NCBI GenBank assembly: GCA_023920165.1 | Contig: CP089276.1 | Coordinates: forward strand, 930,001-994,000 | Origin: Curvularia clavata | Lineage: Eukaryota | Direction of reading: 5' to 3' | Length of the DNA: 64,000 nt | Shown here: one piece after another, positions 1 to 64,000 of the stretch | Numbering within the stretch: position 1 is the first letter of the stretch | How the letters are laid out: every line of letters begins with the position of its first letter | The notes under the pieces: model-generated | The model's database searches: none | The model's input: only the letters and a program-made list of their open reading frames with translations | What the model was told of the DNA's origin: nothing | Position numbers and translations under genes: made by a program

Positions 1-994
1 TGTGGATCTTGTCAAAGCACTCTGCAAGCTCGCTGAATGCGCTTGTGAGCAGGGGCGGGGATGGTGGTCTATACGAAACGACGTTGACTCGGATGTGAGG
101 TCAGCGTTGAGGATCGCGACGTGCCGGGCATCTTGGTTGCCGAAAGGGGTAATTTTGGCCAAACCCGTTGATCGCAGGAGGTCGGCGGACCATGGAACCT
201 TCGCCGACGCACCTCGGAGAACAGCTCGGCTGGCCATAGACCTTGCCTAAGCAGGTATCGCGTTTGCCTGATACAGATTTCTATGGTGGTATGTAGACCC
301 TACGATAAGCATTCTGAAGTGAGCCTAGAGTGAAGATGCGAGTAGGCGTCTTGGAAACACATTTTCAACGCATTGGCAAAGCGTCTCAAAAAAAATAATC
401 TCGAAGCCTTTCAACCCATTGCCCTAAACAAGGTCAACGTTGATAGATTCGGGTATAGCGGGGCTATGGCGCAGTGCTCGGTGTCTATGGTCGGCTCATA
501 TGTCTACATGCACCTCTCACTGTAGCCATACGTGTGCGCCGTATTTGATGATATGTGCAATCTGAAGCCAGCGTATGTATAGCGCTAACTCTCTCCGTGG
601 AACCTGATCTATCTGGACGTGATACTGCCTACACACACCCCTTCACCATTGGCAGACAGCGTTAGGCCACCCCCTGGATAGTCTTACATGCCTACCCGAG
701 AATGCACATTCCAAAATGCCGCCAATCCTCCTTTCGACACAGCACTGATTGACGCAACCCTGATTAACTGCCTTCCTTATTTATGCATCACATATGCAAC
801 TAGGCCGACATATCTACGACCTTGGCAACAGGTGCCGAACCGTTATTTGTGGCGCGCTTTAGCCGCCCAAGGCCTCATTGCCCGAGATGCTTGCAGGAAA
901 AGTAGGAGATCCTATGTGCCAATTTAAATGCGCATGTACCCACGCAATGTGACCGTCTGTAAACTCTACCTTTTTGCATATGCCGACCTCCAAG

Positions 995-2772
995 ATGGAT
1001 CTGAGCTCTCTGATATCCGTCACCACAGTGACCAATCTTTCCTTGCTCTTCGTCGTTTACTGGGTTGGCTGGATCATCTACTGTCGCACATTTCACCCAC
1101 TTGCACATGTGCCGGGCCCACTATGGCCTGCAGTCTCTAACACATGGCTCAGGTTACCGTCTCTGTCTATGGCCGTCATCAGTTTGATGCTAACATGCGG
1201 CCAGTAAGCACTCTAATAGACTCCATATGAAGAGGCCAACTTCACGCGTAACCCGATTGACCCTATTTCTTACGCGAATACAGTGTACCACATGTACCTA
1301 GGCGATGTGGAAGTTGCGCAGGATAAGTTACATCAACAATACGGATCACTTATACGTGTTGCGCCAAACGAAGTAGTATCAAATGATGCGAGCGCAATCC
1401 CCCTCATCTACCGCACTCATAATCCTCTTAATAAGACCGAATGGTATGGTATTGTAGTATATGCCGTTGAAATGTTTCACGCTGACCTTGCACGTCTATT
1501 TCAGGTTCGCTAATTTCCGACCTCGTGGCATCAGCGAGCACGCAGACTTATTCACCGAGTTGGACGAATCGAAGCACAACAGGCGCCGCAGGGTTGTTCA
1601 ACCAGCCTATCAGATGGCCCGTGTTTTGAAGAATGAAAAAGCATATGACCGATGCACGATGCTCTTGATGAAGAAACTAGGCGAGCTTGCTGCAAAGGAG
1701 GAAGACGTTGATCTCGGCCACTGGATTGAACTTTACGCCCATGATATACTTGGCAGCGTTTTCTTCGGCCGCGCCTTTGGCTATCTAGAGAAGGGTGGAG
1801 ACATAGACGCATTCATCGAATCTGTGGCGACCGCTACACCGCTCATGCATGTCATTGCTGCCGCACCGAGCTACGTGCGTGGTCTGATCTTGATGGGAGC
1901 TATGTGCATTCCTGGAACTCTGAAAGGACTAAAAGCCATCGAGATGATGATCAACGAAGCAAAGCGACAGACAAAGCTGGGAGTCGAACGTTCCGCTGAG
2001 GACACCAAGTCCCGTCTGGATGTATGCTCCCAACTCTTACAAATCGTTAATGAGAAAGGCAGCCAAGTAGATTTCACCCCTAATGAAGTGACGCTCGAGT
2101 CCTGGACCGGACTACTAGCAGGCTCGGACTCGACTGCTTCAACTATGCGCACAATTCTCTACTTCCTCATGAAGAACCCCGATTGCATGGCCACGGCCGT
2201 CCAAGAAATCAAATCGCAAGAGCATCTCTTGAGCTCGCCAATGACGTACATGGAGTCTACGAAGCATTTGCCGTACGTCAACGCGTGCATTAAAGAGTCC
2301 TCACGCAACTTTTCCAGCGTCGGTATTAGTATGAGCCGTGTTGCGCCTGCTCAGGGAATCGTTTTGTCGAACCACCACATCCCTGCGGGCTACGCTGTTG
2401 GCATGAACCCGTACACTGTGCAGCGCGACCCGAAGCTTTTCGGCGAAGACTCAAGGGTATTTCGGCCTGAGCGCTGGCTTCAGAGTCAAGCGACGAACCT
2501 CGAGATGGAGAAGGGTATGATTACGTTTGGGGCGGGTACGCATACTTGCCTGGGCAAGAATGTAAGTGATCACTTCACTTGGCATGGACGTACCTTTTGC
2601 TAACGTCTCTGTGACAAAATCATAGATTGCACTGGTGGAAATTCATAAGCTTATTCCGGAGTTGTTGCGCCGTTTCGATATGCATTTGGTCCACGACAAG
2701 CCTTGGAGGACGCAGAATGCGGGATTCATCAAGCAGAAGGATATTATTGTGCGACTCACGCCGCGGGCTTGA
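995..2772 (+). CDS. Cytochrome P450 monooxygenase. Exons approx. 995-1151, 1284-1443, 1505-2561, 2626-2772; an alternative in-frame ATG lies at 980
   Basis: N-terminal TM anchor followed by HPLAHVPGP; I-helix AGSDST; K-helix ESSR (ExxR); PERW; heme motif FGAGTHTCLG. Introns 1444-1504 and 2562-2625 are GT-AG. The first intervening sequence (1152-1283) only gives an open frame if spliced as a nested twin intron (see findings). Confidence 0.93.
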
Positions 2773-2918
2773 GTACGATGCATTTCATTTAGATTTAAGC
2801 GAAGCCTGCTGTTTCGGTAACATACAAATAACATACAAGTTAAAGCTATCAAGATAGTAGATACATGTCTTCGAGTGATGACGTCTTAGGTGACCAATAG
2901 CCGACACTTTTTGCCATT

Positions 2919-4082
2919 CTAGGTACCGCCCATTATGTCCGCTGAATGTGTAGGCTTAACACTACCTCCACTCGAAGTTGCACCACTCGTAGCTGCGCCA
3001 CTGTCTCGCTCCAGAGGTGGAGTGTCCGCATAACAAGCCTTCATGAAGCTCTCAGGATACCTTCCACCGCTAACCTCTGCCTCTTCGCACGCTTTCCGAA
3101 TAGCCTGTTCCTCTTCCTTTGTCAATTGCACCTTTACACTTCCGATGTTCTCTTCCAGCCTCTCCGGCTTCGTAGTACCAGGGATAGGGAAGATATCTTC
3201 GCCTTGGGCCATGAGCCACGCGAGGGTCAGCTGGCTTGGCGTAACTCCCTTTGCCTTTGCAATCTCCTTGATGCGGTCAACGAGTTTAAGGTTCTTTGGA
3301 AAATTCTCCTTGCTGAAGCGAGGCGCAAAGCTACGGAAGTCGCCCTCTGGAAAGTCCTCTGGGCCTTTGAGCGCGCCTGTCAGCATGCCTCGATTCAAGG
3401 GCGAGTAAGCGACAACAGCAACGCCTAGCTCCCGGCATGTCTTGAGCAGGTCGATCTGCTCGCTCTCAATCTCAAGCGCAAACGGAGAGTACTCGACTTG
3501 CACGGCAGAAATGGGATGAACCTTGTGTGCCCTTCGCAGCGTGTCTGAGCTGATTTCCGATAAACCCAGGTACTTTACTTTTCCGAGATTGACAAGATCT
3601 GCCATGGCTTGAACGGTGAGCTCAATAGGTGTCTTTTGGTCCACGCGGTGGCAGTAGTAAAGGTCAATGTACGGGACACCCAGGCGCTTCAGCGATTTCT
3701 CGATAGCTTCCTTGACGTATTCTGGGGAAGAATTGATGGGGCCACCTTGAGCGTTGGCAGCAAATTTGGTCGCGAGGAAGATGTCTCCACGCTTGGATGG
3801 GTTGGCTTGGAACCATTTTCCGATTAGGTCTTCATTGTCGCCGTATCTGAACGCGTAATGTTAGGATATCGAGGCCTTATGAGAGCTGGATATCTTGCTG
3901 TATACTTACATATCGGCTGAGTCCCAGAACCGCTCACCTAGTTCGTAAGCGTGGTCAAGGAGAGCCAGGCGCTCGGCATCTGGCTTTGTTGGTCCATAAA
4001 AGGCGGACAATCCCATCAGACCGAACCCAAGACGGTTGACCTGGGGGCCGTTGCGGCCGAGTGGTGCAGTAGGAATAGACAT
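2919..4082 (-). CDS. Aldo-keto reductase (YakC/AKR13-like), one intron near 3848-3909
   Basis: LGFGLMGLS...WDSADIYGDNE, FLATKFA, DLYYCHRVD, YLGLSE, QVEYSPF, AYSPLNRG and PIPGTTK motifs. Confidence 0.95.
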
Positions 4083-4907
4083 TGTAGTTTTGCGGTTTTC
4101 GTTAGAGAATTGATTTCTCGATGGGCGCCGCAAGCAGTATTTATCTTATGAGAGTAAGACTCTCCACCGGCAGTTCTTGTGTTTGCCTGCTTCTAAGCTG
4201 GTTGTAAACACCGATCGTGAAGGATGGTTCGGACAAAAGTTTTCGGCCAAAGCAATGTAACGAGCTCTTGGAAACTGCTTTGCGGGCTCAATGTATCCCT
4301 CCTGGCAATGACGCGGGTATTGTACTTAAGTCCGTGGTTAAGCCCCACCTTTGATGAGATCATAGCGATCACAGCACTTTGGTGCCGCAACCGATCCGCG
4401 GTAGCGAAATTTATTGACATGAAATTGGCGAGATAATCACCAATTTCTTAACGCATATCCCTTCATCTTCCGTTAGATAGACACATTTGCCAGAGTTCGC
4501 GGGGTACTTTGTAGGCCAAGATTGGACGAAGCGGGGATAAGGATACTGGAGGTAAGACGGGGTTTAAACTACCACATTATCCCCGTGTGGCAGAGTAACA
4601 AGTAAAGCATTTCACATGCGCCATGGCCGAGTTACGCGGCCTGTACAACTCGTGATGCATGAACCGCTTGGCGTTTAACTTCGAAGAAAGCTGGTCAAAA
4701 GTACTGATGGCCTGCCAGCGTGTGGCGGGTTGCCTATCCTGCAAGCGAGTTAGCGTTCAGCAAACTTCACCAAATCAACTGTCCCACCAGAACGCGACAA
4801 GTCACATTTGTAATGCTGCCGCCACATTGAAGAAATCCGACGTCCGCATCGCAGACGGATTTACTCAGTTGCTAACTCCTCGTCACATTAAGACATAGCA
4901 GCATATC

Positions 4908-5711
4908 ATGACTGCTCAAATACACGACCTGAAGCCACTCAACATCCGACCTGTTCAACACCAAGTGCATGACCCACCGCAGACCGATCCATTTGTCTTC
5001 GAACATCATGATGACAAAATTCATGTCCTTCTCTGTGCTTCAGGGTCTGTAGCGACCATCAAGATACCAAACATGGTCAACGCGCTTGCAGCGCACGCCA
5101 ACATCCGCATAAGACTCATATTCACGGCTGCAGCCACAAACTTCCTGCAAGGGCAAAGTGGAGAGCAACCGTCCTTGGAAGAAATAGAAGCGTTGCCAAA
5201 CGTAGACGGAATTTATTTTGACGAAGATGAGTGGAAAGAGCCCTGGGTACGAGGCAACAAAATTTTACACATAGAACTACGGCGATGGGCCGATATTATG
5301 GTCATCGCTCCCTTGAGCGCCAATGAACTCGCCAAAATCACTCAAGGCTGGTCAGACAACCTCCTTCTCTCAGTTGTGCGTGCCTGGGATACTACTGGTC
5401 TGATCGACCCTGTGAGGAACATACCGGGTGTACAGTGGCCACAAGAGGAGGGTGGTGTACAGAAGAAACGAATATTAGTTGCACCAAGCATGAATACGGC
5501 GATGTGGTATCAGCCCATTACGAAGAAACAGGTGCATGTGTTGGAAGAGGAGTGGGGTGTCAAGAACGGAGGTTGGTTTGAAGTGCTGCACCCGATGGAG
5601 AAAGAGCTGGCGTGTGGGGATATAGGAGGCGGTGCGATGAAAGATTGGAGAGAGATCGTTGCTGTGATTGAGCATAGGTTGGGTCTAATGTCGCAGATTC
5701 TCGAGACATGA
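4908..5711 (+). CDS. Phosphopantothenoylcysteine decarboxylase, HFCD flavoprotein (Hal3/Cab3 family), intronless
   Basis: SGSVATIK, LHIELRRWAD, APLSANELAK, PSMNTAMW and LACGDIGGGAM motifs. Confidence 0.92.
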   Translation: MTAQIHDLKPLNIRPVQHQVHDPPQTDPFVFEHHDDKIHVLLCASGSVATIKIPNMVNALAAHANIRIRLIFTAAATNFLQGQSGEQPSLEEIEALPNVDGIYFDEDEWKEPWVRGNKILHIELRRWADIMVIAPLSANELAKITQGWSDNLLLSVVRAWDTTGLIDPVRNIPGVQWPQEEGGVQKKRILVAPSMNTAMWYQPITKKQVHVLEEEWGVKNGGWFEVLHPMEKELACGDIGGGAMKDWREIVAVIEHRLGLMSQILET

Positions 5712-7835
5712 TTCGAAAGACGGATCATCGTCAGCAATCTTACCTTGGTTGTCGCCACACGTGCTGCCTAAAGTTGTAGTGCGGAGTGTACCTGGTAGAA
5801 TGTGCCTATTCGTTGGACACAAGACCATGAATAGAAAGGAGTCAATGACCATGGCGACCACCCACATTAAGCATCTTTTGGCTTCCGCTCGAGGTCAGGC
5901 TCACTGGGCTTGGATACTGTGCATGCTGCATCGTGTTTCGGTCCGACAATTGTGATGACGAAGCTATGGCATGCAGAGCGTCCAACGTGGAATACTTTTG
6001 TCGAGTAAATCCAAGAGAGGGGAAACTGCTGCTTGGCATGAAGACTCAAAGTAGACACAACAAGAAAGATTTTCGCAGCGCACAGGCACCGGTAGCAAGT
6101 TTTCAACATATGTGACCAAGGACATGGGAGCAAATGATAGGTGAGATTAGTAATTTCAAAGAAGGATGCTAATACGCTCATCAAGTAGACATGTTGGCTA
6201 AATTGGAATTTTTGGACCTCGACGCGAACAAGCACATAAGCCTCAATGACATGCTTCCCCCACTTTTGCGTTGTAGAATATACTATATACATATACCGGT
6301 CGAGTCAGTACTGTCGCCCTGCCGTCAGCTGTGTTGCCTGGTAAAAGGCGCTAGGAGCGAAGCGCTATTATCTTTGGGGGCCAGAACATGTCAAGCCACT
6401 TGCTCCGGGCATCGTACGTTGGGCTATGGACCATCAGCAGCCCCGTTTTATTGAAGTAGACTGAAGGCTGAGTACTTTGTGGCTTGGAGATGAGACAAGG
6501 AAGTGCTTTTTCAAGGCCACTTTTTGTGATCAGCTTTGTACCTGATTGAACGAATGCTTTCTTTGTTGAAGCCATGGACGCTCATTTGCCTCAGCCTCGT
6601 CAGGGCCGGGATCAGCGCCACATCCACAGGCACAGGCCCAGGCACGCTTCGGACATGTGTAATACAAACATAGCCTTGCCATCTCTAGAATGACACGAAG
6701 GTGTCCTGCTGGAAACACGGATGCCGCTCTTTGTCAACTCGGGCCGGCCGCACGTGCAGCGCGATATTCATCGATTTTAGTGCAAAGGCACTATTCACAA
6801 GTAATCATGTATAAGTAGTTGGTATGGCTGGGCTTGTTTAGTGATCTCTTCTCTATGACTTACGGAATGGAATGTATTCTTGGACTCTCACACGTTATCA
6901 ACCCCGGATTGCTGGTGGAGATGTCTTGGCATGGCGCCAGCGTGTGGGGACGGCATCCTTCGGATCAAGTGACGACGACATCATCATCCAGTTGCTGTTC
7001 AAGCTTCCTCTTCCAACGCGGCACGGGCGTGATGATGGCTGGTCAGGACTGCGGCGCCCGCATTATTCGCCTATGTAAGAGCACACGCCGCATGCAAGCT
7101 TTACCCGTGCAGTCCTGTGCCACAGTTGGCACCCCGCCAAGATCTCCGTCTCGCCAGCGCTTGGAGAGCTGAACGCTTGCGGAACAATGCGTGAGCACTT
7201 GCGTTCCAGCGGTTTCATCCGGTGCCAACCCCGACAGAGCCGTGCCGGAGGCACACTCAGGAGGGATCAACAGTTGCCTGCAACCACCGTCACCAAGTTA
7301 TTACGTGTTTGAGCCAAGATCTGGGTGGAGGATGTGTGCAACAACAGCGTGGGGATGGGGCTCGCACCGTCCGGCGGTGCGTGACATGGCTGATTAGACG
7401 CCAATTCGAGGGTGATTCATTTACAGCGACTAGTGGGTGTGGATACCCTCGAGCTGAACAGCAGGCTGATCCACGAATAGGCTGGCACACTCCAGCCCCC
7501 AAAGGCATGGTGCGAAAACGCGCCTCCTGTCAATCTGCAATCCAGCCCTGCTAGCAACCTAGCTAGGCAACAAAAGCAGTTGGACCTGCGGCTTTGCTCT
7601 CGTTTATTTTCGTTTGTGGCTAAGGCGCCCTGCTGCAGCTTTTCAGATTAGTAGACGCCCATTAAGCCCTGAGGCTCTCAAAGCCTCACCGGATCGCATC
7701 TTTTTAGTCGTGTCGTTCTGCCCTTTTGCCTTCACAGGTATTCTTTCCCGGGGTTGTTTTTCGGTTGGTCGCTTCCACATTTCACGATACCCTTGTTTAC
7801 TGTAGCGGCCCCAACCTCAGCATCATAGAGCCAAC

Positions 7836-10189
7836 ATGCTCAAGCGTGTTTTGCTTGCGACTTCGGCGGCATGGGCTGCAGCTCAATCCTCCTCTTCCGA
7901 GCCTTGCGCAGTCGCTGCCGCACAGTTTCAAGAATCTCAGCTAATAGAGGCACAAGTCGCCCACGATTGTCTCCAGTCTGTTCCTGTTGACGTCGAAGGC
8001 GATGGTCTTCTTATCGACGAATTAAAAAATATATGGCAGTTTCAGTCGGAAATTGTATGGTTGAAGAACCCGGGTAATGACTGGGAGTTTGGCCCATTAG
8101 ACATTGAGGCGGAACTGGACAAGATCAAAAGCAATCTTGCTTCGTATTCGTCCGAATATGATGTTCAACTCGCCATCCAGAATATCACAATTCGAACCGG
8201 CAATTTCCACTTCAACTACAGGCCAGATATACTTCAGGTTTTCGACTTCGTTCGTCTCTTCAACGTTGCTTCTATTTCCGAGGACGGTACTTCACTCCCC
8301 AAATTGTACGTTGCTGATGACGTCTTCGCTCTGGCACAAGGTAGCTCGGACGTCTCTGAGATTACCAAGATCAACGGTCAAAACCCTTATGACTTCCTTC
8401 TGTCTACTTCATGGTCACAATACATCGATTCGGATGGCTTAATAAACAACATGCTGGCTAAAGGAGATACGGACAACTATGGTTCTTTCAGGGTCCAGGG
8501 CAAATACGATGGCGACACGACAGATGTCACATGGGCGAACGGATCAACAGCCTCTGTTCCCAACCGCGCCGGCTCGCAGTACAGTTTCTCTGGTGTCACC
8601 GACGGCAACTCCTTTTTCAACGCGTTCTGTACAGGCCGCATCTTCGCTGAGCCGTCCACAAGCAGCACAAAGGCCGAGACGGATTCGTCCGACACAACTC
8701 GTCGTCCAAAAAGGCCCGGCATCAGCACCATCGTTTCTCCTAGCGCCCCCGGCAATTCTCGTCGTATTCCTACTGGAACCTACCATCTCCGTAACAAGCG
8801 CCAGACTATTCCGAACTCTTATGCACGAGCTATTGCAGAAGCTTCAAGTGGAGTTGTAGCAGGATACTACCTCAACGGAGATGGCTATGAAGATATTGCC
8901 GTGCTCAAGATCATCTCATTCAGCAACCCCAGTTCTGATATGGGAGAGACTGCCTTTAACAATGACTTCCAGGCCACTGTTTCCAAATTCCTCGAGCAAT
9001 GCGTGAGCGATAAGAAGCAAAAACTCATCATAGACCTCCGTGAGAATGGGGGCGGCAATACCAACCTCCTTTTGGATGCTTTCATGCAGTTGTTTCCTGA
9101 GATGGAGCCGTTCTCTGGACAACGATACCGGGCGAACGAAGCTTTTCTCAAGATTGGTGATGCTGTCGACGAGATCCGGGGCGATGCTACCAAGGCGAGA
9201 GCATTTACGAGGTTTACCAGGGAAAATATCGAGCAAAGTCCCACGTACAGATATTGGTCTTGGTGGCACTTCCTGAACAGCAACGGAGCAGACTTCAAGG
9301 GATGGGACGACTTCAACGGTCCTGTGAAGCTGAATGGTGACAGTTTCACTACAACCATGAGATACAACGTAAGTCATATCTCGCTACATTACCCATGTTT
9401 TTACTAACAGCAAAACAGTACACAGATGAGCTCTCTATTCTTCCACAAGGCTTCCGCTTTGTAAATGGCACCCGCTCAACTCCATTCAACGCCTCCAACA
9501 TTGTCATGTACACTGACGCCCTCTGCGGCTCCTCGTGCGCCTCTTTCCACGAAGAGCTAAAGAACATTGCGGGCATCCAAGCTGTCACCGTCGGCGGAAG
9601 ACCCGAAAACAAGCCCATTCAAACCGTCACCGGCAGCAAAGGCGGCGAAGTCACGCCTCTCTACTACTGGCAAACCTTTGCAGAGACAGCGCTGAACCTC
9701 AGCTCCTTCGCCAGTCTCTCTGCCTTCTCGTCCTCGGACTCCGTTCTCTCAGGCATAGCCAACGTCCCGCAACTCGCCACGCGCGCAGGCGACGAATCCT
9801 CGCGTCTGCAATCCCAAGATCAGGTCCGAAAAGGTGACGCATCCGCCACTCCGCTCCAGTACATCTACGAAGCCAGCGATTGCAAGATCTTTTACACGCC
9901 AGAGACTTACTTTGACCCGGACGCCGCGTGGAAGCAGGCCTGGGACGCGTTCCAAGACAACAGCAAGTGTGTCAAGGGAAGCACGGGTCATAAGAGCTCG
10001 CTGTCGGGTGGCTACAAGGCGTATGGGCCTGGTGAGCTGAAGGCTGAGGATCAGCCTAAGAGCAGTCCCGACGATGGCAGGAAGGGAAGTGGTAGCGGCG
10101 GTGATAAGAAGGATGCAGCGGGTAATGTGAGGATGAGTGGGGCAGTGGTAGGCGTGGTGGCTGTTCTTGTCAGCGCGTTGATGATGTAG
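7836..10189 (+). CDS. Secreted, probably GPI-anchored peptidase S41-family protein; intron 9369-9418
   Basis: Signal peptide; LIIDLRENGGG and TDALCGSSCA motifs of fungal S41 proteins; VTVGGRP; Gly/Ser spacer plus hydrophobic C-terminus. The intron reads GTAAGT...ACTAAC...CAG. Confidence 0.85.
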
Positions 10190-10536
10190 ATGGAATCAGA
10201 GAATTCCTAATGACTTAACGGTATATACATTGTTTTAGCCCTGTTTGTTTGTAAAAGGAAATGATATCCCCCCATTTGCATATGGAACAACTTTCTTTGA
10301 TGAGAATAAAGTGAAGGGTAAAAAGTTGTACAGTCCCAACCATCTTAGTGATTGCTCAAAGGGCTATTATTTCAACATACTATTCGAAGCAAAAGAATCT
10401 ATCAACCATACTCTAATCATCACCGCCTAAAATTTCATTCCCTTTGAAAAAGCCCAAAGGCCAGCTAAACAAAATCACTCTCATGGTACGTTCCAGATTA
10501 CATTCTCACCTTCTTTCCTCCCACAATCATCTCCAT

Positions 10537-12293
10537 CTAATCCGGCCTCAACACCGCATCCCCCACACACAGCACCACATTCTTAAAGAACCTCCTCCAC
10601 TCCAGGGGATCTCCACTCGCTTTCACAAACCTGACCTCCCAATACTCTGCGCCATCGTACACCGCCTTCTCCACCACCACATGTCCATTCAGTCCCTGAC
10701 GCCGCCCATCCGCCATCTTAACCCGTATACTCGCGCTACCCACCCGCTCCGCCTCTTCAATCTGCACAGTGGAGAAAGAAGGAGCCGGGACACCGAGGCG
10801 GTTTAGAGCCGCGAGCAGGAGGGGAAGAAGGAGCGAGAGGGGATGCGGCGAGATGAAGCGCGCCATGGAGTAGGAAGGGAGGATGTCGGCGAATTTTCGG
10901 GCGGCTTGCGTGAAGGTTAGAGGTACGCCGGGTTGAGAGCTGAATTGTGTCATGCTGGGGTCTTGGGAGAGCATGTCTTGGGTTGACGAGGGGAGCTGGG
11001 ATAGGAAGGGCGTGGAACTTATTTGGGAAGTGTGAATAGCAGCGTGGGCGGCGGTCGTGCTAGGTTGAGAAGCCGACATGCCGTCGTGGGAGGCGAGGCG
11101 TGGTGGGCGTTCCCAGTCGAATGGGGTGTCAGCGGAGGGGGTCTCGGGCTGGGTGGAGGAGAGGATGTGGATGGCGCTGGAGCGGCGGGGGTCGTCATCC
11201 GTATCAATGTCCATTGCATCACCGTCGTCTTGTGAGAATCCACGTTGGGATTGGGTAGGTGGTCGTGTGAAGTCAATGCGGAGATGAGATAGCATCTGCG
11301 TGGCTAGACCGACTGGGTTGGCATTTCGTCCTGAGGGCGTCAAGTATGGATTGTTGCGGGTGAACCAAGGATGTGTGCGTACTTCGTCCAGTGTAAAGCG
11401 CTGTTTGGGATCGACTTTGAGCATGCCTCGAAGCAAACTGATAATATCAGGCGGAAGCTTAGCCCATAGTTCATCGCTAGTATGACCTCCTGTCTCGACG
11501 TATTCTTTGAACTCTTCTGACCGCATCGTGGGTTCGTCCCATGGCGTGTTTCCAACGAGAAGAACGAACAATACAACGCCGCAACTCCATACGTCGCAGA
11601 CATTGGCCTCGTATCCCACATCCAACACATCTGCCCTCTTGCTCCTTCTCCCACTAACGATCTCGGGTGCAATATAAGGTGGTGAGCCGCATACCGTGTT
11701 GCAAAGCCGTATCTGCCCATCTTTTTTAAACAAGGCCGCCAGTCCAAAGTCGCTCAGCTTCAAGTCTCCCTCTGCACTCAGCAGCACATTCTCAGGTTTA
11801 ATGTCCCTGTGCGCCACGCCCTTGCTATGCATGTACGCGACAGCACTGACAAGCTGTGAGAAGTACAGATGGGCGATGTCCTGACCGACGCCCTCGTCCG
11901 CCTCGATCTTGTCAAACAAGTCACCTCCCTCGGCGAGTTCCATGGCTATCCAAGTCCACAGCGTATCCTCGCCAGAACCTAGGCAATGGATAATGTTATG
12001 ATGCTTTCCAAGATGCTGATGTAACACAATTTCCATCTTGATTTGTTTGGGAGTCAGTCGGCCGGTACGCAAGGCATGTTCCTTGTTGATGAATTTGATG
12101 GCGATGACGGGTTTAGGGGCATTGAGGGGGACGGCTTTGCGGATGCTTCAGCAGCATTAGCAACAGATATTGACGGCGCAGATAGAGGAACTCACGAGGC
12201 ATATGCGCCTTGCCCAATGGTCTTACTGACGAGTCTGAAAGGCAGGTTGGTGGGCAGAGGGGCCGCCTGGCTGCCAGGCGGGGCGGGGCCCAT
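10537..12293 (-). CDS. chk1: DNA-damage checkpoint Ser/Thr kinase Chk1; one short intron near 12147-12196
   Basis: IGQGAYA, IAIKFI, HRDIKPEN, DFG and CGSPPYIAPE motifs; SQ/TQ cluster; C-terminal KA1-like GDPLEWRRFFK typical of Chk1. Confidence 0.93.
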
Positions 12294-13579
12294 GGTAGCG
12301 GGTACGTCACGTCGTACGAATTGAACGAATCCTAGTCTAGAGACGTAGAGATACTGAAGGCAGCAGCAATGTTATTTCGCAAGGCTGGAGAATTTTCGTT
12401 GATTGCAACGTTCAAATTCCCTGTCGTCGTCGTTGTTTTTTCCTCAACCCGCCAGCCAGTCATCCCATCAGGCAGCCGAGCGGCATCGCGTCACACCCCC
12501 CAAAACACAGGGCGCACAGACTTCAAAGCCACGCGACGCGACAAACGCCTGCTCACGTGGCTAGGCAAGGCACACAATTTGGCATGTCAAACGGTGCTCG
12601 GCTCATCATGTGCCGTACCGAAACTTTTTTTCCCGTCCTGTTTGAACAAAAATCCCAGCTCGCTTTACCTGCCCGTCTGAAGACGTTATCCGAATAACCC
12701 CCCTGAGCCCCGGACAAATGGCTCAATGCAGCCATGTGTACCATGCAAGCCACAACCCTCTTTTTTTTCTTTACTGTACGAATTGTATTTTAACATGTGA
12801 CTGTTAAGAACCGCCACCTTCCGTACGTGCATCGGTTTCGCGATCTTACATCCCGTCTTCGGAAGACGTCCCTGTCGATCCCATGTTATACCCGTCCGTC
12901 GCCCTACTTGTAGGCAATCTCACCGTACATACAGTAGTCTGTAACCGGAGACACAGCCTCGAAATGGGCCATCATGCCAGTAAAGCAGCATCTCATATCC
13001 GCAGCGCAGGACGACGAAGGAGCTAGACGCCTTTTTGTTGGGATGAAGCTTGATAGTCTCAAACACGCATGTTTCCACCATGTACATACCCTTCCATGTC
13101 CTTGTTTATCGTTCAGGCCCGTCGCTGCCATTGCTATTGCTAGCATTTACGGATATCCCTTCGGACTCGACTCCGTCCTCCGCTTAGAGTTGCATACCGA
13201 ATACGAAGGAAGGTAACAACTGCGAGCGAGGCACGGCGAAATCTCCGTCTCCTAACATGGGGCTGCCAAAGCTAACTTTTGGTTGCCCCTTCCACCCGCA
13301 CACACATACGCAATGCAAGAGTCCTTTGGTGATACTATGTTATTCCTGGGTTCGTGGTACCTTCCCTTCTCTCTCTTGCTCATCATCAAGTGGCAAAAAG
13401 ACAAAAGGGCCGTGTGATTTGCTTTTTCTTACGCATTAGAGCACTTGTTGCGGCGAAAAGTCCGCGCCCTGATACGTACGTAATAGGACCCAACCACGGG
13501 AACGTTCAACGTTTTTTGAGGACCCGACAGTGTGGATTGCAGTGTTTGGTCTGACAGGGACCCCTATATGGCAGAAAGA

Positions 13580-13675
13580 GAAGAAGAAGAAGAAGAAGAA
13601 GAAGAAGAAGAAGAAGAAGAAGAAGAAGAAGAAGAAGAAGAAGAAGAAGAAGAAGAAGAAGAAGAAGAAGAAGAA
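13580..13675 (+). repeat. Perfect (GAA)n trinucleotide microsatellite, about 32 units
   Basis: Uninterrupted gaa run visible directly, intergenic. Confidence 0.98.
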
Positions 13676-15507
13676 AAAAATATCACCATCCTTGACTTCA
13701 ATGCTGTAACGCGAAGCATGGTCCCAGTTCCACACCGGGTCACCGAGTCAGCCAACATGTACCAAGCATGCAGTATGCAGCCATGGATGGTGGTAGTCTT
13801 GTTCTTGCCGGCCCGACAACTTGTTGGTCCATCTTAGAATCGGGAGCACATGTCGTACGAGTCAACGGTCCGGTCATGTACTAGGTACGTTACGCAGATC
13901 GGGGCACTGTAAATGATGGCTCGGGGAACGGGGAAACGCCAATCCCACAACCCGATCGAGCAAGTGGATGGTGTCTGTGTGCGGAACAATCGCAAATACA
14001 CCACACACGACCAGTTGCAGATCGCGCAGTAAAGTCCAGGCGTTGCTCTATCCTATTCCTAGGCATGATTTGTAAGACCAAAAAATCAGGGGAAATAGAC
14101 CAGCTCTTTTTCGCTCACATCCTCCCCACACGCTCACAAGTGTCACCGTCGTCGTTTGAATGGTTCGCTTCCCCCTTCCCCCCAAATCGATCTGTCCAAA
14201 GGGGTCATCATCTGGCTTGATCGTGGCAAAACGTCTTTTCTCATCTCGGCCTCGCCGTAACCACAGATTGGATTTCTGTACCATTCTTTCGACCCGCCCT
14301 TTTGGTTTCAGCCAATGTGCTTCGCGGCCACAGATCCCCAAAAAACCCACGTTTCCCATAGCCTGTTGCCCCGTACTGTGCATGCCGACGCCGATCCACA
14401 CGGGGCCGGGCAACTCCGCACCAACCACAAAGGGCGGAGAGCTAACCTTGAGAGCCTACTACTGGACTTTCTAAAAGGACCCTATAGCATAATACAAATA
14501 GGCCCACTGTAGAAGCTTTCGGGGTCATGCACAAGCCCGAGAGAACCAGATATGCGCCCGAGTCAGGTCTTCCGACCATCGCGGGATAGTGACGTTGCCC
14601 ATCTCTAAATCACGGGTGTACGGAGACGGGTTGCTATTAACGCGAGACTTGTTTAACAAAGTTTGAGGGATTCGTCTTGCCAGTGTGTAGTGTGGATAGG
14701 ATACGGACGTAAGTATAGCCTCGAGGCACGCGGCAGGCCGCTAGAAGAAGAGCGCTACGATGGGAAAGGAAGGACTAACCTTGGGGAGAGAGCATCGGAA
14801 AGTAAGCGTACAGTATCATCATAAGTTGTTCTATAGAGTGTGAGAGGGTATCTTGGAAAAACCCCCAATTAGGGTACAGTAATGCTGTTCAAACCATCCA
14901 TCATTCTTGTGGTCCCCGCTTCCTGCAACCGCAGGCTTCCAGATACCCCAGTCCAGAGCAGGGTGTGGTAACTACACACCGGCTGGGCGCGAGTGGGTAC
15001 TGTATCCCGTGGTTGTGGAGGACATACTAGTCGCGCCATCCAAATGCGCTGATCGTCGACGGGTAGACTCGCGTGTATGCAAACAGAGCGAGAGCGACCG
15101 AAGAGGGGTCCCGATTGGCCAACCAATGGCGCTGAATTATCCCAATGTTTCGACCACCATCTTGAGTGTCCACCGGAAAGAAACAGAGCTCTTGGCTTAG
15201 GTTGAAAACATGAGAAGACATGAATCGCAGATCGCAACCCCGTTGTGATCCAAGCAGAGAGAAGAAAAATAGGAGAAAGAAGTGATGAAGAAGAAATAAA
15301 AAAGCAATCTTACAAACAGCCACCCGATGCTAACGTTTTTTTATTTTGGCCTGGAGCCCACAGAACGCCACAGTCTGCGACTGGATGCATAGCGTAGGAG
15401 AATTGGTACGATGGTCGACAAAAAAAAATGCGTCGAAAAAGGATACGAGAGATTCAAGGTAAGCCAAGAGGCCAAGGGTTGCGTCGGCGAATTTGCGGAT
15501 TTTCCGG

Positions 15508-17813
15508 TTACGCTGAAGCGGCGGCGGCAGCATCTAGACCACGCAGCTGAGGAGCATACTTGGGGTGCTTGATGAACTTGGGTACCGAGTCCTATGGGGT
15601 GGATTAGATATGGGCCAATAGACAGGAACGTGCAAAAGAGACATACACTGGACATGAGCTTGAAGATAGATTGCTGTGCCTTGTCAAAGAGAGCAGCAAC
15701 TTCATTAAGGCTTTGTAGCATGGCTGCGTCGTCTCCAACAGCACGTGTCATGCGGGTAGCTAGCTGGGTACGAAGACTGTGGTCAATGTTCAACTCGTTG
15801 GGTGAGCCAGGCGCCAGGAATGCATTGTACAGGCCTGGGTACGTTAGCAGGAGTCTATGAAGTAAAATGTATTGCCAACACTCACCATAAGCGGCAGCGA
15901 GCGTCTCACGGATGATCTCGACCTTGTTCTCGCCCTTTTCGTTGATGGCGTCCTTGTACTGCTTGTTGAACTGCTGCACCTCGAGGAAGAAGGAAAGGTT
16001 CTCCTCGCACATGGTCTCCTTAAGAAACTCGCGGTACAGAAGACGCCAGGATGGGTTGCGGATGATGACGTTGGTGCGGTTGCTGTTGGAGTCACGGGTA
16101 ACACCATCTCTCGACTTGACAGCCATATCTCCGGTTGATGGCACCTCCTCGAGGAGCCAGCCTGCTACGCGCTCGCCATGGCTGGTGATGTAGTAGTGGA
16201 CCTGCTTTGATGGCTGGAATTGCTGGTCGGAGTTGCGCGGATCAACAGGGGCAATGAGCTTGAGCTGCAGGAAGAGGGATCCAATCTCAACGGCCTCACG
16301 GGGATCAACCATGGTGGAGCAGTCCATGAGCCATTGTGCGGCGTTGCGGCCATTGAAGGTGTACTCGTACTGGCGCTGCGAGTTTGGCCGATGCTTGACG
16401 AGCTTGACACCGACATCACACTTGGAAAACTCATGTATCGAGTCAGAATCTGACGACGTCTCGTTTGCAGTGGTGCCGACGAAGCGGCGGAAGATGATTT
16501 CGACAGTCTGCTCATCGTGATGCAGCTTGTCGGTTTCTGTGTTGCGCTCGAGGACGACAAGTTGACGAGGGTTCCTGTTAGATTCAATCACGGCCCTGAC
16601 GTGAGCCGAGGCAATGCCATTGCGTGTGCAGAAGCGCTCGAGAATGTGGATGCCCTTGGGCGTTAATTGCCAGACGGAGCTCTTGTTCATAAAGTCGAGC
16701 TTTCCTTCTACCGACTCGATAAACTTTGCCTCGAGAAATCTCTGGCAAACGGAGCGGGCCATCTCCTTGGCCATGGAGAAGGTGGTGGTCGTGGTTGTTG
16801 TGACGACACGTGATGAGTCCTTGGGGTCCGGCATACGGTTGGACTGTGAAAATTTGAGAGAACCAAGGTTGGTGATTGCCTCGTCTGATGTGAAGGTGAA
16901 GTCAATCATCCTGAAGCGTACGCGGTGTGCTGTGAGGGGAAGCGAGACCATTAATGTGGCAAAGAGGTCCTTGAAGTCCTGTCCTTGGGGTTAGTCGAGT
17001 TTTTTTTTGTTTTTTTTGTGAATATTGTCAAGGTCGAGATGAGACGAAATTCAAGCGGGTTTAAGCAGACACGAGTCCAGAGTTTTTTTTAGTAGCCCCC
17101 AATCTGGAGAAGAAACAAGAGGCAATAGGCATATTGTTGACTTGACGAAACATAGCAGATAATGGTCCTCACAAGCCAATGGCTCTCGAGGCCTCGCGAC
17201 CAACCATGGTACTCACTTTTGTGTATGGGCGCTCATCGTCCGTCATGCGGAGCAAGCGTGAGCTTGTTTGATGCATCTTGTCTGGCTTGTCTTGTACCCT
17301 CCGCTTTTGCAGTAGGCGAGGAGACGGGGTGGTCTCTTGAGCAACCAAGTTGCAGTCGTGAGGGGTGGTTGAGAGCGAGGAGCGTGGTGCGCCGGTTGGG
17401 TGGAAGAGGGATTCGGCGTGGGTTTTGGACGAGGACGAGGTTATGGAGGAGACGGAGGGCGTCCTGGTCAATTCGCGGCTGCCTTTTCGGAGAAGGGGAA
17501 AGCGGGAGAGGGTGTAGCGCCTGGCGTGGGTGGCGGAGCGTGCGGCAGGCGGCGGGGGGCGGTCGCTCCTGCTGGATGTGGGCTGAAGAGGGAGGGTTTC
17601 GGACGAGGCAGAGGCAGAGGCAGAGGCAGGAGCAATGGAGAGGCGGGAGCCGTCTTCTTTGTGCTCGTCGTGGGCGGGGGCGTGGGCGTCGTCGTCGTGG
17701 TGGTGGGGCGATGGGGTGGAGAGGGCTCGGGGGTCAGGCCCAGGGACGGGGATGGTTGGATTGGCAGAGACGGAGGCAGGTGAAGGGAGAAGAGAGGGAT
17801 TAGGGAAGGGCAT
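15508..17813 (-). CDS. flbA: Regulator of G-protein signalling FlbA/Sst2 (two DEP domains plus RGS), 3 introns; start codon uncertain
   Basis: MHQTSSRLLRMTDDERPYTK|DFKDLFATLMVSLPL, NLGSLKFSQSNRMPDPKD and TTTTTTTFSMAKEMARS, then RGS box CEENLSF...YNAFLAPGSPNELNID...DSVPKF. Stop TAA at 15508-15510. Confidence 0.93.
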
Positions 17814-19510
17814 GCCGAGTAGAAAGATGATGGCGGAGAGGACCTTTGGCGGGCCTCGCTGGAGGGCGAATGTGTGGGTACCCTAGCTGGGATTGGCCTT
17901 TGTCGTGGCCCAGTGTGCCGCTCGAACAGTCGCTCACACCGCCGTGCTAGGACGGCCAGGAGGACCCAGCATGGCGCCGAATTAGCAGGCCATGACAAAG
18001 ACGCTAGGCGGCGCATACGAGACACATGGCCGCCTGCGCCGCCCACGCCCGCCTGGCCAAGGGCTTCCACGAGGCATCCCTGCCCTCGCCCGCCCCCTGT
18101 CGCTGGCGAGACGCTGCCGATGTCTTTGCCGCTGACAGGGGCTGTTTGTGCTTACCATTGCAGACGAACATGCGCACCCACTCTCTCCCGGTTGACATGT
18201 CTCTCATGTCTCTCATGTCGCCATGCCCACCTCGATGCGCGGAACAAGGCCGTGGGCAGCGGCAGCGGCAGCAGCAGCAGTCCCTCGACCGCCGCCACGC
18301 GAGACGGCAGGCACACACCGACAAGCCCTCTGGGACGTGCAGCCATGCACGCCCATGTATCATCTATCAATCAATCAATCTATCTATCTATGTGTGTCTA
18401 TGTACACGGTGTGCTCGTCGATTCCCTCTGCACCATGGCCTGACCCAGCACACGCTCGCTCGCTCGCCCGTTTCGCATCTGCATCGCCGTTGCTCCCACT
18501 CTGCCCGGACCCGTTCCCGCGTAACCTCTCACCTCACCCTGTCCCGTGGTACTCTGGACTGCTACCCTGTGCAACAAGACATGATGCACACGCACACAAT
18601 GCCCCGGAGCTTTGTCGCTGAGGCCCGCCGCCCCAAAGCAAAAAAAAAAACGTCGAGTGCCCAGCCCATGTACCCTGGCCTTAGCCTGCTCCCGCTATGG
18701 TCAGCGTGGCTGCATGGGCTCGACATGCAACACGCGCCGGCCTCGTCGGCCATTCTCTCCAATCCAAGACTGCCCCAGCACGCCTTGTCGTCATCATGTC
18801 TGAACGCGCTCGGCAGATCTGCGCCCTATCTACACACCTGGCCGATCAATGCCTGATTTTGCCCTCGGTGGAGATTGTCCTGTTTCCTAGCCTGCAGCCT
18901 GGAGAACAGACGATGTGCCGCCATTCCACGTGTGCAACCCCACCCCAACGCCAGCGTCTCGTTGGTGTGCCATGCGAGACATGTCTGATGGCCTCTGGGC
19001 CATTCATGCTCTGCTGCTGACGCCGCTGCTGCTGCTGGACCCTTTCCAGCCTGCCCTCGGCATTGCTCCGACACATCGCCGACTCTGTCACGACTGACTG
19101 CTCCCGCCACAGTCACACGCCGTGGCTTCGACACGCGCGAGGCTGCTGCTCCCTTCACCACGCCGGAAATAAACAGAAGAAACCCACTCGCCAGTTTCAG
19201 ACCGCCCTGAGCTCGCCATTAAACTGGGGCTTGCTTGACAAGGTCAAGACTCATCCCTCGTACCTACATACTCTTCCCCACCATCGTCTCCTCTCGAGCA
19301 AACTCGCAGCAACCGCGCGCACCCGCTGTGCAGCACCCTCATGCCATTTGTCCATGTGCTAGCCGCACCCAAAGTCATGATGCAAGAGATGCTGACGCCC
19401 TGGTTGCCTCTCTCCGCTTTCTGCACGCTTCGGTCAATTGGCTGCCATGCGCCCACACATTCCTAGCGGCTGCCAATCCTATCTGTAGTTACACCTTGAT
19501 TATTCCTTTT

Positions 19511-19513
<3 letters not shown>

Positions 19514-19548
<35 letters not shown>
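19514..19548 (+). repeat. (CT)n dinucleotide microsatellite, about 17 units
   Basis: Seen directly. Confidence 0.95.
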
Positions 19549-19550
<2 letters not shown>

Positions 19551-22500
19551 CTCTAAAAGGTTTTCCAAGCTCGGCCGCCCTAGCCGCAACAAAACCGACT
19601 CTAGTTTTATTTTAGCAAGATTCCCATTGCTGCTTCGCAGGGCTAAGATCTTCGGGGCTTATGACGGCGAGTCAGGCCCGCCCTCGTCAAAGTCATGCCG
19701 TGGCTACCAGGGGTCACAACACGTGGCAACCGATTCCTTTTGCTTAGCGGCCGCTGGCGTGAACGATGTGGCATAGTGTAACACCGACGCTTTTGCCCAT
19801 GCATTTCCCACTTTGAGAAAAGCTAGGCGTTCCCTCTACGCCACAAAACTCCCTCCTCGCCAAAGCCTCTCAGCGCTACTGCAAGGCTCGCTCGCAGCAA
19901 GACTGTAGCAACCTGTTCCCCCAAATCTGTGATCGCCCTCTTAGTCGTCATGGTCAGCATGGCTAGCGACGTGCTCTTTCTGACACGCATCTCATTTGCA
20001 GCTTGTTTCAACAGGGGTCGACAGGATGCCACGCAGCACCTTGCCGAGATTGAGCGCATGTCCTTTCACCCTCCGCTTCTAAAGACTTTTATCTCCACCC
20101 ATATTGCCCTGGCTATTGAGCCTCTTCTTGTCTTTGCTCGACACGGTCATTTTCTCGGGTGGGGCTATCGGTCCTCTCTGCCCGGCGCAACAAATGTCGG
20201 TGAGACGACCCAACGACCGTGGCAGACTCGAACAGAGGGTTATCGCGGATAGACTCGCTTTGCACCGCACAAAGTCAGGTCCTTTCCGGGCGCTTTTCAG
20301 CCCTCGAGTTGAGGCAGACCCAACCACTCGTGCGCTTGCTGACAAAGGCGCCCGACCGACGATCTGTCATGCCCACTAGTCCCATCAAGACGCGCCGCCT
20401 CCAGCCTGTCTGCCAGCCTGCCAGCCTGCCAGCCAGCACGCTGATGGTTGCTGCGACCGCAGCCGTGAGAGATTCTGGAACCCCGTGGTCCAAAGTATCA
20501 GGAGATGCTTCAGCCATGCAGAGCCCGTGGCGTCTCCTCACGATAACCATGATTTGACTTGTCATTGCCCTCGCTTGTCTTCGCTACTTCTGACTCGAAC
20601 CGGCCAATTCGGGTGGGTCGAGGCGGCTGCCTGCAACCGAAGGATGCAACAGTGCCCTTTATGCCTTGAAGACTCCACGAAGCCCTCGGCGGCTTCTACG
20701 GGGCCCGAGCGCCCCCGTGCACCGTGCAAAGTAGCACCTTCGAGAACAATTCTGCCGTGTTCCCGCACCTCGGATGATGCGCTGCACCGCGACAAGTCTA
20801 GAACTCTCCTCCCGGCATGACCTCCGTACTTTGGGACTGCTCTGTGCCCGTTGACGGCTAACTGACTAGGGGCCATACCAAACAAGATTTTTCTTCTTCC
20901 TTCGCTAAGTCCTTATTGCCACAATGACAGCGGGTGATGCAGGGAATATGCTTTTGCAATGCCTCCTGCAATGCCTCCTGCAAGTCAATTAGCATCCAAC
21001 ATCACACGTGCCTTGAGAAAATGAAAAAGCAGTGACAACTATGTGGTACGAGAGCCAAGACTTGTCGAACTACTATAGAATAAAGTCTAGCTAGTGGGGG
21101 TGTCATTATGTACTCTCCTATGTGTGTGCGGGGGCTAGGCGCCAGTAACATATGAGAACAAGCTCGAGAGCTTTGCATCAGAGCGTTTGCAACACCACGC
21201 CTGCCAGTGAGACCGCTTCTCCGTTGCACACCTCTATCCTTGATTATATTTAGCCGTGTAAATCACTAGACTAACGTCTTCACCGCTAGGCAATAGAGGA
21301 TCGCGTCTTCTAAGCTATAGTGATATTGACAGTCCTCCGCGGCGACATGGGCCTCTCCGCGCAACAATATGGGCAAAGAGACGGGTAAACGTTTAAGCTT
21401 CATACACTCTCCTGTCTTTCAAAGCGCCATCGCCACTATCCCACGCGTCAATCTCCACGTCTCGACCAATAGAGTTGGCATCCATCAGGTCAGGGCACGT
21501 AGGGACCTGTCATGTAACTGGTGCAGGTCTGGTTCCAATAACCCCATCATGCTATCGTTACGCTTCCCCAGGACCCTGTGGCGCTAGCTTCCACGGAACC
21601 CAAGCAAAGCAAAAGCTCATGTCAGAACCCAACATCACATGCTTGACACGGGGGCTAGTGGCGACAGCCTTTTGACCATCACATGTTCTCATGGGAATTT
21701 GGAACAATCGGATATACCATACATTGCCAAGTAGCAACATGCAGACATACTACACGTTTTGAGTCCCTCTATGCGTAGGTTTCGGCTCCCCGAGATGCCG
21801 TTTTCAGCCTACCCAAAGCGTTCGAGTGTGGAAGGAAAAAGAAATGCCCTCTCCCCTCGCGGCATTGCGAGTACAGCAATTTCCTCACCACTACGCAAAC
21901 CCACTGCATACAAACCCCCTGATGCCTCAGTAGCCGACCGCGGACCTGCCAAGCATTCTCACAACACGTCAGAGAAAAGGAACGCTGGGTTCGGCTCTAT
22001 ATACCGATGCCATACGTATCTAGACCATCGCCCTGGGAAAAACATCAGGTCATGGGAATGTAACGTCAGAGCTTGTAGTAGTATGTGACGCGGGACTATC
22101 CACTCGAGCGTCTACAGCGTCAGGATGCGCCAGTACCAGTACCTACTGTTTGCTTTGAAACCCCATCCCCACATTCATGAGATTAATGGAGTACATACCT
22201 AGTCCTGCCTAGCTGTCAAAAATCAGAAATAATAAAATCCTCCGATACGATACGTGAGTCTGTGTGTGTGTATGTGTGACTTTTTTTGGGGGGCCGGGAA
22301 CCTTTTGCGCGTTGACCACCACCCACCGCGGACCAAATCTCGAGCTTTTTTTCTTAGCCAATGAGTACACGGGATTAAGGGAAAAAAGGATGCCATTTTA
22401 TCCACTTGACAAGGCAATTTTTTTCTAAAAGGGCAAGGGCAAGCGACTACAAGCCAACACGGGGCCGTCCGACGATACCTGGTCCCTGTCCTGGTCCTGG

Positions 22501-24330
22501 TTTGCGCACAGCCTACAGACAGACACACTTTCGGCGCTAGAGTAATTACCGAAGGGAGGCTCGGTAAACAGAACAGGTACCTGTTCTGCTCGCCCAGGGA
22601 AGACGGTGGACCTCAGTGCGGAGATATGTATGCGGTGCTGGTACCCAAGTTGGCCGTGTGTGCGTGAGAGGAGAGGCACCGGGGGGGTATATAGAGTAAG
22701 GCTCTAGGTGCGAGGTATTGGCTGAGAGACTTTGGAGATGCTGGTCAGCGTAGGTTTCAGCTGCAAGATGTATCCAATGTAGGTTTATCGACCGAGGAAT
22801 CTGACTACAGGGTGTACGCTCGACGTCGTGAACGAGGTTTGTACACATATCTTCTCGCCCTCGACAACATAGTGACGCGTCGATGTAGAAGTCGGTGTGC
22901 ATCGAGCAACATGGCGTGTTCTTTTGCCGTGGCCTCCTTTCGTCACTGCCTGATTTCTCGACGTACGTACCGCGGCTTGTGGATATTGTCTCTTGACACT
23001 GAACGCAAGTGCCCCTTCCTAGCAAATGTTCTGTGCTGCAGTAGTCGAGCGTTGCTATCCCTCCTTCAGCAATCCAGCGTACACAATGCTAGAGAGTGAA
23101 ATGTGTCCTGTTATCCTTGGTGTTGCAGACAGTGCACAATGTTCCCTTGTTCGACCCCCAGTTTCCCCTTTGATTCAACCGAGTATCCGGATATCGTAAT
23201 GAGAGTGGTTTGATGCGGGAGCGGGTCATAGGCGGACTCTGTGGCTCTGGCGAGAGGGCGTTCGAGATTTGTCGGCGTTGGCGTTGTGGCTTTTTCCCAT
23301 ATGCTCGTTCGTCGGACAGTCATATGCGACAGGACCTGAATAGAAAGTTAGTTATCTGGTCTTTGTCCCTACATTGCATTGTTTAGGACTTACCACTCGG
23401 TGAGAAGTAGCCGTATCGAAACCCAGGCGTTGACATTCCAGAGCAAATGTGCAGTGGTGAGACTACGTAGAGCGGTGAATCTGCTATTGTTGTTGCCAAG
23501 GAAACGAGGGTGGTTTACCAGTAGTGACTCGTCATGTGTTGGGGATACGAAGAATGATGGCGCTGGCGTAGAAACACCGCCGTGCACAACGCTGTCCTAC
23601 CCATGGCCTGCCGGTGTCAGAACTGAAGAGGAAACGGGCCTGGTACCTGGGGCTTGGAATGTGGGGATATCGACACAGCGGTGTCGTGGCTTCATTGTGT
23701 CTCAGATTTGCATACTCACCAGTGTTGGTTTCATAGGATTAGTCTCTAAGTCTAGCAGGTGATATCGCTCGAATTAAGGGTCTTCTCATCCGTGGAACCT
23801 GTCAGATGTCTGGTATGCTCTGCGTGAAACTGCGATCAGAGGCGTCTAGTAAACTAGTAATGCCGTGGCGTGGTGTTGTGAAGAGGAAACACGAAACTGG
23901 CTCCGCACAGCTTCCACACACAAGCCACTCTATGCATCTTCCAGCTACAAAGTGACAATATCCATTGCAAGGCGCACATATGATTTCAGCTTCAAATCAC
24001 GGTCCCTTGTCAGTGGTTACTCCTTTCAGGGTATCAAAAGGAAACCGTCGAATTCATCCTGCTACAAGTACAAGTCCAAACTGCCCGATACGATGCTACA
24101 ATTACATGTCCAAACTGCCCGATACACTGCAACGATAGCCCAACTAACAAAAGAAACCCGCTTATCCCGCTCGTGGTATCATGATCCCATTCAGCCTGCC
24201 AGTGTTGTGAAGAAACATCGTGAAGTCGTAATAGAGAGTATTCAGAGAGAAGTGCCAGGGACTTCTGAGCGCAAGCCACCAGCGGCGTTTAGCTTTGTCG
24301 AGAGATGTGAAAGACTGTTCCGAAACCCTT

Positions 24331-25110
24331 TTAGAAGATTGCCGGTGCCCTATTGATCTCGGCAGTCGACAATTTGTCGAAGCGTAATAGAGGCTGCGCT
24401 GTGAACAATTCGAGGTTTTTGAACTCGATTTCCTAAATCGAGTTCTCACTCAAATTGATGTAACAGCGCTTGGGAAACGCTCCAGTTCCCGGCGCGGCTT
24501 TTGCGAAGCCTACTTCTCTCAGGTTCGGCAGCTCTTCGACATTGTCACAAAGCATATAATATCCCCACTGGTGTCTTGGCTTCCTTTCTTGGAGCCTCTG
24601 CCCACCAAAACTCGTAATCACGCGGAAACGGACACAGTCCTTGCCTTGCTTGTCCGTGTATTTCCTCACTACCACAATAGGATGGTCTTGTGGAGCAGAC
24701 AGCTGTGAACGGTTCCAAAAAATGGAGTCGGTAGGCGGATTGCCAAGGAATAAGACTTGCCCCTCGAGAAGGTCTTCAAACGATGGTAGAGTGGGCACGG
24801 CGGTAGTCTTTCGTGGGCAATTCCTCCAGTTTTCGGCAAGCAACCAGTGGTTCTGGTGCGGTCTTGGTGACGATGAAGGAGAGGGCGCGGAAGCGGAAAC
24901 GGATGACGAGGACGAGGACGAGGACGAGGACGATGGTGGAGACAAGGAACCTGGCCGCCAGGAGAGCGATGGCGCAGGTGAAGATGAACTGGTTGTTGGT
25001 GAAGATGGCAATGGACGCGTTGGAGTCGATGAGGGCGGCAACGGTTTTGTCCTTTTTGCCAGAATCAGCCTCGGTGCCCCAGTCGCGTGGTATTTTGAAG
25101 ATGATGCCAT
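24331..25110 (-). pseudogene. Uncharacterised fungal protein (Ser/Pro-rich N-terminus plus a compact beta-rich domain) with an in-frame TAG at 24433-24435
   Basis: 225-codon ORF with protein-like GQVLFL...HPIVVV...FRVITSFGG...KRCYINL. The same frame stays open for 33 more protein-like codons after the TAG, up to TAA at 24331-24333. Confidence 0.5.
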
Positions 25111-27553
25111 TATTGAAGCTGTGTTTGAATTATGTCAGAACGATGTGTTGGCAAGTCGGCAGGGTGGAACAAGAATAAATTGCTGGATGACTTGCGTGAC
25201 CGGGTGATAGAAGGATGGATGGAGAGAACAAACGGGGGAGCTGGGGATGTTTGCCTTATATGCTCACTTACTTTCACGACCATGGTACTTGAGTACTGGG
25301 TATTGGCCATGAAGCTCACAGAGTCATCAGGCAGCGACGATTTGTAGACGAATGACGAGTGGGTGGTGGGGATGGCGCGCCCAATGGTTTGTCTTCGTCA
25401 GTGTATGGTGAAAGAAGCGGGTGGAAAAATGGCCTGAACACCATGGTTGTGCACTGCAATGAGCAAATTCTCAAGTGGAACGACTTTTGATTCGGCCAAC
25501 GGGGCTTGTGACTGATAAATCTCTGGGGCAGCAGAGGCAGGACGAGGTAGAGCCGTAAGTTCCTGTCGAGGCCACCTCTTTTAGGAATATGCAGGATACG
25601 CCTGCGCGTGTGTTTGTAGGCAGTCGATCATGCCATGGGAAAAACGGCAAGCGGCATGGGCCATTGCAATGTACTGTCTGCATTTCAGACAGGAGAGCCA
25701 CATAGCTACAGGCTTCAACGGGTGTATAATGGGTGCAGAGGCGCTGCTAAGCCTGGCATTTCATGGTAGCAATGTTTACAAAGCCCACTCCAGCGATGTC
25801 GCCTCGTACGCCTAGCACCTTGCCCTCTATCGTGCCAGGCAGCGCTAGACTGCCGTCTGAATATCGAAATGGAAAGGGCAAAGCCACATTATTTACAGAC
25901 GAGAACCAGTAAGATTAAATAACACCTCTTCCGAGAATCACGTAGACCAGACAGTGCGAGGCACCCGTCGAGATTTCGCGATGTGCCAACCCTAGGTATT
26001 CATGAAGTAGAACCAGACCTGGCAATGGCAAGAAAGGAGTGGCTTTCGGATTGCTGGCTGGACTATGTGGCTTTGCATATGGCGGGCCGTGGAATCCTCA
26101 CGGTATTTCACCCACCTTCCTCTTTCTGAACCCACCTCAACATAGTGGTTTCCAGGCATCAAGTTGCAAACTCACCAGAGGTAGCTATCATTGTCGCTCA
26201 AGCCTGCAGATGACTCTTTGCCGTGCCAACGACGCGTCGCTAAGCCATGGGGCCATTACGAGGGCGTGAGAAGCCCTTCTGCATCTGTACACGCTGGCTA
26301 TTCGTATCCTACTAAGGCTGCCACAACACCTGAGAATTCGTATGAGAAGCCCACTGCAAAGTCCTATCTCAGCAGCGAGGACTGACATGGTTATGTCTTG
26401 TCTTGGTTAACTGCCGCTCGCTCACAGTACTCTGAGTCGTCTTACGCACCCTCCCAGTCGACCGCGCACGCAACACCATCATCTTTCCGAACTGGGCCAT
26501 ACTCGGCAGCCGATCCCAGCAGGATATTCATCAAAGCTGTTTATGCTTTGACCAATGAGATGACACGCAATTAAGGCGAGTGTGCTCCTTTAGAGCCATG
26601 GCATACAGGCTGAGAACCTCTCCAGACAGCACAAACACAGATAATCTGCGCGCGGAATATACAAGGCTTTGATCAGGAGGACATTTTCTGCTCGGTTTGG
26701 AACGTGAGCGCAACGGGAGTTACCACTGGGCCTTTTCGACGACGACAGTGCCGTTGTTCTGCGCAGGGACACGCCATTCACCTTTAGGACATCATGAATT
26801 GCTTTCGGATCCTTGCGAACAACGTAGCCGTATATGGCCCCTCAGAAAGCGCCTTACTACGTGCGTACCTGCACTCAGGACTCCATCGAAAACAGCGCCA
26901 TCTGTACGTGGGAAACGATACCTTGAGCCCTCCCAGAAACTCGAAGCAACGCTTCGCGGGCAAAGCCGAAGCTGTACAAGCCTGTGCGACGAATACTTGA
27001 CAAGGGGGAAACTAGGCCCTGTAGGCATCATACGTAGGAGTCTGGTTAGTGGAAGCCGCGGGTCAGCTTTTGTGGCCACCCTCTGCTCTTCTACGATAAT
27101 GTCGAGAACACCATCATAACTAGTCAAGGCTTGTAGTTACTGCCTTGAACAAACCTTTCTACAAAGAAACTCTGGTCTTCAGTATTGTGAAGAGAGCCTG
27201 TCTGTGCCGAGCGGAGAATCGACTTTGTGATGAATCCATTCGTAACAATGTACACCTTTACACTGCACCTGCTTCTATCCCTGTCGACCCGCATTCAATC
27301 ACTGTAGATATATGAATAGTAAAGCGCCTGGAATTGCCGTCCTCGTATTATCACAGCGAGCAATACAAAGCCTACTGCAGAGTCTCTCAAAGCACCAACA
27401 ACGCGCATTGCATACACCCCACCACCCATAGCCAGCCATATCTCGAAACCAGCAAAAATCAAACGCAGACAAGAATGGGTACTACCAAACTGCTAACACC
27501 TTGCAATGCTGAGCAGAGTACTAGCCAATCGTCCCAAAGCGCAAAAACAGTGC

Positions 27554-27560
27554 AAAAAAA
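27554..27560 (-). terminator. Oligo-T (T7) RNA polymerase III terminator just downstream of the tRNA
   Basis: aaaaaaa on the + strand, 5 nt past the discriminator base. Confidence 0.75.
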
Positions 27561-27565
27561 GATAG

Positions 27566-27699
27566 TGACAAGAGTGGGATTCGACTAGAGGGTGTTAGAA
27601 CTTGCAGTCTTAGAAAGGATTGGAGGTACAACATACACCCACGCAGATTTCTCTACTAGCACCTGAAGCTAGCGCCTTAGACCGCTCGGCCATCTTGCC
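27566..27699 (-). tRNA. tRNA-Leu(CAG) interrupted by a 52-nt GT-AG intron-like insertion (27585-27636) in the T-loop
   Basis: Acceptor stem GGCAAGA/TCTTGTC plus discriminator A; A-box TGGCCGAGCGG; anticodon stem CTAGC/GCTAG with loop TT-CAG-GT; long variable arm AGA-GAAA-TCT. T-arm GTGGG-TTCGAAT-CCCAC is restored exactly after removing 27585-27636. Confidence 0.93.
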
Positions 27700-27720
27700 G
27701 GAGTTATTTGAATACTCGAG

Positions 27721-27740
27721 CTATTATATCATATATATTC
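27721..27740 (-). promoter_or_regulatory. TATA-like element upstream of the tRNA
   Basis: Minus strand reads GAATATATATGATATAATAG, 22-41 nt upstream of the mature tRNA 5' end. Confidence 0.45.
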
Positions 27741-28824
27741 TTAGTAGTCTATTTCTCCAGTCATGGTTGCAGGGCGTTTTGTGTGTAGCGTCGAGGATGC
27801 GGGGCTGTGCGGCAGAAAATCATTCGCTGCCGAACCGAACACACGCATCAATTCAGGCGACCAGCAGCCGCGAACTAAGACTCAGCCAGAGAAAACCGCA
27901 TGAACAAGAGGCGCGCTACACTATCAAGATACCCAGTAGCTGCTGCTGCTGGCTCGATCTTGTTCCAGGCCCTCCTGCATCGGACTCATGATCCCGCTGC
28001 ATCCTCTGCATCTCACCTTCCATCCATCTCCCCCGCTACTCAAGCCTCCTACCTAGTCAGGCCCTCTATGCAAGCGTTCTAGACTCCCACGGTATCTATC
28101 AGGCGTCCAGTAAGCGAATGTGTAAAGCCCATTTCGGAAATATCCACTACTAGTCCTCTCGTTAGGCGAATCCCCGGTAGTACACATGTGTAGAAGATTG
28201 ATTTCACAGTGATGTAGGAAGAAAGCAGGGTTCCAGACCGCGGAGCGATAACACTGTGCGCTAGGAGAAAAGGAAAAAGATGGGTCTAGTGTTGCGCTGG
28301 TCAGACTCGCGTATGCGGGGGAGAATAGAAGCGAGAAGGGATCTTTTGTTTTTGCCAATGGGCTAGGGTGAGGGTGGATCACTGAAACGGCCTTTAGACT
28401 GGGATGAGGAGATGTGGAAAAAAGCAATGTTAGTCTAGAACGTCGACACGAAATACCGAAAAGTCTGGGGAAATTGATAAGGATGTACACTATGCTGGAA
28501 GAAGGAAAAGCAGCAGTGTCGGCTTTGAGCTGGAGAAGCAATGGGTGTAAGACCAGACTATTGGAACAGAAAAACAATCAAGACGACGTTTTATGACAGA
28601 ACAAGCAAGTAAAGTTGTAAAAAAGGGGCACAATCACGTAATGGAGTAGCATAGGCACACGAAGATGCATCTCGGCTTCTTCGCCGCAAAAAAAAAAAAC
28701 ATTGCATTTCTTTTGTTTTGCAACTGTCCAAAGAATTTCCAATTATGTACGAAGAACTACCGCACCACTACTCTGCGGAAACACCCCACCTCCAAGTTTA
28801 TGACCACCTTTTTCCCAACTCAAC

Positions 28825-29411
28825 CTACAAAGCAGCAGCCATGATACCTGCAACAACAGCCGCGAGACCAAACTCAAGCTTGCCGGCGCCGCTGTTGTTG
28901 GGAGCACGAGTAGAGGTAGCAGCAGGAGAGCTGGAAACGGGCGGCTTGGGTGTGCCAGTCGCAGCAGGCACAGTGCTGTTTCCGCTGTGGCTGCTAGAGC
29001 CGGAGCCAGTGCCAGTGGGGTACATGGGGGTGACATGCGAAGCTCCCGCGCCGGTAGACTTGGGGGACGAGCCAGTCGACAGAGGAGCCGTAGCAGAAGG
29101 CACGCCTGAGGCTGTATCATATTGATTAGCCCTACTATCCCTTTATAGTCGGACCCCATGTAATAGTTTGACTTACAGATCTGGACACTCTGGGCGTTGC
29201 AAATGTCGGCGAGCGCAGCCATAGCAGCGTCGGCGTCGTTGCCGCAGATCTTAGCAACCTCGGACTTGAGGTCCTTGGACTGGCAGACGCTCTTCATGTC
29301 GACGGGGCTGCTGAATTGGCTGGCGGCGCCAAGGAGGCAGGCAGGAGGCGTAGCCACGGCGAATTCAGCAAGCGCGAGGAGAGTCGCGGCAAATACAGTG
29401 CGTCCGAGCAT
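28825..29411 (-). CDS. Small secreted Cys-containing, Ser/Thr-rich GPI-anchored cell-wall protein; one intron near 29113-29176
   Basis: Signal peptide MLGRTVFAATLLALAEFAVA; TPPACLL...4-Cys domain; S/T/G stalk; NNSGAGK plus hydrophobic tail GLAAVVAGIMAAAL. Confidence 0.88.
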
Positions 29412-30347
29412 TTTTAGTGTTGGCGGGTTAAACCGGATTGGAAACGATCGATATGGGGTCGGTCTGAGAAATTAATAAATATTGCAGCCTAAAGAGTGAC
29501 TGTAGAGTGATTTGAAGTGAGCGAATGTACAGCAAAGAGTGTTGGTGAAGGAGAAAGAAAGAGGACTCGTAAAGAAGGTCAGCAAAGAGCAGTGCTCAAA
29601 GGGGCTCGTCTCACCACGCGTCCGCCAAGCCGCTGACCATTCGCTTGTCTATTTACGATCGGCGCTAGCAGGGCTTGTCAGGAACAAAGTTTCAAAACAC
29701 GCACTGATTGGATGTCGTCAAGCACCTTCGTATGCAGGAGGTCACAGCTTATAGGGTGACACGCTTTGTTGCCACGGTCTAGGCGGTCGATGGTAGGATC
29801 ATGTAAGTCGACTATTTGCAGTACGGGAGGCTCTCTGGAACCGCCACATACTTGCTCAGCTATTTTCTCTTTGATTGTGTGCTTCAGAAGCAATAGTGTA
29901 CAAGGAGAATAAGTTCGCAAATCCCGAACTGAAGACGCCGGCCTGGACCAACCAGGTGCAAAACAAGACGGTATTACAGCGATGCATCCGCAATAAAGAA
30001 CCTTCTTTTTTTGTCGGGTTTCGCAACTTTCAAAGAAAAAAAAACTAGATCGGGCAGGGAATCCAATACTAACCCGCGTGCAGGTACGATAATCTATCCC
30101 ATGTAATGCAATATGATTTCAGAGATCACAGTCGAGTTCTTCCGTCAGATTATCCAATCTGAAAAGCCGGCACCTGCCAGCGGACGTTGATACTGTCCTA
30201 CCAGTGATGCTGTGATGCGCCACAAACTCCGTCGCTAGGTATGTTACAAGTTGAGTGATAAAGCAGAAAGATGAGGATGCGATGAGACTGGAGGAGGCAT
30301 AGAGGTTGGGGTTTGTCGTTATACAGAGCGTGAGGCTAAGATGTTGA

Positions 30348-33300
30348 TCATGAGGTATGTATCTGTGGGGGGCTATTGCTGTGTGATCCAACCATGGACG
30401 GTATGGGCTTGCGGCGGGCTTTGGCCTGAGGCACACGAGGTGCGCCTTGAATGACGCGCGGCTCCTTCATCAGCGTCGGATCCAGTTTTGCGGGGACTAT
30501 CGATTTGTTAGCACAGTTAGGTCAATGGGGCTGTGAGGAACATACTCCGACTGACGACAGAGCGATAGTCGCCCGGGAAGCGTGAGTTTGGCGGGGTGGC
30601 AGCAGCGGTACGCCACAAGTGGTTCGTCGTGTCTGACAAAAAGTCTACTTTGGACTTGTAGAAGAACGCCGACTTTCCGCGATTGCGCTTCGCTAGGATA
30701 ACCTCATCAAAAAGTTTGATCGAAGGGTCGTCGGCTGGCTTGCTCTCGCGTTCGTGGATGAACTCATTGAAAGCTATTGGTTGTTAGCCATTGCACATCA
30801 AGGAAGAAGCAGTGCTACTGACCTTGCGTCTGCTGCAGTGTGGTAATGTACTGCACGTTTTCGGCCGGTAAGCTCTTCACAAACTCGTCCATCTTGAATT
30901 CGTAGTTCATGCCCTGCTTCTTGCGTTCTCCAGTAGCCGGAACTAGATAGCGTCGATAAGTATAGAACAGACTGGCAAAGCATCGTACAAACGATGCCCG
31001 CACTTGGTCTGGACGAAACGCCGAGGGACAGACGATGCAGATCGAGTCCACGCATCTGCCGTGCGCATACGTGCTGCAGCCTGATATCCTGAATTAGAAA
31101 CAATTGACACATGTCAAAAAAGGAAGCTTACCAGAACAGCGATAGAGACCATCATCCGCCTTTTCTTCGCAAACCGAGCAAGCAGCTCGATCTTCACTGG
31201 GTCTCCACTGCAGACAATGGCCTTCCTGCCATTGCGTGGTGGAGGTGTTGCGAACCGGCTGCACAGCCATGCCGGGCATAATTGTCGATGCAGCCAACGT
31301 CGACTGTGCATACACTGATGGCGCATACGAAGAGCCGCCCGCCTTGTACTCCTGACTAAGTGACGATGTGGAGGCACTTGGTGCGTGACCAAGGAACGGC
31401 TGAGAGGGGCGTCGGAGCGGGGGCACGCGCTCGAAACCAAACTAACCACGTTAGTTGTTTGACGATCAACATTTACAAAAATCAAACTTACCGATGAGCT
31501 TCGCCGACTTGACGAGTCAAAGTGGGCGGATCGCTTCTCGCGGAGGTTGGCCTGGAGAGCATATCCGGAATCACTCCGAGATATAGGTGTGCTTGGCATG
31601 GGCGGGAAAACAGTTGAGACAGGAGAAACTTTCGGCGAAGGTGGTGAGTGGTGTGACTTGATGGTGGTAGCCGTCGATGGCCTATCGTTTCCGCGACTCA
31701 AGGCGCTGGACTGCAGAAAGGCGTTGAAGATTAGCGGCCTCGAGCTCGATGGCCCAAGAATTGTGCCAAACGACGTCGAGTTCAATCCAACATAGCTCTG
31801 AATTGTCAGCGGTTGTGGTCGGTGTGAAAAGACGTTGGCATTTTCGGAAGCGAACGTGTCGAGTGGGAATGCCTCGATTGCGTAAGCGGGCGGACCAGCA
31901 GGCACGCCGTACTGTGCACGATGAGGGGCAGACTGCTGGAGCAAGGACATGAGTTTGCGTCGCTGCTGGCGCGGAAGTGCTGGTGGTGGGGGTCCGTTGG
32001 ATACTATCGAGTCGGCGTCCAAATCGACCAATACATAGTCGTCTTCAGGATAGTCGGTGGGCTCGTAACGACGTTCGATTCCCACAATATAGGGGCAAGG
32101 TGCTTCGATGGTCTGAACAAGACGAGAGGGCAGGACTGGAATAAAAACACCGGTCCATTGGAAGGGGTACAGGAGATTGGTGATTGCCATACTCGCCAGA
32201 TGCAGCATGGCCGTGTGAGAAGAAAGTAGAATGATCCTAGCCTCGGAGAGCACATACTCGAACAGAGTAACGATGTTGGGAATCGACATGCAGCGGAAGA
32301 GGGCGTAGATGTCAATGTTGCGGGACCCTGGCAACTCGTTCTCGGCCTCCTTGCGAGCATACATGCGAAGCTCTCGAACGCCGAGCTCGACCTGAGTGAT
32401 GGAGGTGATCGGACTAAGAGCCTCCGCACACAGATTGACGACGTAACGCTCGAGTGGCTGCCACATACCTACTCGCGGCGAGCTTGCTGGCACGCGGAGA
32501 ACCGCACCGCTGGTCATGGGTACAGTGACTGCCTTGAGCCACTCTTTCCAAAACGGTGTGAGACTGGCATCTCGACCCAAAACTCCGTAAGCACGTGGGA
32601 TCCATAGGCCAGTCTCCCCGTCAGTGAGACCCTCAATCTTCGAGGCCGCACCATGTCGTACTGGACGAAGCAAATCTGTCATGAGCTGAATCTTCTCTTC
32701 TACGGCTCCAATCTCATCGTCGAGCTTCTCGCGCTCCTCCGAGTCAAGGGGTACAGACGGAAGCTTGGTTAGTAGTTGTGACAACTTGGCACGCTCCAGT
32801 CCGAGACGCTCGCCCAGGCTGCTTGCCAATTCCCGTTCTTCGGGGTTCATGTGCAAGTTTCGCCATTCTTCACACTGACGTTCAAGACCCTCGGCAGCCG
32901 TAGAATTCAGAGGCAGCCACACGATGAGGCAGATACCGTACAGCTTTGATCCGTCTCCGTTGGTCATGGCGAAGCCATGCCACTGGCTCTTTGGCCGCTC
33001 GTCAGAGGATACGACGCTGACATCGTTTGGGAAAGCGAACATGGGTACATAATCGGGAAAGGGATTGCGTCTCTTGAGCTCCTCAACCATATTCCTTGGC
33101 GGGTAACGGTCCAGTAGGACAGGCTCGTAGCGGCGGAGCAGAGGATGCATGTCCGGGTCCGGTGCGAATGGCTGCGGTGCCGGTATTACAGAATTGTAGC
33201 CCGACATGCGCTTTGAAGTTCGGATCGAGGCTGCATGCACGTTAGCAATCTTTGATGCATGCAAAAAGCAGAGAAACCATGTCGTATCGTGCATATGGAC

Positions 33301-33989
33301 CAGGCCCAAGTGCAGCATCTATGACGGTTGTGTGCAGAATGTGATGTCGACTTACATTGCCGTGCCGTCGACGGTTGGCGCTTCAGGCTGCTCTGCATGG
33401 TAGAGATGCGTCTGCGGATGCTCCCAACACCGGATCTGAGGTTACCGACACCATCTTCGGGGTTAGCTTGCGAGACGCGTTGAGGTCGTGGGCGCGGCCT
33501 GGTGGGGGTCGAGCGAGAATGTTGTGCAACACCAGCGGTAAACTGTATCTCTTCCAGGAAGTTGTCGCGCTCCGACGCAAACTTGCGCAGCGCAATGTCG
33601 AATTCCTGGTCGCTCAAACCAGATCCGCCAAGCTGCACACCCTTGATGGTGGCGCTGCTTCGATTGCTCGCCGTTGGCTTTGCCTCTGCTCCAACGATTG
33701 TGCCGGATGATTGGCGGTTTGCAGAGCGGGACCGGGACCTTGACCGCCCTCTGTCACCGTTGCAGAGGCCGTCTTGTGATGATGGGCGAACAGAGTCTGT
33801 CTCGAGAGCGCGGTCTTCTTCAATGGTCTCGTCGACGGGCGGTTGTGCTAGTGGGGAGGTGACTATGACATTGTTCTGGGTGCGCTCGTCGTAGACCTGC
33901 GACGACTCGATGCCGGATATGAAGAAGTAGTCGGCGAGCGGGGGAGGAGCTTGATCAGCCGCGGAAGTGGAAGAGGGAGCAGGCGCCAT
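30348..33989 (-). CDS. DENN (AEX-3) domain Rab GEF with a C1-like zinc finger, 5 introns
   Basis: LADYFFISGIE; uDENN LLDRYP...PMFAFP; DENN core (VLSEARIILLS, YPFQWTGVFIPVLP, EAPCPYIVG); C1-like GHCLQW..CSVC..CSGCSTYAHGRC..C; dDENN QTQAFNEFI. Stop TGA at 30348-30350. Confidence 0.92.
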
Positions 33990-35723
33990 GGTGGATGGTG
34001 AGCATGAATATCCAAGAAAAAAACCCCCAGAAAGATGAAGCGATAAAGGAGCGTGGTTGGACTGCGCAGTCACGGCGTGTAGGGCGTCGAGTCGCCTTGT
34101 TGCTCTATGTCATTGGGTATCGAAGACAAGTTCCAAATGTCTATTTGTGGAGGGCTGCGCAGAGGCCTGATTGTGCTCGGAGGGAAGAAGAAGTCACGGG
34201 CAAATACAGATGCACCGACGCCGAGGAGGGGGTGCTAACGGAGGACCCTGGCCAGAAGGGTAAACAAGACGGAGAAAAAAGTCGCAGGTTTGGAGACACA
34301 GCGGCGGCGGTATTGGTGGTGGTGGTAGGGGCGGCGAGGCGATGGCAGTGTTTGTGTTTGTGTTGGTAGTGGTGTTTGTGTGGTCGGGTTGGTGGTAGGG
34401 CGACGAGGGCGAGGTCGGGCAAGGTAGTTGTTGCTGGGTGCGGGCACAACCAAGAGTGAATGGGGAGAGGGTCTGAAAAAGACCAGGACAGGCTTGGGCC
34501 CAAGTGCCCCGAGTTCTCGAGCAAGCTAGTCCCCATTTACCGTCGTCGCAGGGCGTCTTCCCGTCTTGCGCTCTTATCACTCTGCGAAGGCTGCCCGCGT
34601 GCTAGCGCTTGACAGCTCCCGCGTCCAACCTGAGCCCGCTCTCGGCTTAGGGCCGACTGGTGCTGCCACAGCTGGCTGCATGCGCTACAGCACTGCGACG
34701 GCCGCGGGGAGTTGGCGCGGGCTGCAAGGCACAGCCGTCGGCCGCATTCTGAGCTGAGTGCTTTTGGATTATACTTTGGCATGGTGCGCGTGTTCCACGG
34801 TTGTGTCGCGACGAGACACGATGCTGTTCTTAGCAGCGCACAGGCGCGGCGTTGGTGTGCCGGCCCCCCCCCCCCCCTGGTTTTTGCTGCAAGACCCTGT
34901 CTTCGGAAGGCGCGACCAGGGGACGCCGCACAGAATGGGAAGGCACGGCCTGCCTTCTTTCCCGTCTTGAGCCTGCCAGCAGGCGTGTCCTGGGCCCCGC
35001 GCGCCTGATTGGCCTGCTCTTCTGCCGGCACCAGAGTGCGCGGCCCTGGGCACCGCCCTGCTCAGGGGTCGTCGACTCGACCAACACGGCCGTCTATTAT
35101 TCCAAGATTATACTGCATGTTGCTAGGCAGTGTCTAATCTGCAACTGTTTCATCTCAAGTGTGTATTGCACACACACCACCAACATGGCACTCACGGCAC
35201 TGGCTCCAGGTCGGAAAAGGGGCGCGTCGAGAGACTGGCGTGCCATCTCTCGCTATGCCCATGGTTGTTGCTCTGCTCTGCTCTGCGCCATGTACGCCTT
35301 GTAGCATGCCAACGTCCCCGACAAAGAAAACATGCTGCCCCACCGCCACCTGCAAACAGCCGCCCATCTCGCTGCTTGTACACAGTACACAAGTACCGAC
35401 TACACAAAGCCGCATTCCAGCTGCACAACTGCGCCCAGGTGCCTGGCCTCTCGCCCTCTCCTATCGCCCTCTCCTCCCCTCTTCCCATGCAACCATGTCT
35501 ATGTTACGCCGACTGGGGGGCTGGAAAATGCACCCGGAGAGATGATCAAGCCAGTTCGTCCACACGTCGATCCTACTGGCTCTTGTCGATCCTGGCCTCC
35601 AAAGTCTGAAAAATGGGCCACAGCACCGCCTTCAATCTGTCAACTGGCTGCACGCCCCCAAAAAGCCTTCGGCACATGCCCCTCACCACCAATGCTACCC
35701 AGCCGTTTCCTATCTCTTCCCCC

Positions 35724-35757
35724 CTGCCACTGCCACTGCCACTGCCACTGCCACTGC
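35724..35757 (+). repeat. (CTGCCA)n hexanucleotide repeat, about 5.5 units
   Basis: Seen directly. Confidence 0.85.
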
Positions 35758-36613
35758 ACTCTGCTCACTATCTATTCCCAACCTTGATGACGGCATACAA
35801 CCAAGCAATGCTACCATCCGAGTCGTTTCCTGCTCAACATGGACCGACTCTTCGACCATTGTGAGGTCCTGCCCATGTCTCTCGTTTTTTTCCCAGAATC
35901 CTGACACCGTCTGGGGTACCCTGTTCTCCCATGCCGTGCTTCATTAAGCCCTGGGAAGATCAGCGCCACACATGCTTCCTCAAAGCCTCTTCTCCACATA
36001 TACACGCCTCCCGCTAGTCATTGACGCAATAGCCTTAGCACACCTGGTCTCCTCGAGGAGAATTGTTTTCGCACCTCCACGTGCATATTCACCTTTCTCG
36101 ACGCTGGCTGACGCCAAACATGCTTTTGACTCGCTTCGCCTGCAGATCGGCATAAAAAACCCTCCTCCTCCACACCCCGGTAGCCCTATCCGAAGCCACA
36201 TATCAAGCTCTCTGCATATTAGCCACTCACTTAATAGTATAGCTACGTACAAGTGCAACGCAATCTTACGTAGCCTTTCCATACTGCTTAGCCCAAGCCT
36301 TTTTTTTTTCTCTCCGTGGACCCGACAGAACATGGATGCGCACACGACCCATGTAGATTGCGGCTCTGTTGTTTGCTTTTTGCTTTGTTGAATCGTGGGA
36401 GACGACAACTCTCCAATCACACCCCACACCGCCTTCGGAGTACCTTCCGGGCCGGCTTCAGAGCTAACCCACACAAACACACAAGCCCATTCACCAAGAC
36501 CAGCCGCTCGTAAACCGTAGGTTCGAGTGTCGAACCCGTCTCTCCGGAACATTTGCATGTATTCATGGTCACTTGGGACCAGCGCTTCCAAACCTTATTG
36601 GGATACTGTATCC

Positions 36614-37915
36614 TCAGCGACGAGCCGTCAACCACCCAGTGCTGAGCGAACCCCTATCACCCAAGGCACTTCGCCATTGAATCGCTAGTTGGCCCAAGAC
36701 TCGTCGGTCATCTTCAGTCTTGGAGCCTTCCACATCCTCGTCTTCGCCGGGCTTGTATTCAAGCAAGAACGCCACTTGCACCACATCCCGAGGGCTCAAC
36801 ATTGGTGGATTGAGTCCTAAGGATTGCATGTCCCAGTTTAACGACGTCGACTTGAGCGGCAGTTTCGGATTCACGTCGACTGCCTGTACATACATACACA
36901 AATCAGTAATGGTTTGACATGTACCGGGGCAATCGTGGTTGTGGTAGACTATTGAGGCTGAACTATAGCGCCAGGATCGGCATACCCGGCGGACGTGGGT
37001 GTTTCCGATCGATCTGGTGCCTGAGTCGCTTCTCCGAACTGGGAAAAGCAAACAAGAAAATAGGACGGTTGCCAACCGCTGACGTACCTCTAAACACACT
37101 GCCGCTTCGCCCGTGTTTTCCAATTGGGCCTCAAGAAGGTATCTGCATGATCCATTCTTGGGGCTCATCTCGCCAGCCTTGGTCCTGACACTGAGGAGCT
37201 GTTGCGCCACGAATTGATACAGCTTGCGGAAAGTTCGCACTCGTCCACTAGCCGCTTTTCCCTCTCCGAGTGCGGTTTCGGTGTACGTGACCGTGACTGC
37301 CAACACATGGTTTCCTTCTTCTTTGAGTTCAAATCTCAAAATCCGCTGTAGCGACTCGCCGGGCCCAGGAGATGTGGATGCGTCTTGTTCCGACGTGCCT
37401 GTCAGGTCTAGCGGTGAGCCCGTTGGATTCGAGGGTGTCTGCATATCCCCCTGTATCCGTACGCCACTGATTGCCTTTGTCGTGTCTGATGGGTCCAGCT
37501 CGTTGTTCGCGCATAACGTACACGAAAACGTCTCGCCGACATAGGCACTTCCAAATGCTTCGGGGAGATTGAGCACAGGGCTGAGTATGAATGCATCGTC
37601 GGCGTTGCGCTGCGAGGGGTACGCGAGCGAGGCTTGGGGCGATATGCCTAGCTCTTTGGAATTGGGGAGCGGGTATTGCGTAGCAAGTGTCGGCCGCGAT
37701 AATCTAGATCCTATTAATGAGCATTACATTCGGTGAAGAGCTATGCTAAGTGCGTGTAGACGTCGGTATGCCGCGCATGTTACTCGAGAGACCGCGAGGA
37801 TCGATGCTCATTGCGTCGCAATTGTATGAGGAAACACGTACCGCAACACCTTCAAGCTCACTGAATGCGCCGTCTTGAGAGAGTCCCCCATCGAATGCCC
37901 TCGCTGGTGAGCCAT
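36614..37915 (-). CDS. TRAPPC13: TRAPP complex subunit 13-like (DUF974) protein, 2 introns
   Basis: HSVSLKVLRLSRPTL, LPEAFGSAYVGETFSC, FELKEEGNHVLAVTVTY, FRKLYQF, LEAQLEN and LGQLAIQWRSALGDRGSLST motifs. Confidence 0.88.
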
Positions 37916-38202
37916 GTTGGCGGCCGCGGTGTTGCAAGCTCATTCAGCTTGGAACAAGGGCAAGAGGCTCGAAGCTCGAGTTCAAGTGGGGCACGCGCAT
38001 CATCATCGGACGGGACCCCAGTCTCGGATCGCAAACTTGGCTCGGTCATAAAATTTATCCGTTACCAAGGTTGATGTCGTCTTTATGAAAAAAACAAAAG
38101 GGCGACGAGTTGCTGTACAATCTTTCCCTAGGCGTTGTCTTATTTTTAATATCGTGTTCTTATCTTCATATTGCACAAATAGACTGTTCAATCGTTTAAA
38201 AA

Positions 38203-38990
38203 ATGACGGTTGCATCAAGCCAAGATGACGTCCAGCTTCAACGTTGTCCCCATCTGGTCATCAAAGCTGATACCCCAAAAGGTATGTATCGTGTAGTATC
38301 ATGTCAAGTGCTTGTGTTGCAAAATACTAACACTGGGTTTTAGGACGTGGTGTTTTTGCAACAAAGGATATACCTGCCTACACCGTCATAGACGTTTGTC
38401 CCGTCTTGGTCCTTGAAATAGAAGAGAACAAGAAGCACATAGAGAAGACCTCCCTGTATCATTACACCTAGTAGGTATTTCCGCGGTTTTGGTGTCCATA
38501 TCGATCTTACTTTGCACCTTCAATCGCATACCAAGCACAAAGACACATGGTTCCAATGCCCCTGTGTTATGAGTGCTCAGAACGACTGCACAGCAATTCT
38601 ACCAGAGAATAACAGTGGTAAATCCCAAGCATGAACCTGACTTGTCCTAGCAATTGGCCCCAAACAGATGCGTACGGCAACAACCAAGTTGCGCAGGCAG
38701 TCGTCTTCGGATTAGGCAGCATGTTCAATCACTCGACACAGGAACAAAATGTAGGCTGGATACGAGACCTTGGACGCAAAATTATAGTATACCGAGCCTT
38801 GAGAGACATTCCTGCCGGTCAAGAGCTCTGTAAGCGAAAAATAAACAATCCTCCGATGAAAACGGAAAAGGCGCTCATACATCTAGGCATATCATACGGC
38901 AGCCACCTAACATTCAAAGATGCGGATATTGTACCTCCAACGCCGCCCGAAGAGGAAATCGAGCAACTGAGAATGATTGACCCGTATTAG
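38203..38990 (+). CDS. Small SET-domain lysine methyltransferase, 3 introns
   Basis: KGRGVFATKDI, GLGSMFNHS and ALRDIPAGQELCISYG motifs, assembled across GT-AG introns. Confidence 0.9.
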
Positions 38991-39135
38991 ACGTAGAAAG
39001 TACAAGAGTGAAAAGAAGGAACGGCCCCGGTACAGGAAATTTCCCCTGGCAGGACCGTCATACTGAATGAAGTACAATGGGTAATTATATTGGAAGTCGT
39101 AACCTTGATCGGTGGGTCCAAGGAAGCAAACAGTA

Positions 39136-40915
39136 TTAAGTGCTAAGGGGTTCGGGCTTCTCGCTCGACGGCGTCGCATCTGCAGAACTGTTGTCTTCGG
39201 CTTCGTTCCGCAGGTCATACGCGAGCTCAAAACATTCTTCCAGAAGTTGTATTACACGGCCTTGGCCATCCGGTATCTCGTCACCCACCATGAACTTGCC
39301 GTCTACCCGCATGTTGTCGATTGAGTTCAGCTGTCTCTGAATTAGCACGCAAATTGAAGTATTATCAAAGCACACAAACCTTCATGCTATACGGGTACAG
39401 TTCTCTTGGCGAAGACACACCCCCAAGCTTCTTGACTTCAAGAAGACATTTCCGAAGAGTTGTTAGCTGGTTGTAGATCGGCAACAGCGCTTCCGAAACC
39501 GGCTCCGATGTTAAGAGCAACTGGTAGATGAGTGCATAGCTCTTCCGCAGCAGGTACAGAAGGGTCTTGAGGGTGTTAGTGAACTGGTCCTGTCATTGTG
39601 TCTGGGCACTTACTCTCTGCTCATAGATCTCTGATGGCCGTCCTAGTGCATCGATAAAGTTTCCGTCCACTCGCGCTTCGTCTATGCGGTCAAGTTGACG
39701 CTGGAAATCCCACAGGTCTGTCTCACGGAGGGACCATGCCTGTGTCAGCGTGAGTTTTTCAAGCTTGTTTCGGATAGTGAGGAGCTTGTCATAAGTGTCC
39801 TTGAAAGCAGGTGCTATACGTCCTTGTCTATACGTGGGTCAGCCTGCAATCAACGAGGGTTAGCGAGGAACCCACTTTTCTTTGATCAGAGAAACCCAAA
39901 GCAAGTTTCGCCTCAACAGTGTACCAATAAGAGTTTCAGCTTCTGGTGCAGGCTCAGGATGCTCTTGGGTAAACTGCATCTTGCCAACCATTTCGGCCAG
40001 CTTTTCTTCCGTTGTACCAGTAGTCTCATATGCCTGAATGCCGTGCTCTTTGAGTTCTTCATTGAGCTTGTTCAGCTCCTGCTCGTACTCTTCAACCTCG
40101 GCATGGGGGAACTGATGCTGTGAGCAGAAGTATGCAGAGTCTCCAGGGACACTAACCTTTGACCGTGTGTTGCAGCCGCAAAGTGATCTCAGTATTGACA
40201 CCAACTTCTCCCATTTCGGTGTCAGCTCCGGGGTAAGCCCGGACAAGTTGAGTTTCAGATCCGCTAGAATCTCCTGGCAGACCTTGATACGGGCGTCAAG
40301 AAGAGTGAGAAGATGGGGACTGTACTTATCCCGGCCGCGTTCAACATAGTCCTGGCAGTCCTGGAGATTCTTGTCGAGTGCTTCGAGGTCCTTTTGCGAA
40401 TAAAACGTAGCTTCCTTGATATGATCCAGTAGGCGCTAAGTGAGGTTAGAGATTGGAACACTATAGTCAAATTATTCTTGGCCTACTTTGATAGTGGAGA
40501 CATATGAGTATCTATGGGGTTGTCAGTATATGTACGTGCAGCGTGGATGGACACATACACTGCTGGTGGCTCATGGTTCTTTCCGACAGTCAGATATGCA
40601 AGTGAGATGAGCTGGAAACAATCATCAAGCATATAGTCCACTACAGAACAAAGTTAGTAAAATTGCAACTACATGCGGCAAGTGGCAACGTGACATGCCT
40701 TTGTTCTGCTCAAGGCGCTTGGTTTCGCGTATCTCGTTCAGAACTATGACCTGCTCGATGACCTGATCGTACAGCTTCAAGACATCTTGGCTTTTGACGT
40801 ATGTCGATCGGTCACGCTTTAGCAACTCGAGCTCCGTCCGGATGGACTGCAGTCTGTCGAGAATGGGTTGCTCTTTGGGATCGAGCGGGATCCGAGGCAA
40901 TGGAGAGTCGGTCAT
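39136..40915 (-). CDS. YPL260W/Cub1 (UPF0662)-like conserved fungal protein, multi-exon; first intron is GC-AG
   Basis: LLKRDRSTYVKSQDV, DDCFQLISLAYLTVG, AWSLRETDLWDFQRQL and SEPVSEALLPIYNQLTTLRKCLLEVKKLGGVSSPRELYPYSMK motifs, recognised from memory of this family. Confidence 0.82.
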
Positions 40916-41235
40916 CGTGGACCGCAAGGATCAGTCGGCAAAGGGTGAGTCGGCTGTCTGTGGGGTTGAGGCTAACTCGGTGGTTGGTGAGGGCTGGAAG
41001 TGCAGCAATATGCGAACTTGCACGTAGCCGGGCGGGCGGCCAAGATGCAGCACGAGAGCGGGGAAGGGTGCTTGGACGTCACCGAGGGGCAAGTCAGCCT
41101 CCCATGCCCAAACAGGCTAGGCCGAGCTAAGCGAAGAACACGACTAGCGCCTTCCACACCATCAAACGAATTCAGCAGCAACGAAACTACCACCACCTCG
41201 ACCTCACGACCAATCTCACGATCACAACCGTCGCA

Positions 41236-41741
41236 ATGTCTACCGCCGAGCTCGCCTCCTCCTACGCCGCTCTCATCCTCGCTGATGACGGTGTCGAGAT
41301 CACTGTACGACTCCCGAGGTGCAGCTGTGCAATTTACGGACGCCATGGCTAATTTGAACAGTCCGACAAGCTCCAGTCTCTCATCACCGCCGCAAAGGTC
41401 GAGGGCGTCGAGCCCATCTGGACTTCCCTCTTCGCCAAGGTGCGCACTTACGACAATTCAGCGTCACGGAACAGTTTCTGATGTGTGAGATAGGCTCTTG
41501 AGGGCAAGGATGTCAAGGACCTGCTCCTGAACGTTGGCTCAGGTGGCGGCGCTGCTGCCCCTGCTGCCGGTGGTGCTGCCGCCGCTGCTGGCGGTGCTGC
41601 TGATGCCGCGCCTGCGGCTGAGGAGAAGAAGGAAGAGGGTACGTTGGAACACTCAAGATTTCCGCCGCAGACAGTCCGACTGACACACCAGCAGAGAAGG
41701 AGGAGTCCGACGAGGACATGGGCTTCGGTCTTTTCGACTAA
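41236..41741 (+). CDS. RPP1: 60S acidic ribosomal protein P1, 3 introns
   Basis: [34 protein letters not shown]...[21 protein letters not shown], Ala-rich hinge, C-terminal [13 protein letters not shown]. Confidence 0.97.
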
Positions 41742-42405
41742 GCGTCTTCCTTTCCTTCCTTTCTTCGACATTTGCCTTTATCGGGGTTGCACAACGGATT
41801 CATCAGCGGGCATATTCCCATTGCTGGGGTAGAAATAGTCACGACCTCTCCGTGACCACGGTTTTGCACACGGGCCCTCCCCGGAAGAAACAAAGACGGC
41901 GTCATGAGATATGTTAGGTCGGCAGGTCAATGAATACTTCGAAAAGCGCAGTGTCGGAAGTCTCTTCGTGATACCATAGGTGATGACAATAGGCAACGAC
42001 AAGCCATGTCTTTAGAGGCGTCTCTAGCCGCTGATAACCTTGCTATTGCAGCAGTGAAGTCAAGCCCTGTTCCTCTATGTTCTGCTCAAAGATTCATGCG
42101 TCAGCCTGGACCCACCGATATGTTGCAAAATTTACTTGATTGGTATTCGTCTAAAGCATTTCCTAATGTGACACTGGTCCAACTATTTGGGGCATACGCG
42201 CTGCTTCGCACGCAGTCCAAATAGAAGACTTGTACGAAAGTGGAAAAGCCGACTGGGAGATTGTGGTCAAGCAACCTTATACTGTACATGAAATGGAATG
42301 ACCTTGGGTAGAGTATTCATGACCGCCTTAACCAATCGGTATGCGGACCAGTTTCGAGTTGTGCGCCTTTGATGCCTCATGCAGATACAAGAAAAGACCT
42401 TTGGT

Positions 42406-43852
42406 TTATACACCGTTTGCTTCCAGAAGCTCCTCATCATAGGTCATACTGTTGATGCGCTTCTTCGTGAATTCGAATGCAGTAAAGAAAATGGCATTCA
42501 CTATGCAGGAACGAGACATGGATACACCCAGCCCTAGAGGTTGTTAGCGTCTACTCTGAATATCGTAACCAGCTCCTCTTACCTTGATACATCCGGCGGT
42601 TGAAGAACTGTATCTTTGGGCGAGTGGCTTTGTCTTTTCCTCCGACAAGGCAATTGCGCTGGTAGATGCTCTTGGCCGTATCAATGGGAAATATCTGCGA
42701 TAATGGTCAGAGACTCCTGTTGTCGTCCTCATGGGTACACTTACGCATGCCCAGCTCACGAGGCCACAAAGCCCACCGGCTATGACAACAGCCAAGGGAT
42801 GTGTAGGCGATGTTCCGCGCGCATTTGCCAAAACTTGTTTAACGCTCTCGTAGGTGACAAAGTAGATACCGGTACCGATCGAATCTCGAACTGTGCAGCG
42901 TTAGCTTTTGTGATGTCCTTTCCGTTTCCTGCTTTGGCTCACTCACGCAGATGCAAGTGAAAGCCAGAATACAGCCCTCCCCAACCTCGATGCTTGACCA
43001 GATTTTGTGCCGTCTTCCAGGTACCCAAATTCTGGTAACTTTTCCGTATCGCATCGTCCTTGCCGCCACCGTCGCTGCGCTCGGCCATCAGCACCGAAAT
43101 TTGTGCGCTTAGTTTTGTCAGCTCAAAAGGACCTATTGAAAAGTCAGTTGATGTCGCATATAGATTGCCAGAGGTTCCACGCACACGCAATGACTGTAAT
43201 GGCTGCGCCCGCATTTACGCCCGCCAGCCCGAAGCATGTAACTGTGGAAAATGTGGGCCATGCGTTTTTAGTGTTGGCAATCACAAGTGGAGAGCTCCCG
43301 GTAGCTTGATAAATCCAATTGTCGAGCGCGTACTTGGATCGCTGGTATATGGAGAAGGACACGGTACGGACGAGGGTGATGCTTGCGAGAGGAGACCAGA
43401 CACCTATAAGGTGAGCATGAGATATGTATTCAATGCGATGTGGAGAAGGAACTGGCTTACCGCGGTAGAAGCCATGGAAACCCTCGGTTTTGTAGGTGTG
43501 GCGGACGCAGTCAGTGAAGGAGTTGAACTTGTATCTATTCAAAGTCAGTCCTAGAATAGGAAGTAAAGAGGAAGTCGACGTACGCTTGCAGGCGGGTTTT
43601 GACAGAGTCGAGAGGATACTAGAAGCTGTTAGCCCCACCAAATTTGCTGTGTATTTTGGGAATCTGCCTACGTACAGCAGCAAAGGTAGAGAGTAGGCTA
43701 CTCGAGCTTGCAGCGACCTCGGTCCTGTACCGCTTGGTCCAACGCTTTGCCTGTTCGCTGCGCAAGACAGCTCTTGAGACGTCAGTAAGGTTACGGGGTC
43801 TATCAGAAACGGCGCCCTGTGAGCTCGTCCTCGTGTCCTCCGGCTTGGGCAT
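42406..43852 (-). CDS. Mitochondrial carrier (SLC25 family; amino-acid/carnitine-carrier-like), about 7 introns
   Basis: Three Px[DE]xxK signatures: YPLDSVKTRLQ, PFELTK and FPIDTAK; GFHGFYRG and GGLYSG repeats. Stop TAA at 42406-42408. Confidence 0.9.
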
Positions 43853-44812
43853 ACTGGCTATCGCTAGCTGTGGAAGACAGTGCTGTCTTCCTACGGCAAT
43901 CGCGATCGGGCCAGCAGCCTGGCAAGCTCCATGAAGACCGCGGCGTCGGTGAGCTCAGTGAATTGCGAAAATATGCGCGGTTTGTGTGGCGCGAGGCGGG
44001 TTGCGGCGAGAGGTTCGACTGAGCGACAATGGCGGATGATGCTGTTGCGTATGGATTCGGAGCGTGGTGATGGAATGGTGGGGTTAAGCTCACACTGTTT
44101 GCTCCAAAGCGGTCTAACGGCCACGGACGCGTGGGCCTCATTGGCTGCAAGGGCCTGATCGACAAACGCACTCGCACTTCAATGTGCCTCCAAGATCGAA
44201 CAAGTGCCTCCTCCAACGCATAGGAAACATCGTCACTGGGCGTGCTTGGTCTGGTTAGATTGCGCGCGCCATTACTGAACCAACCGCCTCGTTGCACAGC
44301 TGTGAACCCTCAATGCTGTTGCCATAAAATGCGGGGTCGGCTCGCTCCCATGTGAAGCTGAACCACTGACCCTGGCCCACATGCATTGTCATAGTAGCTT
44401 GGGCGAATCACCATCTTTGCCTTTCTCTGCTGCGGCCACCGCACTTGAATACCACTATTCACAGCGTTGGCACCAGGTCACGCTGTTTCTGCCGAATCGT
44501 GTAGCGACCCGAGGTCAAACATGCAAGAGTCGGCTTACATCTGTGACAGGCTGTGTATGACAAGAGGCTACCGGCCGCGGACCGTGGTACATGGGTTGAG
44601 TTAAGCTCATGCGCGTCCGAGAGTGCCTCACTCGATACCACATCAGATTCGAAACATTGTGTTCATAAACAACAAAACCTTTTTTTTTGGGCCTGTAGGA
44701 CTCTATTATACAGACAAGCACAGGCAATCTCAGCAAACCAACTCAACCTGTCATTGACCTGCGGAACATCAGACATGCTTTTCGTTATATGCTCTGCCGC
44801 TTTATAGCAATA

Positions 44813-45302
44813 TCAATCTTTCTTTCCGATAATCTTCCTCAGCTCTGCATCGTTTTCGGATCTCTCCGCCGACACCTTCTGATTCTCTTCAACCTTCTGC
44901 TGTTTCTTGCGACGAATATCTCCCAATAAGGCCTCTCCAAAGGTTCCTCTGTCGTCATCTAGTCTCTCTATTTGCCCATGTCGCCTCAGACTCTCCCTGT
45001 GCCAACTGATTTGCCCTCCATCTGCCTCTCGGTGCTTTTGTGCATTGAGCTTAGCGGCACGTATTGACGTTCGAGCGTAAACGAAGAGCAAGCCCGCCAT
45101 GGTAAAGGCCGCCAGCGGTGCCATGACCGTCTATATACGGGTCAGACAAGGTACTCTAGACGTATTAAGTTCCCGAAAGACATCTTACACGGCCATTGAT
45201 AATGCCCCGGTTTCGTGAAAGACGCGGCCCATTTGCGGACGTGGGCTTGGGAGCTTCGCTGATGCCGTCGGCAGCCTTGGGCACTGAGAGTCTGCCACCC
45301 AT
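44813..45302 (-). CDS. Small single-pass membrane protein of unknown function, one intron
   Basis: ATG at 45302; GTAAGA...CTGAC...TAG intron; hydrophobic APLAAFTMAGLLFVYARTSI followed by charged AAKLNAQKHREADGGQISW. Confidence 0.65.
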
Positions 45303-45960
45303 TTTGGGGAGCTAAATTGTCTGTAATGCAAAATAACTAGGTTCAACTGTATACGCGACAAAGTATGCCGTGTCCAAGCTCACGGTCGAGATGGCGTGAT
45401 ATTTTTGCAAGTATCGAGTTCGCTTTAGGATTCAGAATCCGAGTAGATTTGTGCTGTGTCATCTGTTGGCATGTTTATTCTGCCAAGAGTTTCAAAGTCG
45501 ACCTCACATGGGTGAAGATGGTTGTTCCTGGACAAACACATGTGTGTGCGGGCGTGGTGGGTGGAGCTCAAAAACGATGAGGTAATCGCCAGAGTAGCTA
45601 TCACAAGCGGTATAGCGTCGATGCGGCTTCACTAGTGGGCCGAGGTCCTGGTCGCGTCATCGTTTGTTGATTCCATAAGCGCAAAATCGCAAAAGCTTGC
45701 GCCTAACCAAGCGGCATACATCGGCAGCCTTACTGGACTTGAATTGTAATCGTAGGTCCAGCCCTTGTGTTTTTCATTGCCTTCGCCCAGGGTTTCGTCC
45801 GAAGGCTGTCCAACAACAAGGAATTGCTGCGTAACCATATCTGCATAACTCAAGCTTACTAAAGTCGTCCAGTCCAGTCCCTGACTACGGTGGTGCATTT
45901 AAGATCTGGGTATCCTGTCGTCATAATATAAGCACCTGCTGTCCCTCGATCTGCGATTTA

Positions 45961-47775
45961 ATGCAAAGAGTCACGGCTTACAGACTGCGAGCTCTATCTG
46001 CGAGTCTCCGTACCATTACCCCTCCATCTACAGGACACCCCACTCTGTCTCGACCGTCCTTCCAGTTTGCACGACCCGCAGTGGCATCCTCACGCTTAGC
46101 AAACCTCTCTTCCCACTTTTCTACCACTGGGCCAAATATGTCGTCCGAAACTAAGGAGTGTGACTACCTAGTCATCGGTATCGGCAGTGGAGGTATTGCA
46201 TCTGGTCGGCGAGCCGCCAAACACGGCGCAAAGGTCATCGCTGTCGAGTCGAAACGATACGGCGGTACCTGTGTTAATGTAGGCTGTGTACCGAAGAAAG
46301 TAACTTGGAATGCAGCTGCTATTGCAGAGACATTCAAAGACGCAAGCGCATACGGCTTCCAGGTTGGCGGGGTACCAGAGTTTGACTGGCCATACTTTAA
46401 GAAGAAGCGGGATGACTATGTTAAGCGCTTGAACGGCATCTACGAGAACAACCTGAACAAGGACGAGATTGAGCACTTGAGAGGACGTGCAAAATTTGTT
46501 GCAAAAGACGAGGTGGAGGTCGCGCTGAACGAGGGAGGAACTCAGCGCATCAAGGCGAAGCACATTCTCATCGCAACTGGTGGACGACCACAGATCCCCG
46601 ATATCCCTGGAAAGGAGCTCTGCATTGACAGCGATGGGTTCTTTGAGCTCGAGAAACAACCGAAGAGCATCGCAACAAGCGGCGCAGGATACATTGGCGT
46701 TGAGATGACTGGTATGCTCCACGCTCTCGGTACCAAGACACATTTCTTCATTCGCGGCCAAAAGCTCCTCCGAACCTTCGATCCCATGATCCAGGATGTC
46801 GTAACCCAGGAGTATGAGCGTCAAGGCATCAACCTGTATAAAGGCTCACAGATCACCAAAGTCGAGGACATTGGAAACGGAATGAAGCGTGTTACCTACC
46901 AAGAAACCGAGACTAAGAAGGAATCCACTGTCGAAGTTGAGACAGTCCTCTTCGCGACCGGACGTGTGCCCGAGATCGAGGACCTCAAGATCAAGGACTT
47001 TGGTATCAAGGTCAACGAGAAGAACCACATTGTGACGGACGAATTCCAGAACACCTCCATCCCCAACATTTACGCCATTGGTGACGTCTGCGATCGCGGT
47101 TTCGAACTCACACCCGTCGCCATCGCCGCCGGCCGCCGCCTGTCTGAGCGTCTTTTCAACAACCAGCCCAACTCTCGCCTCGAATACGAGAACATCCCAT
47201 CTGTCGTCTTTGCTCACCCTGAGATTGGCTCGATCGGCCTAACCGAGCCCGCGGCCCGCGAAAAGTACGGCGACGATAAAATCAAGGTCTACAAGACCGA
47301 GTTCAAGGCAATGTACTTTGCCATGATGGACCAAGAGCACAAGCAGCCGACAGCCTACAAGATCATCTGTGCGGGACCCGAGGAGAAAGTCGTGGGTCTG
47401 CACATCCTTGGCCAAGGAAGCAGCGAGATCCTGCAAGGATTCGGCGTGGCGATTAAGATGGGTGCCACCAAGAAGGATTTCGATAACTGTGTGGTACGTA
47501 TTCCCCTTCTCTACTCGCACCACTTTGTATTTCCCTTTGCCTTTATCCTAGTTCTGGCTTGCTGTTCCGTGCCTGCATATGCAGGTGCTATGTCTGGTAA
47601 ATTAGCACGAACATGTGCCCACGTCTGCAGCATGGGAAAGGAAGCGCATGGAAGCCACTATCAAGGGTTCTTTTGGCGCCCCGCCCTATCTTAATATGTA
47701 TGGATCTGCTAACATGTTCTTCTTCAACAGGCAATCCATCCGGTCTCCGCCGAAGAGCTGGTCACCATGACATAG
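45961..47775 (+). CDS. GLR1: Glutathione-disulfide reductase with N-terminal mitochondrial presequence; second ATG at 46138; intron 47494-47730
   Basis: GIGSGG FAD motif; redox disulfide GGTCVNVGCVPKK; GAGYIGVE; last exon AIHPVSAEELVTMT carries the catalytic His/Glu. Confidence 0.97.
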
Positions 47776-50700
47776 AGTCTGGTTGGGGGATCGAAGCGAG
47801 AATGGGCCAGGTAATGGGCCTATCATTGGTATGCACGTCAATACGCTGCGCTTGAGATATAGACCTTGTATAGGAAGGAAGCCAATAGAGAGCAGGTTTT
47901 AAGTGTTATTACGAAGAAAAAACTGCTCACTTTTTTTTTTCTTTTCTCTTTTTGGACCTGGCCCCTATGAGGCTACGATATTCTCTTACCCACCCACACT
48001 TTCTCTTTCTGCACCCATTTCTAACTCATCCGCAGTGTTATTTTCCCTCACGCCACAAATTTCACATAATATCACGCACACCCTCTCATAGTTTCGATCT
48101 TACTCACACACACACCTACATCAATCGCGTCTCACACCCTTGTTTGCGCAATCCTGCTAAATCCTATTCATTCCTTCAATGTAGAAGGCCACCCCAACTC
48201 CTCCAAGCCATCCATGCCGCGGCGTGTCAATCCCAAGACCTTGGAATAGTGCTTATCTTGCGCCCCCCCCCCCCCCCCCTCTGCCCTGTCTTGCCCTGCC
48301 CTTTCGCCTAAACAGGCGCTTGTAACAACGCACGTCTGTGCTGTGTGAACGTGCCTTTTCTCTTTCTACATTTGTACAGTACAAGTGTATTTCACTGTTT
48401 AGGTTAAGCGCACCGCGGACGGAGGGAACTGAGTGGGTGGGGCATGAGTGGGTCGAGTGAGAGATAAAAGGAAAGATGGGAGAAATGGGGGGAGGGGGGG
48501 ACATTTCTTGAGCTAGTTAGCAGAAAGTGTACAAGTACATGCGCAGTGGAGCCCGTATACCGTATCCCGTCTTTGAGGTTTGAGCCTATATCTTCTTGTA
48601 GTGTTTTATTTTCATGGTTTTCTAGAGTGTGCTAACTTTTTGATTTGCGCATGCTTTACTCGGAACTAGATGTGCATGCAAGGGAATGCGTGCGCAGTGC
48701 TACACTTACTCCGCCTTACCTGCCCACCTGCTCATACGTGCATACACCCGGTGGGATTTACTGTTCTTTCTCCTTTGCTTTAACCTACTGTGATGCTTTG
48801 TCAATACGAGAGCGAGTCAGATGTACCACGTGGGAAAGCTTTTCTCTACTTTTCTACAACACACATGGCACTTTTCCTTGTACATGCACTTTCTCTATTG
48901 CTAAAATGCGGGGGAATACGACCCAGAGTGTGGATAGATGGTGCGATGTACATGCGGTACGTACCATGTGTCATGGGCCTGTTCACCGGGAGATCAGGAT
49001 GGTAGGGTTCGGAGACATCCGTAGATCTGATAGCACGGCGGTATTATATACGAGGAGGGGATGGGTAAGATCAAAAAAGTAGTATCCTAGGTTAAGAAAG
49101 CAGACAAGGTGGACCGATTGTGTGCCTGCATCATCGGTCTCTTTTTCGGTGCCGACGCCCGCTTCTCTTCTTGGGACTGCTCATGTGTACCTATTTGATA
49201 TTTGTGTATACATGTGTGTGGGCTGATCAGAAGAAAAGTCACATTTTATCTGACACAAAAAAGTAGGCTATGACGGCTGCCCCTGCTACCGCTGGTGGCG
49301 GCTAGTGATGCAAGCCAGTCCGACTCATCACAGAGGTAACGTTGGTGCCCTGCATTTCGTTCAACGGGTTTTCCCCCGCGTTCGCTGCGCCCACATATCC
49401 GCCTGAGGGAGCTTAGCGTGCGGAGGAGACCAGGGGTCGCTCTCGGTTACGTGAAGCATACGTTTTTCTGTGCATGGAAAATAAACCACCGGTAATAATC
49501 GGTTCGAATTAATGGCGGGGACTTGTCGCTAAGTGCGGCATCGCTACCACTGTTACACCTTCCTGTGTATCCCAAGTTTGGTGATACTTTGATGGTTTTT
49601 ACTGATCATGACGAAAGAAAAGGTGATGGTGTCGTTCGTTGGTTCTTTAGTATCATAGACGGAAGATTTAGTTCCACCAGTTAGAGTTCTAGCATACACT
49701 CGTCAGTGGCTGCTGTGGCGTTGTGATGCGAACACCTTTGAGATGTACATTGTGCGTAACAACCAGCCATGTCCATGGCTAGTTTTTTGGTACCGGAGCG
49801 GCATCTCCGTATTGCTACAGGGAACTCGCCCCAGATTACCTCATGCACTTTGTTGTCAACCGGGATTATGCAGACATGGTTGCTGCAGGAAAATGTGCAA
49901 ACGAACGATGACTCGCGTTAGAGGTCAGGACCTTGTGCCTGCGTTGGCCGGTTTAGACTAGGGTCGTACTAATCTAGCGCGGATCGAGTTTGCCGGGTTA
50001 ATTTCTATGATGCGTCAGAGGAGCAGAAAAGGGTGTGTCTGCTATTGCGCTCATTTGTATGACCATTGCTGGTGTGTGGTGTGTGCCTGGGGTTGTATCT
50101 GGAATGTGTTCCGGGGACCCCAGATGACGCGGGCTGAACCCCGGGCTATTTGCATGCAAGATTTCGCGCTAGAGTCTCCGGCCCAGCATGACATGATGTG
50201 GTCGCAGTCGCAGGTCGCGAAAACGAATCCGGTCTTATGCAAGTTAAGCCAAACAGGCATCGATCACGCTCAGCGGTTGGCCTGCTGCTTGAGGCAATCG
50301 CTCCGCTGTTCAACGCATGCTGAATGCTACCCTCCACCTCGGAATCAACCCCGCCAAAGATAGATTACGGCACTCTGTGTGCAGAGAAGTGGATTCATGG
50401 TCTTAAAGTTTTGGTAGTGCGGAGCCGGCATGAATTCATTCTGCCGACTTGCCGTTGGAAAGTGTTTTGTGGATTACTTTTCGATGAAGAGTGTATAGGT
50501 TTACATGTGGCCGTAGACTTCGTCCCCTCCAAATTTCCAGCTAGTCTCTCCTTGTACTCCAGATGCCCAGTCTTGCGCCACGCTGATTTTGAGTGTGTGT
50601 AAAATTCCCAGATTTGATGCGAGTGTCGTCGGTCGGAAGTGAGCGCAAATGATGGCTCTCGAAGCTATTACAAACATGTAACTTGAACTGAACAAAATGT

Positions 50701-50812
50701 ATCCAAATGTGAACCCCTGTTGCGAGTATAGAATCTTCGCCCCGGCAATCCGTCGTCAAATTACGATATTGCCACCTTTGGTGATTCGAGCCTATAGAAA
50801 AAGGCTTGCATA

Positions 50813-53795
<2,983 letters not shown>

Positions 53796-54618
53796 GGCGA
53801 CGCAGCAGCAGCTATGGGACGGCGGACCAGAAGCATTCTCTGCTCGTGGAGAAGAGGCGGCGGTGACGTTGACGGGACGTTAGGAAGAAGGAAACATGAG
53901 GCAGAAACATGGCGTAGGATGAATGTACTGGACTAGGACCAAATTAAAGCCGCGGGCAGTGGAGACGAGAGGGCGGACAGGGCGACAGGGGGGTGTGCGC
54001 GGACGGTGAGGCTTGATGAAGCGGGAGCGAGCGCCAGCACCAGCGCCCAGCGAAGCGACTCAGGCGCGTGGTGGCATGGCGGCATGGAACGTCTGGGGGG
54101 GCGGCGCTGTCGGGGAGGGGGCACCATGCAGCGAGCACGCGTGATGGCGATCACGGGCTGTCTAGCCAGGCATGGTAGAGCAGCCTGTCGACTAACAAGT
54201 CCTAGTGTAGGCACCTCGTGTAGGCGTCCAAAATGGGTGCGCAACCGCTGGACCGAAGGCAGGGCGATGACGGCGGCGACACTGGCAATACGGCAGTCAG
54301 TCTGCCAGTCAGTGCCTCGGTCCAGGCCATGCGTCGTATGCTGCAATTTAGCGCTTTTGATTGCGGCCGTCTCACGCAGCAGGCTACTTGGGGACATAGC
54401 GCGCCAGTAGTGCCGGCCGGCCGAGCTTTTTTTGTTCTGGAAATCTGGGGTATCGAACCAACGCCAATCACTACCCCAGTCTCCCCGACCGGGTCCGCCT
54501 GCTGGCCCTATTCACTCCCCGGCACCCCGGCTCCAAGGGGGCCTGGCGCTGCTCGCTGCTGGCTGCGGTGAAGAAGACGAACGGTGAAGGCCTGCTGTCA
54601 CGCTGCATCTCATCTCCC

Positions 54619-54652
54619 ACTCGACTCGACTCGACTCGACTCGACTCGACTC
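54619..54652 (+). repeat. (ACTCG)n pentanucleotide repeat, about 6.5 units
   Basis: Seen directly, between the QutR-like gene 3' end and the TF promoter. Confidence 0.9.
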
Positions 54653-54725
54653 TGCATGTGATAGCTCCTTCGTGTCTACAGTGTACATTGCCTATCTCCA
54701 GTTATCGTGTACCTTGCTAGCAAAT

Positions 54726-56801
54726 TTAAAAGTGTCCTCGCCCAGATGCCAACCGCACAAAGTCATAGCACACATTCTGTCCAACAAGCTTCCTAATCGT
54801 CTCCACCGTCGTCCACGCAGACACATCAGCAATCCCGTACGCTGTCCACCCCGCCGACGTTGCAATCGCCAGTGGGTCGACCTTCCGCGCCCCGCTCGCC
54901 AGGTCGACAAACACCTTGCCTGCTGTCTTCATGCCCATCGCCCCATTGCCCATATTGCTTGCGTTCCCTCCAGGGCTGCTCTCCGGGCTGCCATTCCTGC
55001 TTCCATCCCGGTAGTGCTTGAGCAGCGGCACCACCAGGAGCGACTTTTCCGCAGGCAGCGCTGAGATAATCACAAATGGCTGCTGCAGTCGCTTGACATC
55101 CTCAATCGAACGCACTGGTGACACGTCAGTAGACAGCGGCCCATGGGCCTTGAATCCAATCGTGTATATAGGTCCGATGCCCAGGTTCTTCAGTGCAAAA
55201 ATCGATGCACTTGCATCCCCTTCATTGTTGGCCAGCAGCAGCGCTGCCTGTCCACTGTACGCCGACGGTACAAAGTCGCGTGTCAACGTAGCTCGTATTC
55301 CCTTCCATCTAGTGTTGTCACCGATCAACGATGCATTGCTGTTCCCAGGCGGCACTAACACTGTATCCACTTGCCCAATCGCGCGCGCCGCGTTGGACAG
55401 GCCAGGCAGGTATGGCGCCGATGCTGCCAGCGGTGGGTTGATGTAGGCCCCCCCAAAGTTAGGCCGCCGGAGTATGTGCTCAATCGAAGCTTTTGGCGCC
55501 CGCTCTGCAAAACTAAACGAGTGCGGCAGGCTAAGCTCGTTGAAGCATTTTTCAAAAAACATGGCCTGCGACGTCGACCGGAAGCTTCCAATCCCGTAAA
55601 TGTCTCGTTTCGGCATCTGCCCCATGGTGTGGAGCGCCGCATTGATCTCGGCCGCACTGAGCTGCCCAGGCGCTGCAATCATGGGTAGCAGTGGGTGCGT
55701 GATGGGCGTGAATATCTTGTTCATTGTCCGCGACAGCTGACCCATAGGCCCCATGTTAAGACCCGAGAAGGGTGGGTGAGGGTACTTGGCTTGGATAGTC
55801 GACCGGAAGTATTCAAGCTCATAGTTCTCCTGCATCGAGTTGACCAAGGCGTACATCTTGACAATGTCGCCATACACCGCCCCTTTCTCAAACAACTTTT
55901 CCGTTTCAGGTGATGTCCACTTAAACGTGCCTGAGAAGTCGTGGAAGGCCGAAATGATTTTTGTGCATGCCTTGTTCTCGGCCAGCTTCTTTCGGATCTC
56001 CTCGGGCAACCACAGTTCCACGTCAATATACTCGCAGCCCCATTGGATCGCGCGCGCAAGGTATCGGTAGAAGAGCGAAGGGTCATCCATCGGGAAGCGA
56101 CCATTCTCCTTGGTGCACCTTGTCGTAAAGATGATAGGAAGCTCGGTGCGCTGGCGCAACACCATGACCTGCTCCCCAACATACTTGAGGCTAGGGATCT
56201 TGCTAACCGTCCCATCCGGCAACGGCTCCTCGAGCAAATCCACTCTGATTTCAATTGCGTCTGCGCCGACGGACAGGATATCCAAGTTCGGAAGCGCAGC
56301 ATGTACGTCTGGGAAAGTCGTCGAGATTAATGTCGTGCGCGCCTTCTTGGTGAGGTCGCGGTGGGGGCCAATCTGGCCGAGTATGAAGGAAAGGAAGCGC
56401 GAGACATCTCGGCGGAAGAAGGGCGATCGCGTGTAGAGGTATTCGTAGTCGCATCGGTCAGTGATGCTCTCGTCCAGCTCGTGGCCTCCATCCACCCGGT
56501 GCGTGTTAATCAACAGCCTGGAGCGGTCCCAGCTGTCCAACTGTGGCTTCGCAACCCGATTGCTCAACCCATACACCGTTTCCCGTGGGCCGGCCAGCGC
56601 GTCCTCGACCGACGACGCCGACTCCCACCTCTGGCCCATTACATCTGCAAACATGCCTACAATGTCCTCCTCGCCCTCGTTGTGCAGAATCAAGAGCGCC
56701 GGCCTGGCGCCATGAGGAATCTCCTGCACGTCAATGACCATGCCTTCTTTCAGGTGGGGGCTAGTCATGCCCCCAGTAGTCTGCACCATGGTTGTTGCCA
56801 T
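54726..56801 (-). CDS. AROM-derived protein (degenerate shikimate-kinase-like region, type I dehydroquinase, degenerate shikimate dehydrogenase); QutR/QA-1S repressor-like, intronless
   Basis: DAIEIRVDLL, PIIFTTRCTKENGRF, YIDVEL, IISAFHDF, DIVK, LNMGPMGQLSR and AAPGQLS motifs (DHQase I); GQVDT...GDNTRWKGI (SDH-like). Confidence 0.85.
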   Translation of the reverse strand: MATTMVQTTGGMTSPHLKEGMVIDVQEIPHGARPALLILHNEGEEDIVGMFADVMGQRWESASSVEDALAGPRETVYGLSNRVAKPQLDSWDRSRLLINTHRVDGGHELDESITDRCDYEYLYTRSPFFRRDVSRFLSFILGQIGPHRDLTKKARTTLISTTFPDVHAALPNLDILSVGADAIEIRVDLLEEPLPDGTVSKIPSLKYVGEQVMVLRQRTELPIIFTTRCTKENGRFPMDDPSLFYRYLARAIQWGCEYIDVELWLPEEIRKKLAENKACTKIISAFHDFSGTFKWTSPETEKLFEKGAVYGDIVKMYALVNSMQENYELEYFRSTIQAKYPHPPFSGLNMGPMGQLSRTMNKIFTPITHPLLPMIAAPGQLSAAEINAALHTMGQMPKRDIYGIGSFRSTSQAMFFEKCFNELSLPHSFSFAERAPKASIEHILRRPNFGGAYINPPLAASAPYLPGLSNAARAIGQVDTVLVPPGNSNASLIGDNTRWKGIRATLTRDFVPSAYSGQAALLLANNEGDASASIFALKNLGIGPIYTIGFKAHGPLSTDVSPVRSIEDVKRLQQPFVIISALPAEKSLLVVPLLKHYRDGSRNGSPESSPGGNASNMGNGAMGMKTAGKVFVDLASGARKVDPLAIATSAGWTAYGIADVSAWTTVETIRKLVGQNVCYDFVRLASGRGHF

Positions 56802-59677
56802 GGGTAAGTGAGGGTAAAGCTGTGTATAATTCTTGTGTTCGCCTTAGGTTAGCCGTAAGTGTTGAAGCCGTTGATGCGGAGCTGGATCTCAGCGAGGATG
56901 CGACGGGCGGTATACAACTGACAAACTGCAACAACCGTCGCTACCATCTCCGAAGCGTCGACGAGGCTGAGGCGGTGGGGTGCGTCTGGAGAAATACAAG
57001 CGCCTCACAGTGAGCGCTGTAGATTCATCCGTGGGGGGCAGGGATGCAGGAATACGTCTTGATTGAGTCGCGGTGCGTGTGAGGTTTGGAGCTCGAGAGA
57101 TAGCACCATGTCCTGAGCAGAAGTGGAAGCACCTAGCCTCCGTAAAACGCGCGCGTTTGCTCGCTTCAAAAGCCGTCCTATGGCTGGACGGTGAATATGC
57201 CGTTGGCATTAGCACTAACTCGGGGCTGTAGGATAGTGTACGGACCCAGACGGGCACCGTGGCGCCTTCGCCGATAGCTAGGCTTTAAATTTATCCGTCG
57301 GCTTACCTTGCGCCGCCCACTGCCTCCCCAGATTTCGCACCAATCACATGATTTGCCATGACCCATTCTTCTCCTATGCCAAGTATAGCAAACCCATCGC
57401 TTTCCTTTGACGCGAGATGTTGCTGACGTTGTAGTGTGGAGATTGGTGGAGATTGGTTGCCACAGCATGTGTCCAGGTGAGATCCTGTGCCTGAGGCAAC
57501 AATTCAAATGCCATCTGTATCTCTGAGGCGTCGAGTGCCCAGCAGCAACTTGACGGGATACGAGCTTGGTATTTCTGATGGGCGTAAATCACTCCGATTG
57601 ACAGGTCCATAGTGGTTGCGAGGCTTGTGCCCAGATCTTTTTGCCTCTACACCTGTCAAATCGCATTTCATCAGCCCTATCAAGATGGCAATTGACCGGT
57701 ATGCCGTATTAAAGTTGAGTAATGAGTAGCTGCGCCTCCAACGGACAAACCAATCCCTCTTCTCTGAGAGACCTGGAGAAACAGCCATCCTGTTTCTTCA
57801 CACTCGTACCCCCACGGATGTCTCAGACAGCCGTTCCGAGTGCCCATTGCCAAATCGACATGCGTTCCACTTTTTACGGCTCAACAGCTTGTCCCAAAGA
57901 ACTTTCACGTAATATCTCGGTGATTTGCTAGCCTATATTAGTCCGGCATTCATCGATGCTACCTCTGTTTGACCACCGTCGACTTTAGCCGTTAACCCTG
58001 AAACGCGGGTAAGGAGGGTTGACGAATTTGGTCCATCAATGCCGGTTACAGATTTTCCGGGAACAATTTCGCTGTAACGTTGCTCCACCAAGACACGGTA
58101 CGAGCATCACGGGTACCATCGGATTAGCTAACCAAGCCAGCTAACATGGCTGTCAAGTCTTCCACGGAGCATCCATAGAGCCTCGAGAGAGAGCTATTTT
58201 TCGAGCATCCACGGCTTCTTTTCACAGCCATGAACATGGCCTTTCAACCACAGCCTATTTGTGAGATAACCCGATCCTATCTTCTAGACTACCAAACGGC
58301 TAAAGTGATACGAAAAAGACAACATTGTACCAGTATCAAATTGACGCAGGTTGAAGTGCTACCAAAGGCTATCTAATCGCGTATGCTGCAGGATTCGGCC
58401 AAAAGAAATATATTCCTGCACGGCCAATCCATTCTATCCATTCGAAACCGTATCGAAGCTTACAGACACGAATTGCAGTCCCACCGCTGGAGCACTTTTT
58501 AGGCAACATGCAGTGTTCCCTCATTCTGGACCAACGTACAAATACGGAGAAGCGGAATCAATTTCACACTTTGGTACGAGAAGTCCTAATCATCAGATCC
58601 TATATTAGGACACGACTGCAGATGACGTCGTCTTGTCCAATTCAACCGCAATCTTCCGCAAAAATATCCTCTGTACCAGTTTATCAGAAACAGCTCTGGA
58701 TCCAGTCCACCGGAGTGTTTTGATAGTGGATAGGCTAATTTCATTGTCCCAGACCTTTGGCCCGGTCATCGTCATCTGTAGATGGACACTCCCACTGACA
58801 TGAAACAAAACCGCCGGCTGAAGAAGCGTGAGTATCAGAAGAATAAGAATAGAGTGAAGGAGTAGATAGTTACAGAAGGCAACCTCCGCGGCCTGTCTTG
58901 ATCCATGATTACGACAGATGCCCACATGGTGAAACTGTAATTTCAACGTGGAAAACATGACACTGGCCGATTTAGTGATGCTATAATTAGGAAATTTCCA
59001 CAAGATGGCCATGTTTAGCCGTAAAACCGCCCTACCTGCTTGTCACGACATAGTGTTTTCACTGCGAACTACATTCAGCTGCATCTACCCTTTCTTACGT
59101 GGTGAGGCCTTGAGCCACAATCGACCGGCTCAAGTAGTCGAAACAGTGAGACCAAACTACCAGCTTTTCCATACGGTTTCGAGTATCCTGCACCGAGACT
59201 CTTACCATTCTCCCATGTCATAATATCACCTTTTGCTATCAGACCCAGCTTGTCAGTCAACATGCCGACAGCTATTGCCATCCTACCTCTTCTCAACACA
59301 ATTAAAATACTGTTGATTCTCAAAATTCTCACAGTAGGTTACGTCCGTACATGCATCAAACCTCGGCTGTCTAAGGGCTGCTTCCATTAGTGTAGGTATC
59401 TATGCAATCACGAATGCACCAACAGAAGCGATCAGAATATGAATGAACAGTATAATCTCTTTGATCTTCAAATCGATAACGAACCCATGAGTATCGTAAG
59501 ATAAAAGTAAAGTTAAACAGCCTCGAGTCACGAATCCACTAGAGCGAATAGCATGACTGCATTAGTGATCTCCCCAGCCTTGGCGCTCTGACCTCATCCA
59601 AATCTTCGGGTGTGCGGCGAACAGCGGAGGTGCTGCCCTCATCAATCTTTCTATCTACATCCACCAACGCCACAAAA

Positions 59678-60313
59678 ATGTTTGCAAGGCGCGCAATTCC
59701 CTCGGTAACTACCATGAACGCTTCCCTAGAAGATTGAACGTATCTAATAATCCCCAGGCCTTCCGCGCCGCAACTCGTGCAAGCGCACCTCGCCTCACAC
59801 CAACCGCCCGTTTCCTCACACCCTTCCAAGCACGTCTGCTCTCGGATGAAGTGCGCTCCGCAATCGACCGGGCCATTGCGTCGTCACCCGTTGTTCTATT
59901 CATGAAGGGTACACCAGAGACACCGCAATGTGGATTTTCAAGAGCCAGCATCCAGATTCTGGGTATGCAGGGTGTGGATCCGGATAAGTTTACTGCGTTC
60001 AATGTGTTGGAGGATCAGGAGCTGAGGCAAGGTAAGGACATCTCCGATTATATGCTGCACTGGAAAAACGATCTGTTTGGCTTGGAATTTTTCGATGTGC
60101 TGGGAATCGCAATGGAGATTTACTTTGCTGACAAATGGACTAGGAATCAAAGAGTACTCAGAGTGGCCAACTATACCACAACTTTACGTTGACAAGGAGT
60201 TTATCGGCGGCTGCGATATTCTCATGACCATGCATCAGGATGGTTCGCTGGCCAAGATGCTCGAGGAGAAGGGTGTCGTTGTTCCTGCTGAGGAGAAGGG
60301 ACAGGCGCCGTGA
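59678..60313 (+). CDS. GRX5: Mitochondrial monothiol glutaredoxin Grx5, 2 introns
   Basis: Arg/Ala-rich presequence; [30 protein letters not shown]...GGCD. Confidence 0.96.
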
Positions 60314-61539
60314 GAAGTGCTCCGAGGAAGCTAGTGGGGTATGTGAGCTGTATGATAACATGCTGTATTGATTGCAAGATATCGACCAGAGACTTGCATC
60401 CATGTAACAATGAGAATGTATACACATGAAAATTAAGACATTTGCTGTCCGTTGACGGATTGTAGAGATTATGTCGTTTTGGTGATACCACCATTGTGAG
60501 CCGCTGCTATCTAATTTAATATCTCATATTCTAGCACGTATAGAGTGCCTTTGTTCACCTTCTAAACACATCCCCCTCACCAACGCAAAAAGAAAACCTA
60601 GTAAAGGCTGAGCAAGACACTCAGGCAACTACGGCCTTCAAATCGTATGACAAGTTAACAAACTCAAAATACATACACCTCAGCCAAACGGTTTTCCTAA
60701 TTTTCACCAAGCAAGACAATGAAACGATAAACAGTCCCGGATTTCAAAACACACTTCACTCCACAAAAACCTGAAAGACACCAATCGTCGTCAATGCAGT
60801 GTGCACTGGTAGGCATAACACCAAATTGATTCTTGGCGCTAGTATTATGCAACACACGTGCTAGCGACGACTTTTTGCAGACGCTTGCATTGTATGTCTC
60901 TAGAAATCAGGAAAAAAAGAAGGTTCAGAGAACTGATCCCTACACTTTGCAACTACTTTCTCGAACGCGGGCTGGAGAATGTATTCACGCCGCGGACAAA
61001 AAAGGCTATGGACTTGAAATATAAGAGTGGTTAGCGTTGCGAGTGGATCGAGCCCAAGTCATTGTCCGCGCTTAGACTACGATGGGGCAAATACGAACAT
61101 TCGGGTACAGGGCCGGATGGAGGCTTCTTGCATTTTTATTGAGACAGAGAAAGAAGGGGAGTTGCACATGCTTTGAGAGAGGGCTAAGTTGTGGTTACGC
61201 AGTGTTATTTAGAAATGATGGGAACTTGAAATTGTATATAGTACAACCGTTAATACAGGTCTAGGTGTTGAAGAATTGGCCAATATCCAGATACTTTGAA
61301 TTTTATTCTTCTTTGGAATTGCTATGCTTCTATTGTAAACAACATGACTACCACCAGGACGAGCAGAACATGTGAGTCTTGAGAATAACAAACACACTAT
61401 CTATCTATCCACATCCCCACGTGTGCCATGAAAAAAGCAAATGTCTAATAATCTAGATGGATATCTCGAATGTTCAAAAGTGAACTCTCCCCATATTGCC
61501 TTCTGTACTCCCCACAGTTATTAAGTATCAAGAAAATCT

Positions 61540-62715
61540 CTAGTCAAAAGAGCTCTTGAAGACCCATCGCTGGTCCTCTGGGTGCTGGAATGGCACACCG
61601 AGCTCAAACAGGGTCATGACAGCCTCGGAAAAGTCCTTGAAGAAAGCGTCATTGTCCTTTGCGTACATTTGAGTGTACTGCCTGAAGCTCTTGTCCTTGA
61701 CGAGCTCCATGTCAGTGGGCAGCATCATGAGGCTCTTAGTCTTAACATCCTCAAACTGCTTGGGACCGTTCCACTTCTTGTAGGCCCACTTCTCCTCGAG
61801 AAGGAGCTTGTAGTAGTCGTTGGTCAGGGTGGTGGGCGAGAAGGTCCAGGGACCGTCGTAGCCGGAACGGTCAGTGTGGCAGCGACCAAGGGCGTGAGCA
61901 CCAGACAGGGCGACCATGGCACGGTCATCAAAGCCCATACGGCCAAAGATGGCGCGAATGTGGCTGCTGTCCTTGCTGGCATCGGGCAGACGACCGTCGG
62001 GAGTGCAGAAGGAGACGTCACGGTCGGTACGGCCAGCGCGGTAGGGAATCTTAGGGCCCTGCATCTCTTGGATGGCGCAAACACCAGCAAGGATCCAGAG
62101 GTCAGAGTAGCTGATCCATGGGTAGGCCTGCTTGACGGGCTCGAGGAAGTCGCGGGCAGCCTTGAGACCAGCGTTGGCGCCGTGGTCACCCTCAGGGGCG
62201 AAGCGCATGGTTGCACCGTTGGAGCCACCAGTTCCAGTCAACTTGTCGTAACTGCAGCATGTTAGTATTAAATTCTGGGGTGATGAGAAAGACATTGGAT
62301 ATACTCACGTTCCCGAAGCGTGCCATGCCAGACGCAGGAGCACAGGGCCGTAGCTGCCGTCGTCGTAGTCATCCTGGTCCTGCAGCCTCTTGGCAATATC
62401 GTCGTAGACCTTCTGGTAGTCCTCGAAGCGGGGTGTGAAGATCTTGGAGCTGGTCTGGCCAAACAGCTCTGGCTTGTATGTGTAGAGAGCATAGCCACCA
62501 GCACCGAGAAGCAGAGCGCCCGCACCCCAGGCTAGACCAGTTGGGTTGCCCTCGTGCTTATCAGGGCCATCCTCAGAAGCATATCCGCGTCGTTGGTTGC
62601 GGAAAGCATTTTGTGTGGGTGCAACGAAGCGGGCAGAGGAGCGGGTGGCGGTGGTGCGGAAGGAAGGTGCAGCGGTGCGCAGAGCGCGGGAGAAAGTTCG
62701 AGAGGCCGATGCCAT
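61540..62715 (-). CDS. CCP1: Mitochondrial cytochrome c peroxidase; intron 62252-62308
   Basis: Presequence plus TM sorting signal; [43 protein letters not shown]. Confidence 0.96.
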
Positions 62716-64000
62716 TGTGGTGATACGGTTGTGTATGTTGATAAGCTGGCAAAGGGTTTGATTGCCTCCAGAAAGCTCAATTGGCTTGGAAAGAGGGCAA
62801 GGAGATGAGGCAAAAAGCCAGAAAAAGCAGGACGACAGAAGATGACAACCGAGGGCGTGAGAAGGATCTTAAAGGACACAGCATATGCCGATGGCAACAA
62901 TCTTTCTTTCTGGAAGCCACGCCAAAAGACCCACCTTTTCGGCGGCCGCACCAATCACAGGCCGCACAGCGGCTGACCGTCTGGACCCTTTCGATTACGA
63001 TATCTCAAACCATTGCGACATGAGCCCGAGGACTTAGGTGTCTGATCTCGATTCGCCGAAGGGCGGGTTTGTAGATACGGCGACAAAGATTGCCAAGGGC
63101 AAAACCCAGGGCATCCGGCAAAGAGGCGCGGTGGTTTTGTGCCTGCTGGCACCCGGGTGCATAATCCGACTTCCAGGCGCTGTCATTGGCTGTGCCGCAG
63201 CCGATCGACGCAGGCCAGATGTCGGGAGTGAGGGGCAATGGTGTGCGGCTCTGCGGCAGCCGCCTCCATACGCCATTGTCGTCTTCATAGACTACTGCTG
63301 TCGTCTTACCATCACCATGCTGCCTTGCACGGTAGTTTCTACGTTGCTCACCATCCCAGCCTCGGCCCTCTGCACCGACCAGCCAATCGTTATGCCGACA
63401 TACTAAGCTGTGGGGGATGACTCGGTCTGCGCCCACATGCCGTCCCTCTCCGACAACGGCACGGGCAGAAAAGTGGATGCTTCGCTCCAACAAGTAATTT
63501 TGTCCATCTAGCTCGGTAGCTCGGGTACTCCACTGCCTTGTATGCATGCATGTGTCAGGGCGTCAAGGTTGTCTGTCAAAAAGACGATTCCATTGGACCT
63601 AAAAACAACAGGGTAGTATTAGGGCAGTGAAACAACAAACGATCAAAAAAGCAACCAAACGCAAATAACTCCCGCTAGCCATTGCCCTTCGGCTTGTGAT
63701 ACCAAGTCTTGACCCAGCGCCTTGCAGGGAAATGCTCATGCCCATGCTCATATCGAAATCAGAAAAATCAGAACCGGCTCCGGTGCCAAAAATGCAATCA
63801 TTAACCCAGGTATTCTTCCTTCGTCGCAGCGTGAAACATGAAAAGTAAAAACAAATCAATGAAACATATGGTGCCCGGGCGGCGGCGGGGGCAGACCCAT
63901 GATGGCGCCGAGATAGAGATGCGGATGCGGATGCGGATAGACGTTCATGCTGCTCGTGGGCGTGGATATGCCCGACGTCGATGCGGTAGGTGGGTGGGAC

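What the first reader, a model, noticed from the sequence alone, without database searches (positions are those of the whole stretch)
1152..1283. Nested spliceosomal twin intron (stwintron, [D1,2] type) needed to keep the P450 in frame
Seen: exon 1 ends ...TGG CTC A(1151), then G(1152), then an inner intron GTTACC...GCTAAC...CCAG (1153-1204, 52 nt), then TAAGCA...ATTGAC...TACAG (1205-1283). Removing the inner intron joins G+TAAGCA into a canonical GTAAGC donor. Removing that 80-nt outer intron joins A+TG to give W-L-M-Y-H-M-Y-L-G-D, in frame with the rest of the P450. The one-step alternatives I checked (1153-1283, 1204-1283, or 1153-1204 alone) all shift the frame or reach a stop. Established: stwintrons, where an internal U2 intron interrupts the donor of an external one, are described in ascomycetes and are usually mis-annotated. 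Caveat: GTTACC is a weak donor.
Basis: partly seen in the sequence, partly recalled or inferred. Interest (0 to 1): 0.75.

Follow-up and report, generated by a model that had tools for sequence, protein, structure and literature searches.

The report
Verified nested twin intron in P450
The first intron of a fungal cytochrome P450 gene is really one intron nested inside the start signal of another, so it must be cut out in two steps; this is a known oddity of filamentous fungi, and it shows that the public gene model is wrong here.

Summary
The observation and the interpretation both hold. Window 1152-1283 (132 nt, GG..AG) is a [D1,2] spliceosomal twin intron in intron 1 of a cytochrome P450 gene. 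The gene is 100% identical over exon 3 to Curvularia clavata yc1106_04040.

RNA-derived contigs of public runs laid on 900-2850 show both predicted molecules. The mature junction 1151|1284 appears in 2 of 4 runs (X15, X2). The intermediate lacking only 1153-1204 (GT..AG, 52 nt) appears in 2 of 4 runs (X1, X2). Introns 2 and 3 are spliced in all four runs, and no indel occurs near 1152.

The mature junction restores the family spacing: 34 residues between the PGP and PNE motifs, as in 16 of 20 homologues that have both. The public model has 61. It uses a 51-nt intron (1182-1232) that adds 27 residues and is seen in 0 of 4 runs.

All motifs of the published [D1,2] search model fit except the inner donor GTTACC, which has C at +5. 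I found no internal symmetry and no second copy in the window.

This is a new member of a known kind. Whether orthologues share it could not be tested on DNA.

The parts
995..1151 (+). Exon 1 of the P450 gene. ATG at 995. Ends with the first base (A) of codon 53.
   Evidence: Sequence. The N-terminus equals P0001. RNA contigs start at 969-983 and end or join at 1151.
1152..1283 (+). Whole [D1,2] stwintron: 132 nt, phase 1, apparent GG..AG.
   Evidence: Joint 1151|1284 'skips 132, GG..AG, both=0' in X15 (3248-nt contig) and X2 (60-nt contig).
1152..1152 (+). G1 of the split donor of the external intron. It also serves as the -1 G in front of the internal donor.
   Evidence: Sequence. It is kept in the intermediate and removed in the mature form.
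1153..1204 (+). Internal intron, 52 nt, GT..AG.
   Evidence: Joint 'skips 52, GT..AG (cut +3)' in X1 (2818-nt contig, depth 122) and X2 (140-nt contig, depth 58).
1153..1158 (+). Internal donor GTTACC. It is non-canonical at +5 (C) and +6 (C).
   Evidence: Sequence. It is not among the 24 GTNNGN donors of the published model.
1189..1194 (+). Internal branch-point element GCTAAC, 7 nt before the CAG acceptor.
   Evidence: Sequence. It fits DYTRAY of the published model.
1202..1204 (+). Internal acceptor CAG.
   Evidence: Sequence. It is the end of the 52-nt skip.
1205..1283 (+). Rest of the external intron (79 nt, or 80 nt with G1152). Retained in the intermediate.
   Evidence: The X1 contig and X2 record 5 run through it after the 52-nt skip. 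The X9 contig covers 1246-1442.
1205..1209 (+). TAAGC. With G1152 it forms the external donor GTAAGC once the internal intron is removed.
   Evidence: Sequence. GTAAGC is in the published donor list.
1256..1261 (+). Likely external branch-point element ATTGAC, 19 nt before the CAG acceptor.
   Evidence: Motif fit only. The branch site itself was not shown.
1281..1283 (+). External acceptor CAG.
   Evidence: End of the 132-nt skip.
1284..1443 (+). Exon 2. It starts with TG, which completes the Met codon.
1444..1504 (+). Intron 2, 61 nt, GTATGG..CAG.
   Evidence: Joint 'skips 61, GT..AG (cut +1)' in 4 of 4 runs.
1505..2561 (+). Exon 3, the main P450 body including the heme loop FGAGTHTCLG.
   Evidence: PF00067, E 4.5e-49. 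Covered by contigs.
2562..2625 (+). Intron 3, 64 nt, GTAAGT..TAG.
   Evidence: Joint 2561|2626 'skips 64, GT..AG' in 4 of 4 runs.
2626..2772 (+). Exon 4 with stop TGA at 2770-2772.
   Evidence: The corrected CDS is 1521 nt, 506 aa.

Best explanation
Window 1152-1283 is a donor-disrupted spliceosomal twin intron of type [D1,2] in a Curvularia clavata cytochrome P450 gene.

Step 1: an ordinary U2 splicing reaction removes the 52-nt internal intron 1153-1204. Its donor is GTTACC, preceded by CAG. Its branch element is GCTAAC and its acceptor is CAG.

This joins G1152 to TAAGC and creates the donor GTAAGC, which did not exist before.

Step 2: a second U2 reaction removes the resulting 80-nt external intron, which has branch element ATTGAC and acceptor CAG at 1283. 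This fuses CTC A to TG TAC. The fusion makes a Met codon and a 506-residue P450 with the family's normal N-terminal spacing.

Shown here: the mature junction, the intermediate, and that the genomic GG is real.

Inferred: the intermediate is the precursor of the mature form (order of events); the branch points; and that the second step is slow. The intermediate carries a premature stop, yet it is the only assembled form in one run and about half of the depth in another.
For: contigs of 4 runs laid on 900-2850:
- X15: one 3248-nt contig joins 1151|1284 (GG..AG, both=0) and has introns 2 and 3 removed.
- X2: a 60-nt contig carries the same joint (depth 47.3). A 140-nt contig lacks only 52 nt, which is GT..AG when placed at 1153-1204 (depth 58.4). 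The two depths add up to about that of the shared upstream contig (104.8).
- X1: one 2818-nt contig (depth 122.3) has the 52 nt removed, keeps 1205-1283, and has introns 2 and 3 removed.
- No insertions or deletions are listed. X9 covers 982-1226 without any difference.

homologues with complete N-termini (P0017, P0025, P0036, P0049, P0050, P0054, P0055) read W-x-M-Y/M/N at this site. The Met sits where the A|TG fusion makes one.

PGP-to-PNE spacing is 34 in 16 of the 20 homologues that have both motifs (120 were scanned). The corrected model also gives 34. The public model gives 61 and the 1182-1283 alternative gives 44.

every motif and spacing of the published [D1,2] search model A is met except +5 of the inner donor.

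(passages of PMC9024468): the field accepts exactly this pair of RNA species, exon fusion plus 'splinter', as validation. They also report that 7 nt between the internal branch element and the acceptor is the commonest value there.
Against: - The internal donor GTTACC lacks the G at +5 that the published models treat as obligatory.
- All four runs are assembled contigs, not raw reads. Rare forms are dropped and depths are one figure per contig, so the ratios are rough.
- Three of the four runs are labelled RNA only by guess. Their RNA origin is inferred from the removed introns 2 and 3.
- A precursor-product relation between the intermediate and the mature form was not shown.
- No orthologous genomic DNA could be obtained, so there is no comparative support for the nested layout.
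- X9 shows the region 982-1226 unspliced, and separately 1246-1442 retained. This could be pre-mRNA or DNA carry-over.
Confidence: 0.93

Rival explanations
1. The 132 nt are removed in a single non-canonical GG-AG splicing event. The 52-nt removal is then an unrelated, dead-end alternative splice.
For: The mature joint has GG..AG ends. The order of the two events was not shown. In X1 the 52-nt-deleted form is the only one assembled, which would fit a dead end.
Against: Established knowledge (recalled): U at +2 of the donor is essentially required by the U2-type spliceosome. The 52-nt removal creates a textbook GTAAGC exactly one base upstream of its own junction, with a branch element and CAG at the right place. 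That coincidence is what defines a [D1,2] stwintron. Both forms coexist in X2.
Confidence: 0.03
2. The public gene model is right. A single 51-nt intron 1182-1232 (GTTTGA..AAG) is removed, giving a 533-residue protein with 27 extra residues. A variant of this rival is the 102-nt intron 1182-1283, which gives 10 extra residues.
For: Both are canonical GT-AG and in frame with no stop. GTTTGA has G at +5, unlike GTTACC. P0001 in the public databases is built this way.
Against: 0 of 4 runs show a joint at 1181|1233 or 1181|1284 (table 5 lists only four joints). Contigs can drop rare forms, so this is not proof of absence. The insert breaks the 34-residue spacing kept by 16 of 20 homologues.
Confidence: 0.02
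3. Assembly error or pseudogene. A 1-nt indel near 1152 or 1284 hides an ordinary intron, or the gene is dead and the frame logic is meaningless.
For: A single G in place of GG at 1152-1153 would give one GT-AG intron in frame. The window comes from a long contig (4.7 Mb), so long-read errors are conceivable.
Against: Independent RNA contigs reproduce the window letter for letter across 1122-1226. X9 covers 982-1226 with 0 differences and 0 gaps, and no indel is listed for any run. The gene is transcribed, fully spliced in X15, and gives an open 506-codon frame.
Confidence: 0.01

Closest known systems
Uniquely occurring [D1,2] stwintrons of Pezizomycotina. Examples: Helminthosporium solani alternative oxidase, Aspergillus nidulans lipS, and 81 in Hypoxylon sp. 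CO27-5. Sources: PMC5639578 Background read; PMC9024468 section 2.1 and passages read.
   Same: - It starts with GG.
- An internal U2 intron splits the external donor between nt 1 and 2.
- The external donor (GTAAGC) exists only after step 1.
- The branch and acceptor motifs and all spacings fit search model A.
- It is phase 1, the commonest phase there (passage).
- There are 7 nt between the internal branch element and the acceptor.
- It is validated by exon-fusion RNA plus the 'splinter' intermediate.
   Different: - The internal donor GTTACC has C at +5, so none of the published motif models would find it (0 hits with model A).
- The host is a Pleosporales P450. None of the stwintron papers I searched mentions P450 or Curvularia (on three papers; on the whole library).
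- The external branch element lies 19 nt from the acceptor, near the model's upper limit. In 50 of 81 Hypoxylon cases the distance is 6 nt (passage).
Repeated 'sister' [D1,2] stwintrons of Hypoxylaceae and Xylariaceae. Sources: PMC8469720 and PMC12403724, abstracts seen in the listing; PMC9024468 passages.
   Same: The same [D1,2] architecture. Like them, it sits at an intron position not used by wider relatives: 48 of 59 metagenome loci with an N-terminal match are contiguous across the site and none shows an intron there.
   Different: It has no terminal inverted repeats or internal symmetry: only a 9-nt, 89% pair and a fold z-score of -0.97. There is no second copy in the 64-kb window. The whole genome could not be searched.
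Alternatively spliced [D1,2]/[A2,3] stwintrons, as in H. solani AOX and an efflux-pump gene. Source: PMC5639578 Background, read.
   Same: It starts with GG.
   Different: The alternative [A2,3] route needs G as the first base of the downstream exon. Here that base is T (1284), so only the [D1,2] route can give the observed mRNA.
Recursive (ratchet-point) splicing of long animal introns. This is recalled. PMC5587772, in an Introduction passage I read, states that stwintrons are distinct from it.
   Same: The intron is removed stepwise, and a 5' splice site is regenerated by the first ligation.
   Different: In recursive splicing no splice-site element of one unit is interrupted by the other. 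Here the external donor itself is split, and the regenerated site lies 1 nt upstream of the first one. The scale here is 132 nt, not tens of kilobases.
Pisatin-demethylase-like fungal cytochrome P450s. These are the names the sources give to the homologues.
   Same: PF00067. Identity over exon 3 to Pleosporales proteins named pisatin demethylase is 47-64%. It has an N-terminal anchor, a PGP hinge and a Cys heme loop.
   Different: No function was tested. The heme loop has His where 90% or more of 21 aligned relatives have Arg. There is no biosynthetic core gene among the neighbours scanned.

Membership tests
[D1,2] spliceosomal twin intron (stwintron) | The intervening sequence begins with two successive G, followed by T (G|GT). 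| tested here: met
   GGT at 1152-1154. The definition is from PMC5639578 Background.
[D1,2] spliceosomal twin intron (stwintron) | The internal unit is a canonical U2 intron: donor GTNNGN, branch DYTRAY, acceptor HAG, at least 42 nt. | tested here: inconclusive
   The branch element GCTAAC, acceptor CAG, 52-nt length and spacings of 30 and 7 nt all fit. The donor GTTACC fails the +5 G rule of the published model. Even so, it is used in RNA.
[D1,2] spliceosomal twin intron (stwintron) | Removing the internal intron creates a canonical donor for the external intron, split between nt 1 and 2. | tested here: met
   G1152 plus TAAGC (1205-1209) gives GTAAGC, which is in the published list. The joined form is present in the X1 and X2 contigs.
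[D1,2] spliceosomal twin intron (stwintron) | The external intron has its own branch element and acceptor. | tested here: met
   ATTGAC at 1256-1261, then 19 nt, then CAG at 1281-1283, within the model's ranges. Use of the acceptor is shown by the 1151|1284 joint. Use of the branch site was not shown.
[D1,2] spliceosomal twin intron (stwintron) | The mature mRNA lacks the whole sequence and keeps the reading frame. | tested here: met
   A 132-nt skip in X15 and X2. The result is a 1521-nt open CDS with the family spacing restored.
[D1,2] spliceosomal twin intron (stwintron) | A splicing intermediate ('splinter') exists that lacks only the internal intron. | tested here: met
   A 52-nt GT..AG skip with 1205-1283 retained, in X1 and X2. 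The criterion is from PMC9024468 sections 2.2 and 3.2.
[D1,2] spliceosomal twin intron (stwintron) | The two excisions are consecutive: the intermediate is the precursor of the mRNA. | not testable with these tools
   This needs splice-site mutants, kinetics or lariat sequencing.
Sister (repeated, internally symmetrical) stwintrons of Hypoxylaceae/Xylariaceae | Terminal inverted repeats or internal symmetry, and sequence-similar copies elsewhere in the genome. | tested here: not met
   There is only a 9-nt, 89% inverted pair, and the fold z-score is -0.97. No other copy was found in the window. A genome-wide search was not possible.
[D1,2]/[A2,3] alternatively spliced stwintron | [quoted passage not shown] | tested here: not met
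   T at 1284. The rule is from PMC5639578.
Cytochrome P450 (PF00067) | Match to the Pfam profile above its cut-off, and a Cys heme-binding loop. | tested here: met
   167.9 bits against a cut-off of 22.8. FGAGTHTCLG is present in exon 3. The motif form is recalled.

The most novel reading that the evidence does not exclude
The nested intron may not be a one-species curiosity. It may be shared by the orthologues of Pleosporaceae and neighbouring families.

That would explain why only 2 of the 15 NCBI-sourced models among the 36 best homologues carry the consensus junction. It would also explain why the read-through models of Alternaria, Pyrenophora and Curvularia all show T-V-Y where relatives have M-Y, which is the footprint of ..ACAG|TG TAC.

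In addition, its second splicing step may be rate-limiting. The stop-containing intermediate would then accumulate and gate production of the enzyme. The intermediate is the only assembled form in X1, about half in X2 and absent in X15.

It would also show that inner donors without G at +5 work, so published genome-wide stwintron counts, which require G5, would be underestimates.
Probability: 0.25. Interest if true: 0.55.

Novelty: new member of a known kind. Interest (0 to 1): 0.38.

Why it matters
The finding corrects a public gene model. The true product has 506 residues, not 533, and lacks a 27-residue insert in the membrane-proximal N-terminus.

It adds an RNA-supported [D1,2] stwintron in a Dothideomycete P450. 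In the twelve stwintron papers of the searched library, the only Pleosporales example I saw mentioned is the H. solani alternative oxidase.

Its working inner donor lacks the G at +5 that the published search models require. Motif-based censuses therefore miss cases like this one.

The stop-containing intermediate is abundant in two studies. This hints that two-step splicing can hold back expression, which can be tested directly with raw reads or RT-PCR.

Tried and rejected
- **Whole genome.** None is held for this window, so no genome-wide search for further copies or for paralogues was possible.
- **Orthologous DNA.** 59 had an N-terminal match. 48 of these are contiguous across the site, and the other 11 do not span it or have gaps or stops nearby. 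None has an intron at this site. So there is no orthologue with which to test conservation of the GGT..AGT..AG layout.
- **Protein searches with exon 1.** The search with the exon-1 reading frame through the inner intron (near lengths) found nothing. The search with exon 1 alone (longer lengths) found only P0001.
- **Sister-stwintron features.** These were looked for and not found.
- **Second pattern hit.** The relaxed pattern also hit 39828-39925 on the minus strand. Reading it shows a plain 48-nt GTGGGT..TAG intron (39875-39828) that keeps the frame. I treat this hit as chance.
- **Alternative joints.** The public-model joint (1181|1233) and the 1181|1284 joint were not seen in any of the 4 runs. 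Contigs drop rare forms, so this is weak negative evidence.
- **X9 coverage.** X9 has no cover over about 1670-1940. I draw no conclusion from this.
- **Earlier findings of this scan.** Two look-ups returned nothing.

Full report
**What is in the sequence**

One search confirms every letter and coordinate of the finding.
- The P450 gene starts at ATG 995.
- Exon 1 runs to A1151, the first base of codon 53.
- G1152 follows, then GTTACC (1153-1158), GCTAAC (1189-1194) and CAG (1202-1204).
- Next come TAAGCA (1205-1210), ATTGAC (1256-1261) and CAG (1281-1283).
- Exon 2 begins TG TAC at 1284.

Exons 1 and 2 lie in the same genomic frame, so whatever is removed must be a multiple of three. The stretch 1152-1283 is 132 nt.

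I enumerated all GT/GC donors with AG acceptors that leave an open frame from 995 to 1443.
- 1182-1283 (GTTTGA..CAG, 102 nt, 10 extra residues);
- 1182-1232 (51 nt, 27 extra residues);
- GC-AG pairs from 1197 or 1200 to 1283.

Frame alone therefore did not prove a nested intron.

**Whose gene it is, and what the public model says**

The translation of exon 3 is 100% identical to a 533-residue protein named 'uncharacterized protein yc1106_04040 [Curvularia clavata]' (P0001). The next hits are Pleosporales P450s, many named pisatin demethylase by their sources, at 47-64% identity.

The sequence of P0001 equals the 1182-1232 model. The public annotation therefore uses the 51-nt intron and carries a 27-residue insert.

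Pfam confirms a P450 (PF00067, 167.9 bits).

**Homology at the junction**

Homologues with a complete N-terminus read W-x-M at this site:
- W-x-M-Y in P0017, P0025, P0036, P0050 and P0054;
- W-L-M-N in P0049 and W-L-M-M in P0055.

The nested-intron model gives W-L-M-Y. Its Met codon is made by the A|TG fusion.

I measured the spacing between the PGP hinge and the R-x-x-P-N-E motif. Of 120 listed proteins, 20 have both motifs.
- 16 of these 20 have 34 residues.
- The corrected model has 34.
- The public model has 61.
- The 1182-1283 alternative has 44.
- The three other deviants (P0022 with 23, P0028 with 15, P0071 with 29) are models with other junctions.

**RNA evidence, the decisive step**

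A search for public runs holding 960-2800 listed 22 runs. I laid four of them, from four studies, on 900-2850. All four are assembled contigs, not raw reads.
- In all four, intron 2 (1444-1504, 61 nt) and intron 3 (2562-2625, 64 nt) are removed with GT..AG ends. The contigs therefore derive from RNA, although three of the runs are labelled RNA only by guess.
- X15: one 3248-nt contig joins 1151 to 1284 ('skips 132, GG..AG', no positional ambiguity).
- X2: a 60-nt contig carries the same joint (depth 47.3). A 140-nt contig lacks 52 nt (depth 58.4).
- The tool places the 52-nt skip at 1149|1202 with 3 letters of ambiguity and notes GT..AG at +3. That placement is removal of exactly 1153-1204.
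- In X2 the two depths sum to about that of the shared upstream contig (104.8). With the caution the tool attaches to contig depths, this suggests roughly equal amounts of the two forms.
- X1: the only contig (2818 nt, depth 122.3) has the 52 nt removed, 1205-1283 retained, and introns 2 and 3 removed.
- X9 (a metatranscriptome): one low-depth contig covers 982-1226 unspliced. Another covers 1246-1442 joined to 1504.
- No joint corresponding to the public model (1181|1233) or to 1182-1283 is listed in any run.
- No insertion or deletion is listed. The X9 contig reproduces 982-1226 without a single difference, so the GG at 1152-1153 is not an assembly error.
- The only difference from the window is C>T at 1275 in X1 and X2, inside the external intron.

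They are also the same two that the stwintron literature uses for validation: exon fusion plus the 'splinter' intermediate (PMC9024468, sections 2.2 and 3.2, passages).

**How it works**

Shown:
- The 52-nt piece can be removed alone, with GT..AG ends.
- Its removal places G1152 next to TAAGC, giving GTAAGC.
- The finished mRNA lacks all 132 nt.

Inferred:
- The intermediate is the precursor of the mRNA.
- The branch sites are the A of GCTAAC, which lies 7 nt before its CAG, and the A of ATTGAC, which lies 19 nt before its CAG.

The weak internal donor GTTACC is preceded by CAG. G1152 therefore serves first as the -1 G of the internal donor and then as +1 of the external donor. By my recollection of the U1 5' end, CAG|GT gives five contiguous pairs, which may compensate for C at +5 and +6.

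No other two-step route gives the observed mRNA.
- The only other AGT inside the sequence (1181-1183) would make a 30-nt internal intron.
- The alternative [A2,3] route described for some [D1,2] stwintrons needs G as the first exon base (PMC5639578 Background). Here that base is T.

The intermediate translates into a stop after 84 codons. Its prominence in X1 and X2 therefore means that a large share of the steady-state transcripts there cannot make the enzyme. Whether that is regulation or just a slow second step is open.

**Comparison with the known kind**

PMC9024468 section 2.1 (read in full) prints the [D1,2] search model:
- G, then one of 24 GTNNGN donors;
- 25-80 nt, then DYTRAY;
- 4-20 nt, then HAG followed by T and the last four bases (positions 3-6) of one of the 24 donors;
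- 25-110 nt, then DYTRAY;
- 4-20 nt, then HAG.

Run on both strands of the window, the model finds nothing. With only the inner donor relaxed to GTNNNN it finds 1152-1283 and one other place, 39828-39925 on the minus strand. On reading, a plain 48-nt intron explains that second hit.

The element therefore meets every published criterion except G at +5 of the inner donor. The same paper mentions one inner donor that is non-canonical at +5, but in a pseudogenised gene.

Unlike the repeated 'sister' stwintrons of Hypoxylaceae, this one has:
- no internal symmetry (only a 9-nt, 89% inverted pair);
- no unusual fold (z = -0.97);
- no second copy in the window.

**Distribution**

No genome is held for this window, and the collections on hand hold no fungal reference genomes.

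The single metagenome scan gave only distant relatives, at 24-51% identity.
- 59 loci have an N-terminal match.
- 48 of these are contiguous across the W-x|M site.
- None has an intron there.

The intron position is therefore not a family-wide one.

Indirect hints suggest that closer orthologues share an awkward intron at this site. Among the 36 best hits:
- Only 3 (P0017, P0025, P0036) carry the consensus junction.
- 4 have an exon 1 joined in some other way (P0001, P0013, P0022, P0028).
- 29 lack exon 1 altogether.
- Of the 15 that come from NCBI annotations, 2 carry the consensus junction.

The read-through models of Alternaria (P0006), Pyrenophora (P0014) and Curvularia (P0001) all show T-V-Y where relatives have M-Y. 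That is what ..ACAG|TG TAC would give. This fits a conserved phase-1 acceptor. It does not show that the donor side is nested.

**Literature**

'stwintron' occurs in 12 papers of the library.
- Term searches inside PMC5639578, PMC9024468 and PMC12403724 found no mention of P450 or Curvularia.
- In a search for the phrase 'spliceosomal twin intron' with Pleosporales genera or P450, none of the 15 top-ranked papers of 7,021 holding two or more of the terms contained that phrase.
- The Dothideomycete cases I saw are the H. solani alternative oxidase [D1,2] and the Botryosphaeriales bioDA [D2,3].
- The founding 2013 and 2015 papers were seen only as references. I did not open the supplementary tables of the Hypoxylon papers, so other G5-less donors may be listed there.

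**Verdict**

The finding is real and was correctly interpreted. It is a new, RNA-supported member of a known kind. It has two points of modest interest beyond the corrected annotation: a working inner donor without G5, and an abundant stop-containing intermediate.

Noticed in passing
window 1182-1232 (public model of yc1106_04040, P0001): The public protein (533 aa) is built with a 51-nt GTTTGA..AAG intron and carries a 27-residue insert absent from homologues. No RNA contig supports that junction. The RNA-supported product is 506 aa.
   Followed up: yes
window 1275: C>T difference inside the external intron in the contigs of X1 and X2, which are both organism A. X9 has C at this position. It does not touch the branch or acceptor motifs.
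   Followed up: partly
window 1205-1283 in runs X1, X2, X15: The share of the stop-containing intermediate differs between studies. It is the only assembled form in X1, roughly half in X2 and absent in X15. This may mean a slow or condition-dependent second splicing step.
   Followed up: partly
window 39828-39925 (minus strand): The relaxed [D1,2] pattern also matches here, inside a DUF2408 gene. Reading the region shows a plain 48-nt intron (39875-39828, GTGGGT..TAG) that keeps the frame. This is probably a chance match.
   Followed up: partly
window about 2541-2543 (His in FGAGTHTCLG, residue 346 of the exon-3 translation): The heme-binding loop has His where 90% or more of 21 aligned relatives have Arg.
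   Followed up: no
P0003, P0004, P0006, P0010, P0013, P0014, P0015, P0022, P0028 and others: Most public models of the closest homologues are truncated at the exon 1/exon 2 junction or joined oddly there. Three read-through models show T-V-Y where relatives have M-Y.
   Followed up: partly
window 2850 to about 4600: The RNA contigs of X1, X2 and X15 run 1.1-1.8 kb beyond 2850, over the convergent aldo/keto reductase gene (ORF 2922-3860, minus strand). This suggests overlapping or closely abutting 3' ends. The contigs are unstranded, so this does not show a single transcript.
   Followed up: no
window 1-64000: The neighbours scanned by Pfam include an aldo/keto reductase, a flavoprotein, an S41-like peptidase, a protein kinase, a DEP/RGS protein, a DENN protein, TRAPPC13, a pyridine-nucleotide disulphide oxidoreductase, a fungal transcription factor and a dehydroquinase. 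No polyketide, peptide or terpene synthase was seen next to the P450.
   Followed up: partly

Follow-up and report, generated by a model that had tools for sequence, protein, structure and literature searches.

Structure of the interrupted tRNA-Leu(CAG) gene

In the 64,000-nucleotide stretch of Curvularia clavata DNA analysed in this study (the window), the minus-strand locus at 27699-27566 is a tRNA-Leu(CAG) gene, the B-box of which is interrupted by a U2-type spliceosomal intron. Neither ARAGORN nor Rfam detected a tRNA at this position in the raw window, and ARAGORN gave no match at the locus when anticodon introns were allowed, the intron being located at 54|55 and not at 37/38. When the intron was removed in silico, ARAGORN called a complete tRNA-Leu(CAG) with a perfect cloverleaf, a long variable arm and A73. 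When candidate introns were removed in this way, only one attempt among 1386 in the window created a tRNA, and none did among 4143 in other genomic DNA (200 kb, composed of twenty 10-kb stretches), which excludes a chance origin of the intron.

Exon 1 (27637-27699, 63 nt; this and all other features of the gene are on the minus strand) comprises the 5' strand of the acceptor stem, the D arm, the anticodon arm, the long variable arm and the 5' strand of the T-stem as far as T54. According to ARAGORN after intron removal, it contains the A-box (27682-27692), which is intact, as the initial annotation of this DNA had stated, and the anticodon CAG (27663-27665), which carries no canonical anticodon intron. 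Exon 2 (27566-27584) extends from T55 to the discriminator A73. The 52-nt GT-AG intron between them (27585-27636), delimited by its splice signals and by RNA contigs from two runs (X1 and X4, described below), splits the B-box. The annotation had claimed such a cut, and we confirmed it: the break falls between T54 and T55, the genomic junction at the intron's 3' end reads TAGTCGAATCC, and the residual downstream B-box letters, TCGAATCC, are present within it as described. The T7 run reported earlier was also found, 5 nt after the gene (27554-27560), where it constitutes a terminator of the Pol III type. Upstream of the gene, an AT-rich, TATA-like element occupies 27721-27740, i.e. -41 to -22 from the 5' end of the mature tRNA.

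The intron starts with GTATGT (27631-27636), which fits the U2-type 5' splice site GTRHGT, carries a CTAAC branch site (27594-27598) located 14 nt from the intron end, and terminates with TAG, in agreement with YAG. The U2-type assignment rests on the 5' site, on the branch site together with the YAG end, and on precise removal in RNA, the last being taken from contigs of a close relative; we consider it very probable that the intron is spliceosomal and spliced. This copy of tRNA-Leu(CAG), like several other tRNA genes in the genome, seems to need the spliceosome as well as an unusual start of transcription.

The genome also contains an intron-free Leu(CAG) paralog (L002), which is identical to the interrupted gene in 78 of 82 letters. 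The four differences represent two compensated acceptor-stem pairs: in exon 1 only positions 3 and 4 are affected, and the two acceptor-stem differences of exon 2 compensate for these. The existence of the paralog makes the interrupted copy dispensable. The paralog is located inside a deep RNA contig (L002:1481-2834, G000:C2 near 5578950) that includes about 1340 nt upstream and 119-186 nt downstream of it and is 5-35 times deeper than the contig of the window locus. An RRM gene, RBM8A/Y14-like by eye, lies upstream on the same strand, and the paralog apparently sits within a long 3' UTR.

The neighbours of the interrupted gene in the window include a DENN-domain gene, an ORF for a Cys-rich, Ser/Thr-rich, secreted-looking protein (28743-29471, minus strand), with a 65-nt intron that was joined in all four RNA runs used here, and a low-complexity ORF downstream of the tRNA (24433-25134, minus strand). 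For the latter two flanking ORFs, Pfam returned no family.

Evidence for removal of the intron in RNA

Four of the 24 listed runs were used (X1-X4), in the form of contigs. They come from two studies of one organism, a close relative of the source, whose flank sequence departs from that of the window at 19 of 367 positions. The contigs show neither strand nor starts nor ends, and the library type is unrecorded; we take the runs to be RNA because the intron of a neighbouring gene was joined at full depth in them.

In X1 and X4, a contig led from the unique downstream flank through exon 2, with acceptor letters of the window type, into 16 letters of exon 1. This joined form was the only path at the locus in both runs, the relative's DNA being unseen. 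The same contigs cover the flank 3' of the gene (27199-27553, not assigned to a strand) continuously with the joined exons, the one from X1 reaching from 27258 and the one from X4 from 27199. The locus contigs of X2 and X3, which show the same flank differences as those of X1 and X4, stopped on the last base of the intron (27585), a one-letter hint that an unspliced form exists. We did not accept the joint 27584-27637 seen in X2 and X3 (depth 126-132) as evidence of splicing, as its loose ends are the flanks of the paralog. The missing coverage of the intron was likewise set aside, since it proves nothing, and record 21 of X4 was rejected as a reading of the window locus, as it belongs to an interrupted Leu(UAG) gene (L014) described in the next section.

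In one contig of X4 both flanks of L014 are present, and its anchors are separated by exactly 48 letters (the length is known, the letters are not). A gap of 48 letters is what removal of the spliceosomal intron alone would leave, the 16-nt canonical intron of this gene being retained, and an unspliced gene would give a gap of 100. Judged by length, the spliceosomal intron thus appears to have been removed in this contig while the canonical one remains. To explain both joined forms by intron loss in the relative's lineage, two precise losses would be needed, one of them concerning a deeply conserved intron.

At the window locus and at L014, the joined contigs extend 295-367 nt past the gene, across T7 and further T5-6 runs. 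The L014 contig reaches from the A in a TCAT motif 13 nt upstream of the gene to a point 295 nt downstream. At the window locus, positions 27701-27860 were uncovered in X2-X4 and the downstream flank had a depth of 3.6-13, while X1 showed patchy cover at depth 2-4 across 28623-27693; in three of the four runs the depth was higher downstream than upstream of the tRNA. A depth-2 contig of X2 skips 92 nt of the intergenic stretch upstream of the tRNA, at 28147-28238 (minus strand); the skipped part has GT-AG ends and CTAAC, a hint that a non-coding or read-through RNA is spliced there.

A family of interrupted tRNA genes

The window gene is a member of a group of interrupted tRNA genes present in filamentous fungi. 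By pattern searches we found four tRNA genes in the genome with an intron at 54|55 and two with an intron in the A-box. Apart from the window gene, the 54|55 position is interrupted in Leu(UAG) (L014) and Pro(UGG) (L017), both checked after the pattern search, and in Gly(CCC) (L107), the identity of which was read by eye, ARAGORN having called it Trp. The A-box introns are located at 10|11 in two Pro(AGG) genes, L091, obtained by pattern search, and L092 (G000:C2:3063404 region, minus strand). The 51-nt intron of L092 is homologous to that of L091 and ends with CG, not AG, and the gene is possibly inactivated or using a non-canonical acceptor.

For two isoacceptors the interrupted copy could be of particular weight. 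A pattern for all Leu genes, which would miss copies with a different or broken D arm, gave 11 matches and only one UAG gene among them, the interrupted L014. For Pro(UGG), L017 may be the one intact gene, because in its intron-free paralog (L078:1481-1566, G000:C7:276499-276603) the conserved GG of the D-loop is changed to CG. We also noticed that a second Leu(UAA) gene (L084, G000:C2:2890267 region, minus strand) ends exactly after T54, with no 3' half in 1.4 kb downstream; this may be the remnant of a gene of the interrupted kind.

A metagenome scan provided 10 further loci, corresponding to 6 distinct genes, that share the 54|55 intron site. With one intron removed, 8 of these 10 loci were called Leu by ARAGORN, and L008 was so called once two introns had been taken out. 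The program assigned L005 to other amino acids, and we read this gene as Leu(CAA). Both L005 and L008 have two introns of the spliceosomal type (at 15|16 and 54|55) in addition to a canonical intron. The Leu(UAG) genes L004/L010/L011, L008 and L009 adjoin a coding exon that is also present beside L014, with 62-72% amino-acid identity. L009 and L014 are identical in all 96 exon letters and in the 16-nt canonical intron, while the interior of their spliceosomal intron has diverged. The metagenome gene L013 has the acceptor stem of the window gene, one difference in 82 exon letters and a diverged intron; no synteny with the window was found within 1.5 kb.

The splice signals were the sole invariant part of nine aligned 54|55 introns, with GTAWGT at the 5' site and the CTAA letters of the branch site present in nine of nine and interiors that were diverged to the point of being unalignable. 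In all 13 tRNA introns compared, the branch site was located at -14 to -17. A common origin of the introns across isoacceptors was considered and dropped, as we saw only scattered pairwise similarity, part of it in shared B-box-like words.

Prokaryote genomes, which served as a negative control, contained no match to the pattern of an intron-bearing tRNA. A looser pattern matched viral contigs nine times, none of these matches being a tRNA and none having a branch site. Patterns for further D-arm introns yielded one match each, neither of them a tRNA. The other matches discarded as non-tRNA were L016 (one of 4), L109 and L111 (two of 6), L090 (one of 11, by eye) and L135-L137 (three of 4).

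Promoter elements and terminators

We built a B-box matrix from 17 distinct B-boxes of the genome's tRNA genes, on which ordinary genes score 6.0-16.1 bits. The genomic junction 11-mer TAGTCGAATCC scored 1.3 bits, i.e. the locus lacks the contiguous B-box of a type 2 Pol III promoter, and we rejected the junction as a working B-box; the partial B-box that had been proposed to drive Pol III is therefore a poor candidate. The best B-box-like 11-mer of the intron (27592-27602), a degenerate sequence of putative function, overlaps the branch site. With 2000 shuffles of the intron interior as the reference, its score of 6.1 bits has p=0.046; core positions 57 and 61 are mismatched.

In the region from -150 to +350, no B-box above background was found on either strand, the best score of 6.6 bits being equal to the background median of 6.6. 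A U6-like layout was suggested in the initial annotation; in its budding-yeast form it needs a downstream B-box and does not hold here, whereas the genome's own U6 gene has a downstream B-box of 13.1 bits. The U6 gene (L105, G000:C7:1380136-1380235, minus strand) contains no intron; its TATA is at about -30, and its B-box lies about 59 nt downstream, in a stretch resembling the 3' half of a tRNA and followed by T runs.

The related genes differ widely in this respect. L008 has a perfect B-box in its second intron (54|55; 15.4 bits), and L005, in which both the A- and the B-box are broken, has no B-box above 4.1 bits and no substitute. The tRNA introns are enriched in the B-box core TTCRA (7/14, as against 2/42 among the control introns; p=4e-4), and a matrix score of at least 6 bits was reached by 6 of 14 vs none of 42; the tRNA introns in these comparisons are not independent (they include orthologs and paralogs), and the control introns are consensus-predicted, not annotated. 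With the source genome only and one gene per family, the core was found in 3 of 5 introns (p=0.006). It is missing from 5 of the 10 54|55 introns, including that of the window gene. B-boxes may be tolerant in this genome, since two tRNA-Ala(UGC) genes (L067 and L068) have an atypical B-box and a T arm without the usual G53-C61 pair.

The TATA-rich element described 22-41 nt upstream is indeed present, at exactly -41 to -22, but it is not unusual. A TATA-like motif, defined by our own pattern, occurs at -55 to -20 in 7 of the 12 interrupted genes and in 21 of 60 tRNA genes that are intron-free (p=0.19), and in 1.6% of random window stretches; we thus abandoned it as a special feature of the intron-bearing genes. 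In the relative, a contig of depth 2.4 shows changes at -27 and -32 and keeps the upstream TATATA core. In general, the upstream regions of the intron-bearing genes resemble those of the genome's ordinary tRNA genes. A YCATMRA or WATCAA motif was found within 60 nt upstream of 45 of the 60 intron-free tRNA genes (L018-L074 and L002), compared with 5.8% of random stretches, and is a candidate start-site element. A bacterial promoter scan was disregarded as irrelevant.

The absence of T runs longer than three from the intron, also pointed out earlier, is correct (the longest is 3) but ordinary, since 35 of 42 control introns are likewise free of T4. T4 runs were present in none of 14 tRNA introns and in 7 of 42 controls (p=0.17), and we did not retain their absence as a signal of selection. 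All 12 intron-bearing genes have a T5-8 run within 20 nt; among the intron-free tRNA genes, 56 of 60 have one within about 40 nt, vs 4% of random stretches. These terminators have been maintained although the interiors of the introns are unalignable. We also noted two tandem tRNA pairs without a terminator between the genes, Ser(GCU)-Ser(AGA) and Arg(ACG)-Gly(GCC) (L037 and L056).

Possible routes of transcription

The initial annotation named Pol III and Pol II as the routes to this tRNA. These two candidates are the right ones, and the paradox is real. The reading that we prefer, with about an even chance of being correct, is transcription by Pol III with weak, intron-assisted binding of TFIIIC, termination at T7, removal of the intron by the spliceosome and normal trimming. 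Pol III is favoured because T5-8 runs are kept in 12 of 12 genes and because the introns are enriched in B-box cores. Pol III would make most of the precursor, being recruited through the ordinary upstream elements and the A-box, while TFIIIC would bind weakly to the degenerate B-box-like element in the intron, following the logic of fission-yeast U6. The precursor would end at T7; the spliceosome would then excise the intron and restore the T-loop, which would let RNase P and tRNase Z act. The 3'-extended spliced RNAs of the long-RNA libraries would represent minor read-through or a by-product of Pol II; we infer that such libraries lose the 110-nt Pol III precursor, so that only the long forms appear.

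Weak transcription of the interrupted copy is probable, given its poor intronic B-box and the presence of an intron-free paralog, and both polymerases may use the locus. What speaks against Pol III is that there is no B-box above background at the locus, that half of the 54|55 introns (5/10) lack TTCRA and L005 has no B-box above 4.1 bits, and that the contigs pass T7. According to the available text of PMC5356446, TFIIIC binding is determined mainly by the B-box, and in Saccharomyces cerevisiae 7T terminates effectively, with read-through of typically 50-200 nt.

Pol II stays a candidate because a good B-box is missing from the gene itself and the spliced RNAs continue for about 300 nt past T7. 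It is possible, if on balance unlikely, that with a broken B-box Pol II starts from the gene's own TATA/initiator, recruited by TBP at the TATA, and produces a capped precursor. This RNA would undergo co-transcriptional splicing, ignore T7, extend about 300 nt further and be cut to size by RNase P and tRNase Z. Recruitment of the spliceosome is normally coupled to the cap and to Pol II, which counts for this route. The spliced contigs that pass T7 at two loci also agree with it, as do the extent of the Leu(UAG) contig, from the A of TCAT 13 nt upstream to 295 nt downstream, and the lack of cover at 27701-27860 in X2-X4 next to a downstream flank of depth 3.6-13. However, the terminators of all 12 genes and the enrichment of B-box cores in the introns would be unexpected after a long-standing switch to Pol II, and the TATA is not significantly enriched (p=0.19). 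Moreover, the long-RNA libraries would presumably show only long forms, and the contigs are blind to starts, ends and strand. In its general form, the proposal would mean that filamentous fungi make some tRNAs, including that of the sole Leu(UAG) gene found, as capped Pol II precursors that have to be spliced before a T-loop or B-box exists, and that the supply of an isoacceptor is tied to pre-mRNA splicing and lies outside the control of Pol III; this we regard as a little more doubtful again.

The interrupted gene could also be a near-silent passenger with a dead promoter, the paralog supplying tRNA-Leu(CAG) and the spliced RNA being low-level Pol II read-through from the upstream gene on the same strand or an intergenic transcript. 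The paralog, which itself lies inside a long contig, the patchy cover of 28623-27693 in X1 and the depth-2 GT-AG joint at 28147-28238 in X2 are all consistent with this, but we find it rather improbable. The two compensated pairs that separate the gene from its paralog, and the conservation of L013, which has the same acceptor stem and 1/82 exon differences despite a diverged intron, indicate selection on the tRNA. The depth is higher downstream than upstream in three of four runs, and the sole Leu(UAG) gene found, with its 96 exon letters identical in L009, would be left unexplained. It is highly unlikely that the gene is an unspliced pseudogene, with joined contigs derived from the DNA of an intron-less relative or from template switching with the paralog RNA over 14 shared letters of exon 2. 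Such an origin could be argued from the unseen DNA of the relative, with its 19/367 flank differences, from the intron being covered by no contig, from the nature of the runs, which were only guessed to be RNA, and from the 5-35 times deeper contig of the paralog. Yet the joined form is the sole path in X1 and X4, and the contig end in X2 and X3 falls on 27585. At Leu(UAG), where there is no paralog to switch with, the contig has 48 letters between the anchors, and not the 100 of an unspliced form, and the intron has been kept in syntenic genes whose neighbouring protein is only 62-72% identical. In addition, the splice signals are invariant while the intron interiors have diverged, and the joining of the neighbouring gene's intron at full depth argues that the runs are RNA.

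Significance and comparison with known systems

To our knowledge, tRNA introns are cut by the tRNA endonuclease or belong to group I or group II, and a spliceosomal class occurring in nature would open a fourth route, with some interrupted genes requiring both splicing systems in turn. In the mainly open-access full texts searched, no tRNA gene was reported to have a natural spliceosomal intron; tRNA tables of genome papers could hold cases. A phrase match in a ciliate preprint was discarded as a precedent, as the text reads 'non-spliceosomal tRNA introns'. Fungal non-coding RNA genes with spliceosomal introns have been described before; as far as the literature was searched, a tRNA host with a destroyed B-box would be new. 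Because standard tools overlook interrupted genes, fungal tRNA sets and analyses of codon usage may miss whole isoacceptors, such as Leu(UAG). The family may further serve as a natural test of how an uncapped RNA of non-Pol II origin comes to be recognised by the spliceosome and of how far Pol III works without a B-box. Such a test would be direct, since the intron-bearing and intron-free copies differ by four diagnostic letters.

Canonical eukaryotic tRNA introns are located at 37/38. The introns described here share with them a nuclear tRNA gene as the host, and several of the sister genes carry both kinds, but the position at 54|55, the GT-AG ends and the branch site set them apart. Koehrer, Vogel & Domdey reportedly engineered a yeast tRNA gene with a pre-mRNA intron in 1990 and saw its precursor spliced by the pre-mRNA machinery; that construct was artificial, whereas the tRNA-Leu(CAG) case is natural and conserved.

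The gain of mRNA-type introns by structured non-coding RNA genes of fungi has parallels in the spliceosomal introns of ascomycete rDNA and of the U1, U2 and U5 snRNA genes of Rhodotorula, cited in the available text of PMC5855946. The hosts and polymerases are different in those cases, and no internal promoter is described there as broken. Interrupted A- and B-boxes have likewise been described in tRNA genes of Cyanidioschyzon merolae, in which TATA and the T-stretch are kept and TFIIIC-independent transcription has been proposed (PMC3978253, in the part consulted). The box broken by an intron, the TATA-like element upstream and the T-stretch downstream are common to these non-canonical and permuted genes and to ours. 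In contrast to the tRNA-Leu(CAG) intron with its spliceosomal signals, the C. merolae introns have the bulge-helix-bulge form and are cut by the tRNA endonuclease; moreover, TFC1 and TFC3 are given as not identified in that alga, whereas most tRNA genes in the present genome keep normal B-boxes.

Among U6 genes, S. cerevisiae SNR6 (PMC5855946, PMC5356446, as excerpted) resembles the interrupted gene in its TATA at about -30 to -40, its intact A-box and its oligo-T terminator, but it has a downstream B block, for which the tRNA-Leu(CAG) locus offers only a background score (6.6 bits). In Schizosaccharomyces pombe U6, an intron removed by the spliceosome holds the B block (PMC5855946; on U6 introns of S. 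pombe and other fungi, Tani & Ohshima 1989, Frendewey 1990 and Canzler 2016, as cited there). As far as these sources go, the fungal U6 genes share with ours a short RNA of the Pol III class and an intron with canonical 5', branch and 3' sites and an unconserved interior, and they show that a B block can reside in an intron, although the element of the window intron is degenerate (6.1 bits). The difference is that the host here is a tRNA, in which the intron destroys the natural B-box instead of merely adding one. By analogy, U6 of the fission-yeast type would be a better model for transcription by Pol III than U6 of the budding-yeast type, the putative intronic element being clear in some of the sister genes and degenerate in the window gene.

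Follow-up and report, generated by a model that had tools for sequence, protein, structure and literature searches.

A tRNA-Leu(CAG) Gene Probably Split in Its T-Loop by a Spliceosomal Intron, with Similarly Interrupted Genes in Related Fungi

The gene described here lies on the minus strand of a 64-kb window (the whole stretch of DNA that was analyzed), where positions 27699-27566 read as a split tRNA-Leu(CAG) gene consisting of a 63-nt exon 1, a 52-nt insert, and a 19-nt exon 2 (Table 1). The sequence agrees exactly with what the first-pass annotation had described, namely, the minus-strand layout, the length of the insert, its GTATGT start, the TTCTAAC motif 9 nt before its 3' end, and the closing TAG. 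That annotation had also claimed that exact excision rebuilds a cloverleaf, which holds as well; with the insert cut out in a script, ARAGORN called an 83-nt tRNA-Leu(cag) with the T arm GTGGG-TTCGAAT-CCCAC. The unspliced interval 27566-27699 gave no ARAGORN call, with or without the option for an anticodon-loop intron. The splice junction is unique, since a shift of 1 base in either direction leaves a broken T-loop. An Infernal search of Rfam with permissive filters placed RF00005 over exactly 27566-27699(-) at 35.1 bits, compared to a gathering score of 29, and the alignment puts a 58-nt insertion in the T-loop. Both this score and the cloverleaf obtained after excision place the gene in RF00005. 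The insert itself has the 5' site, branch motif, 3' site, and length of a U2-type (GT-AG) intron, and its position, 54/55, differs from the 37/38 position that defines the canonical eukaryotic tRNA intron.

Table 1. Features of the split tRNA-Leu(CAG) gene and its flanks (positions counted from the first letter of the window)
Feature	Position	Strand	Remarks
TATA-like elements (TATATAT, TATAAT)	27723..27738	-	-38 to -24 from the mature 5' end
tRNA-Leu(CAG) exon 1, 63 nt	27637..27699	-	Acceptor 5' strand, D arm, anticodon arm (CAG), long variable arm, T-stem 5' strand, T54
A-box-like element TGGCCGAGCGG	27682..27692	-	tRNA positions 8 onward, uninterrupted
Spliceosomal-type intron, 52 nt	27585..27636	-	Between T54 and U55
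5' splice site GTATGT	27631..27636	-	Read from the sequence
Branch site TTCTAAC, branch A at 27595	27594..27600	-	10 nt after the A, and 9 nt after the motif, to the intron end
3' splice site TAG	27585..27587	-	Read from the sequence
tRNA exon 2, 19 nt	27566..27584	-	U55 to A73: rest of T-loop, T-stem 3' strand, acceptor 3' strand, discriminator A
T7 run, likely Pol III terminator	27554..27560	-	Begins 5 nt past the tRNA 3' end
Second T run, T5	27543-27547	-	Downstream of the T7 run

Scans of the whole window recovered zero tRNAs with ARAGORN and zero with Rfam at the gathering threshold and default filters; under permissive filters, Rfam found no other tRNA in the window or in the flanks of 15 related loci described below. 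RNA contigs verify two mRNA-type introns in the window, both on the minus strand, of 65 nt (29112-29176) and 92 nt (28147-28238), and the size match that had been claimed between the insert and the mRNA introns of the window holds against these two. A regular-expression count of intron-like matches in the window gave 25, compared to 19.3 in shuffles, and is not specific. Runs of four or more T's occur in 21% of 19 window intron candidates versus 2/15 of the tRNA introns introduced below, a comparison without power. No second copy of the 52-nt intron was found within the 64-kb window, which tests in one window only for introner-like elements, an intron family that multiplies in Dothideomycetes, and the precursor folds in an unremarkable way (z = -0.54). 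Upstream of the tRNA lies a two-exon gene whose exon 1 matched no Pfam family. The window is fungal, to judge from a reading frame with a DENN domain at 31114-33318(-), for which the named sequences that match best come from Alternaria, Pyrenophora, Didymella, and other Pleosporales.

Metagenome contigs scanned with the 24-nt tail of exon 1 yielded 25 fungal loci from several projects, 14 of which carry inserts of the mRNA-intron type. Together with the window these make 26 sequences, and 23 could be modelled; left out were L002 and L025, in which the 5' end is cut, and L024, which has an ordinary 13-nt intron at 37/38. All 23 modelled genes give a tRNA-Leu(cag) after excision (15 with inserts and 8 uninterrupted), and in each of them at most one GT/GC-AG solution on each side restores the tRNA. 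When near-identical loci were collapsed, with the window included, there remained 10 distinct intron-bearing genes with one or two introns each, amounting to 15 distinct introns at six positions: after nucleotide 6 (L007), nucleotide 10 (L018), nucleotide 14 (L009), nucleotide 15 (L001, L003, L016, and L021), nucleotide 54 (the window, L005, and L009 [L009/L017]), and nucleotide 58 (L001, L003, L007, L010, and L021). Exon 1 of the window has the same letters as the matching part of L001, L007, and L021, and the first of the two introns in L001 likewise begins with GTATGT.

The 15 distinct introns are 49 to 69 nt long and share a consistent set of signals. Their 5' ends are GT in 14 cases and GC in 1 (GCAAGT), the branch motif is CTAAC in 12 and CTAAT in 3 with 9 to 13 nt after the branch A, and the 3' ends are TAG (9), CAG (4), and AAG (2). 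A chance origin of the splice signals is not credible; by our own arithmetic, which assumes equal base frequencies and requires GT[AT]NGT at the beginning, CTAA[CT] within a band of 7 positions close to the end, and a final YAG, a random insert would carry them with a probability of about 8e-7, yet all three are present in 15 of 15 distinct introns. As a negative control, genome contigs of prokaryotes were scanned for the A58-site pattern, which returned 5 chance matches and none in a tRNA. Splice signals are weakened in L003/L023 (GTACCT, and GTTCGA after a 6-nt duplication), so not every member of the family need be alive.

These loci also bear on how visible such genes are to annotation. 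The first-pass annotation had expected the window gene to be hidden from standard scanners, and this was confirmed for ARAGORN and for the default Rfam filters. An Rfam scan with permissive filters took 15 of the 25 loci, one for each near-identical set; uninterrupted genes scored 57 to 59 bits and L005 scored 38 bits, L018 and L002 were matched in part, and L010 fell below the threshold. Six of these 15 related loci (L001, L003, L007, L009, L016, and L021) had no Rfam tRNA match even at an E value of ≤1.

Two alternative explanations of the insert can be weighed on this comparison. The first is an artefact of assembly or sequencing at the tRNA locus, the probability of which we regard as negligible. 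The same architecture recurs in independent assemblies, in 14 of the 25 metagenome loci and across several projects, and loose ends in two DNA runs, X7 (at 27697) and X12 (at 27690), match the 5' introns of the L007 type and L018 type, respectively. The second holds that the insert is real but is a substrate for tRNA splicing endonuclease and ligase, with no part played by the spliceosome, in the manner of the introns at non-canonical positions in archaea and Cyanidioschyzon. Such introns, cut at bulge-helix-bulge motifs, are indeed known elsewhere (PMC3978253). The enzyme has no use for spliceosomal signals, however, and the full set is present at fixed distances in 15 of 15 distinct introns. 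No bulge-helix-bulge motif was found at the junctions in the minimum-energy fold, and in a simple bulge-helix-bulge test 4/4 central-helix pairs were obtained in 0 of 15 introns, albeit in a weak test, which L024, with its ordinary 37/38 intron, does not pass either. Furthermore, the eukaryotic tRNA splicing endonuclease measures from the mature domain to position 37/38, which we counted against this explanation. Overall, removal by the endonuclease appears very improbable.

A comparison of exons with introns across the family indicates what is being maintained. Identity between genes is 0.93 to 1.00 for the mature sequences, 0.45 to 0.81 for introns at the same site (shuffled controls, 0.44 to 0.50), and 0.38 to 0.88 for the flanks. 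By this measure the exons are apparently under selection and the introns, their signals excepted, are not. Conserved exons and splice signals around a divergent intron interior had been put forward as the pattern expected of a functional gene, and that pattern is what these values display. The intron-bearing genes have three types of acceptor stem (GGCAAGA/TCTTGTC, GGACAGA/TCTGTTC, and GGTGAGA/TCTCATC) that differ at pairs 3-70 and 4-69, and all three are fully paired even though the two strands sit in different exons. The halves of the acceptor stem, kept apart by introns, thus appear to change in a compensatory way.

Synteny groups, assigned from flanking coding DNA, allow the same tRNA gene to be followed between genomes. 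The group of the window comprises L007/L020/L022 and L021, all of which have the two-exon gene upstream on the same strand, and the blastn match of this upstream gene to 28826-29383 has 66 to 74% identity. The mature tRNA of L007/L020/L022 and L021 is identical to that of the window despite this divergence of the flanking coding DNA, but the intron sites differ: after T54 in the window, after 6 and 58 in L007, and after 15 and 58 in L021. The window intron aligns with the A58-site introns of its syntenic orthologues at an offset of 4 nt, and the 5' intron that L007 carries after nucleotide 6 shares 71% identity with the one after nucleotide 15 in L021, suggesting that they are the same intron located 9 nt apart. 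A second synteny group contains uninterrupted genes (L004 and others) together with L010 (after 58), L005 (after 54), and L016 (after 15, with GC-AG ends); L004 has no intron and L010 has one, with 92% protein identity between the reading frames that flank them. Because the occupied sites vary among orthologues, introns seem to have been gained, lost, or shifted while the tRNA sequence stayed constant, and with turnover this fast an intron-less allele is possible in a near relative.

The flanks and internal elements of the window gene were compared with those of its relatives, using the standard consensus sequences for the A and B boxes. A run of T5 to T11 begins 5 to 14 nt past the gene in 23 of 23 modelled genes, intron-bearing or not, and 11 of the 15 distinct genes have TATA-like motifs in the interval from -60 to -15, at the same distance with or without introns. 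The layout common to intron-bearing and intron-less relatives therefore reads as that of a Pol III tRNA gene. One element is altered in the window: the intron cuts the B box, for which the best match in unspliced DNA, TAGTCGAATCC where the intron meets exon 2, agrees at 7 of the 10 positions specified, so that TFIIIC binding may be weak. Elsewhere the best B-box match is 9/10 in the genes with an A58-site intron (GGTTCGAGTAC) and 10/10 in the intron-less genes.

RNA evidence comes from contigs of two runs, X13 and X15, both bearing the same organism label as the probable source runs, which join out the 65-nt intron of the upstream gene (29112-29176, GT..AG, minus strand) at depths of 100 and 183, indicating that both are RNA runs. 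Contigs cannot reveal the level, strand, start, or end of an RNA. In X13, one contig (record 9) of 343 nt spans 27258-27584 with 18 differences, which identifies it as the orthologous 3' flank in a related strain. Past exon 2 the contig continues for another 16 letters, the exon-1 tail in reverse complement, making an exact exon 1/exon 2 junction, and it has 0 differences in exon 2 and this 16-nt tail, compared to five in the next 31 nt of trailer. As exon 2 is only 19 nt long and the contigs were built with k = 31, we reason that exon 1, exon 2, and the 3' trailer must have been present on the same molecules. The junction in X13 represents either a spliced transcript that is untrimmed at its 3' end or DNA or RNA of an intron-less allele; splicing is thus indicated by this contig of a related strain, short of proof. 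Neither a lariat nor a precursor that retains the intron was observed. If the former, the junction still bears the 3' trailer and splicing would precede 3'-end trimming.

Further contigs need to be kept apart from this one. X13 and X15 each hold a contig of 1.4 to 1.6 kb (records 10 and 17) in which exon 1 is joined exactly to exon 2 (27584->27637, skipping 52), and since the flanks are unlike those of the window and the acceptor is another, these represent an intron-less paralogue. Record 16 of X15 ends at 27585, one base beyond exon 2, and that base is either the intron's or a mismatch. Among the X13 and X15 contigs listed, 27585-27636 has no cover, which carries no weight as evidence. In the DNA runs X12 and X7, a bin depth of about 8 in 27522-27608, with none at 27535-27550, fits an intron that is present or absent.

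Two additional explanations accept less of the case for a Pol III-transcribed working gene. In one, the spliceosomal intron is real, but the tRNA comes from RNA polymerase II read-through, with splicing followed by release by RNase P and RNase Z while the gene's own Pol III promoter stays idle. In favor of this, the X15 contigs contain a joint, 28146->28239, which leaves out 92 nt bounded by minus-strand GT..AG and points to a low-level spliced transcript, also on the minus strand, between the upstream gene and the tRNA; records 9 and 16 carry the tRNA 3' flank about 330 nt beyond the T7 run; and the B box is split. These contigs, however, are silent on the strand and the ends of the RNAs concerned, the T runs and equally placed TATA-like motifs of both gene classes form a Pol III layout, and the upstream neighbour differs between synteny groups, which makes a shared Pol II host unlikely. 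We regard this route as unlikely overall.

The other explanation is that the window copy is a dead or dying tRNA gene with an intron-like insertion and that all tRNA-Leu(CAG) is made from intron-less copies. The intron-less paralogue in relatives, the decay of splice signals in L003/L023, the disrupted B box, and the lack of a call by default scanners all count in favor of this. Its exons are nevertheless 100% identical to those of syntenic orthologues next to coding DNA of much lower identity, its terminator is intact, as is each of the three splice signals, co-variation of the acceptor halves is seen among the genes with introns, and the differences in record 9 of X13 fall in the adjoining trailer and spare exon 2 and the exon-1 tail. 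A decaying gene is accordingly improbable in our estimation, and more so than Pol II read-through.

We consider it likely that a member of the Pleosporales (Dothideomycetes) has here a functional nuclear tRNA-Leu(CAG) gene, transcribed by Pol III, in which a U2-type intron of 52 nt in the T-loop is removed by the spliceosome. The central claim of the first-pass annotation, that a functional tRNA gene is split between T54 and U55 by an mRNA-type intron, is supported by the comparison among relatives (six sites, 10 genes, co-variation, and synteny). Pol III would start a few bases upstream of the gene, aided by the TATA-like elements, the intact A box, and the remnant of the B box, and would stop at the T7 run. 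The resulting precursor would be unable to form its T arm before splicing. U1 would pair with GUAUGU, and branch-site factors and U2 with UUCUAAC; to judge from these signals and their conservation, the spliceosome would then release the intron as a lariat and join ...GUGGGU to UCGAAUCCCAC, such that the junction expected in cDNA is GTGGGT followed directly by TCGAATCCCAC. The joined RNA would fold into the cloverleaf, be trimmed, gain CCA, and read CUG. How far decoding depends on these steps is a separate matter. A link between CUG decoding and splicing had been proposed, and it is weakened by the intron-less paralogue in relatives and by intron-less orthologues, which are common; the paralogue has another acceptor stem, and the window copy could therefore be dispensable.

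Taking the relatives together, we favor, with somewhat less confidence, a broader interpretation in which these introns form a further, unlisted class of tRNA introns and the spliceosome routinely processes Pol III pre-tRNAs in Pleosporales-like fungi. This class would occupy six or more sites in tRNA-Leu(CAG), including sites that split the A or B box, would make short slides (from 54/55 to 58/59, and from 6/7 to 15/16 with the same intron sequence), and would keep entire genes out of sight of annotation. For the B box, the 5' splice site that follows A58 (GGTTCGAGTAC) and the branch region GTTCTAAC may also serve as substitutes.

Nuclear tRNA introns are taught as a single kind, located at 37/38 and cut by a protein endonuclease. 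If a tRNA does require the spliceosome, this would represent a new class of substrate and, beside U6, a second and much larger example of spliced Pol III transcripts. It would also imply a new order in pre-tRNA processing, with the T arm folding only after splicing, and would provide a clean system for studying the gain, loss, and sliding of introns, since the exon sequence is fixed to the base. Finally, tRNA gene counts and measures of codon adaptation would be too low for such fungi, given that 6 of 15 loci lack a match at an E value of ≤1 and that the search of tRNAscan-SE 2.0 for non-canonical introns is directed, in the description drawn on here, at archaea only (PMC8450103).

A full-text literature search, with subscription journals outside its coverage, returned no report of a spliceosomal intron in a tRNA gene, in agreement with the statement of the first-pass annotation that no established case was known. 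Group I and group II self-splicing introns occur in bacterial and plastid tRNA genes, where they are structured and run to hundreds of bases. The likeness to the present case is that a tRNA gene is interrupted by an intron class otherwise found in other genes; as a candidate for the window this type was rejected, because the insert has just 52 nt and no Rfam family but tRNA matched at an E value of ≤10. The portions of the reviews consulted here keep tRNA introns fully apart from spliceosomal introns (PMC10275265, PMC12530127), and the 2023 tRNA review, in the text cited, mentions the spliceosome just as a contrast to tRNA splicing (PMC10275265). From the same source, pre-tRNAs are known to be capped in part (PMC10275265).

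The canonical eukaryotic tRNA intron, located at 37/38 and removed by the Sen endonuclease and a ligase (PMC10275265), resembles the intron described here in that the nuclear tRNA gene it splits yields a working tRNA only after its removal. It differs in that the present introns are located at 54/55 (in relatives, after nucleotides 6, 10, 14, 15, and 58), have GT/CTAAC/AG signals, and at 49 to 69 nt are like local mRNA introns in length. The tRNA introns of Archaea and Cyanidioschyzon (PMC3978253, PMC8450103) are closer in placement, as they fall in the D and T regions, number up to several per gene, and hide genes from standard scanners; there, however, a protein endonuclease cuts an RNA structure, whereas here the sequence signals are spliceosomal.

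The closest parallels are found in other non-coding RNAs of fungi. Spliceosomal introns have been reported in the U1, U2, and U5 snRNA genes of Rhodotorula hasegawae (Takahashi et al. 1993, 1996, via PMC5855946) and in ascomycete rRNA genes (Bhattacharya et al. 2000, via PMC5855946); these are alike in being spliceosomal, fungal, and in non-coding hosts, and the rRNA case involves transcripts that are not made by Pol II, but the host RNA and the polymerase are different from those considered here. The non-coding RNAs listed with spliceosomal introns in the part of that source used here are U6, U2, U5, U1, and rRNA, with no tRNA named (PMC5855946). The present finding thus belongs to a known phenomenon, spliceosomal introns in fungal small non-coding RNA genes, in a host RNA for which our search found no precedent.

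Of these parallels, U6 is the most instructive. An intron of the mRNA type occurs in the U6 snRNA gene of Schizosaccharomyces pombe, and the U6 genes of other fungi contain multiple introns (Tani and Ohshima 1989, 1991; Canzler et al. 2016, via PMC5855946); S. pombe U6 is a Pol III transcript from which the spliceosome removes the intron (PMC5855946). As in the genes described here, a short GT-AG intron with a branch site is placed in a small, highly conserved, Pol III-type non-coding RNA gene that ends in a T-run terminator, and fungal U6 genes likewise have up to several introns at varying sites whose sequences are unrelated beyond the signals. In S. pombe the likeness extends to the internal promoter, which the intron also touches, the B box lying inside the U6 intron (Frendewey et al. 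1990). The differences are equally clear. The host here is a tRNA and not a spliceosomal RNA, and the usual account of the origin of U6 introns, by reverse splicing into an RNA of the catalytic center, is not obviously applicable to a tRNA. Moreover, the tRNA would become a substrate for RNase P, RNase Z, and the modification enzymes only once it has been spliced.

The T-loop intron occupies two alternative sites in the tRNA-Leu(CAG) genes compared here. It follows T54 in the window and in two metagenome loci, L005 and L009, whereas in five other genes, including the syntenic orthologues of the window locus, it follows A58. An alignment of the window intron with those of L007, L021, L010, and L001 brings out the difference at the 3' ends (intron/exon boundary marked by a slash), which read TAG/TCGAATCC for the T54 site versus TAGTAG/ATCC for the A58 site. 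Given these ends, it seems possible that the intron shifted by 4 nt through small changes at both of its ends, and that such a shift was tolerated because other gene copies exist. A displacement is found in the 5' introns of the syntenic orthologues L007 and L021, which are 71% identical to each other and are inserted after nucleotide 6 and after nucleotide 15, respectively, of an identical tRNA. This is a 9-nt intron slide; the intron end TTCAAG in L007 echoes the exon end GGCAAG.

Features discussed in the text, with coordinates in the window unless a locus is named
Feature	Coordinates	Strand	Details
T-loop intron, window	27585-27636	-	after T54
Branch-site region, window	27594-27602		(G)TTCTAA(C/T)
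5' intron, L007	L007:1410-1467	tRNA orientation	after nucleotide 6
5' intron, L021	L021:1415-1476	tRNA orientation	after nucleotide 15
D-loop intron, L016	L016:1426-1477		GC-AG boundary, GCAAGT...CAG
92-nt GT..AG intron	28147-28238	-	GTCTGG...CTAAC...TAG
Two-exon gene	28826-29411	-	highly expressed
65-nt intron of two-exon gene	29112-29176	-	verified in two RNA runs

Introns occur elsewhere in this tRNA family in several forms. In the L024 gene, which comes from another fungus, the intron is of the ordinary kind, 13 nt long and located at 37/38; the tRNA-Leu(CAG) family therefore has both intron kinds. Two DNA runs yielded contigs with loose ends that match such introns: in X7, the end at 27697 matches the 3' part of an L007-type intron (after nucleotide 6), and in X12, the end at 27690 matches an intron of the L018 type, ...GCTAAT...CAG, which follows nucleotide 10. 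These independent DNA data sets therefore also contain Leu-CAG genes with introns. The gene in L016, with its D-loop intron, had no tRNA match at E ≤ 1. The genes in L003 and L023 look degenerate: their first intron starts with GTACCT, the D-loop has a T-to-C change, and the T-loop junction contains a 6-nt duplication at which the sole 5' site that restores the tRNA is GTTCGA, with a stronger GTACGT located 6 nt farther inside.

Upstream of the tRNA start, at about -12 to -35, L001, L003, L007, and L021 share the conserved motif GC(T/G/A)GCTTAGTCATA(G/C)A(C/A)ACA, which spans two synteny groups of intron-bearing genes and includes TTAGTCA, which resembles an AP-1/Yap-type site; the motif is not present in the window's region upstream of the tRNA. 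Higher divergence next to active tRNA genes has been described. For the related strain in RNA runs X13 and X15, the sequence adjacent to the tRNA shows 18 differences from the window in 327 positions (27258-27584) and 7 in 189 positions (27693-27881), with five differences ≤31 nt from the 3' end of the gene; at greater distance the counts are 0/211 to 5/282.

The interval separating the tRNA from the two-exon gene upstream of it contains an unannotated minus-strand transcript whose 92-nt intron is spliced in one low-depth X15 contig and unspliced in another. The two-exon gene has a signal-peptide-like start and a second exon rich in Ser/Thr/Pro/Ala, and L007/L020/L022 and L021 also have it in synteny with the tRNA; its exon 1 matched no family in Pfam. 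Separately, the fungal DENN-domain protein P0117 is listed under the bacterial MAG name Terriglobus roseus; binning probably assigned a contig of fungal origin to a bacterial genome.

The branch site (G)TTCTAA(C/T) is common to all three T54-site introns and resembles the B-box core GTTCGAA, and the L005 intron also holds CTTCGAGTCA. We speculate that these elements might replace the B box that the intron splits. In Schizosaccharomyces pombe U6, the B box lies inside the intron, and the T54-site tRNA introns might, again speculatively, play a like part through their B-box-like branch region.
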